The position numbers were made by a program, and so were the translations under genes. DNA of 63,054 nucleotides, counting the filler. It is 5 parts of 5 records of this genome, joined end to end, with 100 filler letters (N's around TTAATTAATTAA, not from the genome) between each part and the next. Parts side by side here need not be neighbours in the genome. Positions count along the whole stretch, not along the records: positions 29,028 to 46,983 come from DRR723986_5374; 4 more parts are not named here. One strand, given 5' to 3'. The notes beneath the pieces were generated by a model. It made no database searches, was not told where the DNA came from, and was given only the letters and a program-made list of their open reading frames with translations. Shown here piece after piece: positions 1-63,054 of this stretch; within the stretch, counting starts at the first letter, position 1; every line of letters begins with the position of its first letter.

Positions 1-278
1 GGGCTAACAGCGTGTAGGACATTTGTAGGACATGCCACTTTTCAGCCTCTCGCAGACCAAAATACCTGCGGCTTCACGTTCCGCGACTAACAAAAGAAAA
101 AAAAGTAAGCCACCGCTGAAAGAGGGGGCGCAGCGCTCTGCTCCGGCACAGACCATAAATTTGAATATGAAAGCCGCTCAGGCCGTATTCAGATTGGACT
201 AAATGCGGCGAAATGTGTAGCTTGCGCAGCACGGGTGAAGGTAGGAACCCGTCTCGCCTTTAACGACAAACACGCAGC

Positions 279-3200
279 ATGGATTTGAGCATATTTCTCG
301 CTTTTGTATTCGGCGTCGCCGGATCTATTGGGCTATTATTTTTTCTACATCGCAAAGGTTTTTTAGCCAAATTTCTACAGGGATCTTTGGCACCTGCAGC
401 GACTGCGAATTCCGGTACGGAACAGCTCCCCGAAGAGCGTACGCCACAAGTGGTAACGCCTGCCGAGCCCGAACCGGAACCGGATGTTTACACCTTTGCC
501 GCACGCCTGCAAAGTTTCTGGCAGCAAGAACCGCCCCTGGACGATCTGCGCCGCAACCCCGACTATCGCGCCGGCATTGAGCTGCTGCAGGAACGCAAAG
601 CCACGCCCGAAGTGCTCCTGGCATACCTGGACGGCAACAATCAAATCGCCGCGTGTATGGCCGCCGAAGTTCTGCTGCAACAACAACACAGCCAGGCATT
701 GCCGACACTCTGTTCCGTACTGCAAATGTGGGAATCGGCTGCCGTGCGTGTGCTGCTCGATATCATCGATAAACTGGCGGAAAAACAGGCCATCGCCTTC
801 CGCGTGCTGCAGTCGATGACCGAGTTTGATTTTGAAGATAAAGATGTGCGCCTGCTGCGCACATTCCTGGAAAATCGGCGCAAAAAGTCCGATAGCCCCG
901 GACCTGAAAATGTTAACGACGACCTCGTCTTTTCGGATCGCGCTCTGCTGATGATGCTCCTGCACCGCCTGCAGCTCGATGCGTTAAAACCGCTGCTCGA
1001 AGCCTTAACACCCGAAGACACTCCCGGCACCGAACTGGAAGAACTCGAAGAATTTGCAGCCCTGCGCCGCCCGCAGGATGCCGTGGGTGACATGGACCGG
1101 CATCTGATTGAACACCGCGAGTTAACCCAAAGTGCACTCAAAATTGAACAGGCCTTCCTGGCCGACGAAACGCGCTCGGCCCTCGTGGTTGGTGAACCCG
1201 GTGTTGGCAAAAGCACCCTGATTGCCATCGTCGAACGGCGCATGTTAAGCAAAGGCTGGACGGTAGTGCGCGCCACCGCAGCACACATAATGTCGGGCCA
1301 AAAATATATTGGCGAGTTGGAGCAGCGCACCTTGCAGCTGGTAGAAGCGCTGCAGGAAAACAAACAGGTGCTCTGGATTATCGACAATATCCACGAGTTG
1401 GCGCTGGCCGGTAAACACCAGTTTTCGTCCTTCTCAATATTGGATACGGTTTTGCCATATATTGAGCGCGGCGATATTCACGTGCTGGCCGAAACTGCGG
1501 CGCGTTCCTTTGAGCGCCTCGTAACATCCAAACCACTTGTGCGCGGCGCCTTTGATGTGCACCGCGTGGAGTCCACGAATGATAGCCAGACCCTGGACAT
1601 TGTTAAAACCTGGGTGCGCGCCTATTCGCGTGGCCGCAAAGACGCGCTCTTAAACGATAAAACAATTGCAGAAGCGCTGGAGCTGTCCAACCAGTTCCTG
1701 AACCGCGATGCAGCGCCCGGCAATATCCTGCGATTCCTGGAAATTACGCGCAGTAATATGGAAGCCGCCGCCACAGGCAAACAGCGCAGCATTACGGCCG
1801 ACGATCTGATTAACACGCTCTCGCAGTTAACGGGTCTGCCGCGCACCATTCTTGATGACCGCGCCGAACTTAAACTGGACGAGTTGAAGTCCTTCTTTGG
1901 CGAGCGCGTTTTTGGGCAGGAAGAAGCAATTGACTGCCTGGTGGACCGCGTGGCAATGATCAAGTCGGGTCTAACCGATCCCACACGTCCGCTCGGTGTC
2001 TTTTTGTTTGTGGGGCCCACGGGCACCGGCAAGACCGAAATCGCCAAGTCTCTGGCGCAATTCCTGTTTGGATCCGCTGAGCGCATGCTGCGCCTGGACA
2101 TGAGTGAATTCGGCACGCCCGAAGCCCTCAGCCGTTTATTGGGAGACAGCCATCAGTCTGCAGACCAGGTCTCGTTTACCGATGAGATTCGGCGTCAGCC
2201 GTTCAGTGTGGTGCTGCTCGATGAGTTTGAAAAAGCCGCACCGCCCGTTTGGGATCTGTTCCTGCAGGTCTTTGACGACGGCCGTTTGACCGACCGCAGC
2301 GGCAACACTGCCGACTTCCGGCACAGCATCATTATCATGACCTCCAATCTGGGGGCGGCGGGGCCGCGCGAGAAAATCGGCTTCATTAACACTTCCGAAG
2401 ATTTTGAGGCGGGCCGCGTGGAAGACGTGGTCGGCCAGGTATTCCGCCGCGAATTTGTTAACCGCATCGACCGCGTGGTTGTGTTTCATCCGCTTAAACG
2501 CGAGATTATGCGCGACCTGCTGCACAAGGAATTACAGTCCGTACTTAAACGCCGCGGCCTGCGTTCGCGCACCTGGGCCGTTGAGTGGGACGAATCGGCG
2601 ATTGACTTTTTGCTGGAGCGCGGTTACACGGCCGATCTGGGCGCGCGTCCGCTCAAGCGCGCAATTGAGCGTTACCTGCTTTCGCCGCTGGCTAAAACAA
2701 TTGTGGCGAATCAGTTTCCGGATGGTGACCAGTTCCTGCATGTGCGCGCCGGCAAAGACAATGAGAGCATCGAGGTTGAATTCATCGATCCCGATCAGGA
2801 TGGTTCGAGCCGCCAGGGCGAATTGTTCCCGGCACATGATTCGAGCGCAACATCCGAGAGCGCGGCCGAGCCCAATCTGCGTGATTTGGTGCTGGATCCA
2901 CGCGGCAGCGTCGCCGAAGTGGGCCATCTCTCGCTAAAAGTAGCTGAGCTGGACAGCCGCATCAATGCCGAAGAGTGGGAGCAGGGCAAAGAGAAGGCGC
3001 TCGCCAACGCCTCTTCGCCGGAGTTCTGGGAATCCAAAGACCGTTTTGCAGTGCTGGCGCGCGTCGAATATATGGACCGCATTGAGGAAGCCATGCGCAC
3101 CGCACGCGGTTTGCTGGATCGCCTGGCGCAGGAGTCCGATGACGGCACCTACGCACCACGCATGGTGCAAAAACTGGCGCAGCATGTTTATCTGCTCGAA

Positions 3201-3752
3201 CTGGCCTTCGACTGCCTTGAGTGTGGCGAAGAGCAGGACGCCTTCCTGGTGGTTGAAGCCGTGCGCGAAGGCGCCAAACGCGCCGATGCCAATAACAACT
3301 TTGCGATGCGCATTGGAAAAATGTACTGGAACTGGGGCCAGAAGCGCGGCATGCAGGTCGAAGTTCTTGAAGAACCCGAAACCGACGAGAACTCAAATGA
3401 GCCTTTCAGGCTGATGATGTCCGTCTCCGGTTTTGGTGCGCTGCAAATCCTGCGCAGTGAGCGCGGACTGCACGTTTTTGAGCAGAACATCGATAACAAA
3501 CGCAATGCCGAACGTGCCATCGTGCGCGTGCGCGTTCTGCCGCAGCCGCTGGTTCAAAATGCACCCGACTTCGATCCGCTGCTGGCCGCACGGTCCGCGC
3601 TGGAAGCCGAAGGTGAGAGCACAGCCAAAATTATCAGACGCTACCAAAAAGAACCAACACCGCTGGTGCGTGACGTTGAACGCAAGTGGCGCTCCGGCCG
3701 TCTGGACCGCGTGCTGGATGGCGACTTTGACGTCATCGGCAGCCCGGCTTAA
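279..3752 (+). CDS. Membrane-anchored ClpA/ClpB-family double AAA+ ATPase fused to a C-terminal release factor 2-like (PCRF-like) module lacking GGQ
   Basis: N-terminal hydrophobic helix; Walker A motifs GEPGVGKS and GPTGTGKT; Clp signatures GQKYIGELEQR, RLDMSEF, VVLLDEFEKA, LQVFDDGRLTD, IIMTSNLG, GARPLKRAIE; C-terminal RF2-like blocks SPEFW, KMYWNWGQKRG, LRSERGLH, IRRY...LVRD...VLDGDFD. Confidence 0.85.
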   Translation: MDLSIFLAFVFGVAGSIGLLFFLHRKGFLAKFLQGSLAPAATANSGTEQLPEERTPQVVTPAEPEPEPDVYTFAARLQSFWQQEPPLDDLRRNPDYRAGIELLQERKATPEVLLAYLDGNNQIAACMAAEVLLQQQHSQALPTLCSVLQMWESAAVRVLLDIIDKLAEKQAIAFRVLQSMTEFDFEDKDVRLLRTFLENRRKKSDSPGPENVNDDLVFSDRALLMMLLHRLQLDALKPLLEALTPEDTPGTELEELEEFAALRRPQDAVGDMDRHLIEHRELTQSALKIEQAFLADETRSALVVGEPGVGKSTLIAIVERRMLSKGWTVVRATAAHIMSGQKYIGELEQRTLQLVEALQENKQVLWIIDNIHELALAGKHQFSSFSILDTVLPYIERGDIHVLAETAARSFERLVTSKPLVRGAFDVHRVESTNDSQTLDIVKTWVRAYSRGRKDALLNDKTIAEALELSNQFLNRDAAPGNILRFLEITRSNMEAAATGKQRSITADDLINTLSQLTGLPRTILDDRAELKLDELKSFFGERVFGQEEAIDCLVDRVAMIKSGLTDPTRPLGVFLFVGPTGTGKTEIAKSLAQFLFGSAERMLRLDMSEFGTPEALSRLLGDSHQSADQVSFTDEIRRQPFSVVLLDEFEKAAPPVWDLFLQVFDDGRLTDRSGNTADFRHSIIIMTSNLGAAGPREKIGFINTSEDFEAGRVEDVVGQVFRREFVNRIDRVVVFHPLKREIMRDLLHKELQSVLKRRGLRSRTWAVEWDESAIDFLLERGYTADLGARPLKRAIERYLLSPLAKTIVANQFPDGDQFLHVRAGKDNESIEVEFIDPDQDGSSRQGELFPAHDSSATSESAAEPNLRDLVLDPRGSVAEVGHLSLKVAELDSRINAEEWEQGKEKALANASSPEFWESKDRFAVLARVEYMDRIEEAMRTARGLLDRLAQESDDGTYAPRMVQKLAQHVYLLELAFDCLECGEEQDAFLVVEAVREGAKRADANNNFAMRIGKMYWNWGQKRGMQVEVLEEPETDENSNEPFRLMMSVSGFGALQILRSERGLHVFEQNIDNKRNAERAIVRVRVLPQPLVQNAPDFDPLLAARSALEAEGESTAKIIRRYQKEPTPLVRDVERKWRSGRLDRVLDGDFDVIGSPA

Positions 3753-3810
3753 CAAACTTTCAGGCCCAAAATTAGCCGCCTGGTTTACTTAACATGATCC
3801 ATCGAACATT

Positions 3811-5127
3811 ATGACGAAACAATCAAAAAACGTCTTCGCCTGGGCCATGTACGACTGGGCCAACTCCGCCTACGCCGTCACCGTTCTGGTGGCGGTCATG
3901 CCGATCTATTGGGCCGAGGGTATTGTTCCCGAGGGTGGTGTTAACTTCTTTGGAACGATGTTAAGCGCCGAAGTTCTGTGGCCATACATGATCAGCGCCG
4001 CCGCCGTTCTGGCATTTATCACTGCACCGATCCTGGGCGCAATTGCCGATTTTAACGCGAATAAACGCGGCTTCTTAACATTCTTCTGTCTGCTGGGAGC
4101 CACCGCAACTGCGGGTTTGTTCTTCTGCGGCGAAGGGGATGTAATTCCCGCGATGATGTTGTTTATCCTCTCGAACATCGGCTTCGTGGGTGGCAACGTG
4201 TTTTACGATGCTTTTTTAACGGAAATTGCCGACGACGAGGACATTGACTGGATTTCGGGCAAAGGTTTTGCCTACGGTTATATCGGCGGTGGCCTGCAGC
4301 TGGCGCTCAGCCTTGGTTTTATTCTGGGTGCCGACTCCATGGGCATTGATGGCGGTATGGCTGCGCGCATTGTTTTATTGTTTACCGGTTTGTGGTGGTT
4401 CGGATTTGCAATGATTCCCTTGTTGCGTTTACGTGATAAAGCCACACCGGAAACCCTGCCCAAAGAATTTGAGGGACGTCCGCGTTACCTGGCTCTGGCG
4501 CAGGTTGGAATTCGTCGTACAATTGGCACAACTGTTAAAATCCGTCAGTTTCGTCACGTAGTACTTTTTCTGCTGGCATTTTTGGTGTACAACGATGCGG
4601 TCCAGACCGTGATTACGCAGGCCTCACTATTTGGATCGAGTGAGATGGGGCTGGACAGCACAACCCTGATGATCACAATATTAATTATTCAGTTTGTAGC
4701 CTTTTTTGGCGCATTATTGTTCGGCTGGGCGGGTAAACGTTTTGGTGCCAAACCCTCTTTGATTGTCTCCCTGGTGGTCTGGTGCGGCATCGTAATTTAC
4801 GCCTATTTCATGGAGACGTCTACCGAATTTTTTGCGCTCGGCGTGGTACTGGGACTGGTTCTGGGCGGCGTGCAGTCGCTCGGCCGCTCGCTGTATGGCA
4901 CGATGATTCCACGCGAGGCCGGCGCAGAGTTCTACGGTTTTTACTCTGTGTTTGCCAAGTTCTCAACAATTTTTGGCCCGATAGTTTTTGGTGCGGTTAC
5001 ACACATGACCGGCTCGATGCGTCAGGCGATTCTCTCATTGATTGTCTTTTTCATCATTGGCATTGCACTCCTGGCATTTGTTAATGTAAATGAGGCGCGC
5101 AAACTCAAACGCAAGGGCGCGTTTTAG
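3811..5127 (+). CDS. MFS transporter, UMF1/Atg22-like family
   Basis: N-terminal WAMYDWANSAY motif, about 12 hydrophobic segments, AEFYGFYS motif. Confidence 0.9.
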   Translation: MTKQSKNVFAWAMYDWANSAYAVTVLVAVMPIYWAEGIVPEGGVNFFGTMLSAEVLWPYMISAAAVLAFITAPILGAIADFNANKRGFLTFFCLLGATATAGLFFCGEGDVIPAMMLFILSNIGFVGGNVFYDAFLTEIADDEDIDWISGKGFAYGYIGGGLQLALSLGFILGADSMGIDGGMAARIVLLFTGLWWFGFAMIPLLRLRDKATPETLPKEFEGRPRYLALAQVGIRRTIGTTVKIRQFRHVVLFLLAFLVYNDAVQTVITQASLFGSSEMGLDSTTLMITILIIQFVAFFGALLFGWAGKRFGAKPSLIVSLVVWCGIVIYAYFMETSTEFFALGVVLGLVLGGVQSLGRSLYGTMIPREAGAEFYGFYSVFAKFSTIFGPIVFGAVTHMTGSMRQAILSLIVFFIIGIALLAFVNVNEARKLKRKGAF

Positions 5128-5445
5128 GCTGGAAGATTTGGTGATTTGAATTTAACATTTGTACCGCGCACGCAGCGGGTACTAACAAGAAGGCCGTTAA
5201 GAGCGCCCACAGGGCAAGCGATAATACCAGACCGGTCCTCACCTGCGGCCCCAACCTATGGTTTTGTCCTTCGGAGGTACCTTTTGAAGTTTTTTGTTAG
5301 TTAATGTGTTTAAGTGCCCAATGCGCTGTACCTGCCACAAAACACGGCTCCGGTAGCATTACAGCCTGGCGCGAAAGTTAATCTACGGCGGGCCTGCACG
5401 CCTTAAACAAATATGTGTAATCCGCACAGACCCGCGCGTTAAGAC

Positions 5446-5805
5446 TTATCTGGGACGCATATCTTCCGGCCCGGTTGCCGAAAGTTGTGCAACTTTAATC
5501 GTGCCTTTGCCAAGGCATTCCCGCAGACTCTTAGCCCACTCGATAGCCTGTTCCTGGCTGTCCACGTTAATGATTGTGAAGCCTGGAATCATATCCTTGC
5601 CCTCAATAAACGGCCCATCTGAAATCGAAAATTGACCATCCTCGACGCTTATCTGCGTTGTACTGCGCGGCAGCTGACCCGTCGCCACGATCTTACCGGA
5701 AGCAAATGACTCTTCCATAAAAGAACCCATTTTGGCCATGCTTTCCGGGCATGGCGGAGGCATTGGCTGATCTTCATTGACCGTGAAATACACAAAAAAC
5801 TGCAT
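5446..5805 (-). CDS. YCII-related (DGPF) protein
   Basis: SDGPFIEGKDMIPGFTII motif; adjacent to an ECF42-type sigma factor. Confidence 0.85.
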   Translation of the reverse strand: MQFFVYFTVNEDQPMPPPCPESMAKMGSFMEESFASGKIVATGQLPRSTTQISVEDGQFSISDGPFIEGKDMIPGFTIINVDSQEQAIEWAKSLRECLGKGTIKVAQLSATGPEDMRPR

Positions 5806-5851
5806 GAGATAACTCCAGATGTATTGAGCCTAAACCTTTGTTCACATACTA

Positions 5852-5878
5852 GTCGAACGGCGGGACGCCTGGGGGACA
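5852..5878 (-). promoter_or_regulatory. Putative ECF42-type promoter for the DGPF gene
   Basis: Minus strand reads TGTCCC-N17-CGAC, resembling the TGTC(GA)...CG(A/T)C promoters of this ECF group. Confidence 0.5.
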
Positions 5879-5902
5879 TGCCCCACAAAAACTTTTTGAA
5901 TT

Positions 5903-7138
5903 CTACTCGGGTAGTTGCGCTATCTGCTGTTTAAGGTAACGCTGTTCGGCGCCGCCGCCTGCCAGTTCGAGTGCCCGAAGATAGGATTTTCTGGCCAGGG
6001 TGGGCTGCTGCAGGCGCACGTAAAAATCGGCGCGGGCGGCGTAGAGCAAATGATAGGATTTGAGCGTCGTTTCGTCCAGCAGTTCATCCGTCAGCTTTAA
6101 CCCCGCGTCCGGCCCCTGATCCATGCCCACAGCAATTGCGCGGTTAAGTTTAACAATTGCAGACGGCGTGGTTTTGAGAAGGAGATCGTAGTATTCCACA
6201 ATTGTGTCCCAGCGCGTGGCGGACATCGAATCGGCGGTGGCATGCACCGAGGCAATTGCGGCCTGCAGCGTGTAGGGGCCCAGGCGGCCGGACATGATGG
6301 CGCGCTGTATGAGCTGCAGTCCTTCGCGAATCAGATCCTGATTCCAGAGTGAGCGGTCCTGCTCTTCCAGCGGAATCACATCACCCGAGGCGTTAACACG
6401 CGATGTGCGGCGCGCTTCCTGCAGGAGCAGCAGCGCCAGAAGACCCAGAGTCTCGGGTGCCGGACTCAATTCCACGAGTGTGCGGCAGAGGAAAATCGCC
6501 TCGTCACTCAGTTCACGGCGAATATGATCCGCGCCGGAGCTGGCGGCATACCCCTCATTAAAGATCAGGTAAATCACATGCAGGACGGCGTTGAGGCGCT
6601 GCGGCAGTTCGTGGCCGGCCGGAATCTCGTAGGGAATATCTTGTGACTTAAACAGCGTTTTGGCGCGTACAATTCGTTTTTTGACGGTTTCAGCAGGCAG
6701 CAGATACGCGCGTGCTATCGCGGCGGTTGACATACCACAGACGTCGCGCAGGGAAAGCGCGATGCGCGCATCCAGCGGCAGCGTTGGATGGCAGCAGAAA
6801 AATATCAGGCGCAGCCTGTCATCCCTTGGCGCGCCATCGTCGGGAAATTCGGGAGCTACAAACTGCGGCGTGCCGGGCAAGACATGTTGTTCGGCAATTT
6901 CGCGGCCGCGGTCGGCACGGCGGATTGTGTCGATAGCCTTATACTTTCCGGTTGAGATCAGCCAGGCACTGGGGTTGGCGGGAATCCCGTCGCGCGGCCA
7001 TTGTTCCAGTGCGGCGGCAAAGGTTTCCTGCAGCGCTTCCTCGGCCGCATCAAAGTCATTGAGCAGGCGTACGAGGGTGGCGAGAACGCGGCCGGACTCC
7101 TGTTTAAAGAGCGCTTCGATTTGGGCCTGGATCATCAT
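5903..7138 (-). CDS. ECF sigma factor with C-terminal TPR-like extension (ECF42 type)
   Basis: Region 2 DFDAAEEALQE...WPRDGIP.NP.AWL; DDRLRLIFFCCHP; YLIFNEGY; QDRSLW; GPYTLQAAIA. Start placed at ATG 7138 (ORF track starts at 7162). Confidence 0.9.
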   Translation of the reverse strand: MMIQAQIEALFKQESGRVLATLVRLLNDFDAAEEALQETFAAALEQWPRDGIPANPSAWLISTGKYKAIDTIRRADRGREIAEQHVLPGTPQFVAPEFPDDGAPRDDRLRLIFFCCHPTLPLDARIALSLRDVCGMSTAAIARAYLLPAETVKKRIVRAKTLFKSQDIPYEIPAGHELPQRLNAVLHVIYLIFNEGYAASSGADHIRRELSDEAIFLCRTLVELSPAPETLGLLALLLLQEARRTSRVNASGDVIPLEEQDRSLWNQDLIREGLQLIQRAIMSGRLGPYTLQAAIASVHATADSMSATRWDTIVEYYDLLLKTTPSAIVKLNRAIAVGMDQGPDAGLKLTDELLDETTLKSYHLLYAARADFYVRLQQPTLARKSYLRALELAGGGAEQRYLKQQIAQLPE

Positions 7139-7143
7139 TGGGG

Positions 7144-7191
7144 GGATCAACTGCAGGATCAATTATGGGATCAATTATGGGATCAATTATA
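7144..7191. repeat. 12-bp tandem repeat, 4 copies (GGATCAATTATG consensus)
   Basis: GGATCAACTGCA, GGATCAATTATG, GGATCAATTATG, GGATCAATTATA read directly; a related copy GGATCATCATTG at 7129-7140. Confidence 0.9.
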
Positions 7192-7391
7192 GAATCTGAA
7201 GTATTTTGGACACCTGGGCAACAAAATCCGAAAAAAATCTGAATCAAGGTGAAACAAGCTCAAACTCTCTCAGTCAATGCTGGTGTATGCGGGGAAAACG
7301 TGTCTCCGCTTCGGCAAAGCTCAAGCCGTATTCCTCAAGCCATTTTGCTTGTAACATACTACCTAATGATAATTGTATTCCGAGGCATATC

Positions 7392-9959
7392 ATGATGCGA
7401 AATCTATCGACTGGCCTGGTCATTATTGCGCTCGCCATTGCGCCACTTGTGGCGGGCGACTTCTCCGTAGACGAATACAAGCAGTTCCTTGAGAACAACA
7501 AGGACATGTCTACTTCCGACCTGCTACAAATGTATCCCGGCGGCGTTTTTGAACCCGCAACTGATCTCCGCTTCGCAGATGCGGCCTTTGCCGATGAAGT
7601 GGATGCGCACTATGATCTAACCGACTACGAAAAAGCGCTGATTGATCAGCATGGTTTTGTTGTTACCGAACGCCTCAGCAGATCGCGTTTTGCGAATGCT
7701 TTCCTGGATGTGTACAAATCACACCTGCCGGTTTATGTGTCCAGCGATGCGATTCTGCACGCCGTGCACATGTCCTATGATGCAATTCTGATTGACTTTG
7801 AGACACAGATTATCATCCCGGAGCTGAAGCAGTTTCTGAATAAGCTGCTTGCGCACCAAAGTGTCCTGGAGCAGCGTTATGCCAACAACCAGGAAATGCA
7901 GGCCAGCCTGCGCGACTATGACGTGCATCTGACGATTGCCGCCAAACTCCTGGGCGGAACTACTGAAGCCCACTATAGCGACAATGTGGACATTATTGAA
8001 ACACTGATGCAAGCCGTGGCGGGTGAAAGTCCGCTCTCATATCCGCTTTACACAGCGGAGGCTGATCGCATGATTGATTTCAGTCAAATGACGCCGCGCG
8101 GACACTACACAGATTCCGAAGAATTAACCATGTACTTCCAGTCCATGATGTGGCTGGGCCGTACTGAGATATATTTGAGCGCGCCTAAGTCTGCCAGTGA
8201 GGGCCCAACCGAAGCCGATGTTCAGCGCCAAACAATTACTGCCTTGTTGATGGCCGAGGCGGCTGCCGAGACAGGTGCAATTGAGAATCACGACAATATT
8301 AACCAAATCCTGGAAGCATTTATTGGCGAGCAGGACAATGTAGCTCTGCGCAATCTGCTCGAAGTTAAACAGGAGCTTGGTGTACAGGATGCTGCCAGTC
8401 TGACTGACCTGGCTGCTCTCCGCGAGTACCAAAACACTTTGGAGAACAAGTCCTACTCCGGTCAGCGGATCCTTTCGCAGATTTTGATGTCCGACCCAAT
8501 GTCTCCGGATCAGATTGAGCCGGCGATGGCGTTCCTGGTAATGGGCCAGCGTTTTATTCTCGACTCCTACGTGTTCAGCAATGTAGTGTATGACCGGATT
8601 GAGTTTGAAAACTCAAAGATCAAACGCATGCTGCCAAGCAATCAGGATGTGCTGTTTGCACTGGGCAACAACGCTTCCGTGCAATTGCTTGAGGATGAGC
8701 TTGCGCGTTTCCCTTACGCCAGCAACCTCGCCGGCCTGCGTTATATGGTGGACCAGTATGACGAAAACTTCTGGGATGCTTCGATCTATACAAACTGGTT
8801 AAACTCAATTCGTTCGCTTAACCCACCTTCCTTTGAAGAGCGTGCCGAACTGCCAAAGTTCATGAAAACCGCTGCATGGTGGCAGAAAACGATGAATACG
8901 CAGCTGGCCTCCTGGGCACAATTGCGTCACGATAACCTGCTGTATGCCAAGCAGTCCTATTCGGGTGGTATTGGCTGTCAGTTCCCGGAAAGTTATGTGG
9001 AGCCGGTTCCGGCGTTCTACGATGCAGTTGCCGGTCTTGCCCGCAACGCGCATGCTTCGATTGAATCGTTTAACTTTCAAGATAATAGTGTTAAGGCCAA
9101 AATGCTCTCGTACTTCGATATTCTTGAGCAGCACATGGGCACACTTAGCGCCATTGCAGTTAACCAACTCAATCACGTTGAATTAACTGACACACAAAAA
9201 CAATTCCTGCGCACGATGATTTTTGATATCCCGCAGGGCTGTGATGTTAATTTTGGCGGCTGGTACACGAGCCTGTATTACACCGGCAACAACGGAATGA
9301 AAGCTGCCGACATCATTGTGGCGGATGTACACACCGCGCCAACGGATGAAGCCGGAAATACTGTCGGCTGGGTACTGCACGCTGGAACGGGAATGATTGA
9401 CATGGGGATTATCCTTGTTGAAAATTGCCTGGGAACACCAACGGTCTACACCGGCCCTGTCATGAGTTATCACGAGCATGTGAGTCTCAACTTCAAACGG
9501 CACACGGATGAAGAATGGGAAGTTATGCATCATGCCGGTGAAGCTCCCGGACGCCCTGAGTTTGTTAACCTCTACCTAGCCGACAAAAATGGCGAACCTA
9601 AAGGCCAGATTACACAAACGCTGCACATGGGTGTAACGGATGTGGAAGACGGTCCGGGTCAGGCTGTGAGTGGCGGAGTTGAACTGCGCCCAAGTTTCCC
9701 GAATCCATTTGCCGAAAGCACGATGCTGCAGTTTAACGTTTCAAGTTCACAGGCATACGAGCTGACGACTGTTAAAGTCTACGACATGTCCGGCCGCCTG
9801 GTACGCAACTTGTTTAACGACTATCTGCCGGCCGGTGCTATGCAACTGCGCTGGGACGGTGCCGACGAGGCGGGTGTTAAACTCGGCAATGGCGTCTACG
9901 CTTACGAAGTCACAATTGGTGATGAGCGCGGTGGCGGTCAGTTAACCATTAACCGTTAA
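7392..9959 (+). CDS. Secreted DUF3160-like protein with C-terminal FlgD-Ig/secretion-tail-like domain
   Basis: Signal peptide MMRNLSTGLVIIALAIAPLVA; motifs DFSQMTPRGHYT, LASWAQLRHDNLLYAKQSY, YVEPVP, IVADVHT; tail PSFPNPF...VYDMSGRLVR...WDG...GVY; GAGG RBS before ATG 7392. Confidence 0.75.
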   Translation: MMRNLSTGLVIIALAIAPLVAGDFSVDEYKQFLENNKDMSTSDLLQMYPGGVFEPATDLRFADAAFADEVDAHYDLTDYEKALIDQHGFVVTERLSRSRFANAFLDVYKSHLPVYVSSDAILHAVHMSYDAILIDFETQIIIPELKQFLNKLLAHQSVLEQRYANNQEMQASLRDYDVHLTIAAKLLGGTTEAHYSDNVDIIETLMQAVAGESPLSYPLYTAEADRMIDFSQMTPRGHYTDSEELTMYFQSMMWLGRTEIYLSAPKSASEGPTEADVQRQTITALLMAEAAAETGAIENHDNINQILEAFIGEQDNVALRNLLEVKQELGVQDAASLTDLAALREYQNTLENKSYSGQRILSQILMSDPMSPDQIEPAMAFLVMGQRFILDSYVFSNVVYDRIEFENSKIKRMLPSNQDVLFALGNNASVQLLEDELARFPYASNLAGLRYMVDQYDENFWDASIYTNWLNSIRSLNPPSFEERAELPKFMKTAAWWQKTMNTQLASWAQLRHDNLLYAKQSYSGGIGCQFPESYVEPVPAFYDAVAGLARNAHASIESFNFQDNSVKAKMLSYFDILEQHMGTLSAIAVNQLNHVELTDTQKQFLRTMIFDIPQGCDVNFGGWYTSLYYTGNNGMKAADIIVADVHTAPTDEAGNTVGWVLHAGTGMIDMGIILVENCLGTPTVYTGPVMSYHEHVSLNFKRHTDEEWEVMHHAGEAPGRPEFVNLYLADKNGEPKGQITQTLHMGVTDVEDGPGQAVSGGVELRPSFPNPFAESTMLQFNVSSSQAYELTTVKVYDMSGRLVRNLFNDYLPAGAMQLRWDGADEAGVKLGNGVYAYEVTIGDERGGGQLTINR

Positions 9960-10004
9960 ACAACGGCTCCGACATAGAAAAAATGACGTGTGTTTGGCGT
10001 CAAT

Positions 10005-10040
10005 AGGGCGTTCTCCTCTGGAGGCGCCCTGACTTATTTT
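10005..10040 (+). terminator. Probable intrinsic terminator after the DUF3160-like gene
   Basis: AGGGCG..CTCC-TCT-GGAG.CGCCCT stem followed by GACTTATTTT. Confidence 0.45.
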
Positions 10041-10447
10041 AAAAGGATTTCTTGAGCACTTCGCTCCCGCCGCGGCGGATAGCTTGTTTGTTTCTTTTTG
10101 TTAGGCGCTGGGACTTCAGCCTTACGTCTCTGGGTCTGTCTGGCCTGCGGCCTTTAAGTTGATGAGACTTGTGCCTTGCCTGGTGGTCAAGAGCGCGGCT
10201 CCAGAATCAAAATCTATGCGGCGATAGTTGTCGGGGCGGATCACAAGCCTCAACGACTTGTGTGCTTAATTGCAGTCAACCAGAAATATGTTATGCGTTT
10301 TTTTGGCATAGATCGTCCGACGGAGCGAACTGTCGCTTTAGCCAAAGAAGCAAGGTCAAAAAACTAAACGGCGCAGGGTTTCTGATTTAGGGGTAAGAGA
10401 TTCTGTGAAATCTCAATGAATTTTAGATGTCAACTATTCTAAAACCG

Positions 10448-10470
10448 GGTCGAGCCCTTAGGGCTCGACC
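10448..10470. repeat. Perfect palindrome at contig end (REP-like)
   Basis: GGTCGAGCCC-TTA-GGGCTCGACC. Confidence 0.6.
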
Positions 10471-10570
10471 NNNNNNNNNNNNNNNNNNNNNNNNNNNNNN
10501 NNNNNNNNNNNNNNTTAATTAATTAANNNNNNNNNNNNNNNNNNNNNNNNNNNNNNNNNNNNNNNNNNNN
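10471..10570. other. Artificial contig spacer
   Basis: N run, TTAATTAATTAA (stops in all frames), N run. Confidence 0.99.
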
Positions 10571-10897
10571 AAATGCACCCTCTGCGTGGACCGGATCTAT
10601 AATGAAAACTTACCCGAGGTGGACCGCGTCCCGTCCTGCGTGCGCACCTGCCCCGCTGGCGCGCGCCATTTCGGCGATCTGGGCGACCCAGACAGCACTG
10701 TCAGCCAATTGGTCGCAGAGCGCGGCGGGGTTGACCTGATGCCGGAACAGGGCACCAAACCCGTGAACAAATACCTGCCGCCCCGCCCCAAGGATGCCTT
10801 GCCCGAATTTGATGTTCTGGCGCCTTTCCTTGAACCCGTGGCGCAAGAGCCCAAGGGCTTTCTTGGCTGGCTCGACAAAACACTGGAGAAACTCTGA
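10571..10897 (+). CDS. soeB: 4Fe-4S subunit of a DMSO-reductase-family enzyme, SoeB/DmsB-like (5' truncated)
   Basis: KCTLCVDRIY...PSCVRTCPAGARHFGDL; stop overlaps start of a DmsC-like anchor gene. Confidence 0.75.
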   Translation, partial: KCTLCVDRIYNENLPEVDRVPSCVRTCPAGARHFGDLGDPDSTVSQLVAERGGVDLMPEQGTKPVNKYLPPRPKDALPEFDVLAPFLEPVAQEPKGFLGWLDKTLEKL

Positions 10898-11769
10898 TGC
10901 ATCCGGCCCCTTCTGTTATCTTTTTCTCCACCTTCTCCGGCCTTGGCTTTGGCCTGCTGTTCTGGCTTGGCCTTGGCATACCGAGCGTCACTGGCTTTTC
11001 TGCCTTTGCCTTCTTCACCATCGCTTATGTGCTGGCGGTGGGCGGGCTGATCTCCTCGACCTTCCACCTTGGGCACCCCGAACGGGCGCTCAAAGCCTTC
11101 ACCCAATGGCGCAGCAGTTGGCTTAGCCGCGAAGGCTGGTGCGCGGTTCTGGCGCTGGTCATTCTGGCGGTCTATGGCATCGGCCTCGTGTTCTTTGACA
11201 GCCGCTGGACCATACTTGGCCTGATCGGCGGTCTGTTTGCCTTGGGCACAGTGTTCACCACCTCGATGATCTATGCCCAGCTCAAGACGGTGCCGCGCTG
11301 GAATATGCCCCTGACCCCGGCCAATTTTCTGTCGCTCAGCATCGCTGGCGGTGCCCTTTTGGCGGGGCAGGTCACTTGGGCGATTGGCCTGCTGATTGTT
11401 TCAGGGATCATTCAGGCGGCAACATGGGTGATGGGCGACAAGGCCTTTGGCAACTCTGGCAGCGATCTGGCCAGCGCAACCCAATTGGGCCACATCGGCA
11501 CCCCTCGCGCGTTTGAGCCGCCGCACACCGGCACCAACTATCTGCTGCGGGAATTTGTGCATGTGATCGGACGCAAACACGCCCAAAAACTGCGCCTGAT
11601 CGCCATTTCCCTGATGGCAGTGTTGCCTGTGGTCCTGCTGTTGCTGCCATTCAATCACCTGTTGGCAGTTGTCGCGGTGCTGGCCCATGTGGCGGGTGTC
11701 CTGGCGGCACGTTGGTTGTTCTTTGCCGAGGCTGAACATGTGGTTGGTCTTTACTACGGCAAGCGTTGA
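10897..11769 (+). CDS. soeC: DmsC/SoeC-like membrane anchor subunit
   Basis: MHPAPSVIFF, STFHLGHPERA, SSWLSRE, RWLFFAEAEH; multiple TM helices. Confidence 0.8.
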   Translation: MHPAPSVIFFSTFSGLGFGLLFWLGLGIPSVTGFSAFAFFTIAYVLAVGGLISSTFHLGHPERALKAFTQWRSSWLSREGWCAVLALVILAVYGIGLVFFDSRWTILGLIGGLFALGTVFTTSMIYAQLKTVPRWNMPLTPANFLSLSIAGGALLAGQVTWAIGLLIVSGIIQAATWVMGDKAFGNSGSDLASATQLGHIGTPRAFEPPHTGTNYLLREFVHVIGRKHAQKLRLIAISLMAVLPVVLLLLPFNHLLAVVAVLAHVAGVLAARWLFFAEAEHVVGLYYGKR

Positions 11770-11774
11770 TCGGG

Positions 11775-12248
11775 ATGGAGTTGACCCTGCGTCCGGCCCG
11801 CCCCGATGAGGCAGAGGCGCTCACTGATCTGGTGATGCGTTCCAAGCAATCCAACGGCTATGATGACGCCTTTATGGCGGCCTGCGCGGATGAGTTGCGC
11901 GTGACGCCCGCACGGATCGCCGCAGGCAATTTCTGGGTGGCGGAGGCGCAGGGCGCGCTGCGCGGCTGCGTCACGCTCGATCCAGACAGCGCCACGGGCC
12001 AAGGTTCAATATCGACTTTCTTTATTGATCCCGAAGCCAAACGGCAGGGCGTTGGCCGCGCCCTTTGGGGCGAAGTCCAAGCCGCCGCGAGGTCACAGGG
12101 CATGTCCCAGCTCAAGCTGGACGCCGATCCGGCAGCGGTGCCGTTTTACCAAGCGATTGGGTTCAAAACCGTCCGCGAGGTGCCATCAGGCTCCATTCCC
12201 GGACGGGTTCTGCCGCAAATGGAATTGACGCTGCCACCGGAAGCGTAG
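11775..12248 (+). CDS. GNAT family N-acetyltransferase
   Basis: FIDPEAKRQGVGRAL acetyl-CoA motif; A.PFYQAIGF. Confidence 0.85.
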   Translation: MELTLRPARPDEAEALTDLVMRSKQSNGYDDAFMAACADELRVTPARIAAGNFWVAEAQGALRGCVTLDPDSATGQGSISTFFIDPEAKRQGVGRALWGEVQAAARSQGMSQLKLDADPAAVPFYQAIGFKTVREVPSGSIPGRVLPQMELTLPPEA

Positions 12249-12267
12249 GGCGGGGTTCACCCCGCCA
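12245..12267 (+). repeat. GTAG-type REP-like palindrome, copy 1
   Basis: GTAG-GGCGGGG-TTCA-CCCCGCC-A. Confidence 0.65.
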
Positions 12268-12277
12268 CCACGGCAAA

Positions 12278-13444
12278 TCACGACATCGGCAACCGCACCT
12301 CAACCACACGCGCCATAATCGACGCGCCAACAGGCAGGATCGAGGTATCCAGAACATATTCGGGATTGTGCAGCGGCGCAGTGCCGCCGTGACCAACTGT
12401 GCAATAAGCGCCCGGCACCACGCGTAGCATATCGGCAAAATCCTCTGACCCGGTGACAGGCGGAGCATAAGGATCAAGGTTCTCAACCCCGACAATATCA
12501 CCGGCCGCCTGCATATAGACATCCGACAACTCGTCATCGTTGATCAAGACATCGAACACGGACCGTAGATCAAGCGTGATCTCAACCCCATGGGCGATGG
12601 CAAAACCATCACACAAGGCCTGCATCCGCTCGGCGGCCAGTTCATACATCTCATCCGCGAAATAGCGCACCGTGCCTGCCAATGTCGCGGTCTCTGGCAC
12701 CACGTTATAAGCCGATCCCGAATGGATCTGGGTGATCGACATGACCAGAACCTCTTGCGCGGGGATGTTGCGGCTGAGGATGGTTTGCATCTCGCTGGCC
12801 AGTGACGCGGCAATGATCAGTGCATCGCGAGAATCGCTCGGCCTGGCGGCATGGCTGCCTTTGCCCTTGATATGGATGTCAAAGAACGCCGCCCCTGCCA
12901 TTGCCTGCCCTTTGCAAATCCCAACCTTGCCGGGCTTGCCATTGGGATGGTTGTGCATCCCGAAAATCTCATCACAGGGGAATTGTTCGAACAAGCCATC
13001 CGCCAGCATCTGTTTGGCCCCGCCAAGCCCCTCTTCGGCAGGCTGAAACACCACCACCGCAGTGCCGTCAAAATCCCGCGTTGCTGCCAGATGTTTCGCC
13101 GCGCCCAACAGCATCGTGGTGTGACTGTCATGACCACATGCATGCATCACACCGTCGTTCTTTGACGCGTAAGGCAGACCCGTGGCCTCATGGATCGGCA
13201 GCGCGTCCATATCGGCCCGCAGGCCCACACGGCGATTGCCCTGCCCCTTGCCGCGAATGATCCCGACAACCCCGGTCTTGCCCAACCCCTCATGCACCTC
13301 GTCCACACCATAACTGCGCAGCTTTTCCGCAACAATGCCGCTGGTGCGTACTTCGGTAAAGCCGATCTCGGGATGCGCATGAAGGTCGCGGAAAATGTCC
13401 TCCAGCTCGGGGAGGCTGTCGGCGATGGTGGGCAAGATATTCAT
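12278..13444 (-). CDS. M20D amidohydrolase (hippurate hydrolase-like)
   Basis: LHAHPE, LRADMDALP, MHACGHD, FQPAEEG, GSEDF. Confidence 0.92.
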   Translation of the reverse strand: MNILPTIADSLPELEDIFRDLHAHPEIGFTEVRTSGIVAEKLRSYGVDEVHEGLGKTGVVGIIRGKGQGNRRVGLRADMDALPIHEATGLPYASKNDGVMHACGHDSHTTMLLGAAKHLAATRDFDGTAVVVFQPAEEGLGGAKQMLADGLFEQFPCDEIFGMHNHPNGKPGKVGICKGQAMAGAAFFDIHIKGKGSHAARPSDSRDALIIAASLASEMQTILSRNIPAQEVLVMSITQIHSGSAYNVVPETATLAGTVRYFADEMYELAAERMQALCDGFAIAHGVEITLDLRSVFDVLINDDELSDVYMQAAGDIVGVENLDPYAPPVTGSEDFADMLRVVPGAYCTVGHGGTAPLHNPEYVLDTSILPVGASIMARVVEVRLPMS

Positions 13445-13510
13445 GAAAAAGGCTCCGGGTTGTTTTCCGCCTATGGTGGGACGAAGCCCAGCAAACCGCA
13501 ACCCGGAACC

Positions 13511-13533
13511 ACAGGGCGGGGCTCACCCCGCCA
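13511..13533 (+). repeat. REP-like palindrome, copy 2
   Basis: ACAG-GGCGGGG-CTCA-CCCCGCC-A; near-identical to 12245-12267. Confidence 0.6.
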
Positions 13534-13544
13534 AGATACCTGAA

Positions 13545-14420
13545 TCAGTTGGTCAAACCGGCATGACGCATCGCGTCATCAACCATTACTTTGGTCTCGT
13601 CCGACAGGGCTGTCAGCGGCAGCCGCACCTCATCAGAACACAGATCAAGCTTGGACATGGCGTATTTCACACCCACCAGACCCGGCTCGGTAAAGATGGC
13701 TTTGTGCAGCGGCATCAGACGGTCCTGAATATCAAGCGCGGCGCGATAATCGCCAGCGGCGCAGGCCGCCTGCATCTTGGCCAGCATCGCGGGGGCCACA
13801 TTGGCCGTAACCGAAATGCAGCCTGTGCCACCTTGCGCGTTAAACCCATGCGCGGTCGCATCTTCACCCGACAACTGCACAAAATCCGGGCCGCATGTCA
13901 TCCGCTGATCACAGACCCGCGCCAGATCACCGGTGGCGTCTTTTACACCCACAATGCGCGGCAACTTGGCGAGTTCGCCCATTGTTGCGGGCGTCATATC
14001 CACAACAGACCGGCCAGGAATATTGTAGATGATCACAGGCAAGTTGCAGCAATCGTGCACAGCGGTAAAATGCGCGATCAGGCCGCGCTGGGTTGGCTTG
14101 TTGTAATAGGGCGTCACGACCAGAACCGCATCGGCGCCAACAGATTCTGCATGACGGGCCAGGCGGATGCTTTCGGTGGTGTTGTTGGACCCAGCACCGG
14201 CAATGACCGGAACCCGGCCCGCGGCGGCTTTGACCACCTCTTCCACGACAATCTCATGCTCGCGGTGGGTCAGTGTGGGCGATTCGCCGGTCGTGCCAAC
14301 CGGCACAAGGCCATCACTGCCTTCGCCGATGTGCCACTCCACAAGTTTCTTCAAGGTCTCCAGATCCAGCTCGCCGTTGCGAAACGGCGTGACGAGGGCA
14401 GGCATAGAACCTGTAAACAT
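13545..14420 (-). CDS. dapA: 4-hydroxy-tetrahydrodipicolinate synthase
   Basis: [32 protein letters not shown]. Confidence 0.95.
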
Positions 14421-14557
14421 GTGCACGCTCCTTTGTTGTGCTGGTCGGCAGAATTGCCGAACTTCTGAATGACCATTGGCGCGGGTGTGATTTGATTACG
14501 CTGCGCCACGGTATATGTTTCAAGGCTCTAGCCTCTGACCCATGGGAAATGCAAGCA

Positions 14558-16522
14558 ATGACACGCATTCTGACGCTCTTCGCGCTTGTTTTTATGCTTG
14601 CTGTGCCCGCGTTGGCCGAACGGCCCCGCCCCCTGGCCAAAGCGCTGGAGGCGATGCGCAGCGGAAATTGGGAAAACGCCAGCCGGATCGCGGCCCGTGA
14701 TGGGCAGATAGCCGCCGATATTGTCACATGGCATCACCTGCGTGCCGGGCGCGGCAGTTACGCCGAGATTACCGCGTTTCTCAGTCGCCGAAACAACTGG
14801 CCCGGAGAGGCATATCTGCGCAAACAATCAGAAACCGCGGTCATCGGGCAAAGCGCCGCCAAAATCCTGCAATTTTTCGAAGGTCGCCCGCCGCAAACCC
14901 CGCTGGGTGTGCTGGCCTACGCCGCCGCGCTGATCCGTGATGGTCAGAAAGACAAAGCGGAGGATTTGTTGATCCAGACATGGCGCAGCATGGACATGGA
15001 CCGGCCTGCGCAAATCCTGTTTCTCGCCGATCATGCCGCCTTGCTCAAACCTCATCACGCCGCCCGGTTGGAGGCCTTGCTGTGGCAACGCAAACATGAC
15101 GCCGCACGCCGGATGTTTGATCTGGTCAGCACCGATAGGGTTGCCCTCGCCGAAACCCGCATCGCGCTGCAACGCCTGTCGCGTGAGGTGAACGCACTGA
15201 TTGACGCCTTGCCACCTCAGCACGCCAATGATCCGGGGTTGCAGCACGACCGTTTCGAATGGCGCATCCGCAAGGGCCTTGGCGGATCGGCAAAAGAACT
15301 GCTTCTGGCGCAATCCACCAGTGCCAAAGCCTTGGGGAAACCCTCCGCATGGAGCAATCGCCGCCGTGCCTTGGCCCGGTCCGAGATGCGCGCAGGCAAT
15401 GGCAAGCAGGCCTATCAATTGGCATCGCAACATTTCCTGACCGAAGGGTCCGACTATGCCGACCTTGAATGGTTGTCGGGCTATCTGGCGTTGCGGTTCC
15501 TCAATGACCCCGCAGCGGCACACCAGCATTTCCTCAACCACGACAGCGCCGTGCAATCGCCAATTTCGCAGGGCCGTGCCGGATACTGGCAAGGCAGGGC
15601 TCTTGAGGAGATGGGAGACAAAGACGGCGCTCAAAAAGCCTATGCCGAGGGCGCGAAATACCAGACATCGTTCTACGGGCTGTTGGCCGCAGAGCGGGGC
15701 GGTTTGCCATTTGACGCAAAGCTTGCCGGTACGGAGCTGCCACCCGACTGGAGAGGCGCAGCCTTTGCCCGTGACCCACGGTTCGAGGCCGGCATCTTGC
15801 TGCAAGCCTCGGGTGAGCTCTCGCTTGCCGAACGGTTCTGGCTGCATCTGGCAGATGGGCTGGATGAAACCGGGCTATCACAACTGGGCCAAGCCGCCAT
15901 TGATTTGGACCAACCGCACCTTGCCGTCATGATTGGCAAGCGGGCGGCACAGCGCGGGCTGACCATCGCCGCGCCGTACTATCCGCTGCATCCCCTGTTG
16001 GAACTTGACCTGCCAATGGCGCCCGAGATGAACCTCGCCATCGCCCGGCGCGAAAGTGAATTTGATGCTGTGGTGGTCAGCCATGCGGGCGCACGCGGCT
16101 TGATGCAACTGATGCCCGCCACTGCCCGCGATGTCGCCTCTGATCTGGGCATTTCGGGTCTGCACACCACCGACAGACTGACCGCTGATCCAGACCACAA
16201 CGCACGGCTGGGCGCGACCTATCTGTCGCAGATGGCCGGGCGGTTTGATGGAAATGTCTCCATGGTTGCGGCGGCATACAACGCCGGACCCAGCAGGCCG
16301 GACCGCTGGATGGCCACCTACGGTGATCCGCGCAAAGGTCAGATTGATATCGTCGATTGGGTCGAAATGATCCCGTTCCGCGAAACGCAAAACTACGTCA
16401 TGCGGGTCACGGAAAGCCTGCCGATCTATCGCGCCAGACTGGGCAAAGATCCGTTGCCGATCCCGTTTTCTGAAGAACTAGTGGGCCGCACGCTTTTGCC
16501 GTTCACGCCAAAAGGTGAATAG
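14558..16522 (+). CDS. slt: Soluble lytic murein transglycosylase (Slt70-like)
   Basis: Signal peptide; IARRESEF, GARGLMQLMPATA, AAYNAGP, IPFRETQNYV; divergent from dapA as is common in alphaproteobacteria. Confidence 0.9.
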   Translation: MTRILTLFALVFMLAVPALAERPRPLAKALEAMRSGNWENASRIAARDGQIAADIVTWHHLRAGRGSYAEITAFLSRRNNWPGEAYLRKQSETAVIGQSAAKILQFFEGRPPQTPLGVLAYAAALIRDGQKDKAEDLLIQTWRSMDMDRPAQILFLADHAALLKPHHAARLEALLWQRKHDAARRMFDLVSTDRVALAETRIALQRLSREVNALIDALPPQHANDPGLQHDRFEWRIRKGLGGSAKELLLAQSTSAKALGKPSAWSNRRRALARSEMRAGNGKQAYQLASQHFLTEGSDYADLEWLSGYLALRFLNDPAAAHQHFLNHDSAVQSPISQGRAGYWQGRALEEMGDKDGAQKAYAEGAKYQTSFYGLLAAERGGLPFDAKLAGTELPPDWRGAAFARDPRFEAGILLQASGELSLAERFWLHLADGLDETGLSQLGQAAIDLDQPHLAVMIGKRAAQRGLTIAAPYYPLHPLLELDLPMAPEMNLAIARRESEFDAVVVSHAGARGLMQLMPATARDVASDLGISGLHTTDRLTADPDHNARLGATYLSQMAGRFDGNVSMVAAAYNAGPSRPDRWMATYGDPRKGQIDIVDWVEMIPFRETQNYVMRVTESLPIYRARLGKDPLPIPFSEELVGRTLLPFTPKGE

Positions 16523-17356
16523 CCCCGCCGCCACGATCAATCCAACCCCGATGGCGACATTGCTGCGGATGGTTTCCCCGAAAAAGCTGATCCCGATCAA
16601 GGCCGCAAAGACCAGTTGCAGATAGGCAAAGGGTTGCACCGCGCTGGCCTCCGCCACCTCGTAACAGCGGATCAAAAGCCAATGACCGGTGACCCCCGTA
16701 ACACAGAGGCACCCCATGAACATCCAATCGGTTGCGGCCATCGGTTCCCAAAACCATACGCCAGCGAATGTCATGGCAATGGCCCCGGTCACACCCGTCC
16801 AAAAGAAGCTGGTGGCGGTGCTGTCACGCCGAGACACATAGCGGGTGAGCAACCCATAGACCGCGAACATCGTAGCAGACAAAAGCGGGATCACAGCCGC
16901 GGGATCAAACACCGACATGCCCGGCTGCAAGATGATCAATACCCCGATGAAACCCACTCCGATCGCAGCCCAGCGCCGCCAGCCGACTTTCTCTCCCAGA
17001 ACCGGGCCAGAAAGCGCGGCAACCAAGAGCGGATAGCAGGTAAACACCGCATGGCTTTCCACCAGACCAAGAATGGTAAACGCCGCCACCATAACACAAA
17101 TTTCCGCTGCCAGCAGGACGCCGCGCAGAGTTTGCAGCAACGGTTGATGGGTCTTGGCCGCCGCCCGAATGCCCCCTGACCTGCGCCGTGCAATGGCAAT
17201 CACAAAGGCCGCAAAGAACCAATACCGGATCATCACCACCATCAGAACATTGTATTCGCCCGCCAAATGCTGCGACAGGCCATCCTGCACCGCGAACACA
17301 AAGGTGGTGGCCACCATCAAGGCGATGCCAAGTGGAATATTGTTGGACTGGCTCAT
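16478..17356 (-). CDS. DMT/EamA family transporter
   Basis: About 10 TM helices; LGEKVGWRRW; AEASAVQPFAYLQL. Confidence 0.9.
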   Translation of the reverse strand: MSQSNNIPLGIALMVATTFVFAVQDGLSQHLAGEYNVLMVVMIRYWFFAAFVIAIARRRSGGIRAAAKTHQPLLQTLRGVLLAAEICVMVAAFTILGLVESHAVFTCYPLLVAALSGPVLGEKVGWRRWAAIGVGFIGVLIILQPGMSVFDPAAVIPLLSATMFAVYGLLTRYVSRRDSTATSFFWTGVTGAIAMTFAGVWFWEPMAATDWMFMGCLCVTGVTGHWLLIRCYEVAEASAVQPFAYLQLVFAALIGISFFGETIRSNVAIGVGLIVAAGLFTFWRERQKRAAH

Positions 17357-18030
17357 GCTGTTTGCATCTTTGCGCGGGTCATATGGCGCTTGCGCCCGTA
17401 TCCCGAAACCCGCTCAACCGCAAAGCCAGCATCGCCCAAGCCGCGCCGGACAAAGCCTGCTGCGGTGTAGGTAGCGGCTGTTCCATACGGTTTCGTATGT
17501 ATACCCACAGCCACCATCAGATCTGCTGACCACAGTTCGGGATTCTTGGCCGGTGAAAACCCGTCCAAGAACCACGCATCGGCCATCCCCTCCCAGCGTG
17601 GAAGTGTTTCACGTGCGTCCCCCACGATGACCTCCGCGCGCACACCCGGCAGGTCAATCACGCCGCCCTGCCCGGTCCAGGCCTCGGTCAACAAATCGCG
17701 TTTACCCCCAAACTCGGGAAAGGCAGCATGCGCCCGCGCCATATCTTCCGGCGACATCGGAAACGCCTCAAAACTCGTAAAGCGCAACTGCCCCTCAACG
17801 CCGCTGGATGCAAAAGCATCCCAAGCCACCAGCAGATTCAGCCCGGTGCCAAAGCCAAGCTCGGCAATCTGGAAGCCTTCCACAAACCGCTCCGGCAGGT
17901 CATTGCCTGCCAAAAACACATGCTCTGTCTCGGCCACACCATTCTCAAGGCTGAAGAACGGATCATCAAAGCGGGTCGAAACCGGCACCTCGCCATCGCG
18001 CCAAAGGATCTGATCTGTCTGGTTCTGCAC
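17353..18030 (-). CDS. mnmD: tRNA mnm5s2U34 methyltransferase (stand-alone MnmC N-terminal domain)
   Basis: STRFDDPFFS, ETEHVFL, IAELGFGTGLN, AWFLDGFSPAKNPELW, ATYTAAG; GTG start inferred at 18030. Confidence 0.9.
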   Translation of the reverse strand: MQNQTDQILWRDGEVPVSTRFDDPFFSLENGVAETEHVFLAGNDLPERFVEGFQIAELGFGTGLNLLVAWDAFASSGVEGQLRFTSFEAFPMSPEDMARAHAAFPEFGGKRDLLTEAWTGQGGVIDLPGVRAEVIVGDARETLPRWEGMADAWFLDGFSPAKNPELWSADLMVAVGIHTKPYGTAATYTAAGFVRRGLGDAGFAVERVSGYGRKRHMTRAKMQTA

Positions 18031-18085
18031 GGCAACACCAAGTAAGGGAAGGACAACGCGCCGACACTGCGCAAAGGAACGGAGC

Positions 18086-19123
18086 TTGGCAATGGTCGAA
18101 ATTACGGTGCGCGGGGCAGGAATTTTTGGCCTCTCGGTGGCTTGGGCCTGCGTGCGGCGAGGTGCCAAGGTCTGCGTGGTTGATCCCAACGGCCCCGCCG
18201 CGGGCAGCAGCGGCGGACTGGTTGGTGCATTGGCCCCGCATGTGCCGGAAAACTGGAACTCCAAGAAGGCCTTCCAATTGGAAAGTCTGCTGATGGCCCC
18301 GGATTTCTGGGCAGAAGTTGAGGCCGCTGGTGGCGGGTCTGCCGGATATGCACGCAGTGGCCGTTTGCAGCCGATCAATGATGAGGCCGCGCTTGCATTG
18401 GCGCAGCGACGCTCTGAAACGGCCAAGGCCCTATGGCAAGATCACGCAATTTGGGAGGTGATACCGGCCCCTGACACCGAATGGATGCCACAAACCCCAT
18501 CGGGCCTGCTGATCCGTGACACGCTCAGCGCCTTGGCGCACCCCCGAAAGGCCTGCGATGCTTTGGTGAAAGCGCTCACCGCAAAAGGGGTTGAGATCAC
18601 CACAGATGCGCCTGATCGGGGGCAGGTACTATGGGCCACCGGAGTGGCGGGACTGCTGGAAATGACCGAGAACCATCACCGCAGTGTCGGCAATGGGGTC
18701 AAGGGTCAGGCGGCACTGATGCGCTATGATGCGCGAGGGTTGCCGCAGCTGTTTGCGGGCGGCGTGCATGTCATCCCGCACCATGATGGCACAGTCGCGA
18801 TTGGTTCCACTTCAGAGCGGGAGTATGTCACACCCAATCAAACCGATGCGCAGCTGGATGTCGTGATTGAAGCAGCACGGGCGGCCGTCCCCGCCTTGCG
18901 TGATGCCCCGGTGCTGGAACGTTGGGCCGGTGTCCGCCCCCGTGCCCGCAGCCGTGCGCCGATGCTCGGGGCTTGGCCAGACCGCCCCGGTCATTTTATC
19001 GCCAATGGTGGCTTCAAAATCGGCTTTGGCATGGCCCCGAAGGTGGCGCAGGTTATGGCCGATCTCATGTTGGACGGGCGCGACACCATCCCGGATGGGT
19101 TCCGTGTTGAGGATAACCTTTAA
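18086..19123 (+). CDS. FAD-dependent oxidoreductase (DAO family, MnmC C-terminal-like)
   Basis: GAGIFG Rossmann motif, KGQ, RWAGVRP, GGFKIGFGMAP; divergent from mnmD. Confidence 0.8.
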   Translation: MAMVEITVRGAGIFGLSVAWACVRRGAKVCVVDPNGPAAGSSGGLVGALAPHVPENWNSKKAFQLESLLMAPDFWAEVEAAGGGSAGYARSGRLQPINDEAALALAQRRSETAKALWQDHAIWEVIPAPDTEWMPQTPSGLLIRDTLSALAHPRKACDALVKALTAKGVEITTDAPDRGQVLWATGVAGLLEMTENHHRSVGNGVKGQAALMRYDARGLPQLFAGGVHVIPHHDGTVAIGSTSEREYVTPNQTDAQLDVVIEAARAAVPALRDAPVLERWAGVRPRARSRAPMLGAWPDRPGHFIANGGFKIGFGMAPKVAQVMADLMLDGRDTIPDGFRVEDNL

Positions 19124-19132
19124 GGCAAATCA

Positions 19133-19930
19133 CTAGGCACGGGCCTGCATACATTGCCGTCCGTCCGGCCCGCGCACCCAGAGATCGCGCCCCTTGCGGC
19201 AAAACTCAGCCGTTTCAAAATGCATCAGAGGGGCTGTTGCCCGAAACTGAAACGTGGTCAGCGGGCCAAGTTCGGCTTCGGCCAGCAACATCAGTTTTTG
19301 CGCCAAGAGCGGCCCGTGAACGACCAATCCGTCATAGCCTTCGACCTCGCGGGCATAGTCCAGATCATAGTGGATGCGGTGCCCGTTGAACGTCAGCGCC
19401 GAATAGCGAAACAGCAGAGTTGAGGAGAACGAGGCCGCGATACGGCTTTCCTCATCCATCCGGGCGACAGGGGGCACAGGTTTGATCGCATCCGGCGCGG
19501 GGTCTTCACGGTAAACCAGATCCTGCCATTCGGTGAGGCAGAGCACATTGTTTTGATGAATGTCATGGCGCATCGTGACAAAGGCCAGCGGCCCGGTGCG
19601 CCCCTCCTTGCGCGTCGCGCTTTCGCAGTGTGATGTTTTGATCGCTTCAACACCCGAGCGCAGCGGGGTGTGAAACTGCAACCGCCCCCCGGCCCACATC
19701 CGCCGCGGCAATCCCATATCGGGAATCAATCCGCCCACTTGTGGATGACCATCGCGGCCAAGCCCCACAGGCGGCTGCGGATCCCAAAAATAGAGCTGGT
19801 GAAAAAACGGCGGCAATGTATCGCCTGCACTGATGGTCGGCCTTTGCCCCAACGCCACTTGCATCGCAGCGGCGCGGGCGCTGTCCATGACATCGCTTTG
19901 ACTTGTCTGTTTGGGCTGTGCAGGGTTCAT
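19133..19930 (-). CDS. MaoC-like/HTD2-family hot-dog acyl-CoA dehydratase
   Basis: LPRRMWAGG, LFRYSALTFNGHRIHYD, LVVHGPL. Confidence 0.85.
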   Translation of the reverse strand: MNPAQPKQTSQSDVMDSARAAAMQVALGQRPTISAGDTLPPFFHQLYFWDPQPPVGLGRDGHPQVGGLIPDMGLPRRMWAGGRLQFHTPLRSGVEAIKTSHCESATRKEGRTGPLAFVTMRHDIHQNNVLCLTEWQDLVYREDPAPDAIKPVPPVARMDEESRIAASFSSTLLFRYSALTFNGHRIHYDLDYAREVEGYDGLVVHGPLLAQKLMLLAEAELGPLTTFQFRATAPLMHFETAEFCRKGRDLWVRGPDGRQCMQARA

Positions 19931-19956
19931 GGCATTGGTCTAACGAAGGAGAACCC

Positions 19957-20373
19957 ATGCCGCAATCCGAACCCACCTTTACCTTGGATAGGCTTGATCA
20001 TCTGGTTCTGACCGTGGCCAGCATCCCCGCAACCATCGCCTTTTATCAAGACGTGCTGGGCATGCGTTCCGAAAGGTTCGAAACCGCAACAGGCGAGATC
20101 CGGCAGGCGTTGGAGTTTGGTGCGTCAAAAATCAACCTGCACCAGCAAGGCCAGGAATTTGAACCAAAGGCACAGCACCCCACTCCGGGCAGCGCGGATT
20201 TGTGCTTTCTGACCCAAACCCCGATCCCAGACTGGCAAATCCATCTGGCCGCGCGTGATGTCGCAATAGAAGACGGCCCCGTCCCCCGCACCGGGGCGAC
20301 AGGGCCGCTTGTCTCGATTTACATCCGTGACCCCGACCAGAACCTGATCGAGATTTCAGAGCAGCAAGGCTAG
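19957..20373 (+). CDS. VOC/glyoxalase family protein
   Basis: RLDHLVLTV, KINLHQ, PGSADLCF, SIYIRDPDQNLIEIS; AAGGAG RBS. Confidence 0.9.
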   Translation: MPQSEPTFTLDRLDHLVLTVASIPATIAFYQDVLGMRSERFETATGEIRQALEFGASKINLHQQGQEFEPKAQHPTPGSADLCFLTQTPIPDWQIHLAARDVAIEDGPVPRTGATGPLVSIYIRDPDQNLIEISEQQG

Positions 20374-20906
20374 ATCAAGCCACGCAGGCTTTGCATCAGG
20401 GCAGTCAGGTCTCTGGTGTACATTTCGCCAATCAAATGGCCGTTTTCATCAAAGGCGTTGGAGGAATCCGCAAGATGAATCTCTGGTCCTTGCAGGATTA
20501 TCGGGCGGAAAGGCACCATAAACCCGCGCAAGACCATCTGCGCCCGCACGCCGCCCGCACGGCCCGCCGCTGCGGACATCACCGCCACAGGCTTGCCATT
20601 CCACGGATTGCCCTCGGTCCGGCTGATCCAGTCCAGTGCGTTTTTCAGAACGCCAGAGGGGCCGGAATTGTATTCAGGAGTGGATAAAATAATCGCATCT
20701 GCCGCAGCGATCTGATCGGCCACCTTTTGCACGGCGGCAGGCACACCTGTGCTTGCCTCATCATCCCCGTCATACAGCGGGAAGTTGATGTCAGCCAATT
20801 CGTATTCACTGTTACCGAACAGCCGCGCTGCTTCGGTCAGCAATTTGGTATTTGTCGCCTCGCGGCGCAAAGAGCCGGAGATGCCAAGCAACTTGGGGGA
20901 GGTCAT
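20370..20906 (-). CDS. NADPH-dependent FMN reductase
   Basis: GISGSLR, TPEYN, LKNALDWISR, GKPVAVM. Confidence 0.9.
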   Translation of the reverse strand: MTSPKLLGISGSLRREATNTKLLTEAARLFGNSEYELADINFPLYDGDDEASTGVPAAVQKVADQIAAADAIILSTPEYNSGPSGVLKNALDWISRTEGNPWNGKPVAVMSAAAGRAGGVRAQMVLRGFMVPFRPIILQGPEIHLADSSNAFDENGHLIGEMYTRDLTALMQSLRGLI

Positions 20907-21021
20907 ATTAAACATTCCATTTTGTTTTCTCGGTGCTCTTTATCTCGTTCTTTCGCGCGAAAATGCAAGAAGCCCCCGCGATATGCAGGGGCTTTGTGCG
21001 ATTTTGCAGAGGTGAACCAGA

Positions 21022-21690
21022 TCAGGCGTTGGGCAGGATCACGATCTCAACCCGGCGGTTTTGCGCTTTGCCTGCCGGGGTCAGGTTGCTTGCGATCGGC
21101 TGGCTTTCGCCGCGACCAAAGGCCTGCACACGGCTGGTCGGCACCCCATTGCTATAAAGTACATTGGCCACAGCATAGGCACGCCCTTCGGAAAGCTGCT
21201 GATTATAAGCCGCGTCGCCGTCGCTGTCTGTGTGCCCGATCACCTGAACCGTGGAGTTTGGATAGGATTGCAGGCTGTTTGCCAGGGTCCGCAGATCGCC
21301 CATCAGCCCCGGCTGCACGGTCGTACTGTCCACGGCAAAGAGAATATCCTGCGGCAATGTCACGATCAAACGGTCACCGGTGTTGGTGATCACCACGTCA
21401 TTGCCCATTTGCTGGCGCAGCTCGGCCTCTTGCCGGTCCAGCGCATAGCCAACACCAGCACCCAATGCGCCACCGATCAACGCACCTTTTAGGGCACCAT
21501 CGCCGCGGTTGCCGTCGCCCTTGGACAACGCACCCAGAAGGGCACCTGCACCCGCACCGATCAATGCGCCGTTCTTGGTCTTTTGGTTGGGATCACCCGG
21601 CTGCGCACCGAAGCGGCCCGGATCAGTACAAGCGGAAAGCGCCAATGCGCCGGCCAAAACGCTGGCCAATGTGAGCTTGGAAGAAATCAT
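21022..21690 (-). CDS. OmpA-family lipoprotein (YiaD-like)
   Basis: Lipobox LSAC, glycine zipper, GHTDS, YNQQLSEGRA, NRRVEI. Confidence 0.92.
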   Translation of the reverse strand: MISSKLTLASVLAGALALSACTDPGRFGAQPGDPNQKTKNGALIGAGAGALLGALSKGDGNRGDGALKGALIGGALGAGVGYALDRQEAELRQQMGNDVVITNTGDRLIVTLPQDILFAVDSTTVQPGLMGDLRTLANSLQSYPNSTVQVIGHTDSDGDAAYNQQLSEGRAYAVANVLYSNGVPTSRVQAFGRGESQPIASNLTPAGKAQNRRVEIVILPNA

Positions 21691-21813
21691 ACTACTGCCT
21701 TCATGTTGCTGGCCCCGTTCGGGCAGGGCATCTTGATATGTGGCAATATATAACGGTGCTGAGCGGAAAAAAGTCAGGGGGAAAAATAAGTCGGCGCAAA
21801 CCCGCGCATCGGC

Positions 21814-22683
21814 TCAGGCCTCGGCTCGGGCGGCCTCATAGGCCAGCATGGCGCGTTTGACTGGCAAGCCCCAGTGATAACCGCCCAGCGCCCCGGATTT
21901 GCGCAATGCCCGGTGGCAGGGGATCAGCCACGACACCGGATTGCGCCCCACTGCCGTTCCCACCGCCCGGACAGCACGCGGATTGCCGATGGTTTCGGCA
22001 ATGTCGGAATAGGTTGTGACCTCACCAGACGGAATGCTCAGCAGCGCCTCCCAGACTTTGATCTGAAACGGCGCACCGATCAGGAACAAGGGCGCCTTGT
22101 CCAGCCCGCCGTCCTTTGCGCCAAAGGCCGTCAACACCCATGGACGCAGCATCATCGGGTCTTCGACAAAGGTCGCATTGGGCCAGCGCGAGGTCAGATC
22201 CTGCATCGCGGCGTCTTCGCCCATCTCTGAGGCCAAAGCCAAACCGCAGATGCCCTTTTCCGTGCCCATCACAAGTGCCAGACCAAAGGGGCTGTCGAAC
22301 CAACCCCAATGGATCGTCAGCCCGTCCCCCTTGCGGGCAAATTCACCGGGGCTCATCGATTCCCAACGCAGGAACAAATCATGCAAACGCCCGGTGCCGG
22401 ACAGGCCAACCTCATGCGCGGCCTGCAATGTGGTGGCATTGCCGCGCAGCATCTCTTTGGCCTGCCCCAGCATCAGATATTGCTGATACCGCTTCGGCGA
22501 CACACCGACCCAGCGCGAAAAAATCCGTTGAAAATGCGCGGGCGACATGCCCATTTTTTGCGCAAGCTGCTCAAGCGGCATCATGTCTTCGGAGGCATCA
22601 ATCAGGTCAATGGCGCGGCGCATCACTTGAAAATGATAGCCATCGTCAGAGGCAGGCGTGGGAATGGGTGTGGTCTGTGTCAT
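21814..22683 (-). CDS. AraC-HTH / O6-methylguanine-DNA methyltransferase fusion (Ada-like, no N-terminal Zn domain)
   Basis: MSPAHFQRIFSRWVGVSPK HTH; IPCHR active site; GGYHWG. Confidence 0.9.
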   Translation of the reverse strand: MTQTTPIPTPASDDGYHFQVMRRAIDLIDASEDMMPLEQLAQKMGMSPAHFQRIFSRWVGVSPKRYQQYLMLGQAKEMLRGNATTLQAAHEVGLSGTGRLHDLFLRWESMSPGEFARKGDGLTIHWGWFDSPFGLALVMGTEKGICGLALASEMGEDAAMQDLTSRWPNATFVEDPMMLRPWVLTAFGAKDGGLDKAPLFLIGAPFQIKVWEALLSIPSGEVTTYSDIAETIGNPRAVRAVGTAVGRNPVSWLIPCHRALRKSGALGGYHWGLPVKRAMLAYEAARAEA

Positions 22684-22793
22684 GCGTCCAATCTAGGCAG
22701 ACAGGCCGCACCAAGCGACCCGAAACTTGCGCCTTCGCGATTGAAGCGCGGCCAAGACTTGCCCCCCGGCCCCATTCCGCGCATACCGATGCC

Positions 22794-23438
22794 ATGGCAA
22801 AACAGCTTGATTATCATACCATCCGCGAGATTTTCACCCGTTTTCAGGACGCAGACCCGGAACCCAAGGGCGAGCTTGAGCATGTGAATGTCTACACCCT
22901 TGTCGTGGCGGTCGCATTGTCGGCACAGGCCACTGATGCAGGGGTTAACAAAGCCACCCGCGCCTTGTTTCAGATCGCCGATACCCCGCAGAAGATGTTG
23001 GATCTGGGGCTTGAGGGGCTGACCGAACATATCAAGACCATTGGTCTGTTCCGCCAGAAAGCCAAGAACGTCATGAAACTTAGCCAGATTCTCGTGGATG
23101 ACTATGGCGGCGAGGTGCCAAACAGCCGCGCGGCGCTGCAATCCCTGCCGGGCGTGGGGCGCAAGACCGCCAATGTGGTGCTCAACATGTGGTGGCGCCA
23201 ACCGGCACAAGCCGTTGATACCCATATCTTCCGCGTCGGAAACCGCACTGGCATTGCGCCCGGCAAAACGGTAGACGCCGTCGAGCGTGCGATTGAGGAC
23301 AACATTCCGGCTGATTTCCAGCTGCACGCGCATCACTGGCTCATCCTGCATGGCCGTTACCACTGCAAGGCCCGCAAACCGCAATGCCGTACCTGTATCA
23401 TCCGTGACCTTTGCCAATTTGAGGACAAAACTGAATGA
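22794..23438 (+). CDS. nth: Endonuclease III
   Basis: LSAQATD, HhH LPGVGRKTANVV, VDTH, CKARKPQCRTCIIRDLC Fe-S motif. Confidence 0.96.
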   Translation: MAKQLDYHTIREIFTRFQDADPEPKGELEHVNVYTLVVAVALSAQATDAGVNKATRALFQIADTPQKMLDLGLEGLTEHIKTIGLFRQKAKNVMKLSQILVDDYGGEVPNSRAALQSLPGVGRKTANVVLNMWWRQPAQAVDTHIFRVGNRTGIAPGKTVDAVERAIEDNIPADFQLHAHHWLILHGRYHCKARKPQCRTCIIRDLCQFEDKTE

Positions 23439-24430
23439 AGACCTACGAACTTGTTGGCATCGGGAATGCCGTTGTCGATGTGATCACCCAAACTGACGAC
23501 AGCTTTCTGGGGCATATGGGCATTGAAAAAGGCATCATGCAGCTGATCGAACAGGAACGCGCCGAAGTTCTTTATGCCGCGATGAACGAACGGGTGCAGA
23601 CACCCGGCGGCGCGGTGGCCAATACAATTGCCGGCGCAGGGGCGCTTGGCATGCAGACCGCCTTTATCGGGCGGGTGCGCGATGATGCGCTGGGTCATTT
23701 CTATGCCGATGCGATGACGGATCACGGCATTGATTTTGTGAACCCGCCTGTCGCGAACGGGGAAACGCCAACCTCCCGTTGTATGATCTTTGTCACGCCC
23801 GATGGCGAACGGTCACTGAACACCTACCTTGGCATTTCCACGGGCCTCAATTCAGCCGATGTGCCGACCGAGGTTTCGGGCAATGCCAAATTGATGTTCC
23901 TTGAAGGTTACCTGTTTGACCATGACGCCGGAAAAACCGCATTCCGCGAGGCCGCACGCGCCACCAAGGCGGGGGGCGGCAAGGCAGGTATCGCCATTTC
24001 CGATCCGTTTTGTGTGGAACGTCACCGTGATGATTTCCTGTCCCTGATCAAGAACGATCTGGACTATGTGATCGGCAACGAGGCCGAGATGCGGTCACTG
24101 TTTGAAACCGATGACACCGAGCTGGCCCTGTCCAAAACCGCCGACATGTGCCCGATTGTGGTGTGCACCCGGTCCGGCGATGGCGTCAGCCTGATTCGCG
24201 ACGGCGAGCGGGTGGACGTTCCTGTGCAATCCGTGACCCCGGTAGACGCCACCGGCGCAGGTGATCAGTTTGCCGCCGGTTTCCTGTTTGGCCTGTCGCG
24301 TGGCTGCGAGTTGGAAGTCTGCGGACGCATGGGCAATCTTTGTGCAGGCGAAGTGATCAGCCATATCGGCCCGCGTCCACAGCAAGATATGTTGGCCGCC
24401 TTCCGCGCCGAAGGGTTGATCGGCGCATGA
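23435..24430 (+). CDS. PfkB-family (adenosine) kinase
   Basis: GIGNAVVD, GGAVANT, DATGAGDQFAAGF. Confidence 0.9.
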   Translation: MKTYELVGIGNAVVDVITQTDDSFLGHMGIEKGIMQLIEQERAEVLYAAMNERVQTPGGAVANTIAGAGALGMQTAFIGRVRDDALGHFYADAMTDHGIDFVNPPVANGETPTSRCMIFVTPDGERSLNTYLGISTGLNSADVPTEVSGNAKLMFLEGYLFDHDAGKTAFREAARATKAGGGKAGIAISDPFCVERHRDDFLSLIKNDLDYVIGNEAEMRSLFETDDTELALSKTADMCPIVVCTRSGDGVSLIRDGERVDVPVQSVTPVDATGAGDQFAAGFLFGLSRGCELEVCGRMGNLCAGEVISHIGPRPQQDMLAAFRAEGLIGA

Positions 24431-25020
24431 TTAAGGACGGGCAATACGATATTCCACGCGGCAAGATCGCGACAATTGCGACCCATCTGGAAATGCTGGC
24501 CCCTGCGCCAGCACGCCCTGTGCCAGCGCCCGAGGGCGTTTCTTTTGAGCAGATCAAACCTGATCTGGACCGATACCGTGATCTGTTCACCCGTGTTGGC
24601 AGCCTTGATTGGCTTTGGCACGGGCGGCTCAAGATGAATGAGGCCGATCTACAGGCGATCCTATCCGATCCAAAGGTCGCTATTTATTCGCTCAGACTGG
24701 ATGGTCAGGACGAGGCTCTGCTGGAGCTGGACTTTCGCCAAGACGGCGCATGTCAACTGGCCTATTTTGGACTGACCGCCAATCTCATCGGCAGCGGTGC
24801 AGGGCGGTTCATGATGAACCAAGCGATCTCGCTCGCTTGGGCGCAGGACATCACCCGCTTTCACGTCGACACCTGCACGATGGACAGCCCGCAAGCCCTG
24901 CCGTTCTATATCCGCAGCGGATTTACCCCCTGCGCCCAACAGATCGAAGTGCGCGATGATCCCCGCTTGGACGGCACCTTGCCGCGCAGCGCCGCCAAAC
25001 GTGTCCCGATATTCGACTAG
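24427..25020 (+). CDS. GNAT family N-acetyltransferase
   Basis: LAYFGL...IGSGAGR, TCTMDSPQALPFYIRSGF; ATGA overlap with upstream gene. Confidence 0.8.
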   Translation: MIKDGQYDIPRGKIATIATHLEMLAPAPARPVPAPEGVSFEQIKPDLDRYRDLFTRVGSLDWLWHGRLKMNEADLQAILSDPKVAIYSLRLDGQDEALLELDFRQDGACQLAYFGLTANLIGSGAGRFMMNQAISLAWAQDITRFHVDTCTMDSPQALPFYIRSGFTPCAQQIEVRDDPRLDGTLPRSAAKRVPIFD

Positions 25021-25493
25021 CCCAGCGGGCAGCTTTCACCGCGAAAACACTGCTGGATAGCACTGATCTGAGCCGGGCTCGGGTCGGGAAAAACAAAGCC
25101 GCCGCACGGATCGATTGACATCGTGTGGCGGCCATCCGCCTTTTCGACAAAGGCCAGCACGTCCATGCCATCCACAGCACCGCCACACCACGGACCGAAG
25201 CAAAGCACCTCAAGCGTGATCTCGCTGTCAAAGTGATGGATGAACCCCGCCATCGACAAGGATTTACCGGTGATGCGGGCCGGTATCTTGGTTTGTTTGG
25301 GCGGTGCGGGGTCTGTCATGCCCTTGGGCAATTCACCCTCATCAAAAGACAACTGCCCACGGACCACGACATAGGTCTGGGGCGCGGCGCTGGCAGCGTG
25401 GAACCCGCGCGCAATGGAAGGTTCAGCACAAGACAGCGCAAGCGCAGGCCAAGGGGCACAAATCGCAAAGAGATATGCCAGAAGGCGGATCAA
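25017..25493 (-). CDS. Hypothetical exported Cys-containing protein
   Basis: Signal-like N-terminus ending ALALSC; CFGPWCG, DPCGG; TTG start overlaps rppH stop. Confidence 0.65.
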
Positions 25494-25972
25494 AGATGCG
25501 GCTCGAACTCGGCCAGAACAGTTTCGTAGACCGCGCGTTTGAAAGGCACAATCTGCGCCACCAGATCGGCAACCGGCAACCAGCGCCATTTTGAGAACTC
25601 AGGATGTTCAGTTTCGATATTCACCTGATCATCTTGGCCCTCGAACCGCATCAGGAACCATTTCTGTTCCTGCCCCCGAAACCGGCCTTTCCAGATCTGC
25701 GGAACAATGTCGTGGGGCAGGTCGTATGGCACCCAACCGGCGGTTTCAGCGATCACCTGCACCAAATCACGCGTCACGCCGGTTTCCTCTTCCAACTCGC
25801 GCAGTGCCGCGTCGCGGGGGTCTTCGCCCTTTTCCACACCGCCCTGCGGCATTTGCCAGGCGTCCTGATCGCGGTCTTTGCGCTGTCCAACAAAGGCGGC
25901 ACCTTCCGCATTGATCAGCATCACACCCACGCAGGGGCGATAGGGCAATTTGGCAATTTCATCGGGTGTCAT
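25490..25972 (-). CDS. rppH: RNA pyrophosphohydrolase (Nudix)
   Basis: YRPCVG, WQMPQGG, Nudix box [25 protein letters not shown]. Confidence 0.95.
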
Positions 25973-26439
25973 TGCAGGGCTTTCTCCATCTCCGCGCGGT
26001 CCAGTGTTTCACCAAACCGCGTCACGCTTTCATGCCGGATAACACGAAAGCCGACCGCCAGAAAGGCAGGCTGCGCCATCAGGCTGGCGTGGGTCCAAAG
26101 CCGCCGATGACCAGCGTCCAGCGCAGACGTTTCAAGTTTTTGATACAGCCGCCGGAACAAGCCACGCCCCTGCGCCTCACCCCGCACAAAGGCCATATCG
26201 ACATATCCGTCGGAGCGCAGGGTCAAGAACGCAAGGGCAGTGCCGTCCTCTTCGGCCAGCCAGACATCCTGCTCGGCCAACCGTTCCGCCCATTTCGCGC
26301 CGCTGTTTGGCGTGGATTGCCATGCCGCCCGCTGTGCCTCGGTGTATTTGCTGACGCCTTTATGGATCGCATCAAACATCACCTCGCCCAATGCATCGGC
26401 ATCCTGCGCCTGTGCTGGTCGTATTTTCAAATCTGCCAT
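25969..26439 (-). CDS. GNAT family N-acetyltransferase
   Basis: [27 protein letters not shown]. Confidence 0.85.
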
Positions 26440-26485
26440 TCTCGCTTGCCCTTGATCCTTCCTTGGCGTCCAATCGGGAAGGTGA

Positions 26486-28591
<2,106 letters not shown>

Positions 28592-28861
28592 CATAATCAT
28601 GCTTGGTGGCGGGTTTCGCACCCGTCACCGCCATTGCAAGCGCCCCGCATCCCCTGCCAATGGCAGCACTTGCCGTCGTGATGCTGCTGGTTCTCAAGCT
28701 CAGCAGATGGCGGTGAACCCATATCGGAAACAGCTGTTTCCCTGTTTCCATGCCATGAACGATCCCGCAATTACCACGCAACTGTCCCACCCCTGCCCCG
28801 TTCCTGCCTGAATTGCGCGTCATACCCTTTCCTCGAAACAAGTATTTTGAAGGAAGCCCAA

Positions 28862-28927
28862 ATGGACCGCCTCACAGAAATGGAAGCTTTTGCCACCGTG
28901 GTGGATCAGGGTGGCTTTACCGATGCC
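28862..28927 (+). CDS. LysR family regulator (3' truncated by contig end)
   Basis: MDRLTEMEAFATVVDQGGFTDA with AAGGA RBS. Confidence 0.8.
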
Positions 28928-29027
28928 NNNNNNNNNNNNNNNNNNNNNNNNNNNNNNNNNNNNNNNNNNNNTTAATTAATTAANNNNNNNNNNNNNNNNN
29001 NNNNNNNNNNNNNNNNNNNNNNNNNNN
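28928..29027. other. Artificial contig spacer
   Basis: N run, TTAATTAATTAA, N run. Confidence 0.99.
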
Positions 29028-29267
29028 GGCGACACCGCGCGTGACTTTGCCAACCGGATCAACATTGGCATGGTCGGCATCAACGTTCCGATCCCGGTTC
29101 CACTGGCCTATCACACCTTTGGTGGCTGGAAGAAATCGGCCTTTGGTGACTTGAACCAGCACGGCCCCGATGCGTTCAAGTTCTACACACGCACGAAAAC
29201 CATCACTGCGCGCTGGCCCAGCGGCATCAAAGAAGGTGGCGAATTCTCTATCCCTGTGATGGAATAA
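29028..29267 (+). CDS. mmsA: CoA-acylating methylmalonate-semialdehyde dehydrogenase (5' truncated)
   Basis: [28 protein letters not shown]...[12 protein letters not shown]. Confidence 0.9.
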
Positions 29268-29290
29268 GCCCCCTTTTGTGGTGAATATCG

Positions 29291-29326
29291 AAACGGCCCG
29301 GCATCATTGCCGGGCCGTTTTTCTTT
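29291..29326 (+). terminator. Intrinsic (probably bidirectional) terminator
   Basis: AAACGGCCCGGCA-TCAT-TGCCGGGCCGTTT followed by TTCTTT. Confidence 0.85.
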
Positions 29327-29357
29327 GTCAGTGCATCAAGACAGCTCTAATGTTGTC

Positions 29358-29816
29358 TCACCAAGCCAGTGTCTTCATGTCTTCGCGGAACAACCAGCTC
29401 TCAACAACTGGCCAGCTGCCCATTGTTACACCATCGATATAGTCAGCCTTGGTCAGCCCAGCCGCTTTAGAACAAGCCCCACACATCAGCACCGTACCGC
29501 CGTCAGCGATGAACGCTTTAAGAAGATCCTGAACCGAAGCGCCTTTTTCTGCCATCAAACCATGTATATGACTTGGTCGCTTTTTGTCGGCCAAATAGAC
29601 CGCCCGCACATTCAACCAGATTGCCGTGGGATGTCCGTTCTTAAGCGACTTCTGATGCGCAAACACGATGGCCTTGGTCGCCGACCACGTGTCATCTGTT
29701 GTCAGATTGACAAAAAGCCCCGGCTTGGTTTCTTCGGCGGAAAGTGTTGTCGGTGATACTGTGACCAGCGCCACCAGAACAAACATCAACATCGATAGAA
29801 AGGGTCTGAGCGTCAT
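29358..29816 (-). CDS. Exported DsrE-family protein
   Basis: Signal peptide; LFVNLT, AFIADGGTVLMCGAC. Confidence 0.7.
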   Translation of the reverse strand: MTLRPFLSMLMFVLVALVTVSPTTLSAEETKPGLFVNLTTDDTWSATKAIVFAHQKSLKNGHPTAIWLNVRAVYLADKKRPSHIHGLMAEKGASVQDLLKAFIADGGTVLMCGACSKAAGLTKADYIDGVTMGSWPVVESWLFREDMKTLAW

Positions 29817-30023
29817 GGGAAAACTCCTGAGTAAGATCCAGCACACTCTCAAATACATTCCAACAAGAGAATATGATTTATACCAACCTAGCCGAAATGA
29901 CGTATTAAAATTCCGCGCACACAAACGCGTGAAACTTACTAAATTCAACCATCCGGCACTGGTTTTACCGTCCCATCATTCCTACTTTGGCGAAAACGTC
30001 TGAGCAGAATTCGGAGAATCCAC

Positions 30024-30623
30024 ATGTCTCGGTCCATCATGACCCGCCGCAGTGCGCTTTTGGGTGTCGCCAGCACTCTGGCCACGCCCACATTGCTATC
30101 AGCTCAAAGCACCGATGCATTTCCGCAGGTCGAGGCTCCAATCTCGGATCAACCAGCGGTTCGTCGCAACGCCTCGTCCTTCAAGCAACAGCGCTGGCAG
30201 GACCATTTTGATGATTTGGGTGTGGGTTGTTTGCTGGCTGATATCACCAGCCGCGCTGTACACTATTGGGATGGAGACGGGGTAACCTATCGCCTGTACC
30301 CGTCTTCTGTGCCTATGAGCGAAGAGCTGACAAAACGCGGATATACCAAAGTGGTGCGCAAGGCAGAAAATCCCAGCTGGACCCCGACCGCTTCCATGCG
30401 CGAACGCGACCCATCGCTCCCGTTGCGCATGGAAGGTGGCGAAGGGAACCCACTGGGCACACGCGCAATGTACCTCAGCTGGCCCGCATATCTGGTGCAC
30501 GGCACCCACGACACTCGCAAAATCGGACGGCAGAGCTCTTCTGGCTGTATTGGATTGTACAACCAGCACGTTGAAGAGCTCTATCCTTTGGTCAAAGTCG
30601 GCACCAAGGTACGCCTGCTTTAA
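30024..30623 (+). CDS. L,D-transpeptidase (YkuD family), Tat-exported
   Basis: TRRSALLG Tat motif; PSWTPT, NPLGTRAMYL, HGT...SSGCIGL. Confidence 0.92.
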   Translation: MSRSIMTRRSALLGVASTLATPTLLSAQSTDAFPQVEAPISDQPAVRRNASSFKQQRWQDHFDDLGVGCLLADITSRAVHYWDGDGVTYRLYPSSVPMSEELTKRGYTKVVRKAENPSWTPTASMRERDPSLPLRMEGGEGNPLGTRAMYLSWPAYLVHGTHDTRKIGRQSSSGCIGLYNQHVEELYPLVKVGTKVRLL

Positions 30624-31469
30624 TCAGGTTTTGCGGATCCAGAAACTCTGAGCCCGACCCGCTGCTAAAAACGGAAGCGCCTTGACCGCGTCAGGGCGCT
30701 CTTGCTGCAGATAATATCCAGGCCAGAGAAGCTGATACCCGCTGGTCTGGATCAAGGTATGCAGCACATACTGTTCGCCCCACGACGGGCAATCGTGGAA
30801 AAACCGGTTCGGATATTCATAGGGCAAAAAGACGTCGTGCACATGGATCACCACCCCCGGTGCCAATCGCGGGATGATCCGGCAAAACAAATGCGCCACG
30901 TCATTGCTCATGCGGACCTGATGGCTTGAGTCAATAAACAACACATCCCCAGGTCCAAGTGTATCAAACAGGGTTGGGTCCACATCTTCCAAGCGCTTCT
31001 GCTCAAAGTCATCCACTACATGGGCGATGTCAGCGCGTGGATAAGGGTCAATCGCCGTGATCTTGGTTTCTAGCGCGCCGTCGCGAATGGCTTGGCGGGT
31101 AATACGGGTCGAATTCCCGCACCCTACCTCGATCACATGTTTGGGCTTGAACCTGCGGATCATCAGATACAATGCCTCTGCATCCGGCGTGTCATAGTAC
31201 CCGTTGTTCGATCGGTATCCGGTGGTGTTCTGTGCAGGGTCGTGTAGCGCAGCCAAGGCAGCTTGGTGGGTTTCGTATTCCCGCACCAGTCCTGAAATAT
31301 CAAACCCCTCCATACCGGGGCTCAGCGCATATGCAGGTTTCTCTAAACCGCCACGCCGTTCAAACGCAACAAGGCGTTCTTGTTCAGCAATCTCGTCTGA
31401 GCGATCAATGACCTTGACGTCAAGCGGATCAAGCAAAGCGTTGATCTTGGGAAATTTTCTCTTCTTCAC
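30624..31469 (-). CDS. Class I SAM-dependent methyltransferase (Methyltransf_24-like)
   Basis: VIEVGCGNST, AIDPYP, LFIDSSH, IHVHDVFLP; GTG start inferred (ORF track starts at 31487). Confidence 0.8.
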   Translation of the reverse strand: MKKRKFPKINALLDPLDVKVIDRSDEIAEQERLVAFERRGGLEKPAYALSPGMEGFDISGLVREYETHQAALAALHDPAQNTTGYRSNNGYYDTPDAEALYLMIRRFKPKHVIEVGCGNSTRITRQAIRDGALETKITAIDPYPRADIAHVVDDFEQKRLEDVDPTLFDTLGPGDVLFIDSSHQVRMSNDVAHLFCRIIPRLAPGVVIHVHDVFLPYEYPNRFFHDCPSWGEQYVLHTLIQTSGYQLLWPGYYLQQERPDAVKALPFLAAGRAQSFWIRKT

Positions 31470-31610
31470 GGCCCGACACCTTTTCATCTCACACTCACCA
31501 AGGTTGAATAACGGCCTTCGCGCGCTGTTCCAACCCCAACAGCGCGAAACTGCCCCATTGGCAAACGCACCCTTTCAGGTTTCACTGGTTTCACAAGACA
31601 GGAGACCCCA

Positions 31611-32726
31611 ATGCAGCAGGAATTTACACTCGGCATTGAAGAGGAATATTTGCTGGTCGATCAGGATTCCCTGAACCTGGCCATCGCGCCCGAGGCGCTC
31701 ATCCAAGCGTGCCAAGCTGATTTCCAGGGTCAAGTCAGCCCAGAATTCCTGCAATGTCAGATCGAGGTCGGGACCCGCGTTCACACCACAATCGCCAGCG
31801 CGCGTGAGGATCTTAAGCGCCTGCGTGCCTGTGTGTCGCGCCATGCCGCCGACTATAATCTGGCCCCAATTGCAGTGTCTTGCCACCCTTTTGCCAACTG
31901 GAAAGACCAACACCACACACGCAAAAGCCGCTATGATGCATTGCAGCATGCGCTAGGCGGTGTTGCGCGTCGCATGTTGATCTGTGGCATGCATGTCCAC
32001 GTCGGGATTGCGGATCAAGCCCTGCGCGCCGATCTGATGCCACAGCTGAGCTACTTTCTTCCCCATCTGCTGGCTCTGTCCACCTCATCGCCCTTTTGGA
32101 ACGGAGAAGACACCGGCCTGTCCTCCTATCGCCTGACCGTTTTCGACAATCTTCCGCGCACTGGCCTGCCGCCAAATTTCAACAGTTGGGCAGAATACGA
32201 ACGTACCACCGGCGCGCTGATTGAGCTGGGCGTGATCGAAGATACGACCAAAATCTGGTGGGACCTGCGCCCCTCGCACCAGTTCCCAACGCTTGAAACA
32301 CGCATCATGGACGTTCAACCCCGGCTAGAGGACGCGCTGGCGTTGGCCGCGCTTAATCAAGCCCTATTGCGCATGCTATGTCGCCTAAAAGAGGGCAACC
32401 TGCGCTGGCGACAATACGACCGTTTCCTAATCGGCGAAAACCGCTGGCGTGCCCAACGCTATGGCGTGCGCGAGGGGCTGATTGATTTCGGGGACAGATC
32501 GATCAAACCAATGACCACCCTGCTTGAAGAGCTGGAACAGATGCTGGCCGAAGATATGGATATTCTTGGAACCGCGACCGAAATCGCGCGCCTGAAAAAA
32601 ATCGCGACATCGGGCACCTCAGCCCGCCGCCAAAGGCAGGTACATGCAGACGCTGCGACCACTGGCAAAGACCCAGGGCGCGCCGTGGTGCAGCATCTCA
32701 TCGAAGAGTTTCATGCGGATTTATGA
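31611..32726 (+). CDS. Carboxylate-amine ligase (YbdK / glutamate-cysteine ligase family 2)
   Basis: [48 protein letters not shown]. Confidence 0.92.
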
Positions 32727-32778
32727 GACGCTGCACCCTACGGGGCGAATGTAAAAACGGATCCAGATCGCAATCCGA

Positions 32779-33441
32779 TCAATCTTCTAGCTCGGCACCC
32801 CAATACAGGTAATCCATCCACGTTTGGTGCAATTCGCCATTAATCATAGGTTGCTTGCGTGCAGCCGCATCCAATTGATACCCTGTCGGAGCGTAAGGCT
32901 GACGCAGCAACTTCATCCCCGCCTGTTTGGGCGTTCTGTTTGCTTTTCTCAAATTATCCTTGCTACAGCACGCAACGATGTTGGACCAATTCGACCCTCC
33001 GCCTTTGCTGCGCGGAACAACATGATCAAATGTCAGCTCTTTGACGGGGAACCGTTCGCCGCAATACTGGCATCTAAAGCCATCTCGTAAAAACAGGTTG
33101 TAGCGGGTAAATCCGACCCGCTTTCGTTTGTGAAAATTCCTAAGCGCAACAACCGCCGGAACTTCAAAAGACTGCGTCGCCGAATGCACGATACAATCTT
33201 CGTAGGTCTTGATTTGAATAACCCGCTCTTGGTGCACGGCGACAAATGCGCTCTGCCAGCTCCAGACGGATAAGGGCGCCCAACTTAGAGGCTGCATATT
33301 TGCGTTCAAAACAAGCGTACGCAGCTGCGATCCCGTTTGTTTTATGCGGGATCCATCCATTTCAGACCCCACCTCTCTGGCGGTGGTCTTTCGCGTGTCT
33401 TGGCGAAATACAGGCTGTGCGTCGTATGTGCTGAGGGACAT
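32779..33441 (-). CDS. HNH endonuclease (McrA/HNH_5-like)
   Basis: LVLNANMQPLS N-domain; RDGFRCQYCG, LTFDHVVPRSKGG, WSNIVACCSKDNLRK; GGAGAGG RBS. Confidence 0.92.
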   Translation of the reverse strand: MSLSTYDAQPVFRQDTRKTTAREVGSEMDGSRIKQTGSQLRTLVLNANMQPLSWAPLSVWSWQSAFVAVHQERVIQIKTYEDCIVHSATQSFEVPAVVALRNFHKRKRVGFTRYNLFLRDGFRCQYCGERFPVKELTFDHVVPRSKGGGSNWSNIVACCSKDNLRKANRTPKQAGMKLLRQPYAPTGYQLDAAARKQPMINGELHQTWMDYLYWGAELED

Positions 33442-33460
33442 TTTGGTTCACCTCTCCCCA

Positions 33461-33495
33461 AGAAAAGCAAAAGGCGCGTGATGCACACGCGCCTT
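33461..33495 (-). terminator. Intrinsic terminator immediately upstream of the HNH RBS
   Basis: Minus strand AAGGCGCGTG-TGCAT-CACGCGCCTT then TTGCTTTTCT. Confidence 0.75.
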
Positions 33496-33830
33496 ATAAC
33501 GTTTCAAATTTTCAATCTGATAAGAGTCCCAAGAGGTGCTTACAGTAGCCCCATGACTTCGCTCTTTTTCCTGCATCCTAGGATTGGGGGCCACCCCCCT
33601 CTCACTGCACAGTCGCAACATCTCAGCGACCCGAGGTGTGAACACCTGCTGCACAAATGCCTTTAGGCGTCTCGGGGGCATATCGCTCCGAATCCTATCT
33701 CCCGCTTTCACGCGCAAAATAGACATATTGCAATCATACCCAATACTGAGACTTGCACCCTTCAAAGACTCTCTCCTCGCCCTGCGTCGCCATTGATCGG
33801 CCCCAAGGCGGGGATCCCCGCCCCGGCATA
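33461..33830 (-). ncRNA. Candidate ~370-nt structured ncRNA or 5' leader of the HNH gene
   Basis: Bounded by a promoter and a terminator; at least 7 hand-foldable hairpins; no recognisable protein. Confidence 0.55.
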
Positions 33831-33834
33831 GGGA

Positions 33835-33891
33835 TAACTATATATCGTGGTTGGATCGTGACAAGTCCCGTTTCACCACAATATCTCGATC
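33835..33891 (-). promoter_or_regulatory. Sigma70 promoter overlapped/flanked by tandem NrdR-like boxes
   Basis: -35 TTGTCA (33864-33859), N16, -10 TATAGT (33842-33837); boxes TAACTATATATCGTGG (33835-33850) and CCACAATATCTCGATC (33876-33891), 41 bp apart. Confidence 0.65.
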
Positions 33892-33926
33892 GCAGCTAAT
33901 CCGCTATGGTAACACTGGCATGACAG

Positions 33927-33935
33927 TTATCCACA
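33927..33935 (+). promoter_or_regulatory. DnaA box
   Basis: Perfect TTATCCACA. Confidence 0.55.
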
Positions 33936-33986
33936 GCATCAGAGAACGGTTGCTTTTTTTGAGTGCAAAGCGGTATGGCACAGGGC

Positions 33987-34565
33987 ATGACCAAATTGAT
34001 CCGCTTCAACAAACCTTTTGATGTGCTCCCCCAATTTACCGATCGCGGGACACAGGGAACGCCACGCCGAACTCTGTCTGATTTCATAGAAATGCCCGGC
34101 GTCTATCCTGCCGGCAGATTGGATCGCGACAGCGAAGGCTTAATGCTGCTCACGGATGACGGGGCACTTCAGGCCCGGATCACGGACCCCAAACATAAGA
34201 TGCCAAAAACGTATTGGGTTCAGGTTGAAGGCGAACCAGATCAGTCCGCGATCGACGCGCTGTGCTCGGGGCTTGTTCTTAAAGACGGGCCAACCAAACC
34301 GGCACAGGCAAAACGGATGGCCGAACCTGATATTTTGTGGCCCAGAACGCCGCCCATTCGGGTGCGCAAATCCGTCCCTGACAGTTGGATCTCCTTGACG
34401 ATACACGAAGGGCGCAACCGGCAAGTTCGACGGATGACCGCAGCTGTCGGGCATCCGACTTTGCGATTGATCCGTTACCGCATCGGGAACTGGACGCTTG
34501 ATGGGTTAGATACCGGGGTTTGGCAATCCATCGCGCCGCCACTTCATCCTGCACGACAACGCTGA
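33987..34565 (+). CDS. rluE: rRNA pseudouridine synthase, RluE-like
   Basis: [43 protein letters not shown]. Confidence 0.9.
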
Positions 34566-34703
34566 GTCGCGTTGATACGAGAGTGATTGGCGCCACGTCC
34601 TAACAAATTGGCGCAACCACAGCGCGCCATTTGGCGCGCTGCCCGGCCCAACGTGACTGGGTCAATCCATGGATTGGCCCACAAAACGGCGGGAGTGCCC
34701 CGT

Positions 34704-35369
34704 TCAAAAGCTCAGTTTGTCACGAATAAAGGCCAACGCCACGCTCAGACCATCCTGCGCAATCCCGTGGGCGGTCCCTTTCATCACATGCGCATAGACC
34801 TCTTCAAAGCCAGCCGCCTGCAACCCTTCGGCGGCTTCAGGCAGGGACTGAGGTGGAACAACATCATCGGAATCGCCATGAACCAGCAGCACAGGCATCC
34901 GGCTAACCACCTGCTCTGGCAAGGCTTCTGGATCCAACAGCCGTCCAGAGAAAGCCACGACCCCGGCAACCGCATCTTCGCGGCGTGGAGCCACGTGCAG
35001 GCTCATCATTGTGCCTTGGCTAAAGCCGAACAACACAACCTGCTCAGGCAGAACATCCTCGTCCACCATCAAGGCATCCAAAAAGGCATTCAAATCGTCT
35101 ACAGCCGACACCATGCCCCGCATAGATTCCTCTTCGGATGACCCATCGATCCAAGGGATCGGGAACCATTGAAAGGCACCCGGCATACCCGGAATCGTTT
35201 CCGGCGCATCCGGCGCGACAAACAATGTGTCAGGCAGGTGTTCCCCCAAAGGGTCGGCAAGCCCAAGCAGATCGGCACCATTGGCGCCATAGCCGTGCAG
35301 AAACACGACAATGGATCGTGTGCTGCCTGAAATCGGCTCTTTACGGCCTGCGTTCAATACTCTGGTCAT
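34704..35369 (-). CDS. Phospholipase/carboxylesterase (alpha/beta hydrolase)
   Basis: FLHGYGANG, GFSQG, VHGDSDDVV, AHGI. Confidence 0.9.
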   Translation of the reverse strand: MTRVLNAGRKEPISGSTRSIVVFLHGYGANGADLLGLADPLGEHLPDTLFVAPDAPETIPGMPGAFQWFPIPWIDGSSEEESMRGMVSAVDDLNAFLDALMVDEDVLPEQVVLFGFSQGTMMSLHVAPRREDAVAGVVAFSGRLLDPEALPEQVVSRMPVLLVHGDSDDVVPPQSLPEAAEGLQAAGFEEVYAHVMKGTAHGIAQDGLSVALAFIRDKLSF

Positions 35370-35998
35370 CGGATACCTTCTCTGTCCTTGATAATGCGGT
35401 AATAGGCCCACAACACGCGCGCCGCAACCGATCGCCATGGTGACCATGCAAGGGCCATGTGGCGAAATTCTTTTTCCGTTGGTCGACCCGGTAAATCGTA
35501 CAAAACACGCGCCGCTTCCTGCAGCGCCAAATCGCCGGGTGCAAACACATCGGCACGCCCTAGCGAAAACATCGCATAGACCTCGGCCGTCCACGGACCG
35601 ATCCCTGAAACTTGGGTCAACGTTGCGATCACATCGTCATCGGGCGCGTCTCGCAAGGCTTTGAACTTGATACCCGCCCCGGCAAGTGCTCGAGCATAAC
35701 GAATTTTCTGCCTGCTCAACCCCACGGCGCGCATATCATCATCGCTCGCCCATTGGATCTTCCGAGGACCGATAAGACCGGCATCTTGCATTCGCCCCCA
35801 AATCGCATTGGCCGATGCGACACTCACCTGTTGGCTGACAATCGCGCTGAGCAATTGTGCAAAGCCATCCGGTCGCCGACGCAACGGCAGCGGCCCGGTT
35901 TGCTCGATCGCATAGGCCATGCGAGGGCAATTCTGCGCCAACCATTCCGCCCCTTCAGACACACATTCTGGCGTCTCGATGATCCGTCCCACCGTCAT
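35366..35998 (-). CDS. alkA: DNA-3-methyladenine glycosylase II
   Basis: IVSQQVSVASA, GIGPWTAE, GRADVFAPGDL, WSPWRSVAA. Confidence 0.88.
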   Translation of the reverse strand: MTVGRIIETPECVSEGAEWLAQNCPRMAYAIEQTGPLPLRRRPDGFAQLLSAIVSQQVSVASANAIWGRMQDAGLIGPRKIQWASDDDMRAVGLSRQKIRYARALAGAGIKFKALRDAPDDDVIATLTQVSGIGPWTAEVYAMFSLGRADVFAPGDLALQEAARVLYDLPGRPTEKEFRHMALAWSPWRSVAARVLWAYYRIIKDREGIR

Positions 35999-36103
35999 TC
36001 AACGCCTCTTGTTTTCTTTGGGGTGCTACCTCCGCACCCTAAGACACTCATTTTGAGATTCAAGCCGCTTGTGCACGAACAGATTCGCCGATACGCATGC
36101 GTC

Positions 36104-37321
36104 ATGACCCTATCCATATCCGCCCCCGACGATAGCAAGGCCAAACGAAACGTGGCCGTATTGGTAGCCGCCCAAGCCTTCTTGGGTGCGCAAATGCCTA
36201 TGATATTCACCATCGGTGGCCTTGCGGGGCAGTCGTTGGCAACCAACGTGTGTTTGGCGACATTGCCCATCTCACTGATTGTTCTTGGGTCCATGCTGTC
36301 GGCGACGCCAATTTCCGCAATTATGCAACGCTGGGGACGGCGCGCTGGATTTTTGATCGGCACGGTTGGCGGTGCTGGCGGGGGTTTGGTTGGCGCCTAT
36401 GGTCTGTACCTCGGGTCATTTCCGATCTTCCTGATCGGCAGCTTTATGACAGGCATCTATATGAGCGCGCAGGGCTTCTATCGCTTTGCTGCTGCAGACA
36501 CCGCCTCGGATGCGTTTAGGCCCAAAGCGATTTCATATGTCATGGCCGGAGGGCTGGCCTCTGCCATTATCGGCCCACAGCTTGTCAAAGCCACCAGTCA
36601 GGCCTTTGTTGTTCCGTTTCTGGGAACCTACCTGACCGTGATCGCGATCAATGTGATTGGCTCATTGTTATTCTTTATGATCGACATTCCAAAGCCTCCG
36701 CAGCCCGCTGCGGACGCCCCCAAGGGTCGCACCCGTTGGGAATTGATCACCACCCCGCGCATTGCTGTCGCCGTGATTTGTGGCATGGTTTCCTATGCCC
36801 TGATGAATCTTGTTATGACCTCAACGCCTTTAGCGGTGGTCGGCTGTGGGTTCACCGAAGGGGACGCCGCAGATGTTGTGACATCTCATGTTCTGGCTAT
36901 GTTTGCGCCCAGCTTTTTTACCGGTCACCTGATTGCACGCTTTGGCGTCGAAAAGATCGTGGCCCTTGGGTTGGTTATTCTGGCTGGCGCTGGTGCGGTG
37001 GCACTGCAGGGTGTAGACCTCAACAGCTTCTTCATTGCCTTGGTCTTGCTTGGCTTGGGTTGGAACTTTGGCTTTATCGGCGCGACAACCATGTTGGCTG
37101 GGGCGCATGAACCACACGAACGTGGGCGTATGCAGGGCCTGAATGATCTCTTGGTCTTTGGCGGCGTCACCATCGCCTCGCTTGCTTCAGGGGGCTTGAT
37201 GAACTGTTCAGGCGGCACCCCTATTGAGGGCTGGACAGCGGTTAACTTGGCAATGGGTCCGTTTCTTGTACTGGCCGGGGGCGCGTTGATCTGGCTCGCC
37301 CTGCGCCCCGCCGAGGATTAA
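36104..37321 (+). CDS. MFS transporter
   Basis: About 12 TM helices; YRFAAAD, HVLAMFAPSFFTG, GLGWNFGFIGAT. Confidence 0.9.
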   Translation: MTLSISAPDDSKAKRNVAVLVAAQAFLGAQMPMIFTIGGLAGQSLATNVCLATLPISLIVLGSMLSATPISAIMQRWGRRAGFLIGTVGGAGGGLVGAYGLYLGSFPIFLIGSFMTGIYMSAQGFYRFAAADTASDAFRPKAISYVMAGGLASAIIGPQLVKATSQAFVVPFLGTYLTVIAINVIGSLLFFMIDIPKPPQPAADAPKGRTRWELITTPRIAVAVICGMVSYALMNLVMTSTPLAVVGCGFTEGDAADVVTSHVLAMFAPSFFTGHLIARFGVEKIVALGLVILAGAGAVALQGVDLNSFFIALVLLGLGWNFGFIGATTMLAGAHEPHERGRMQGLNDLLVFGGVTIASLASGGLMNCSGGTPIEGWTAVNLAMGPFLVLAGGALIWLALRPAED

Positions 37322-37761
37322 TCAAGCATCTGACCAACCGGTGCCAAAACACCTGATGCAGCAGCCGTGCTCATTCCTTGTTCGATATGAGCACGGTAGA
37401 TCACCCACATTTCAGCGCGCAATACGCGGCCCTTGTCGGTGATCCGCAAAACCTTGCCGCGTCCGTCCCCATTTGCCGACTCTCGGCTTAACAAACCTTG
37501 ATCTGCCATACGCGCCACTTGTCTGGAAAAGCTGGATTGATCGAACAACAGCTGCTGTTCCAGTTGAAATGGGCGCAAACCCTCTGGGTTTTGGTCCAGT
37601 TCCCATAACACATCGTACCAATTCAACTTGGGCAGCCCAGCCGCCACCAGCGCACGCTCGGTGTCGTGAAAGATCTGTGTGCGGACTCGGTTCAACGCAA
37701 TCCACGCGGCCTCGCGCGCTCTAAACTTGTCCAATTCACAACCCTGTGACACGTCCAGCAA
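37318..37761 (-). CDS. MarR family transcriptional regulator
   Basis: WYDVLWEL, SRQVARM..GL, DGRGKVLRITDKG. Confidence 0.85.
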   Translation of the reverse strand: MLDVSQGCELDKFRAREAAWIALNRVRTQIFHDTERALVAAGLPKLNWYDVLWELDQNPEGLRPFQLEQQLLFDQSSFSRQVARMADQGLLSRESANGDGRGKVLRITDKGRVLRAEMWVIYRAHIEQGMSTAAASGVLAPVGQMLD

Positions 37762-37788
37762 CTCCTTGCCCGAATACTCTCACCCACA

Positions 37789-37806
37789 TACATGCATTTA
37801 CATCTA
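37789..37806. promoter_or_regulatory. Putative MarR operator between divergent marR and yceI-like genes
   Basis: Imperfect palindrome TACATGCATTTACATCTA. Confidence 0.45.
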
Positions 37807-37830
37807 AATTCACATCCCGAGGGAAACAAA

Positions 37831-38421
37831 ATGAAAACGCTCTGCGCAACTGCTCTTCTTTTTGCGATGTCCGTCCCCGCCTTGGCCGAAACATATCATC
37901 TGGATCCCACTCATACTGAGATCCGATTTTACTACAACCACGCAGGCCTAACCGAACAATCGGGTGAATGGACTGGCATGTCTGGCACGATCGACTTTGA
38001 TCCAGAAAACGTGACCGCCACGTCGGCAAACATCAACATCGACACCAGCAGCCTGACAACAGGTGTTTCCCCACTGGATGATCACCTGAAAAGCGCTGAT
38101 TTCTTTGATATCGAGGTCTTTCCCAAAGCGACCTTTGTTTCCACCTCGGCCATTCAAACCGGGGCACAAACCCTGCGTCTGGTCGGTGATCTGACGATCA
38201 AGGATCAAACCAAACCCGCAACACTAGATGTCGACATGAAATTCATGGGCACGCACCCATTGGGTGGGTTCTTTGATTATTACAAAGGCGATTGGGTCGG
38301 CGTCGAAGCCACCGGCACATTATTGCGGAGCGAATACGGCGTGGGCATGTTTGCCCCAGGTACGTCCGATGCTGTTCGCCTGGAAATCTCTGCTGAGATG
38401 CGCGCTGGTGGCTGGAACTAA
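37831..38421 (+). CDS. YceI-family periplasmic protein
   Basis: Signal peptide; YHLDPTHT, DDHLKSADFFD, GDLTIK, RSEYG. Confidence 0.9.
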   Translation: MKTLCATALLFAMSVPALAETYHLDPTHTEIRFYYNHAGLTEQSGEWTGMSGTIDFDPENVTATSANINIDTSSLTTGVSPLDDHLKSADFFDIEVFPKATFVSTSAIQTGAQTLRLVGDLTIKDQTKPATLDVDMKFMGTHPLGGFFDYYKGDWVGVEATGTLLRSEYGVGMFAPGTSDAVRLEISAEMRAGGWN

Positions 38422-38426
38422 CCCAC

Positions 38427-39203
38427 CTACCACAACCCTGTCGCCGCACCCCACATCAGTCGGGTGCGGCGGCGGAACTCGCTTTGACCCAATGCGCCAG
38501 CAGCAACTCGTTCGGGTTGCGCAATCGCCTGTTTCAACACAGCACGGGTTTGCCAACCCGCCAACAACGCCGAGGCCGCCTCTTTGGAAACCAGATGGCG
38601 CCGCGCCTGCGCAACGTTTAATCGCTCCAACGCCTGTTGGGCTAATGCTTGAACGCCTGTGGTGGTTCCGTCCACCAATGGAATCCGGCCTCGCGCCTCA
38701 AGCTCGGGGATAGCCCGCAACCAACTGGCCACGCCCGATGCATAGCCAAAATCGCGCACAACCCCTTCGTCCGCAGGCCCCAAAGATTGCGCCGCCACCA
38801 ACATCAGTGTACCCGCGCTCTGGTCGATGTAATTCTTAAAATGGGCCGCATCTTCGAACGGATCTTTGTAAATATCCCAGCGCCTTACCGCCACATACTC
38901 ATCCAAAGCTTCCGCCAGATGCACCGAGATTTCGCGCGCCAATGGTGTCGCAACTTGATGCCTGCGCACGGCCCCGCCTTTGGCAATTTCCTCAGCAACG
39001 TCGCGCCACCATTGGAGGCGCATTTCCGCGATCATCGGTTCCTGCGTAACCCAAGGGGCACGGGATACTTCGACATTCATCGCATACAGCGGGAACAGCA
39101 CAGCACGCGCTTGCGCTGGGGCAGCCATTGTCGCCAAAAAGCGGTCTGGGTCGCCTTTCTGGACAAGCTCGGCACAAGATTTCAGGTCATCATCATAGAT
39201 CAT
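38427..39203 (-). CDS. Squalene/phytoene synthase family protein (NDUFAF6-like)
   Basis: DPDRFLATM, LYAMNVEVSR, EPMIAEMRLQWW. Confidence 0.85.
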   Translation of the reverse strand: MIYDDDLKSCAELVQKGDPDRFLATMAAPAQARAVLFPLYAMNVEVSRAPWVTQEPMIAEMRLQWWRDVAEEIAKGGAVRRHQVATPLAREISVHLAEALDEYVAVRRWDIYKDPFEDAAHFKNYIDQSAGTLMLVAAQSLGPADEGVVRDFGYASGVASWLRAIPELEARGRIPLVDGTTTGVQALAQQALERLNVAQARRHLVSKEAASALLAGWQTRAVLKQAIAQPERVAAGALGQSEFRRRTRLMWGAATGLW

Positions 39204-40146
39204 TCAAAAACTCACTGATCGTCACCGCCGTCGCAAACGCGTCCACAACCCCCAAGTGGTTTGTATCGGGCACCCTTAGATACCTGCCCTTGTTCGTCAC
39301 CTCAGACATCACGGGCTCGTATTGATCCGCGATAAATGCCTCATCTTCAGCACCGACAATCAATAGAAACGGGGGCAAAGCAGCTATGTCTGACATGTAA
39401 TCCATGCGTGGCGCATAGGATGTATTCAAACGGTAGGAATACGACAGCGTGGCCAAATCCCCATACGGCCCATCCAACACCGATTTAGGCATATTGAATT
39501 CAATGACCTTCAGATGGTTCAGCGCCCTGATGCCAACACCGTTCAACATCGACAAACCGATGATCCGCCGCGTCAGCGCACGCGCCCATCCCCCGACTTG
39601 AACCCGTGTCGTGGGCGCATTGTATTTCAGGAACGGAGCCAACAAAACCGCCGCATCAATTTGGTTGGCATAAGCCCCACCCGCCATCCGCACCACCAAG
39701 CCGCCGCCTGATGAATGCCCGAGCAACACAACCTTTTGTCCCTCTTTGGCTTTGGACGCAATCAGATCAGCCAAATCTTCCTCAAACTGCCCAATATGGT
39801 CTACATCGCCGCGTCGACCAGGTTTAGCCCCATGTCCCCGCAGGTCCGGGATCAGGATATCGGCCTGCAAGGATTGGGCCAGCCCCGCGAATTGCAACCC
39901 ATTCCAGCTGGACCCATGCACCATCACCACCAGCGGACCCGTTTCAGAGGGGATATGGCGCACTTGCAGCGCATAACCGTCGCGCATGATCACATCTTGC
40001 GGATCAGGAAGCAGCGCCCCCGTTTGAATGCCGGAGAAATCCAGCGTTTCCCCGGCGCCACCCCCATTGGGTGCCTGCGAGGCGATCAAACCCAAAGCGA
40101 CCAATCCAGCGCCCCCGAAACCGATGGCAACCGATTTCAGGATCAT
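39193..40146 (-). CDS. Alpha/beta hydrolase with N-terminal membrane anchor
   Basis: VHGS, PDLRGHG, GHSSGG nucleophile elbow. Confidence 0.85.
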   Translation of the reverse strand: MILKSVAIGFGGAGLVALGLIASQAPNGGGAGETLDFSGIQTGALLPDPQDVIMRDGYALQVRHIPSETGPLVVMVHGSSWNGLQFAGLAQSLQADILIPDLRGHGAKPGRRGDVDHIGQFEEDLADLIASKAKEGQKVVLLGHSSGGGLVVRMAGGAYANQIDAAVLLAPFLKYNAPTTRVQVGGWARALTRRIIGLSMLNGVGIRALNHLKVIEFNMPKSVLDGPYGDLATLSYSYRLNTSYAPRMDYMSDIAALPPFLLIVGAEDEAFIADQYEPVMSEVTNKGRYLRVPDTNHLGVVDAFATAVTISEFLNDL

Positions 40147-40151
40147 GCCAA

Positions 40152-41774
40152 TCACGCAACAACGCCCCGGTCGCGGATCAACTTCCACTGGATCGCATCC
40201 AACAGCGCCTCGAACGAGGCATCGACTATGTTTGCCGACACACCGACCGTTGACCAACGCCGACCCTGTCCATCTTCGCTGTCGATGATCACACGCGTCA
40301 CCGCTTCGGTACCACCCTGAGTTATGCGCACTTTGAAATCGACCAGCTTCATGTCAGTCAATGTCTCGGAATACTGCCCCAGGTCCTTGGCCAACGCTTT
40401 GGACAATGCGTTCACCGGGCCGCGGTCGTTGCCAGTTTCATCCATCGATTCACTGACCGACAGTTTCTTTTCACCGTCGACTTTGACCACAACTACCGCC
40501 TCGGACAGGCTGACCATTTTGTTGTACTTGTTCTTGCGCCGCTCCACGGTGACCTTATATCGCTTCACCTCAAAGAACTTTGGCATCTGCCCTAATTCTT
40601 CGCGCGCCAACAACTCGAACGAGGCCTGCGCGGTGTCATAGGAATACCCCTCGCCCTCGCGGGTTTTGATCCGGTCTAAAATCCGACCCAACGCCGGATC
40701 ACCTTTTTCAACAACCATACCCGCATCAGACAACCGCTTGCGCAGGTTTGATTGACCAGCCTGATTGGACATCGGAATGATGCGTTCATTTCCAACCACA
40801 GACGGATCAATATGTTCATAGGTCGAAGGATCTTTAAGGATCGCGCTGGCATGCAACCCCGCCTTATGGGCAAAGGCCGACGCGCCAACATAAGCCGATT
40901 GCTTGCTCGGCACCCGGTTCAGCGTGTCATCCAACATCCGGCTTATGCGCGTCAGACTTGCCAGCGACTCCCGAGTGATCCCGATTTCAAACTGGCTGGC
41001 ATAAGGTTCCTTAAGCAACAGTGTCGGGATCAGGGACGTCAAATTGGCATTGCCACAGCGTTCCCCCAATCCATTCAACGTCCCTTGAATTTGACGCGCG
41101 CCAGCATCCACCGCAGCCAGCGAACAGGCCACCGCCTGTTCCGTATCATTATGCGTATGGATCGCCAGATGATCCCCGGGAATGCCCGCCGCGATCACCT
41201 CGGCCACAATGCGCCCAACCTCTGAGGGCAGCGCCCCCCCATTGGTGTCACACAGCACAATCCAACGCGCCCCGGCCTCTAACGCGGCTTTGCACACCTG
41301 AACGGCATAGGCAGGGTTGTCTTTGTAGCCGTCAAAGAAATGTTCCGCGTCATACAACGCCTCACGACCCAGCGACACGATATGCGCCATCGAGGCGCGC
41401 ACGTTTTCAACATTCTCGTCCAATGGAATGCCAAGCGCCTCGGTCACGTGATAGTCATGCGCCTTGCCAACCAGACACACCGCCCCGGTTCCGGCATTCA
41501 GGACCGCAGCCAGAACATCGTCGTTTTCCGCCGAACGCCCAGACCGTTTGGTCATGCCAAAGGCGGTCAACTGCGCACGCGTTTTCGGAGCCTCATCGAA
41601 AAACGCTGAATCCGTTGGATTTGCGCCCGGCCATCCGCCCTCGATATAATCAATACCCAGACCATCCAGCGCCTCGGTAATCTGCACCTTTTCAGCGGTC
41701 GAGAACTGAACGCCCTGCGTTTGCTGCCCGTCACGCAGGGTGGTGTCATAAAGATAGAGGCGTTCCTTGGTCAT
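40152..41774 (-). CDS. cimA: Citramalate synthase
   Basis: YDTTLRDGQQ, EGGWPGANP, YDAEHFFDG, LCDTNGG, HTHND, GERCGN, AFAHKAGLH; C-terminal regulatory domain. Confidence 0.9.
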   Translation of the reverse strand: MTKERLYLYDTTLRDGQQTQGVQFSTAEKVQITEALDGLGIDYIEGGWPGANPTDSAFFDEAPKTRAQLTAFGMTKRSGRSAENDDVLAAVLNAGTGAVCLVGKAHDYHVTEALGIPLDENVENVRASMAHIVSLGREALYDAEHFFDGYKDNPAYAVQVCKAALEAGARWIVLCDTNGGALPSEVGRIVAEVIAAGIPGDHLAIHTHNDTEQAVACSLAAVDAGARQIQGTLNGLGERCGNANLTSLIPTLLLKEPYASQFEIGITRESLASLTRISRMLDDTLNRVPSKQSAYVGASAFAHKAGLHASAILKDPSTYEHIDPSVVGNERIIPMSNQAGQSNLRKRLSDAGMVVEKGDPALGRILDRIKTREGEGYSYDTAQASFELLAREELGQMPKFFEVKRYKVTVERRKNKYNKMVSLSEAVVVVKVDGEKKLSVSESMDETGNDRGPVNALSKALAKDLGQYSETLTDMKLVDFKVRITQGGTEAVTRVIIDSEDGQGRRWSTVGVSANIVDASFEALLDAIQWKLIRDRGVVA

Positions 41775-41798
41775 GGTCTTTTGGCTCTCTGGCTAATT

Positions 41799-41874
41799 CG
41801 GGCAGTGCCCGTTCGCAGGTGGGTGTAAAGCGCCCGCCCATGGGTGCGGGCGAGCGCAGCCCGGGCTGGCCCGG
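41799..41874. repeat. Cluster of short GC-rich palindromes in the cysS-cimA spacer
   Basis: CGGGCAGTGCCCG; CGCCCGC-CCATGGGT-GCGGGCG; CCGGGCTGGCCCGG. Confidence 0.45.
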
Positions 41875-41889
41875 ATCAAGTTGTTAGTT

Positions 41890-43497
41890 TCACAATTCTG
41901 CTTTGTGCTTTTCCAAACCCTTTCGAAACTCTTTCATGCGTTGAAGAGTTTCGTTCCATCGGTCTTGTTGAGTCTGCATGCTCCCACTGCTACCTGAGCT
42001 AATTCGGACGACACCTGTGCTCCGCAATTTGGAGTTCAATTCCCACTCATACCCATCTTTTGTATCATTTACTTCGAAGCCAAAGTGCGGAAGGTCATTG
42101 TCTCTCATCTCGTCAGCCCATTTGAACATCCGGCCTCCGTTTTCTTTGTCCCCTGACTTCATAAGCTCCTTGGCACGTTTCTTAAGCTTGTTTCTCAAAA
42201 CCATCCATTCTTCGACTTCCTCAGCGAAGAATGATTTGTCGAAATCCTGCTCTTCTTCGAACCAAGCACCCAACTCATCTGACAGCAATCCCAGCACTTG
42301 TGCGGACGCCAAAAAATTTGCGAGTAAACCTGCGTGGAAATTCACCGGTTCATTCAGAGCTTTTTCTTGGCGACCTATTGAACGCTCCAAACGATAGAGT
42401 TCCGAGATTGCTCCCGCCACATTTAAATCGTCTTTCAATGCGGACAGCACAGCTTCATCAACCATACCGAGTTCCACACCAGCAGTCATTTTCCGCCAGC
42501 GCTTTAAGGTTGCTTCAGCCTCTTTCGCCTTCTTTTCAGTCCAATCCATCGGCTTGCGATAATGCGTTGACAAGAACACGAACCGGATCACTTCGCCCGG
42601 CACGCCCTTTTCCAGCAAATCGCGCACGGTGAAAAAGTTGCCCAACGACTTGGACATCTTCTTACCTTCGACTTGCAACATCTCATTGTGCAGCCAATAA
42701 TTCGCAAATCCGCCTTCGGGATCAGCACAGCAGCTTTGCGCGATTTCATTCTCGTGATGCGGGAACATCAAATCATTGCCGCCGCCGTGTATGTCGAAAC
42801 TTACGCCCAACAGCTCCTTTGCCATAGCAGAACATTCAATATGCCAGCCGGGACGTCCCCGACCCCAAGGTGACTCCCAACCCGGCTGTTCGTCAGTCGA
42901 CGGTTTCCACAATACGAAATCCATCGGGTTGCGCTTATACGGTGCGACCTCGACCCGTGCACCGGCGATCATGTCATCAACAGAGCGGCCCGACAGCTTG
43001 CCGTAATGTTCTTTCCATGAATCAACCGCGAACAGAACATGTCCCTCGGCAGCATAGGCGTGGCCTTTGGCAATCAGGTCTTCGTTCATCGCGATCATCT
43101 GAGCAATGTATTGCGTAGCGCGTGGCATGTGATTGGGCTGCATCGCGCCCAACTCGCCCATGTCCTTCAGATACCAATCAATGGTCTCTTCGGTCCGCTC
43201 GCGCACCAGCTCTTCCAACGTGCCCTCGGCGCCGGCCTCTTTGCGGGCCTGCGCGGTTGCGTTGATTTTGTCATCCACGTCGGTGAAATTGCGCACGTAG
43301 GTGACGTGATCGGCGCCATACACCTCGCGCAGCAAGCGATAGAGCACGTCAAACACCACCACCGGGCGCGCGTTGCCGATATGGGCGCGGTCGTAAACAG
43401 TTGGTCCACAGACATACATCCGCACATTGTTGGCATCGATCGGAACAAAGTCTTCCTTCTTCCGGCTCTTGGTGTTGTGCAGTTTGATCGTCGTCAT
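41890..43497 (-). CDS. cysS: Cysteine--tRNA ligase with divergent, extended C-terminus
   Basis: [40 protein letters not shown]. Confidence 0.96.
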
Positions 43498-43602
43498 GTC
43501 TTTGGTCCTTACACAGGCTCAGGCCACCACAGGGCGCTTATGGCCGCGGGCTTAGCAAGTTGTCTCAGCAATGAAAACGAAAGAAACCAGCCCGCGAAAA
43601 AT

Positions 43603-43647
43603 TCAGCAGGTAATGCAGCAGGTAATAATGCAAATGCTCTGGTTCAT
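43603..43647 (-). CDS. Putative attenuator leader peptide MNQSICIITCCITC upstream of cysS-cimA
   Basis: ATG AAC CAG AGC ATT TGC ATT ATT ACC TGC TGC ATT ACC TGC TGA on the minus strand, 105 nt upstream of the cysS start. Confidence 0.8.
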   Translation of the reverse strand: MNQSICIITCCITC

Positions 43648-43653
43648 GAGGAT

Positions 43654-43682
43654 CGGATAGCACGAGAATTCCCGTTCGCCAA
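43654..43682 (-). promoter_or_regulatory. Putative sigma70 promoter placing +1 at the leader-peptide ATG
   Basis: TTGGCG-N17-TATCCG, then 6 nt, then ATG; no Shine-Dalgarno. Confidence 0.55.
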
Positions 43683-43720
43683 GCCTTGAGTACGCCCTCG
43701 CCCTGCGTCACACTGTTGGA

Positions 43721-44065
43721 ATGAGCCGAAAGATCGTCAATTCCATTTGTGAAACCTTCCCGGGGGCCGAGGTCTCTGACCCTTGGGGCGGTGGCCATGA
43801 TGCATGGAAGGTGGGCGGCAAGATGTTCGCCTGCATTGGGACGGCGGATGATGGTGTGTCTGTCAAAACACCTGATGTTGAAACAGCTGCGATGCTGATC
43901 GAAGCCGGTGTTGGAGTCAAAGCACCCTATTTCCACAAAAGCTGGATCCGTTTGCCTTGGGGCACAGACGCTGATGAGATGCGCCACCGTCTAGAGGTCT
44001 CATATGATATCATTCGGGCGAGCCTGACGAAAAAGCTGCAAGCGACACTGCCGACGCGAAGCTGA
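43721..44065 (+). CDS. MmcQ/YjbR family DNA-binding protein
   Basis: WKVGGKMFA, APYFHKSWI, SYDIIRASLTKK. Confidence 0.88.
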   Translation: MSRKIVNSICETFPGAEVSDPWGGGHDAWKVGGKMFACIGTADDGVSVKTPDVETAAMLIEAGVGVKAPYFHKSWIRLPWGTDADEMRHRLEVSYDIIRASLTKKLQATLPTRS

Positions 44066-44123
44066 TTGACAAATCAGCGCACCTCTGCCCCTCTCCGATC
44101 AATTCGGATTTGAGGAGGTCAAC

Positions 44124-45314
44124 ATGCAGTTGTCACATCGCATCACACATCTTACCGGCGGTGGATCTGACGGGTGGGAGGTATTTTATCGCGCTCGCCA
44201 GATGAAAGCGGATGGTATTCCCGTGACAGAGCTGACGATCGGCGAACACGACATTGGCACGGACGCTTCGATTTTGGCCGCGATGAACGCGGCTGCTGTG
44301 GGCGGGCATACAGGGTATGCCATGGTTCCGGGTATCGATACGCTGCGCGATACAGTTGCCGCCCGCGTTCAAGCCCAAAGCGGCGTTCCCACCACCAGAC
44401 ACAACGTGTTGATCACCCCCGGTGGTCAGTCTGCCCTGTTTGCAGCCCATAACGCGACCTGCAACGCGGGCGACACCGCATTGTTCATTGATCCTTATTA
44501 TGCCACCTACCCCGGCACAATTCGCGGTGTTGGTGCTGTTCCTGTCGCGGTTCAAGCGCACGCCGATAATGCGTTTCAGCCGCGTGCCGCGGACATTGCC
44601 GCCGTTGCGAGCAAAGGCGCCGCGTCGTTGTTGGTCAACTCCCCTAACAACCCAACCGGTGTCGTGTATTCCCGCGAAACTTTGGAAGGGATCGCTGAGG
44701 TTTGCAAAACGTACGATTTGTGGCTGATTTCGGACGAAGTTTATGACACGCAGGTTTGGGAAGGCGAACATATCTCACCGCGTGCACTGCCTGACATGGC
44801 GGAACGCACGCTGGTTGTTGGGTCCATGTCAAAATCCCATGCGATGACCGGATCGCGCTGTGGTTGGATCGTTGGCCCCGAAGAGGTGATCGAACATCTC
44901 ATCAACCTCGCCACACACACCACCTATGGCGTACCCGGGTTCATTCAGGATGCTGCCAATTTTGCCCTGAACGCCGGGGACGACTTGGAAAAAGAGGTCG
45001 CCGCGCCCTTTGAACGCCGCCGTGCGTTGGCACGGGACCTTTTGGCGAACCAGAACACTGTTGGATTGGTGCCAGCCCAAGGTGCGATGTATCTGATGTT
45101 GGATATGCGTGCGACTGGGCTGAGCGGTGAGGAATTCGCCAACATGCTGCTTGATACGCACAAGATTGCGGTCATGCCCGGCGAAAGCTTTGGTCAGGCT
45201 GCACATGGACACATTCGGGTCGCTATGACCATTCCGGACGACCAGTTTCTGGCCGCGCTGAAAACGCTGTGTGACATGGCCGCAGACCTGTCCAACAAAC
45301 GCGCCGCTGAATGA
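44124..45314 (+). CDS. PLP-dependent aminotransferase class I/II
   Basis: NSPNNPTG, ISDEVY, SMSKSHAMTGSRCGW; GAGGAGG RBS. Confidence 0.92.
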   Translation: MQLSHRITHLTGGGSDGWEVFYRARQMKADGIPVTELTIGEHDIGTDASILAAMNAAAVGGHTGYAMVPGIDTLRDTVAARVQAQSGVPTTRHNVLITPGGQSALFAAHNATCNAGDTALFIDPYYATYPGTIRGVGAVPVAVQAHADNAFQPRAADIAAVASKGAASLLVNSPNNPTGVVYSRETLEGIAEVCKTYDLWLISDEVYDTQVWEGEHISPRALPDMAERTLVVGSMSKSHAMTGSRCGWIVGPEEVIEHLINLATHTTYGVPGFIQDAANFALNAGDDLEKEVAAPFERRRALARDLLANQNTVGLVPAQGAMYLMLDMRATGLSGEEFANMLLDTHKIAVMPGESFGQAAHGHIRVAMTIPDDQFLAALKTLCDMAADLSNKRAAE

Positions 45315-45318
45315 GGTC

Positions 45319-45345
45319 TGGCGCGGCCCTACTAGGGCCGCGCCA
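45319..45345. terminator. Hairpin between convergent genes (probable terminator)
   Basis: TGGCGCGGCCCT-ACT-AGGGCCGCGCCA, perfect 12-bp stem. Confidence 0.65.
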
Positions 45346-45368
45346 TTCAAACCCGCGTCGGTTCAGGG

Positions 45369-45890
45369 TCAGAACCGGAACGAGGCCCTTAGATTAAACG
45401 TGTTTGTGTCAAAATCAGAACCAGAGCCGTTCAGATTGCTAAAGTCATGACGCAGCACTTCGCCGCTGACCGTCCATTGGTCGGTCACAGGGAAAGCCAT
45501 CCCGATTCCATATACCGCGCCCGTGTCGTTACCGAATGATGTATCGGCCCGGGCCGCGCCTACGACCGCATAGCCAAGGGCCGGGCCGAAATCATATCCA
45601 CCTTTCAGCTTGAACCGTCCGATATTGTCGATCGAGCCGCCAGCACCCCCAAGATCAATTCCGACACGGTCATATTCCAGCTCAGCACCCACGACGATAT
45701 TGTTGCCGAAATCATAGTTGTATCCGATGTGGCCACCAAATGTGGCGTTGTCACCGTCTTGTGCACCGGGGCCATCCGTGTCCCCGTATCCAACACCAAA
45801 ACCGGCATATGCGCCGGTCCAGTCTGCCGCCATAACCGGGGCCGCGGCCGCAATAGACAGGCCTGTAACTGCAGAAATCAAGAGTTTCAT
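45369..45890 (-). CDS. Outer-membrane beta-barrel protein (Omp25/RopB-like)
   Basis: Signal peptide; DWTGAYAG, GYNYDFG; C-terminal ASFRF. Confidence 0.85.
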   Translation of the reverse strand: MKLLISAVTGLSIAAAAPVMAADWTGAYAGFGVGYGDTDGPGAQDGDNATFGGHIGYNYDFGNNIVVGAELEYDRVGIDLGGAGGSIDNIGRFKLKGGYDFGPALGYAVVGAARADTSFGNDTGAVYGIGMAFPVTDQWTVSGEVLRHDFSNLNGSGSDFDTNTFNLRASFRF

Positions 45891-46151
45891 ATTCTTACTC
45901 CACCTTCGTTAGAACGAACACGGTGCGTCATTTTTTTAATGACTTTTTACACCTCGGTTCGTCGTGTCAGACAGATGGGGAGATGTGGGCAGGCATTCAA
46001 CCAACACCCCCAACGGCTCAAATCACAAGGTCAGTAATCCGCCGATCCCTCAGCAAAAAGCTGCGCAGAACTGGAAATTCATTTGGTCGCAAACAGGACA
46101 GACCGGGTCGGTGTTGAATGCCATTGTATACGTCAAGACGAGGGAGAAACG

Positions 46152-46244
46152 ATGCACAACGAGCAGTGGAAAATCTGTTTGGTCAGCCGCACGATTGGTG
46201 CGGACCGTGGCCGTGCCGCGCGTGGGCGTCCCTGTGTGAGTTGA
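46152..46244 (+). CDS. Possible 30-aa small ORF upstream of the MttB-family gene
   Basis: GAGGGAG RBS then MHNEQWKICLVSRTIGADRGRAARGRPCVS-stop. Confidence 0.25.
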   Translation: MHNEQWKICLVSRTIGADRGRAARGRPCVS

Positions 46245-46284
46245 GCTAAAACATCTAACTTTTACTCTACTCGGAATTTACAAA

Positions 46285-46983
46285 ATGAACGATCAATCCC
46301 GTGCCTCCGCTCGTAGCGGTGGGCGCTCTGCCCGTCGTGCTGCCCGTGCCGCAGCCCTGCCAGATCACCTCCGCCCCATCCGCCAAGGCATGGAGGGTGG
46401 CGCGCTCAACCTGCTGAGCCAACAAGACATGGAACGCATCCACAGTGGTGCCTTGGATGCATTGGAACAGATCGGGTTGGCAGATGCCCCGCCCAGCGGA
46501 ATCGAATATCTGGTCAATGCCGGGTGCACCCTTGGCGAAGATGGCCGCCTTCGTTTTCCCCGCGCCTTAGTCGAAGATACACTGGCCAAAGCGAACCGGT
46601 CGGTTGTTCTCTTTAGCCGGGATGGAAAGACCGATTTGGATCTTTCGGGCACCAAGGTCCATTATGGCACCGCCGGGGCCGCCGTCAGCATGGTTGATGT
46701 GGATGGTCGTAACTACCGGGACTCTACGGTTCAGGACCTGCACGACGCAGCCCGTATCTGTAACCACTTAGACAACATTCACTTTGTGCAGCGCCCCATG
46801 GTGTGCCGCGACATCCCAGACAACCGCGAGATGGACCTCAACACCATTTATGCCTGCACGTCGGGCACCTTCAAACATATCGGCACGTCGTTTACCGAAC
46901 CGTCATATGTCAAACCCGCACTGGAAATGTTGCACGCCATTGCAGGTGGCGAAGACAAATGGCGCGAACGCCCGTTTATGTCC
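46285..46983 (+). CDS. Trimethylamine methyltransferase (MttB) family protein (3' truncated)
   Basis: RSGGRSARRAAR N-terminus, IHSGALDALEQIG, HYGTAGAA, KHIGTSF. Confidence 0.85.
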
Positions 46984-47083
46984 NNNNNNNNNNNNNNNNN
47001 NNNNNNNNNNNNNNNNNNNNNNNNNNNTTAATTAATTAANNNNNNNNNNNNNNNNNNNNNNNNNNNNNNNNNNNNNNNNNNNN
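46984..47083. other. Artificial contig spacer
   Basis: N run, TTAATTAATTAA, N run. Confidence 0.99.
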
Positions 47084-47224
47084 GAAGGTGAGCGCATCAT
47101 TCATGAGGAACGCTTGTTAGCCGATAAGGGCTGGCGAGTACGTTTCATTGAACAAGGACCAGACGGATATCTCTATTTTGGCGTTGATGATGGCATGGTT
47201 ATGCGTTTAGTGCCTGTGCATTGA
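47084..47224 (+). CDS. C-terminus of a PQQ-dependent aldose sugar dehydrogenase-like protein (5' truncated)
   Basis: Hand translation EERLL...RVRFIEQGPDGYLYFGVDDGMVMRLVP. Confidence 0.7.
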   Translation, partial: EGERIIHEERLLADKGWRVRFIEQGPDGYLYFGVDDGMVMRLVPVH

Positions 47225-47417
47225 GTGCCCATCTCTGAAGGTTTCTTATACTCAAGTATGGCGCTTTTTCGTGATGCCTTAAGTTATGCCTAGCGCGACA
47301 TTTGGGGTGATCATTTAAAGTGATCAGCATTTAATCAAAATTATTGTTCATTGTGGGTTACATCCTGCGCACCATATCCTATGTTAGTAGGCTGATTTTA
47401 AATGGTGAAATATCGTA

Positions 47418-49268
47418 ATGCGCCCAAGTACTGAGACTCCCGAAGATTCTGAAAATCAGGATCACTGGGGCACTGTAAAAAAATTATTACCATATTTGTG
47501 GGCGCCTGGCAGGTGGGATTTACGGTTTCGTGTAACCGCTGCCATGACCCTTCTTGTGTTGGCTAAGTCCATTGGTGTGTATGTGCCATTTCTCTTTAAG
47601 GATGCCGTTGACGCTATTACTCCCAGCAGGAACATTACTGCCGAGGAAATGGTGGCGGTGGTGCCTGTAGCACTGATTATTGGCTATGGTGTTGCCCGCG
47701 TTTTGACCCTGCTATTTGGCGAATTGCGTGATGCTGTTTTTGTGAAAGTCGGTCAACATGCATTGCGTCAAATTGCGCTTAACACCTTCAGACATCTACA
47801 TAAATTGTCGCTGCGTTTTCACATGGAACGTAAAACGGGCGGTTTGAGCAGGGTTATTGAGCGCGGTACACGCGGAATCGATTTTCTTTTGCGCTTTATG
47901 CTGTTCAATATTATGCCGACATTGCTGGAGATTATTCTAATTTCGAGCATTTTTTGGGTCAAATTCGGATTCGTATACGCTGCGGTTACATTCGCTTGTC
48001 TGTTCAGCTACATATATTTCACGGCCAGTATTACAGATTGGCGCCTGAAGTTTCGACGAGAAATGAACGAGCAGGACACCAAAGCAAACAGTAAAGCTGT
48101 TGATAGCTTGCTAAATTTTGAAACTGTAAAATATTTCACCAATGAAGATTATGAAAGCACACGTTATGACGTTGCTTTAGCACAGTATGAATCTGCTGCA
48201 GTGCGCAGCCAGCTCTCGCTCACGCTGTTAAATGTGGGGCAGGGTATAATTGTCTCGCTGGGCTTGGTAATTGTTCTGTGGATGGCGGCACAAGGCGTTA
48301 TTGATGGCCGCTTCACCATTGGTGAATTTGTTCTTGTGAATAGTCTTCTCATTCAGATTTACATGCCGCTTAATTTTCTTGGTTTCGTTTACCGTGAGAT
48401 AAAACAATCCCTGACGGACATGGAGAAAATGTTCGTTGTGATTGATACCAACCCGGATGTTGAAGATCGCAAAGATGCAAAAAAACTCGCCGTTAATGGC
48501 GGCGCTATTTCGTTTAAAGATGTGTGTTTTGAATATAATCCGGATAGGCGAATTTTACACGGTGTTAGTTTTGAGGTTCCTGCTGGCACAACGACCGCAA
48601 TCGTGGGGGCCAGCGGGGCAGGAAAATCTACTATTTCACGTATTTTATTTCGCTTTTACGACATAGCGTCTGGAAGCGTCTCCATTGACGGTCAAGATAT
48701 TTCCTCAATCACTCAAAAAAGTTTGCGCGAGCAAGTGGGCGTTGTACCGCAGGACACCGTGTTGTTTAACGATAGTATACTATACAATATTCGTTATGGA
48801 CGGCCCGATGCTTCTGACGCTGAGGTTAAAGACGCGGCTAGTTTGGCTCAAATTCACGACTTTGTTGCGAAGTTGCCGGATGGATATGAAACCCAGGTTG
48901 GCGAGCGCGGCTTAAAGCTTTCAGGCGGTGAAAAACAACGAGTTGCTATTGCCCGTACAATTCTAAAAAATCCGGCGATATTGGTTTTAGACGAGGCTAC
49001 TTCGGCTTTGGACAGTCATACTGAGCAGGAAATTCAATCTGCATTTGAGGAAATCTCTGAAGGCAGAACAACCGTAGTTATCGCGCATCGCCTTTCCACG
49101 GTTGTGAATGCCGATGAAATATTAGTTATGGATGATGGCCGCATTATTGAACGCGGTACTCATGACGCTCTTATAGCAATGGGTGGCACTTATGCCGCCA
49201 TGTGGCAGCGCCAGCGTGAAGTGTCGGAAGTTCAAGAAAAACTCGGTGAACTTGTCGAAACCAATTAA
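47418..49268 (+). CDS. ABC transporter ATP-binding/permease, Atm1/ABCB7-like
   Basis: LSLRFHMERKTG, AVDSLLNFETVKYF, PLNFLGFVYRE, GASGAGKS, LSGGEKQR, LDEATSALD. Confidence 0.93.
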   Translation: MRPSTETPEDSENQDHWGTVKKLLPYLWAPGRWDLRFRVTAAMTLLVLAKSIGVYVPFLFKDAVDAITPSRNITAEEMVAVVPVALIIGYGVARVLTLLFGELRDAVFVKVGQHALRQIALNTFRHLHKLSLRFHMERKTGGLSRVIERGTRGIDFLLRFMLFNIMPTLLEIILISSIFWVKFGFVYAAVTFACLFSYIYFTASITDWRLKFRREMNEQDTKANSKAVDSLLNFETVKYFTNEDYESTRYDVALAQYESAAVRSQLSLTLLNVGQGIIVSLGLVIVLWMAAQGVIDGRFTIGEFVLVNSLLIQIYMPLNFLGFVYREIKQSLTDMEKMFVVIDTNPDVEDRKDAKKLAVNGGAISFKDVCFEYNPDRRILHGVSFEVPAGTTTAIVGASGAGKSTISRILFRFYDIASGSVSIDGQDISSITQKSLREQVGVVPQDTVLFNDSILYNIRYGRPDASDAEVKDAASLAQIHDFVAKLPDGYETQVGERGLKLSGGEKQRVAIARTILKNPAILVLDEATSALDSHTEQEIQSAFEEISEGRTTVVIAHRLSTVVNADEILVMDDGRIIERGTHDALIAMGGTYAAMWQRQREVSEVQEKLGELVETN

Positions 49269-49399
49269 CGTGTTTTTTTTGCTTATTAAACTAACCAACT
49301 GACCTCAGGGCGCTTATTGCACATCAGTATGCTGCAGGTAACAAGTGTATTGGGTTTCATCAGCATGTCGAGGCAATGCTAATGAGGGCAGAAGCCGAG

Positions 49400-49753
49400 C
49401 AAAAGCGGAAACAGTTGCCAAAACCGTTCATCGTCTTTACCTTTCAGATCGTCCCAATTGGCTTGCGCTGGCTGGCGCAAAATATCAATTAGGGGCGCGA
49501 ACAACTTTTGGGCTATCAGTTGTTCATTGAGGCGCGGCAAAATCAGAAAAAGCTGCTGGTATATTGCTTAACCTTGTTTGGGCAACTCAGATCAATATTG
49601 GGGTTGTCACACTTAATTACATTAGCCCAGAACGGTTTTAATATGGAGCTTTTCGAAAGGCTTGATAATATTACCGATGAATTTGATGAACCACAGTTAG
49701 GATTGCCCGCAGCTGGGCGCTCCTTCATACTGGGTATGAAAACGGTACTGTGA
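49400..49753 (+). pseudogene. Degraded 3' fragment of a TonB-dependent receptor gene
   Basis: LSDRPNWLALAGAKYQL...VVH*GAAKSE...TQINIG, frameshift near 49600, then ...ELFERLDNITDEFDEPQLGLPAAGRSFILGMKTVL; directly upstream of a PepSY-TM gene. Confidence 0.6.
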
Positions 49754-49778
49754 GATACCGTTAATTTAGGGGGTCTGC

Positions 49779-50369
49779 TTGAAGCCACAAATTCTGTTCA
49801 GGAAAATCCACCATTGGGGGTCCATCTTTGTGGCATTGCCGCTGATGTTAATCATCGGTGCTGGCATCTTCCTTATGCTGAAAAAAGAAATTGATTGGAT
49901 TCAACCATCAACAGTTAGGGGCAGTGAAGCGGGTGTTCCTTCTTTGACTGTTGCAGCGCTTTTTGAGGCTGCAAAAACCGCCCCTGATGCAAACCTGAAT
50001 TCCTGGGATGACCTTGACAGGCTCGATTTTAAATTGGGCAAAGGCGTAGCCAAGTTTGTAGGTAAAAATAATTGGGAGGTTCAGGTCGACACACATACTG
50101 GCGAAGTGTTGCAGGTGGCTTTCCGGCGCTCAGATATTATTGAAAGTCTGCATGATGGCAGCTTTTTTAGCGACGGTGTGAAACTGTATTTATTCCTGCC
50201 AGCGGGTATTGTGCTGTTCATTTTATGGTGCACCGGTCTGTATTTATTTTTCCTTCCGCATCTCAAAAATCGTCAAAAAAGACTACGAAAAAAGAACTTA
50301 GCAAAAAACAACCAACAGCTTTCAGGCCATAAACAACCTGTTAAAGGAGGTCGCCAGCCGGCTGAATGA
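49779..50369 (+). CDS. PepSY-associated TM domain protein
   Basis: RKIHHWGS, EVQVDTHTGEVL, IESLHDGSFF, WCTGLYLF. Confidence 0.8.
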   Translation: MKPQILFRKIHHWGSIFVALPLMLIIGAGIFLMLKKEIDWIQPSTVRGSEAGVPSLTVAALFEAAKTAPDANLNSWDDLDRLDFKLGKGVAKFVGKNNWEVQVDTHTGEVLQVAFRRSDIIESLHDGSFFSDGVKLYLFLPAGIVLFILWCTGLYLFFLPHLKNRQKRLRKKNLAKNNQQLSGHKQPVKGGRQPAE

Positions 50370-50441
50370 TGGCAAATCAATCAAAAAATAAGGGCGCATA
50401 ATCTCGGGACAGAGATGTGTATAATTAAGGGGAACTAAACC

Positions 50442-53400
50442 ATGAAACTTACTAAAAAAATCACAATTTTGCTCGCTTGCACGGCATTAAGTGGTAGCGC
50501 TTTTATAACGCCTGCTATCGCAGAAACCGCTGAAAAAGACTATTATGTTGCGCCCGAATATTTGGATGGCTTGCAATATAGAAACATTGGCCCTTGGCGT
50601 GGTGGCAGGGTGACAACGGTTGCTGGTACAACTAGCGACAAGCGCGTGTATTACATGGGCGCCACAGGTGGTGGTGTTTGGAAAACCACCAATGCCGGCG
50701 GTAGCTGGACCAATGTCAGCGACAAATTCTTCAAAATGGGTTCTGTCGGTGCGCTTGCCGTAGCGCCTTCTGACCCAAATGTTGTTGTAGCAGGCATGGG
50801 CGAATCTCCGTTTCGCGGTGTGGCTTCGTCACATGGGGACGGCGTATATATCTCTAAAGATGCTGGCAAAACATGGAAAAATATGGGCTTGGAAGGCAGT
50901 CGCCAAATTTCAACTGTTCATATTCACCCAACAAACCCTGACGTTATTTGGGTTGCTGTTCAGGGGTCACCTTGGGCGCCAACAGAAGAACGCGGCGTTT
51001 ATAAAACCACAGACGGTGGGAAAACCTGGAATAAAACGCTGTTTATTGATGAAACATCAGGCATTATTGACCTGACAATAGATACAAATAACCCGCGTAT
51101 CCTCTATGCATCCTCATGGGACACGGACCGTGAGCCTTGGCTCATTCGTTCGGGTGGACCGGGTTCTGCAATCTGGAAGTCTGTTGATGGCGGCGAAACT
51201 TGGAACAAAACAGGTAAAGGCCTGCCGGAAGAAATGGGCAAAATTGGTGTTATTGCTTCGGGTGCCAAGTCTGATCTCGTCTGGGCTATTGTTGAAGCAA
51301 AAGAGAAGGGCGGACTTTATAAGTCAACCAACGGCGGTGAAAGCTGGAGCTTTGTAAACGGTGACAGGCGTTTGCACGCACGTTCATGGTATTACATGCA
51401 TATATTTGCTGACCCACAGGACGAGAATGTTGTTTATGTCTTAAACGCTCCGTTCATGAAGTCTGTTGACGGTGGTAAAACATTCACTCAAATTTCCGTA
51501 CCCCACGGTGACACCCATGATTTGTGGATCAACCCGGAAAACCCTGACGTTATGGTGAACGCCAATGACGGCGGTGGCACGGTGTCACTTGACGGGGCAA
51601 AAAGCTGGTCAACGGTTTACAATCAACCAACAGCACAAATTTACCGACTGAATGCGGATAATAACTTTGCCTACCGACTATATGGTGGTCAGCAAGACAA
51701 CAGCACAGTTGGCATATTAAGCCGGGGGCCAGATGGCTCTATTGGGCTTGAAGATTTCCATGCGGTGGGCGGCTGTGAAAGTGGCTTTGTTGGGTTAGAC
51801 CGCGATAACCCACGGTATGCATATTCTGGCTGTTATTTAGGCCAGATTGACGAGTATGATTTTGAAACAGAAACAGACCGAAGCGTAAGTGCTTATCCTG
51901 AAATATCTTTCGGAAATCCGCCAAAAAACCGCAAATACCGTTTCAATTGGAATGCCCCAATTTTTGTGTCACAGCATGACAAAACTGCGATTTACCATGC
52001 GGGCAACAAACTTCTGAAATCGATAGACCGCGGTGTCAGTTGGACTGAAGTAAGCCCGGACCTTACCCGTGATGATGAGGCAACCCAGGGCCCAGGCGGT
52101 GCGCCAATAACCAACGAAGTGTCTGAAAACTATAATACAATCACCTATGTGGCTGAAAGCATGCATGAGGCAGGCACTATGTACGCAGGCTCTGATGATG
52201 GGTTGGTGCATGTAACTCGTGATGGCGGTGCTAACTGGGAGAATGTAACACCGCGCGGCATCGGGGCAGCCTTGGTGAATGCAATTGATGTTTCACCGCA
52301 TGACCCGGCGACAGCATATGTTGCGGTAACTCGTTACAAAGAAAATGATCATACACCGATGATCTTCAAAACCACCAATTACGGTAAACGTTGGAGCCAA
52401 ATTGCTGATGGCATTCCAGACGGTGATTTCGTTCGGGTAGTGCGGGAAGACACCGAACGCAAAGGGATGCTTTATGCTGGAACCGAAACCAGCCTTTATG
52501 TGTCTTTTGATGACGGAGACAACTGGCAGCCCATGCAGTCAAACTTGCCGCATGTGCCCGTAACCGACATTAAAGTGCACGGCAAAGACCTGTTGTTGTC
52601 CACACAGGGCAGGGGCTTCTGGATACTTGATGACATAGCACCCCTGCGTCAGATGACAGGTGATACGGACGATGCAACCTTGTTCAAGCCTTCAACTGCC
52701 TACCATGTGCATACGGCGGGTGGCAGAAACGGTGGGCCTACTAGCCCGAACCCACCATCCGGTGCTGTTCTCTACTATAGTCTGCCTGATGTGCCGGAAG
52801 GCGGTATCTCGCTTGAAATTGTTAATAGTAACGGCGATGTTATCAGGACCCTTAAGTCTGATGCGAAGAAAGGCGAAAAGGGTGGCGGTTCCGGCAGTGC
52901 TTATAGCTTGCCCATGAAAGAGGGCCTTAATCGAGCCCAGTGGGACCTTCGTGTTGACGCACTAGAGGCAATTGATGGCCTTTGGACTGCTTCCGGTGGC
53001 GGCGATAGCAAGGTAGATGGCTATATGGTTGCGCCAGGGACCTACACGGCCCGTTTGACGGCGGGTGATGCTGTTAGCGAGCAAAGCTTCTCGGTAGCAT
53101 GGGACCCTCGACTTGATATCGACACCGCACTGATTGTTGAGCAAACAAGCATGGCCAAACAAAGCCATGAGATGCTTGCAGAATTGCAGCAATCGGTTAT
53201 CTCAATGCGCAAAGCCAAGATGCTGGCGAAATCGCAAACAGAAGCAAATTCAGACGTGGCGACGCTTAAGGCGGCAGGCGATGCAGCTGTGAAGGCAATT
53301 GAGGCGTGGGAAAAAGGCCTGATTAATACTGAGCGTGAGTTCTTTCAAGATGTTCTGAACTGGCCTGACAAATTGCATTCGGACCTGCAGTTCGTGGTTG

Positions 53401-53594
53401 GTAATCTGGACGGTGGAATCCCGCCTGTTAATGCTGGAACAAAGCAGCGCTTTGATGATGTTGCAGCAATTTTCCGTGATGCAATGGCTGCAAGAGACGC
53501 CGTTGTTGCAAATGAAATAGCTGCGTTTAACTCTGCATTCGCAGCAAGTGGACGTAGTGCAGTTACGGTGCCTAGCTTTTCAGGCGCTGAATAA
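50442..53594 (+). CDS. Secreted BNR/Asp-box repeat beta-propeller (VPS10/sortilin-like) glycosyl hydrolase-like protein
   Basis: Signal peptide; YRNIGPWRGGRV; many S/TxDGGxTW Asp-boxes; YGGQQDN. Confidence 0.85.
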   Translation: MKLTKKITILLACTALSGSAFITPAIAETAEKDYYVAPEYLDGLQYRNIGPWRGGRVTTVAGTTSDKRVYYMGATGGGVWKTTNAGGSWTNVSDKFFKMGSVGALAVAPSDPNVVVAGMGESPFRGVASSHGDGVYISKDAGKTWKNMGLEGSRQISTVHIHPTNPDVIWVAVQGSPWAPTEERGVYKTTDGGKTWNKTLFIDETSGIIDLTIDTNNPRILYASSWDTDREPWLIRSGGPGSAIWKSVDGGETWNKTGKGLPEEMGKIGVIASGAKSDLVWAIVEAKEKGGLYKSTNGGESWSFVNGDRRLHARSWYYMHIFADPQDENVVYVLNAPFMKSVDGGKTFTQISVPHGDTHDLWINPENPDVMVNANDGGGTVSLDGAKSWSTVYNQPTAQIYRLNADNNFAYRLYGGQQDNSTVGILSRGPDGSIGLEDFHAVGGCESGFVGLDRDNPRYAYSGCYLGQIDEYDFETETDRSVSAYPEISFGNPPKNRKYRFNWNAPIFVSQHDKTAIYHAGNKLLKSIDRGVSWTEVSPDLTRDDEATQGPGGAPITNEVSENYNTITYVAESMHEAGTMYAGSDDGLVHVTRDGGANWENVTPRGIGAALVNAIDVSPHDPATAYVAVTRYKENDHTPMIFKTTNYGKRWSQIADGIPDGDFVRVVREDTERKGMLYAGTETSLYVSFDDGDNWQPMQSNLPHVPVTDIKVHGKDLLLSTQGRGFWILDDIAPLRQMTGDTDDATLFKPSTAYHVHTAGGRNGGPTSPNPPSGAVLYYSLPDVPEGGISLEIVNSNGDVIRTLKSDAKKGEKGGGSGSAYSLPMKEGLNRAQWDLRVDALEAIDGLWTASGGGDSKVDGYMVAPGTYTARLTAGDAVSEQSFSVAWDPRLDIDTALIVEQTSMAKQSHEMLAELQQSVISMRKAKMLAKSQTEANSDVATLKAAGDAAVKAIEAWEKGLINTEREFFQDVLNWPDKLHSDLQFVVGNLDGGIPPVNAGTKQRFDDVAAIFRDAMAARDAVVANEIAAFNSAFAASGRSAVTVPSFSGAE

Positions 53595-53666
53595 TACTGG
53601 CATTAAACAATAATACTATTGGGGATGAGGAGGCCTGTGAGCCTCCTCGCAGTTGAGGAGTGGGTA

Positions 53667-54070
53667 ATGAATAGCATATTTAAAACAATGACATGCGTTG
53701 GTGCATTAATGCTTGGCGCTGGTGCTGCACAGGCAGAAATTGATAGCGACTTGATGGCTGGCATTAAGGCGCGGGTTATTGGTCCGGCAGCAATGAGTGG
53801 TCGCGTAGCGGCCATCGATGCGGTGGCCTCAGACCCCAATCATATAGTGGTTGGTGCCGCCACGGGTGGTGTTTGGATATCGTCCAATGGAGGGTTGAAC
53901 TGGACGCCGACATTCGACGGTGAAGAATGTGCTTCTATTGGGTCAGTTGCAATCAATCAAAGTAACCCGGATATCATTTGGGTTGGCACCGGCGAGGGCA
54001 ATACCCGCAACTCAACGTCTATCGGCTGCGGCATGTTTAAGTCACTTGATGGCGGTAAAACATGGAACAA
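53667..54070 (+). CDS. Second VPS10/BNR-repeat protein (3' truncated)
   Basis: Signal peptide; RVIGPAAMSGRVAAID, GTGEGN, KSLDGGKTW; GAGGAG RBS. Confidence 0.85.
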
Positions 54071-54170
54071 NNNNNNNNNNNNNNNNNNNNNNNNNNNNNN
54101 NNNNNNNNNNNNNNTTAATTAATTAANNNNNNNNNNNNNNNNNNNNNNNNNNNNNNNNNNNNNNNNNNNN
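54071..54170. other. Artificial contig spacer
   Basis: N run, TTAATTAATTAA, N run. Confidence 0.99.
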
Positions 54171-54416
54171 CGAGGCATTGGTGGCCCCCGGCCCGCGCGT
54201 CACCATGCAAATGCCCGGCTGGCCCGTCAGCTTGCCATGGGCCGCAGCCATGAAGGCCGCGCCGCCCTCGTTGCGGCACAGCACATAATCCAGCTGGCCC
54301 TGGGTGTCGTATAGCGCATCCAGCACCGCCAGATAGCTTTCGCCCGGCACGCCAAAGGCGCGGGTCGCCCCAAGCGCCACAAGGCATTCAACCAGTAGCT
54401 GCCCACCGTTTCGCAT
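54171..54416 (-). CDS. Thiamine pyrophosphate-dependent enzyme (acetolactate synthase-like; 3' truncated)
   Basis: FGVPGESYL, CRNEGGAAFMA, VTRGPGATNA. Confidence 0.88.
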
Positions 54417-54484
54417 TGCTCAGCCTCCTTTGCTTAACGCCCACCCTAGGGCGCATGGCGCCGCAGGAAAAGCGGCTTTGCCCG

Positions 54485-55657
54485 TTATGACAGCACCGCC
54501 CGAATGCGGCCCAGCGCCTCGATGATATTCGAGGTGGAATTGGCGTAAGAGAAACGCACATAGCCCTCGCCATAGCGGCCAAAGCTGGTGCCGGCCACAG
54601 TGGCAACCCCGGCCTTGTCCAAAAACAAATCCTGCGCCTGGGTCGCGCTAAGCCCGGTGCCGGTGATGTTTGGAAAGGCATAAAACGCCCCGCCCGAGTC
54701 GGTGCAGCTGATGCCCGGCAGGCTGTTTAGCTCGCGCACAATCACCCGGCGGCGGGCATCGAATTGCGCCACCATATCGCGCACCGCATCTTGCGGGCCT
54801 TCCAGCGCGGCAATGCCGGCAAATTGCGTGGCGGCATTCACGCAGGAATGATCATTGATGCACAACCGCGTCACATGGGCCACAGCGCTATCGGGCCATA
54901 CCGCATAGCCCAGCCGCCAGCCCGTCATCGCATAGGTTTTCGACCACCCATCCAGCATGATCAAACGATCCCGAATTTCGGGATATTGCAGCAGCGATAC
55001 GTGCTGGCGCCCGTCATAGAGCATGTTGGAATAGATCTCGTCAGACATCAACGCCACATGCGGGTGCGCCTGTAGCCCTGCAACCAGCTTGTCGATCTCT
55101 TCTTTCGGGGTCACGCCGCCGGTTGGGTTGGCGGGGCTGTTGATGATAATCAGCGAGGTGTTCGGGGTGATCTGGGCCAGCACATCTTCGGCTGAAAAGG
55201 CAAACCCGTTTTCTTCCTTCAACGCAATCGGCACCGGGGTGGCCCCGGAATACCGGATAACAGATTCGTAAATCGGGAACCCGGGGTTGGGATACATGAT
55301 TTCAGCGCCCGGCTGGCCAAACATCATCACTGCGAAAAACATGGTGGGCTTGCCGCCCGGCACCACCACCACGTTATCGGGGTTTACCTCGGCGCCATGG
55401 CGGCGGTGCAGATCGGCGGCCACCGCCTCGCGCAGGCGGGGCAGGCCATTGGCGGGGGTATAGCCGTGATGGCCATCGCGCAGCGCCTTGATGCCCGCCT
55501 CGACAATATGCTCGGGCGTGCGAAAATCGGGTTGGCCAATGCCAAGGTTGATAATGTCTTGCCCCTGCGCCGCCAACGCCTGCGCGCGCGCCAAAACAAC
55601 AAAAGCAGATTCAGTGCCCAGACGCGCCAGGCTATCGGCAAATTTCAGCGCCGCCAT
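54485..55657 (-). CDS. PLP-dependent aminotransferase class I/II
   Basis: LGIGQPDF, NSPANPTG, SDEIY, GWSKTYAMTGWRLG. Confidence 0.92.
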   Translation of the reverse strand: MAALKFADSLARLGTESAFVVLARAQALAAQGQDIINLGIGQPDFRTPEHIVEAGIKALRDGHHGYTPANGLPRLREAVAADLHRRHGAEVNPDNVVVVPGGKPTMFFAVMMFGQPGAEIMYPNPGFPIYESVIRYSGATPVPIALKEENGFAFSAEDVLAQITPNTSLIIINSPANPTGGVTPKEEIDKLVAGLQAHPHVALMSDEIYSNMLYDGRQHVSLLQYPEIRDRLIMLDGWSKTYAMTGWRLGYAVWPDSAVAHVTRLCINDHSCVNAATQFAGIAALEGPQDAVRDMVAQFDARRRVIVRELNSLPGISCTDSGGAFYAFPNITGTGLSATQAQDLFLDKAGVATVAGTSFGRYGEGYVRFSYANSTSNIIEALGRIRAVLS

Positions 55658-55702
55658 GTGACCCCCTTTAGGTGAAAAGCCGGCTTGGGCCAGCTGCCAG
55701 AA

Positions 55703-55712
55703 TGGTATACCA
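55703..55712. promoter_or_regulatory. GntR/FadR-type operator, copy 1
   Basis: Perfect palindrome TGGTATACCA upstream of the aminotransferase. Confidence 0.7.
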
Positions 55713-55828
55713 AATGCGTGATATCCAATGCATCGGGCGAAGGGAAGACACCACGCGATCTGCGCGCAGAGCTAGGGCAAAGCCAGCGGTGGGCCATATC
55801 TTCTTTTCGCCCCAGCGCGCGCCACGGC

Positions 55829-56794
55829 CTAGGGCTGCGGGGCATCATCGGCCAGATAGTGGCGGATATTATCCTCAAAGCTGTCATCGGCCTCTAGCCC
55901 CAGCGCCAGGGCCTTTTGCGGCCGAATATCATGGCGCCAGCCCCCCACGATGGCCTGCACCTCGGGCTGGGGCTGCCAGCTGATAAGTTGGGCGGGCTTG
56001 GGGCCTGCAACCGCGGTCATGGCTGCAATCATCTGGGCAATGCTCCAATCGCGGCCGGGCATCATCATGCAGCGGTTTTGGCCCAGCGCGGCGCTGGGTA
56101 TCTCTGCGCCCTTCACCAGGTTTTCCACACATTTGCGCGGCGACAGGTAATAGTGGCGGTAATCAGGCGGCACGGGGCAATTTGCCGGCACCCCCGCCAA
56201 AGGTTCGCGGAAAATCCCCGACATAAAGCCCGACGCCGCCCGGTTTGGCGCCCCGGGGCGCACGGTGATGGTGGGCAGGCGCAGCCCACGCCCATCAACA
56301 AAACCTTTGCGGCTGAAATCGTTGATCAGCAGCTCGCCCATTGCCTTTTGGGTGCCATACGAGGTTTGCGGGTTTAAAAAACTATGGTCAGAAATCGGGT
56401 CAGGCACCTCGCCGCCATAGGCCGCGATCGACGAGGTGAACACCACCACCGGGCACCGCCCCAGCGCGCGCGCCTGTTGCAGCACGTTTAACACGCCCAT
56501 CAGGTTTATGGCCAAACCGGCATCGAAATCTTGCTCGGCATGGGCCGAAACAATCGCCGCCAGTAAAAAGATCACATCCACATCGGCAGGCATGGCCTGC
56601 GCCACATCGGCAGGGTTGGCAATATCGCAGGCAATGCTGGCCACGGGAAAGGGGGCTTTGGGGGCGCTGGGGGGCTGGATATCGGCCAGGATCAGCCGCG
56701 CAATCGCCTGCCCGCGCAAATGCCCGCGCCTGGCCAGCTGATGGGCCAGTTTTTGCCCCAAAAACCCTGCACCGCCGATGATCAAAACATTCAT
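55829..56794 (-). CDS. denD: D-erythronate dehydrogenase-like extended SDR
   Basis: GGAGFLG, LAAIVSAHAE, SYGTQK, RLPTITVRPGAPNRAASGF, IFREPL. Confidence 0.8.
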   Translation of the reverse strand: MNVLIIGGAGFLGQKLAHQLARRGHLRGQAIARLILADIQPPSAPKAPFPVASIACDIANPADVAQAMPADVDVIFLLAAIVSAHAEQDFDAGLAINLMGVLNVLQQARALGRCPVVVFTSSIAAYGGEVPDPISDHSFLNPQTSYGTQKAMGELLINDFSRKGFVDGRGLRLPTITVRPGAPNRAASGFMSGIFREPLAGVPANCPVPPDYRHYYLSPRKCVENLVKGAEIPSAALGQNRCMMMPGRDWSIAQMIAAMTAVAGPKPAQLISWQPQPEVQAIVGGWRHDIRPQKALALGLEADDSFEDNIRHYLADDAPQP

Positions 56795-56803
56795 GCCAGC
56801 CCC

Positions 56804-57403
56804 CTATGCGCCACGCAGCGCCGACCACAGCGCCAGCCCCACCACGGCCAGCATGGCCAATGCCATGGCAATATTGATGCGCCGTTGCACGTGATGGGGC
56901 AAATCCAAGCGGTGCAGCGCCACCCCGGCCCATAGCCACCCCAAATGAATGGGCACCCAAATGGCATTGGCGATCAGCAATTTCACGGTCAGCTCAAAGG
57001 CCAGGTTATCGGGAGCAAAGCCAAAGCCGGTGATTAACGAGGTATTCACCGCATAGGCCTTTGGGTTGATGGCCTGCAGCAAAACCCCGGCACCGATACC
57101 CGGGGGCGCCTTGGCCTCGATAAAGGCGATGCGCGATCCGGCAAAGCCGATACGCGCCGCCAGATACAGCAAATACGCCACCGAGGCCCCCATCAGCACC
57201 AGCCGCAACCCAGGCACGGAAAACACCACCGCAGCCAGGCCAGATATCACCGCAAGCATCACCATATTCGTGCCCAAAAACAGGCCCAGCACGTAAGTCA
57301 GCGACGGGCGAAACCCATAGGCCGCCCCAAAGCCCGCCGTGCTTAGAACGCCCGGGCCGGGGGTGATGATCAGCAAAATCACAGCAAGCGCAAAGGTCAG
57401 CAT
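56804..57403 (-). CDS. LysE family translocator
   Basis: ITPGPG, YLLYLA, QAINPKAY. Confidence 0.88.
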   Translation of the reverse strand: MLTFALAVILLIITPGPGVLSTAGFGAAYGFRPSLTYVLGLFLGTNMVMLAVISGLAAVVFSVPGLRLVLMGASVAYLLYLAARIGFAGSRIAFIEAKAPPGIGAGVLLQAINPKAYAVNTSLITGFGFAPDNLAFELTVKLLIANAIWVPIHLGWLWAGVALHRLDLPHHVQRRINIAMALAMLAVVGLALWSALRGA

Positions 57404-57440
57404 GGGGGTGGTCCGTTGTGCGGGATGCGGCGCCCGGATA

Positions 57441-57450
57441 TGGTATACCA
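57441..57450. promoter_or_regulatory. GntR/FadR-type operator, copy 2
   Basis: TGGTATACCA upstream of the LysE gene. Confidence 0.7.
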
Positions 57451-57532
57451 AAGCCACAAAAAGCTGCCAGCCGCCGCTTGTCAACCATGTTGCATCCGGG
57501 CCCGGTGCCCACGCTCGACAAGACCGGGGCCG

Positions 57533-57542
57533 TGGTATACCA
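57533..57542. promoter_or_regulatory. GntR/FadR-type operator, copy 3
   Basis: TGGTATACCA upstream of the GntR gene. Confidence 0.7.
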
Positions 57543-57587
57543 AAACGGCAACGCGCCTCTGACGCGCCATGCAACCGGATATTCGCC

Positions 57588-58280
57588 ATGCCAGCAGATA
57601 CATTGGCAGACCATATCGCCGCCCAGCTGCGCCACAGTATTTTGCGCGGCACCCTGCCCCCTGGCACCCTGATCAAAGAGCGCGACACCGCCGCCGAAAT
57701 GCATGTCAGCCGCACCCCCATGCGCGAGGCTATTCGCATTTTGGCCAAAGAGGGGCTGGTGCTGTTGCGCCCGGCCCGCAGCCCAATTGTGGCGCGCCTT
57801 GATGCCAAGGCGGTGGCAGATCAGGCGCAGGTGTTGATCGCGCTGGAAATACTATCGGCGCAATTGGCCTGCCAGCATGCAACGCCCGAAGATATCGCGC
57901 ATCTGACCCAGCTGTGCCACGATATGGCGCGCGATTTCGCAGGCAGCTCGGCCCAGCAGATCTTCGAGCGCGACATGGCTTTTCACAGCGCTTTGGCGCA
58001 GGCCTCGCAAAACCGGGCGCTGGCCGAAACCCACCAGCGCTATTTGCAGCGCCTGTGGTATCCGCGGTTTCTGGCCGCTGAAATCCGCCGCAGCGCACAG
58101 CGGGTGCTGGGCGAGCATGACGATATCTTGCGCGCCATAGGCCAGCGCGATGCCGATGCCGCGCGCCGCGCGGTCGAAACCCATCTGCGCCAATTGGCCA
58201 GCGACATCCACGCCCAGATTGCCGCGCAGCAACCGGGCGAAACGGACATATCTGAAAAGACAACAGGAGACACGGTATGA
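57588..58280 (+). CDS. GntR family regulator (FCD domain)
   Basis: VSRTPMREAIRILAKEGLV HTH; DMAFH, EHDDIL. Confidence 0.9.
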   Translation: MPADTLADHIAAQLRHSILRGTLPPGTLIKERDTAAEMHVSRTPMREAIRILAKEGLVLLRPARSPIVARLDAKAVADQAQVLIALEILSAQLACQHATPEDIAHLTQLCHDMARDFAGSSAQQIFERDMAFHSALAQASQNRALAETHQRYLQRLWYPRFLAAEIRRSAQRVLGEHDDILRAIGQRDADAARRAVETHLRQLASDIHAQIAAQQPGETDISEKTTGDTV

Positions 58281-59122
58281 AACTTTTGCGTTTTGGCCCC
58301 GAAGGCCAGGAAAAGCCCGGTGTTTTGGATGCCCAGGGTGAGGTGCGTGATCTGTCGGGCAAAGTGCCCGATTTTGCAGGCCAGGGCGTATCGCTGGCGG
58401 CCCTTGATGCCATCCGCCAAATCGACATCGACAGCCTGCCCCTGGTGGCAGACCCCGGGCGCATCGGCCCTTGTGTGGCATGGGCGCCCAACTACTATTG
58501 CATCGGGCTGAACTATGCCAAACACGCCGCCGAAGCGGGCGCAGAGCCGCCAAAAGAGCCGATTATCTTTTCCAAGGCCAGCTCGGCCCTGTCAGGCCCG
58601 GATGATGCGGTGATTATCCCCCGCGGGTCGGAAAAGGCCGATTGGGAGGTAGAGCTGGGCATCGTTATCGGGCGCGAGGCGCTTTATGTGCCCGAAGATC
58701 AGGCGCTGTCTTATGTGGCGGGCTATTGCACGATTAACGATGTCTCGGAACGCGCGTTTCAGATGGAACATGCGGGCCAGTGGATAAAGGGCAAATCGGC
58801 CCCCAGCTTTGCCCCAACTGGCCCCTATCTGGTTACGGCAGACGATGTGCCAAACCCGCAAAACCTGCGCCTGTGGTTGTCGCTGAACGGCACGATTGTC
58901 CAAGACAGCAGCACCGATGACATGATTTTTGGTGTGGCCCACATTATTTCCTACATGAGCCGCTTTATGAAACTGCTGCCCGGCGATGTGATTGCCACCG
59001 GCACGCCATCGGGGGTGGGCATGGGCATGAAGCCGCAGCGCTACTTGCGCCCCGGCGATGTGATGGAGCTGGAAGTAGAAGGGTTGGGCAAACAGCGCCA
59101 AACCGCGGTGGCGGCGGCATGA
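58277..59122 (+). CDS. Fumarylacetoacetate hydrolase family protein
   Basis: CIGLNYAKH, DWEVELG, NDVSER, WIKGKS, GDVIATGTPSGVG. Confidence 0.92.
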   Translation: MKLLRFGPEGQEKPGVLDAQGEVRDLSGKVPDFAGQGVSLAALDAIRQIDIDSLPLVADPGRIGPCVAWAPNYYCIGLNYAKHAAEAGAEPPKEPIIFSKASSALSGPDDAVIIPRGSEKADWEVELGIVIGREALYVPEDQALSYVAGYCTINDVSERAFQMEHAGQWIKGKSAPSFAPTGPYLVTADDVPNPQNLRLWLSLNGTIVQDSSTDDMIFGVAHIISYMSRFMKLLPGDVIATGTPSGVGMGMKPQRYLRPGDVMELEVEGLGKQRQTAVAAA

Positions 59123-59144
59123 AACAGGCGTTTGGGCTGGCGCC

Positions 59145-59894
59145 TTAGCGCGCCAGCCACCCGCCATCCACATTGATCACCGCGCCATTGATATAAGCGG
59201 CAGCCGGGCTGCACAAAAACGCAGCGGTCCAGCCGATATCACCCGGCTCGCCCCAGCGGCCGGCGGGAATGCGCTGCAAAATCGCCTCGTATCGGTCGGG
59301 GTCGTCCGTTAGCGATGCGGTGTTTTTCGTGCGCACATAGCCCGGCGCAATGGCGTTTACATTGATGCGCTGGCTGGCCCACTCATTGGCCATGCTTTTT
59401 GCCAGCCCGGCCACGCCATGCTTGGCGGCGGCATAGCTGGGCACACGGATACCCCCCTGAAACGACAAAACCGAGGCCACATGCACAATCGCGCCGCGGC
59501 TGGCGGCCTCGGGGGCCTCGGGCAGCGCCCTGGCAAAGGCCTGCGAGGTGAAAAACACCGATTTCAGGTTCACGTCCATCACCCGGTCCCACATGTCTTC
59601 GGGGTAGTCCATACTGTCTTCGCGCAGGATGATGCCCGCGTTATTCACCAAAATCGTATACTCTTGGCCGGCAAACATATCTTGCGCCGCCATCGGATCG
59701 GCCAGATCCAGGTGCAGCGTATCCGCCTGCCCGCCCGCAGCCCTGATCGCGGCCACGGTTTGCGTGGCCTCGGTGCGGCCCGCGCATGTGACCGCCGCAC
59801 CCATGGCAGCCAGCGCCTGCGCAATGGCCTGCCCGATGCCGGAATTGGCACCTGTAACAAAGGCCCGCCGGCCTGCCAGTGAAAATGGGGTCAT
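59145..59894 (-). CDS. Short-chain dehydrogenase, KduD-like
   Basis: TGANSGIG, NNAGI, SFQGGIRVPSYAAAKHG, NEWA, VDGGWLAR. Confidence 0.85.
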   Translation of the reverse strand: MTPFSLAGRRAFVTGANSGIGQAIAQALAAMGAAVTCAGRTEATQTVAAIRAAGGQADTLHLDLADPMAAQDMFAGQEYTILVNNAGIILREDSMDYPEDMWDRVMDVNLKSVFFTSQAFARALPEAPEAASRGAIVHVASVLSFQGGIRVPSYAAAKHGVAGLAKSMANEWASQRINVNAIAPGYVRTKNTASLTDDPDRYEAILQRIPAGRWGEPGDIGWTAAFLCSPAAAYINGAVINVDGGWLAR

Positions 59895-60087
59895 CTCTTG
59901 CCTCGCTTTCCCGTGTTGCAGGCTCGATGATAGCCCAACGGGGCGCGCTGTATAGCCCGCCCGCCACCGGCATGGGCCTGTAACAGGCGCGAATGCCCGC
60001 AAGGGGCCGGAATTTTGTAAATGAAATCATCGCCCCTACTGACAAAGCCGGCAAACTGCGCTAGGTCGGGACAAACAACCAAAGGAC

Positions 60088-60606
60088 ATGGACATGGACG
60101 GAACCTTTGCAGTGCTGTTTCTGGTCGCAGGTTTGACCGACATGAGCGCCAATTACTGCCAATCTGGCTGTCTGGCCCAAAACGCCACGCAGGCGCGTAT
60201 GGCCCTGTCGGCAGGCGATGTGCAGTTCCAAGATCGCAGCATCGGCAGCGAAATCTACGGGCGCTACAGCATGAACACCCGCTTTGGCCCCTTCCAGCCC
60301 GCGGTTGGCTTTTCCATGACCGATGACAACGCCAGCTGGCTGGGCATTGGCGCCACCTGGAGCACCAGCTTTTTAGGCGATCAAGCCTATGTCGAGCTGC
60401 ATTTGATGCCCGGCGTTTATGCCAAGGGCGATGGCCCCAATCTGGGCCATGATCTGGAATTCCGCTCGGGCATCGAGCTGGGGTATCAGGCGCGCAATGG
60501 CTGGCGCTATGGCATTTCCTACGATCACCGCTCGAATGCCGATATTGCGTCTTATAACCCGGGGCTGGAAACGCTGCAGTTCCGCGTCTCTATTCCGGTG
60601 AATTAA
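60088..60606 (+). CDS. PagL-like acyloxyacyl hydrolase / lipid A 3-O-deacylase
   Basis: LGHDLEFRSGIELGY, YDHRSNA, NPGLE. Confidence 0.75.
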   Translation: MDMDGTFAVLFLVAGLTDMSANYCQSGCLAQNATQARMALSAGDVQFQDRSIGSEIYGRYSMNTRFGPFQPAVGFSMTDDNASWLGIGATWSTSFLGDQAYVELHLMPGVYAKGDGPNLGHDLEFRSGIELGYQARNGWRYGISYDHRSNADIASYNPGLETLQFRVSIPVN

Positions 60607-60615
60607 CGCCCCCAA

Positions 60616-61353
60616 TCAGGCCCCCGGCAAGGCAAAGCGCCGGGGGGCCAGCCCTGATTGAAACCACCCCACCAGCGACAGCATGGAAAAGCAAGGCAGG
60701 CCCGTGGCCGCTGTAATATCGGCGGCATAAGGGCCCATATTGGTGCATTCCAGCACGATCGCCCCCAGATCGGGGTGCGCCTGCTGCAAGGCCAGCGCTG
60801 CATTCACATTATCAGCGCGGGCCTTTTCAACATCTAGCTGGCGCTCGTTGTCCAAAATGGCGCGGGTAAATTCGCTTAAACCCTCGGTTGTGCCAATCGG
60901 CGTGCCATCTGGCACGCGGGCGCCAGCCAGATGCCGCGGGCTTAGGCTGCTGGCTGAGATGGTTAAAATGCCAGCGCGCCGCCCGGCGGGCAACATGCGG
61001 TTGACCATATCGATCTGGCACAAAGACGAGCTGAGCACCGGCACTGGCAAGGCTTGGGTTAATTCATCTTGGAACATCGCCAGAAAGCCGCAATTGGTGG
61101 TAATCCCGTCGGCCCCATCAGCCACCAGCTGCTGGGCTGCCTCGATAAAGGCGGGCAACATGCCTTCGGCGCCGCGACGCACAACCAAATCGGGCGTTGC
61201 ATTGCGCACAATCCGGTAAAGCACCGGAAATGGCCAGCTGCCCGCATGGCCCATATCGCCGGGAATGCGCGGGAATTTGGCATCTAGCATCAAGATGCCC
61301 ACCGCCGCGCCGTAAATCGATTTACCACCCTGCGCAATCATTGCTGCCTCCAT
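60616..61353 (-). CDS. Aspartate/glutamate racemase-fold family protein
   Basis: GILMLDAKFPRIPGD, ITTNCGFL, IVLECTNM. Confidence 0.8.
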   Translation of the reverse strand: MEAAMIAQGGKSIYGAAVGILMLDAKFPRIPGDMGHAGSWPFPVLYRIVRNATPDLVVRRGAEGMLPAFIEAAQQLVADGADGITTNCGFLAMFQDELTQALPVPVLSSSLCQIDMVNRMLPAGRRAGILTISASSLSPRHLAGARVPDGTPIGTTEGLSEFTRAILDNERQLDVEKARADNVNAALALQQAHPDLGAIVLECTNMGPYAADITAATGLPCFSMLSLVGWFQSGLAPRRFALPGA

Positions 61354-61411
61354 CTATCTGGGGCCGACACTGCCCGGCAATTTGGCCGGTGAAAAGCGGT
61401 TTTTGCAGCGC

Positions 61412-62332
61412 CTAGGGGCGTGCATCGGTCTTGGCGGGGCTGGCCTGAAACGGGCGCAGCTCGTCTAGCAGCAGCGCAAGAAACGCTGTGCCCACCGCCG
61501 AAAGCGGCCGCACCCGCGAGGTGATAATCGCCATATCCATCAAGATCATCGGCTGAAAGGGCCGCGCCTCGAACCCGCCTTCGGCATCAAATTCCAACGC
61601 AAACGGATCAACCAGCGCCACGCCCATCCCCTCTTTCACAAAGCTCAGCAAATTGCGAAACAGCTGCGAATGCACCCGCGCCCGAATGGGAACGCCCACG
61701 TTTTGAAACGCCTCGCGCAGGCGGCGATGGGTCATGTGCTCTTGGCCCATCATCACAAAGGGCTGATTTTCCAACAGCTGCGGTGTCAGCACGCTGTGGC
61801 GCGCCAAAGGGTGCCCGGCAGGCAGCGCGATTTTGGTTTCAAAATGCAGCGGGTGCACATCAAACCCATCATGAACCAAGGGCAGTTCACAAATGCCGAT
61901 CTCGAACAGGCCCGCCGCCACCCATTCCTGCACCTTTGTGGAATATTGCGACTGAAACGAAATCGCCATATCCGGGCGGGTGCGGGCGAATTTGGCAATG
62001 ACCTTGGGCAAAAAGCCAAAGGAAATAGAATGCTGCGAGGCCACCTGCAACTGCCCCGCTTGCTTGTTTTGCAAATCGCGCACGGCCTGGGCCACGTGAT
62101 CTAGCCCGCGCACCACGGTATCCACCTCGCGAAACAGCACATCGGCCTCGGGGGTGGGCACCAGCCGCCCACGGCGGCGGTGAAACAGCGCAAAGCGCAC
62201 CTCACGTTCAAGCTGGGTCAACAAATTCGACAGGCCCGGCTGCGAAATACCCAGCTGCTGGGCGGCCGCGGTTACGGTGCCGGTTTCCACAGTGGCATGA
62301 AAGGCCTGCAATTGGCGAAAGCGTAAAGACAT
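61412..62332 (-). CDS. LysR family transcriptional regulator
   Basis: TVTAAAQQLGISQP HTH, LFHRRRGRLVPT. Confidence 0.92.
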   Translation of the reverse strand: MSLRFRQLQAFHATVETGTVTAAAQQLGISQPGLSNLLTQLEREVRFALFHRRRGRLVPTPEADVLFREVDTVVRGLDHVAQAVRDLQNKQAGQLQVASQHSISFGFLPKVIAKFARTRPDMAISFQSQYSTKVQEWVAAGLFEIGICELPLVHDGFDVHPLHFETKIALPAGHPLARHSVLTPQLLENQPFVMMGQEHMTHRRLREAFQNVGVPIRARVHSQLFRNLLSFVKEGMGVALVDPFALEFDAEGGFEARPFQPMILMDMAIITSRVRPLSAVGTAFLALLLDELRPFQASPAKTDARP

Positions 62333-62439
62333 GGGGCAAGCATAATATTTAATGATATCCTATGTAAATAATTGTATTTGAAATGATACACTGCCCTTGG
62401 CACGCTGCGAGGCATCAACCCCCCGAGTCGGACCGCGCA

Positions 62440-63054
62440 ATGCAGCACAGCCAAAAGACAATCGTGATCATCGGCGCAGGTATTGTTGGTGTCGCAACAG
62501 CGATATGGCTGCAGCGCGAGGGGCACAGGGTGATCTTGGTCGATCGCCAAGACCCGGGCGAAGGGGCCAGCCACGGCAATGGCGGGGTGCTGGCGGCCTG
62601 CTCGATCGTGCCGGTGACGGTGCCGGGCCTGCTGGCCAAGGCGCCGCGCATGCTGTTTGATAAAAACCAGCCTCTCTTCCTGAAATGGGCCTATCTGCCG
62701 AAATTGCTGCCGTGGCTGCGCAAATATCTGGCCCATGCCAATGTGGCCGATACCACGCGCATTGCGCAGGCGATGTATCCGATTGTGGGGGATAGTCTGG
62801 CCGATCATCAGGCCTTGGCGCAGGGCACGCCGGCGGCCCGGTATATCGTGCCCAGCGATTATCTTTACGTCTATAACTCGCGCGCGCATTTTCAGGCCGA
62901 TAGTTTTGGCTGGGGCTTGCGCCGCGATGCAGGATTTAGCTGGGACGAGCTGGAAGGCGCCGAATTTAGCGCCTACGATCCGGCCTTTGGCCCGCATTTG
63001 GGCTTTGCCGCAAAACTGGCCAATCATGGCCGCATCAGCGACCCGGGCGCCTAT
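62440..63054 (+). CDS. FAD-dependent D-amino-acid dehydrogenase-like oxidoreductase (3' truncated)
   Basis: Hand translation MQHSQKTIVIIGAGIVGVATAIWL...GASHGNGG; missing from the ORF track because it runs off the window. Confidence 0.85.
   Translation, partial: MQHSQKTIVIIGAGIVGVATAIWLQREGHRVILVDRQDPGEGASHGNGGVLAACSIVPVTVPGLLAKAPRMLFDKNQPLFLKWAYLPKLLPWLRKYLAHANVADTTRIAQAMYPIVGDSLADHQALAQGTPAARYIVPSDYLYVYNSRAHFQADSFGWGLRRDAGFSWDELEGAEFSAYDPAFGPHLGFAAKLANHGRISDPGAY

Follow-up and report, generated by a model that had tools for sequence, protein, structure and literature searches.

The leader of about 390 nt that precedes an HNH endonuclease gene in the window (the whole stretch of DNA analysed, 63,054 nt with its filler) is, by its homology, the worn-down 5' half of an older HNH gene, designated here as type 1, and not a free non-coding RNA. 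The comparison of loci records this homology along with two conserved islands and the upkeep of an open frame, while termination, translation and coupling would be the manner in which these parts operate. We consider it somewhat more probable than otherwise that the remnant serves as a translated open reading frame (ORF) of indifferent sequence, which would mask an inherited terminator and be coupled to translation of the present, type-2 HNH gene in an attenuation of the pyrBI kind.

The features of the locus are collected in Table 1. The promoter proposed in the earlier note was upheld, with agreement at 10 of 12 consensus positions; a sigma-32-type reading was weighed against the consensus of that class, and the promoter scan supports the sigma-70 match. 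Judging by the spacing of this promoter, we infer a transcription start at about 33829. The ATG of the HNH gene at 33441 is supported by comparison with L002, the nearest diverged relative (HNH 87% and leader 74% identical to the window), against which the first 27 codons show identities of 0.78, 0.67 and 0.37 at the three codon positions and which does not have the alternative Met28; these 27 codons constitute an N-terminal extension specific to the clade. The gene is AT-richer than its surroundings, as had been stated (GC 0.514 vs 0.558 in the window and 0.564-0.573 in the neighbours). The statement that spacers elsewhere on the contig are much shorter holds roughly, with gaps of 45 nt at the median and about 400 nt at the 90th percentile in a crude greedy ORF call, but three gaps (766, 706 and 626 nt) exceed the 521-nt spacer under study.

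Table 1 Features of the HNH locus, in positions of the window.
Feature	Positions	Strand	Details
Promoter, sigma-70-like	33837..33864	minus	-35 TTGTCA 33864-33859, 16-nt spacer, -10 TATAGT 33842-33837
5'-terminal hairpin P1	33803..33826	minus	Arms CCGGGGCGGG / CCCGCCUUGG, loop GAUC; includes the stem 33807-33822 of the earlier note
Short hairpin P2 (tentative), GCC-loop-GGC	33789..33801	minus	In the conserved 5'UTR motif
Conserved purine-rich block CAGGGCGAGGAGAGAGUC	33766..33785	minus	Contains the Shine-Dalgarno for the ancestral start of HNH, today that of the leader ORF
Leader ORF, 105 codons	33448..33765	minus	Start TTG 33765, stop TGA 33450-33448
Fast-drifting leader middle	33500..33740	minus	Includes the earlier stems 33695-33722, 33634-33647, 33612-33630, 33586-33599 and 33504-33520
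Predicted intrinsic terminator	33458..33495	minus	10-bp stem 33495-33471, 5-nt loop, tail UUGCUUUUCUU
HNH gene Shine-Dalgarno GGGGAGAGG	33451..33459	minus	Adjoins the leader ORF stop codon; read from sequence
HNH endonuclease gene, type 2, 220 aa	32779..33441	minus	Pfam HNH_5 3.4e-14, HNH 3.8e-13
Terminator-like hairpin	32758..32777	minus	Directly 3' of the HNH stop codon

Type 1 is the usual HNH gene of the Rhodobacterales, encoding 194 aa behind a conserved promoter and a 5'UTR of about 72 nt with a 5' hairpin (the end of the -10 box is the reference point for this length and for the 20-nt comparison with L002 below). The 5'UTR and 145 codons of 30 type-1 loci were combined into a DNA profile, which nhmmer aligned to the window leader in two collinear stretches, +5..+99 (E = 1.3e-11) and the terminator at +331..+380 (E = 0.028). 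The same profile spans the whole leader of L003 (6-352, E = 1.2e-27) and matches also those of L037, L008 and L111, and in tblastn a type-1 protein recovers the upstream region of L003 with E = 1.6e-12 over 122 aa and that of L037 with E = 6.9e-6. Homology to type 1 is no longer detectable in the middle of the window's own leader, which is assigned to type 1 because of the collinear flanks and the sister lineages.

The synteny of HhH-GPD, Abhydrolase_2 and HNH genes is common to the compared loci, and each of five genomes (G001-G005) has a single HNH gene of the family, G003 having the remnant in addition. In the tree, type 1 follows the Rhodobacterales; a long branch (support 100/99) leads to type 2, a clade of its own that has a Devosia sequence within it. 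From these relationships we infer that a divergent, AT-richer type-2 HNH displaced the 3' part of the type-1 gene in place, which would have left upstream the former promoter and 5'UTR together with some 100-125 decayed codons. Within the Rhodobacterales, the shared distance of about 110 nt between the hairpin and the type-2 start is consistent with one event and deletions thereafter. We also considered site-specific homing of type 2 into type 1 and found it unsupported; the type-1 residue at which the remnant ends varies between loci (about 68 in L011, 133 in L009 and 120 in L003).

The first conserved island comprises the promoter and the 5'UTR. The promoter recurs nearly letter for letter 5' of HNH genes across many Rhodobacterales loci, and the 29-nt block CTTGTCA-N8-CCACGATATATAGT was found again in that place with 0-6 mismatches. 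Identity to L002 in 20-nt windows amounts to 0.85-1.00 in the promoter and 5'UTR and 0.90 at the terminator, against 0.25-0.70 over +81 to +340; the purine-rich block reaches 0.95 (+41..+60) and 1.00 (+61..+80) and was aligned by nhmmer to the type-1 5'UTR. Two structures hold in L002, namely P1 with 6/6 core pairs and the terminator with 10/10 pairs. In a model-fitted alignment of 39 sequences, 92.7% of the P1 cells are paired and compensatory changes occur in three of nine pairs, many pairs of this helix being G-U and functional on the minus strand only; the corresponding values for P2 are 75.4% of cells, with changes on both sides in two of three pairs. A pairing of the 3' strand of P1 with the purine block near the Shine-Dalgarno was dropped by eye and is absent in type-2 leaders with a divergent P1 (L003, L004, L037).

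The second island is the terminator hairpin, and here too the earlier claim was sustained, and the terminator is conserved. The hairpin is retained in six of six long leaders and is identical at 37/37 positions between L003 and L115, though their leader ORFs differ at 104/381 sites. The last 16 codons of the leader ORF contain it, and the collinear match mentioned above derives it from the type-1 codons KRVAFTRFNLFL. Hairpin and T-tract are already present in intact type-1 genes, with the sequence AAAAGCGCGTGGCCTTCACGCGCTTTAATTTGTTT; of 30 loci, 22 form all seven stem pairs and 24 form six or more. Synonymous-codon identity in these genes peaks at 0.71-0.76 over codons 82-96, the gene mean being 0.51, and T is the third letter of 65 of 90 Phe and Asn codons within the motif FNLFL vs 144 of 379 elsewhere (Fisher p = 4e-9, in a test that ignores relatedness). 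Type-1 tails contain 5-8 T where at most five stem pairs are left and 7-9 T where all seven pair, so that loss of the stem accompanies loss of T-rich codons, as expected of a terminator unit. Since the hairpin is nearly invariant, its evidence consists of conservation and synonymous constraint, but no covariation.

Between the two islands runs the leader ORF. It begins as GGAGAGAG-N3-TTG at the ancestral start position, identically in the window and L002, and the TTG stands one codon 5' of the lost ancestral ATG and in frame with it; an ATG is kept at the ancestral position in L003, L115, L008 and L111. The choice of TTG as start codon counts against a translated leader. A metagenome scan added three long-leader loci (L115, L116 and L118), all of the L003 lineage and L118 identical to L003, together with L114, whose HNH matches that of the window at 100% and whose upstream sequence is too short for a leader comparison.

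In the window, L002, L003, L115, L037, L008 and L111, one frame runs open from the region of the ancestral start up to that of HNH, with the endings TGA-N6-ATG (window), TGA-N5-ATG, TAGcATG (two loci) and ATGA (L037, L008 and L111), and the other two frames contain 5-9 stops each in the window and L002. Dinucleotide shuffles kept an open frame in 114, 179, 38, 985, 1360 and 933 of 5000 trials each; the chance of an open frame for L037, L008 and L111 (19-27% of shuffles) counts against the argument from a selected frame, the weight of which lies in the joint pattern and in the placement of the stops. When the observed substitutions were placed at random, the frame stayed open in 469/20000 trials for the window and L002 and in 543/20000 for L003 and L115, and the indels inside these compared ORFs are both of 3 nt and in frame. 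Selection appears to act on the act of translation and not on the peptide.

The arrangement suggests the following course of events. Ribosomes would initiate at the old ribosome-binding site, at TTG 33765, and translate the 105 codons, the amino-acid sequence of which would no longer matter; they would cross the intrinsic terminator (33495-33458), a legacy of the old coding sequence, and halt at the UGA in the Shine-Dalgarno region of HNH, 6 nt 5' of its AUG. With tight coupling of ribosome and polymerase the terminator would be masked and the ribosomes handed on to HNH, and with lagging leader translation the hairpin would form, transcription would end as an RNA of about 370 nt and HNH would be off. 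In pyrBI attenuation, as described in PMC5021804, a closely following ribosome blocks hairpin formation, and PMC4824070 describes terminators late in a coding region as being repressed by translation. The earlier suggestion of an attenuator or riboswitch survives in its first half, with a conserved intrinsic terminator between a strong promoter and the HNH ribosome-binding site; nothing points to a riboswitch.

A bolder extension, which we put forward tentatively and would not yet count as probable, concerns the type-1 genes themselves. Promoter, 5'UTR and hairpin with T-tract may form an old translation-sensing attenuator, or equally a maker of a conserved RNA of about 350 nt from the 5' end, within the coding sequence of a housekeeping-like HNH nuclease across the Rhodobacterales and selected for itself; after the arrival of a foreign allele the front half would have lost its meaning as protein and been kept over family-scale time as a translated leader of indifferent sequence controlling the new nuclease.

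It is unlikely that the remnant is merely passive and devoid of regulation, its frame staying open since nonsense mutations would bring Rho-dependent polarity upon HNH, and its hairpin being kept for other ends, such as a site acting at the DNA level or a barrier against antisense or divergent transcription. In six type-2 loci (L004-L007, L010 and L012) the leader is short and contains no leader ORF or hairpin, and the device is thus dispensable for the nuclease, which agrees with a passive remnant, as does the want of constraint on its amino acids. The hairpin is moreover palindromic, with an A-tract before and a T-tract after it, and could work on both strands; it may have a role at the DNA level or in stopping antisense transcription. 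Against passivity, the hairpin with its T-tract is the sole conserved island within a drifting leader ORF in every lineage, its stem has grown from 7 to 10 bp in the clade of the window, and in type-1 genes stem pairing and T-rich codons are lost together.

We would assign a low probability to the view that the terminated transcript of about 370 nt is a trans-acting small RNA derived from the 5'UTR, active through its 5' part of about 80 nt, with HNH expressed by read-through only. The region does lie between a promoter that is strong and conserved and a terminator that is canonical and likewise conserved, the pattern of conserved ends with a variable middle also suits many small RNAs, and the promoter-to-hairpin unit (about 350 nt) exists also inside intact type-1 genes. 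Between the window and L001, furthermore, the leader is better conserved (9/315 sites of the ORF differ) than the third codon positions of HNH (31/220), which could reflect a further constraint on the RNA or mosaicism by recombination. However, in short-leader loci this conserved stretch serves the HNH gene as its ordinary 5'UTR and ribosome-binding site, and a small RNA leaves unexplained the open frame, the in-frame indels and the placement of stops at the HNH start in six lineages.

The earlier note had named the 105-aa ORF as the finding that could overturn its reading were that ORF the real product, and this was borne out in part: comparison shows the frame kept open, but the peptide itself does not appear to be selected. 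A real, fast-evolving small protein, for instance an immunity or antitoxin partner translationally coupled to the nuclease, would suit a maintained frame whose end meets or overlaps the HNH start, an arrangement seen in many two-gene cassettes, and the changes between the window and L001 (five synonymous, four non-synonymous) speak for it. Against L002, however, the second codon position of the leader ORF is the least conserved (identities 0.705/0.552/0.629), and substitutions are inverted or flat over the codon positions (31/47/39, and a flat 32/35/37 between L003 and L115) with synonymous to non-synonymous ratios of 32:85 and, for L003 and L115, 33:71, close to neutral and free of amino-acid constraint. 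The ORF has no Pfam match, the peptides of different lineages fail to align with each other, the window's ORF reads through the hairpin in a frame other than the ancestral one, and the six short-leader loci have no such ORF at all, so that we regard a functional protein as very improbable.

The description of the leader as highly structured applies to the window, where all the listed stems can be drawn, but not to the family, as the middle stems are not conserved and keep 4/7, 3/5, 1/5, 3/5 and 5/7 of their pairs in L002. The 394-nt leader folds with -151.9 kcal/mol vs -136.7 +/- 5.6 for 100 shuffles (z = -2.73), none of which was as stable. Among the contigs of four DNA metagenome runs, one resembling L002 keeps both leader ends and has its 247-letter middle replaced by 244 unlike letters, the other contigs being near-identical ones. 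The leader indeed resembles no known riboswitch or housekeeping RNA: in a search of the entire window the Rfam 15 covariance models stayed below their gathering scores, ARAGORN found no tRNA or tmRNA, and an E-value search of 33300-34100 up to E = 10 returned only RAGATH-10 and sR53 (E = 3.9), with no HEARO. The RAGATH-10 match was set aside as noise (19.3 bits vs a gathering score of 41.2, E = 0.66).

The HNH protein, as had been claimed, has no RuvC, Pfam giving HNH domains only; it scores 42.1 bits against the NCBIfam guided_IscB model vs a cut-off of 175, with the alignment restricted to the HNH part, and 54 bits against the Cas9 model vs a cut-off of 375. Full-length leaders were found in just 2 of the 401 family genomes searched, matches elsewhere spanning the promoter and about 70 nt of 5'UTR only. 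The idea of a non-coding RNA partner of the nuclease (guide, scaffold or antitoxin) is not supported, in view of this rarity, the almost free drift of the middle, the homology to displaced HNH coding sequence, the scores below the IscB and Cas9 cut-offs and the six type-2 loci that manage with short leaders. That the leader acts as guide or scaffold in an RNA-guided HNH system (like IscB with HEARO/omega RNA) or as a metabolite riboswitch is already largely refuted by these results and hardly credible, for all that the RNA lies directly 5' of the gene and the nuclease has, at domain level, an HNH like those of IscB and Cas9.

If the proposed masking of the terminator by translation is true, an intrinsic terminator would be embedded and conserved in protein-coding sequence as a regulatory device, visible as synonymous-site constraint across a family, and the fragment of a displaced gene would persist as a leader ORF selected only for being translated. 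Such ORFs would be reported as a hypothetical protein by gene finders and as a structured non-coding RNA by those who search for RNAs. An HNH nuclease that is conserved among marine Rhodobacterales and apparently uncharacterised would then be under unusually tight cis-control, by a near-invariant promoter and by a 5'UTR motif that is missing from Rfam, and the function of the nuclease is therefore worth testing. A false lead is also removed, in that the locus is not an RNA-guided HNH system.

A literature search returned nothing on a leader of this HNH family, a small RNA of the locus or leader ORFs derived from gene remnants, and a comparison with type II toxin-antitoxin or nuclease-immunity pairs gave neither purifying selection on the upstream ORF protein nor a family match. 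With IscB-HEARO/omega RNA and Cas9 the locus shares an HNH domain of the same superfamily and a structured RNA region beside the gene; unlike these, the HNH protein has neither RuvC nor bridge helix and lies far under the family cut-offs, and the leader, unlike that of IscB, has no HEARO match and is not conserved as a structure. Small RNAs derived from a 5'UTR and ended by a terminator 5' of the gene include UpsM upstream of mraZ in Rhodobacter sphaeroides, of the same bacterial order, which likewise combines a strong promoter and long leader with an intrinsic terminator before the coding region; the window leader differs from it in its maintained ORF and its homology to coding sequence, both as read from the DNA. 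The overlap of leader stop and HNH start in L037, L008 and L111, and the TGA-N6-ATG of the window, recall ATGA-coupled gene pairs, but the upstream partner here is no conserved protein and only its openness is conserved.

The closest likeness is to pyrBI of E. coli, where the promoter-proximal leader ORF, pyrL, also runs through an intrinsic terminator just 5' of the regulated gene. The shared sequence anatomy consists of a Shine-Dalgarno and start, an ORF across the hairpin and a stop beside the gene. The pyrL leader has 44 codons, whereas the leader ORF of the window has 105 and is a decayed gene fragment; it has no evident nucleotide-sensing pause site and, unlike that of pyrBI, ends at a stop positioned for translational coupling to HNH.

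An earlier note had read the leader of about 390 nt between promoter and HNH start as a structured non-coding RNA of about 370 nt, acting either as a partner of the nuclease or as an attenuator. The leader stretch folds somewhat better than shuffled sequence (z = -2.73). No known RNA family was recovered anywhere in the window, as Rfam returned no match at the gathering score and noise only in E-value mode, and ARAGORN found nothing.

Features of the HNH locus (window positions unless another locus is named)
Feature	Position	Strand	Remark
Promoter, sigma-70-like, TTGTCA-16-TATAGT	33864-33837	minus	from scan
Imperfect inverted repeat GATATTGTGG ... CCACGATAT	33849-33889	minus	flanks -35 box
Hairpin P1, GC-rich	33826-33803	minus	begins ~3 nt past inferred transcription start
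Hairpin P2	33801-33789	minus	
Purine-rich block carrying Shine-Dalgarno		minus	between P1 and leader ORF
Leader ORF, 105 codons	33765-33448	minus	TTG to TGA
Intrinsic terminator, canonical	33495-33471	minus	plus T-rich tail; in end of leader ORF
HNH Shine-Dalgarno		minus	precedes HNH gene
HNH gene	33441-32779	minus	Pfam HNH_5 and HNH
HNH codons 1-27	33361-33441	minus	N-terminal extension
Hairpin + T-run from HNH codons KRVGFTRY	33102-33122	plus	antisense, terminator-like
DnaA box, perfect consensus TTATCCACA	33927-33935	plus	in divergent intergenic region
Pseudouridine synthase gene	33963-34565	plus	divergent to HNH
L009 (Devosia), type-1 piece; type-2 gene	2498-2866; 2995-3537		
L011 (Rhizobiales MAG), type-1 piece; type-2 gene	2002-2151; 2271-2813		

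Alphaproteobacterial relatives of the HNH protein number in the hundreds (556 of 600 candidate stretches; the best 80 of the 556 were retained), and the entire intergenic sequence was found only in L001 (97.9% identity) and L002 (74.5%), with 55–69 nt around the promoter in common with L003, L004 and L037. Of 401 family genomes sampled, 58 gave a match at E <= 0.01, which outside genomes G001 and G002 spanned only query 12–157, that is, the promoter and first ~70–85 nt of transcript; the element was single-copy in the five genomes checked. In 20-nt windows against L002, identity was 85–100% over promoter and 5'UTR, 90% at the terminator and 25–70% from +81 to +340 (numbering starts just after the -10 box), HNH third codon positions being 45% identical. 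The promoter and terminator claimed to bracket the leader are both present and conserved in L002, and the proposed 5' stem (6/6 pairs) and terminator stem (10/10) are kept, whereas the five stems drawn between them have eroded to 4/7, 3/5, 1/5, 3/5 and 5/7 pairs. A metagenome contig likewise keeps both leader ends, the 247 letters between being replaced by 244 unlike ones.

Many Rhodobacterales loci carry, 5' of the HNH gene, a 29-nt promoter block (CTTGTCA-N8-CCACGATATATAGT) followed by a 5'UTR that runs ~72 nt past the -10 box. A covariance model of this 5'UTR, built on 39 sequences, gave 39 matches in 54 sources, every one a Rhodobacterales locus, and none in the seven included loci from other orders. 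P1 was paired in 92.7% of cells and had 15 cells with compensatory change, where shuffles gave 6.1 +/- 2.4, in an alignment whose fitting to the structure biases pairing figures upward; numerous G-U pairs are compatible with the minus strand only, and support for P2 was weak. Both arms of the repeat flanking the -35 box are near-invariant across five genera (alignment A2) and may form an operator for some regulator. The DnaA box, the sole perfect one in 63 kb (0.28 expected per window; at least one in 28/100 shuffles), is unchanged in L001 and L002, and type-1 loci L086 and L095 carry a perfect box, TGTGGATAA, immediately 3' of the -10 box. The Abhydrolase_2 (esterase) gene lies immediately 5' of the HNH promoter in type-1 and some type-2 loci; in the window, compared with L044 and L005, the pseudouridine synthase gene has been inserted between that gene and the promoter, facing the other way.

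Two kinds of HNH gene, labelled type 1 and type 2 by us, share the order HhH-GPD, Abhydrolase_2, HNH. Type 1 (194 aa, N-terminus MDGDFRTEF; mean pairwise identity 87% over 26 sequences) starts 58–81 nt past the -10 box in 28/30 loci; type 2, ~45–54% identical to it, comprises the window, L001–L008, L010, L012, L037 and L111. A maximum-likelihood tree was built from 87 core sequences, rows without the motif pattern (L011 and L013–L031, for example) being left out; in it, type 1 groups as the Rhodobacterales clade and type 2 as a long-branch clade (support 100/99). The Devosia gene nests within the latter, which suggests transfer between orders. A type-1 DNA profile (5'UTR plus 145 codons) was collinear with the entire L003 leader (E = 1.2e-27), picked up two stretches of the window's own leader, +5..+99 (E = 1.3e-11) and the terminator (E = 0.028), and also matched L037, L008 and L111. 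With type-1 protein, upstream regions matched in L003 (1.6e-12) and L037 (6.9e-6), and in the window only at RRVCITRLLLFLGRG (E = 0.4). The window TTG lies in frame one codon 5' of the ancestral ATG position, now AAG. In Devosia and the Rhizobiales MAG, a truncated type-1 piece stands immediately 5' of an intact type-2 gene, and the Devosia piece shares 67% identity with a type-1 protein from Rhodobacterales; genomes G001–G005 hold no second intact HNH copy. The remnant homology, the tree, these two cases and the AT-richness of the window HNH gene relative to its surroundings argue that a horizontally moving type 2 probably displaced type 1 in place. The 27-codon extension is specific to one clade, the window with L001 and L002, and elsewhere in type 2 the gene begins at the Met28 equivalent (MDG...); judged from spacing, the extension occupies what is leader ORF in L003, L037 and L111.

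Codons KRVAFTRFNLFL of intact type-1 genes read AAAAGCGCGTGGCCTTCACGCGCTTTAATTTGTTT, a 7-bp hairpin with a T-rich run (CDS nt 258–276), fully paired in 22/30 loci and at least 6/7 in 24/30; where pairing is lost, the tail tends back to GC-rich synonyms. Synonymous-codon identity peaks there (0.71–0.76 vs 0.51 overall), and Phe/Asn codons end in T in 65/90 cases within the motif vs 144/379 elsewhere (p = 4e-9, a statistic that ignores relatedness). Hairpin and T-run are retained in 6/6 long leaders. The hairpin lies 109–111 nt from the HNH start in L003, L037 and L111; the window's 32 nt plus its 81-nt extension give the same total, which points to a shared junction. Between L003 and L115, 27% of leader ORF sites differ, yet 37 nt of hairpin and tail are identical. 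By these comparisons the leader terminator is inherited from type-1 codons and constrained. The KRVGFTRY hairpin, in contrast to the type-1 hairpin, is not kept among type-2 genes.

Each long leader holds one frame that is open from around the ancestral start codon up to where HNH begins, with junctions TGA-N6-ATG (window), TGA-N5-ATG (L002), TAGcATG (L003, L115) and ATGA (L037, L008, L111). Shuffling leaves it open in 2.3%, 3.6%, 0.8%, 20%, 27% and 19% of cases (the last three for L037/L008/L111); with observed substitutions placed at random, it survives in 2.3% (window–L002) and 2.7% (L003–L115) of trials, and the two indels within the compared ORFs are 3 nt each. Substitutions are flat across codon positions, synonymous and non-synonymous changes stand in a near-neutral ratio, peptides of separate lineages do not align and the ORF peptide matches no family. 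The frame is evidently held open while the peptide is not conserved.

We consider a putative ribosome-dependent attenuation of HNH, built from a gene remnant, to be supported and, on balance, somewhat more likely than not. Translation from the old ribosome-binding site across the hairpin would mask the terminator, block Rho polarity and hand ribosomes on to the start of HNH; if such translation failed, transcription would stop at ~33460, yielding the ~370-nt RNA of the earlier note. That note's observation is partly confirmed, and its attenuator option is supported in this ribosome-dependent form. Counting against attenuation are the lack of covariation in the hairpin, the absence of the device (leader ORF plus terminator) from six type-2 loci, and relative rates that run opposite ways: against HNH third positions the leader is about fivefold slower in window–L001 (9/315, 2.9%, vs 31/220, 14%) and its ORF ~2x faster in L003–L115 (+73..+454; 104/381, 27%, vs 24/190, 12.6%), possibly from a recombination mosaic.

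A passive remnant, suggested by the near-neutral substitutions and set against the retained hairpin, is unlikely; a functional 5' sRNA, which the conserved promoter and terminator would fit but the open frame would not, comes next and is likewise improbable. That the open frame encodes a fast-evolving partner protein is very doubtful with peptides so dissimilar. A guide RNA, despite the adjoining HNH gene, is scarcely credible, the ncRNA-partner reading (guide, scaffold or antitoxin) being unsupported.

Attenuation by leader translation is a known kind of control, of which the window would hold a new variant. In E. coli, translation represses terminators late in coding regions (PMC4824070), and the closest described mechanism to the one that the sequence leads us to infer for the window leader is pyrBI/pyrL attenuation (PMC5021804).
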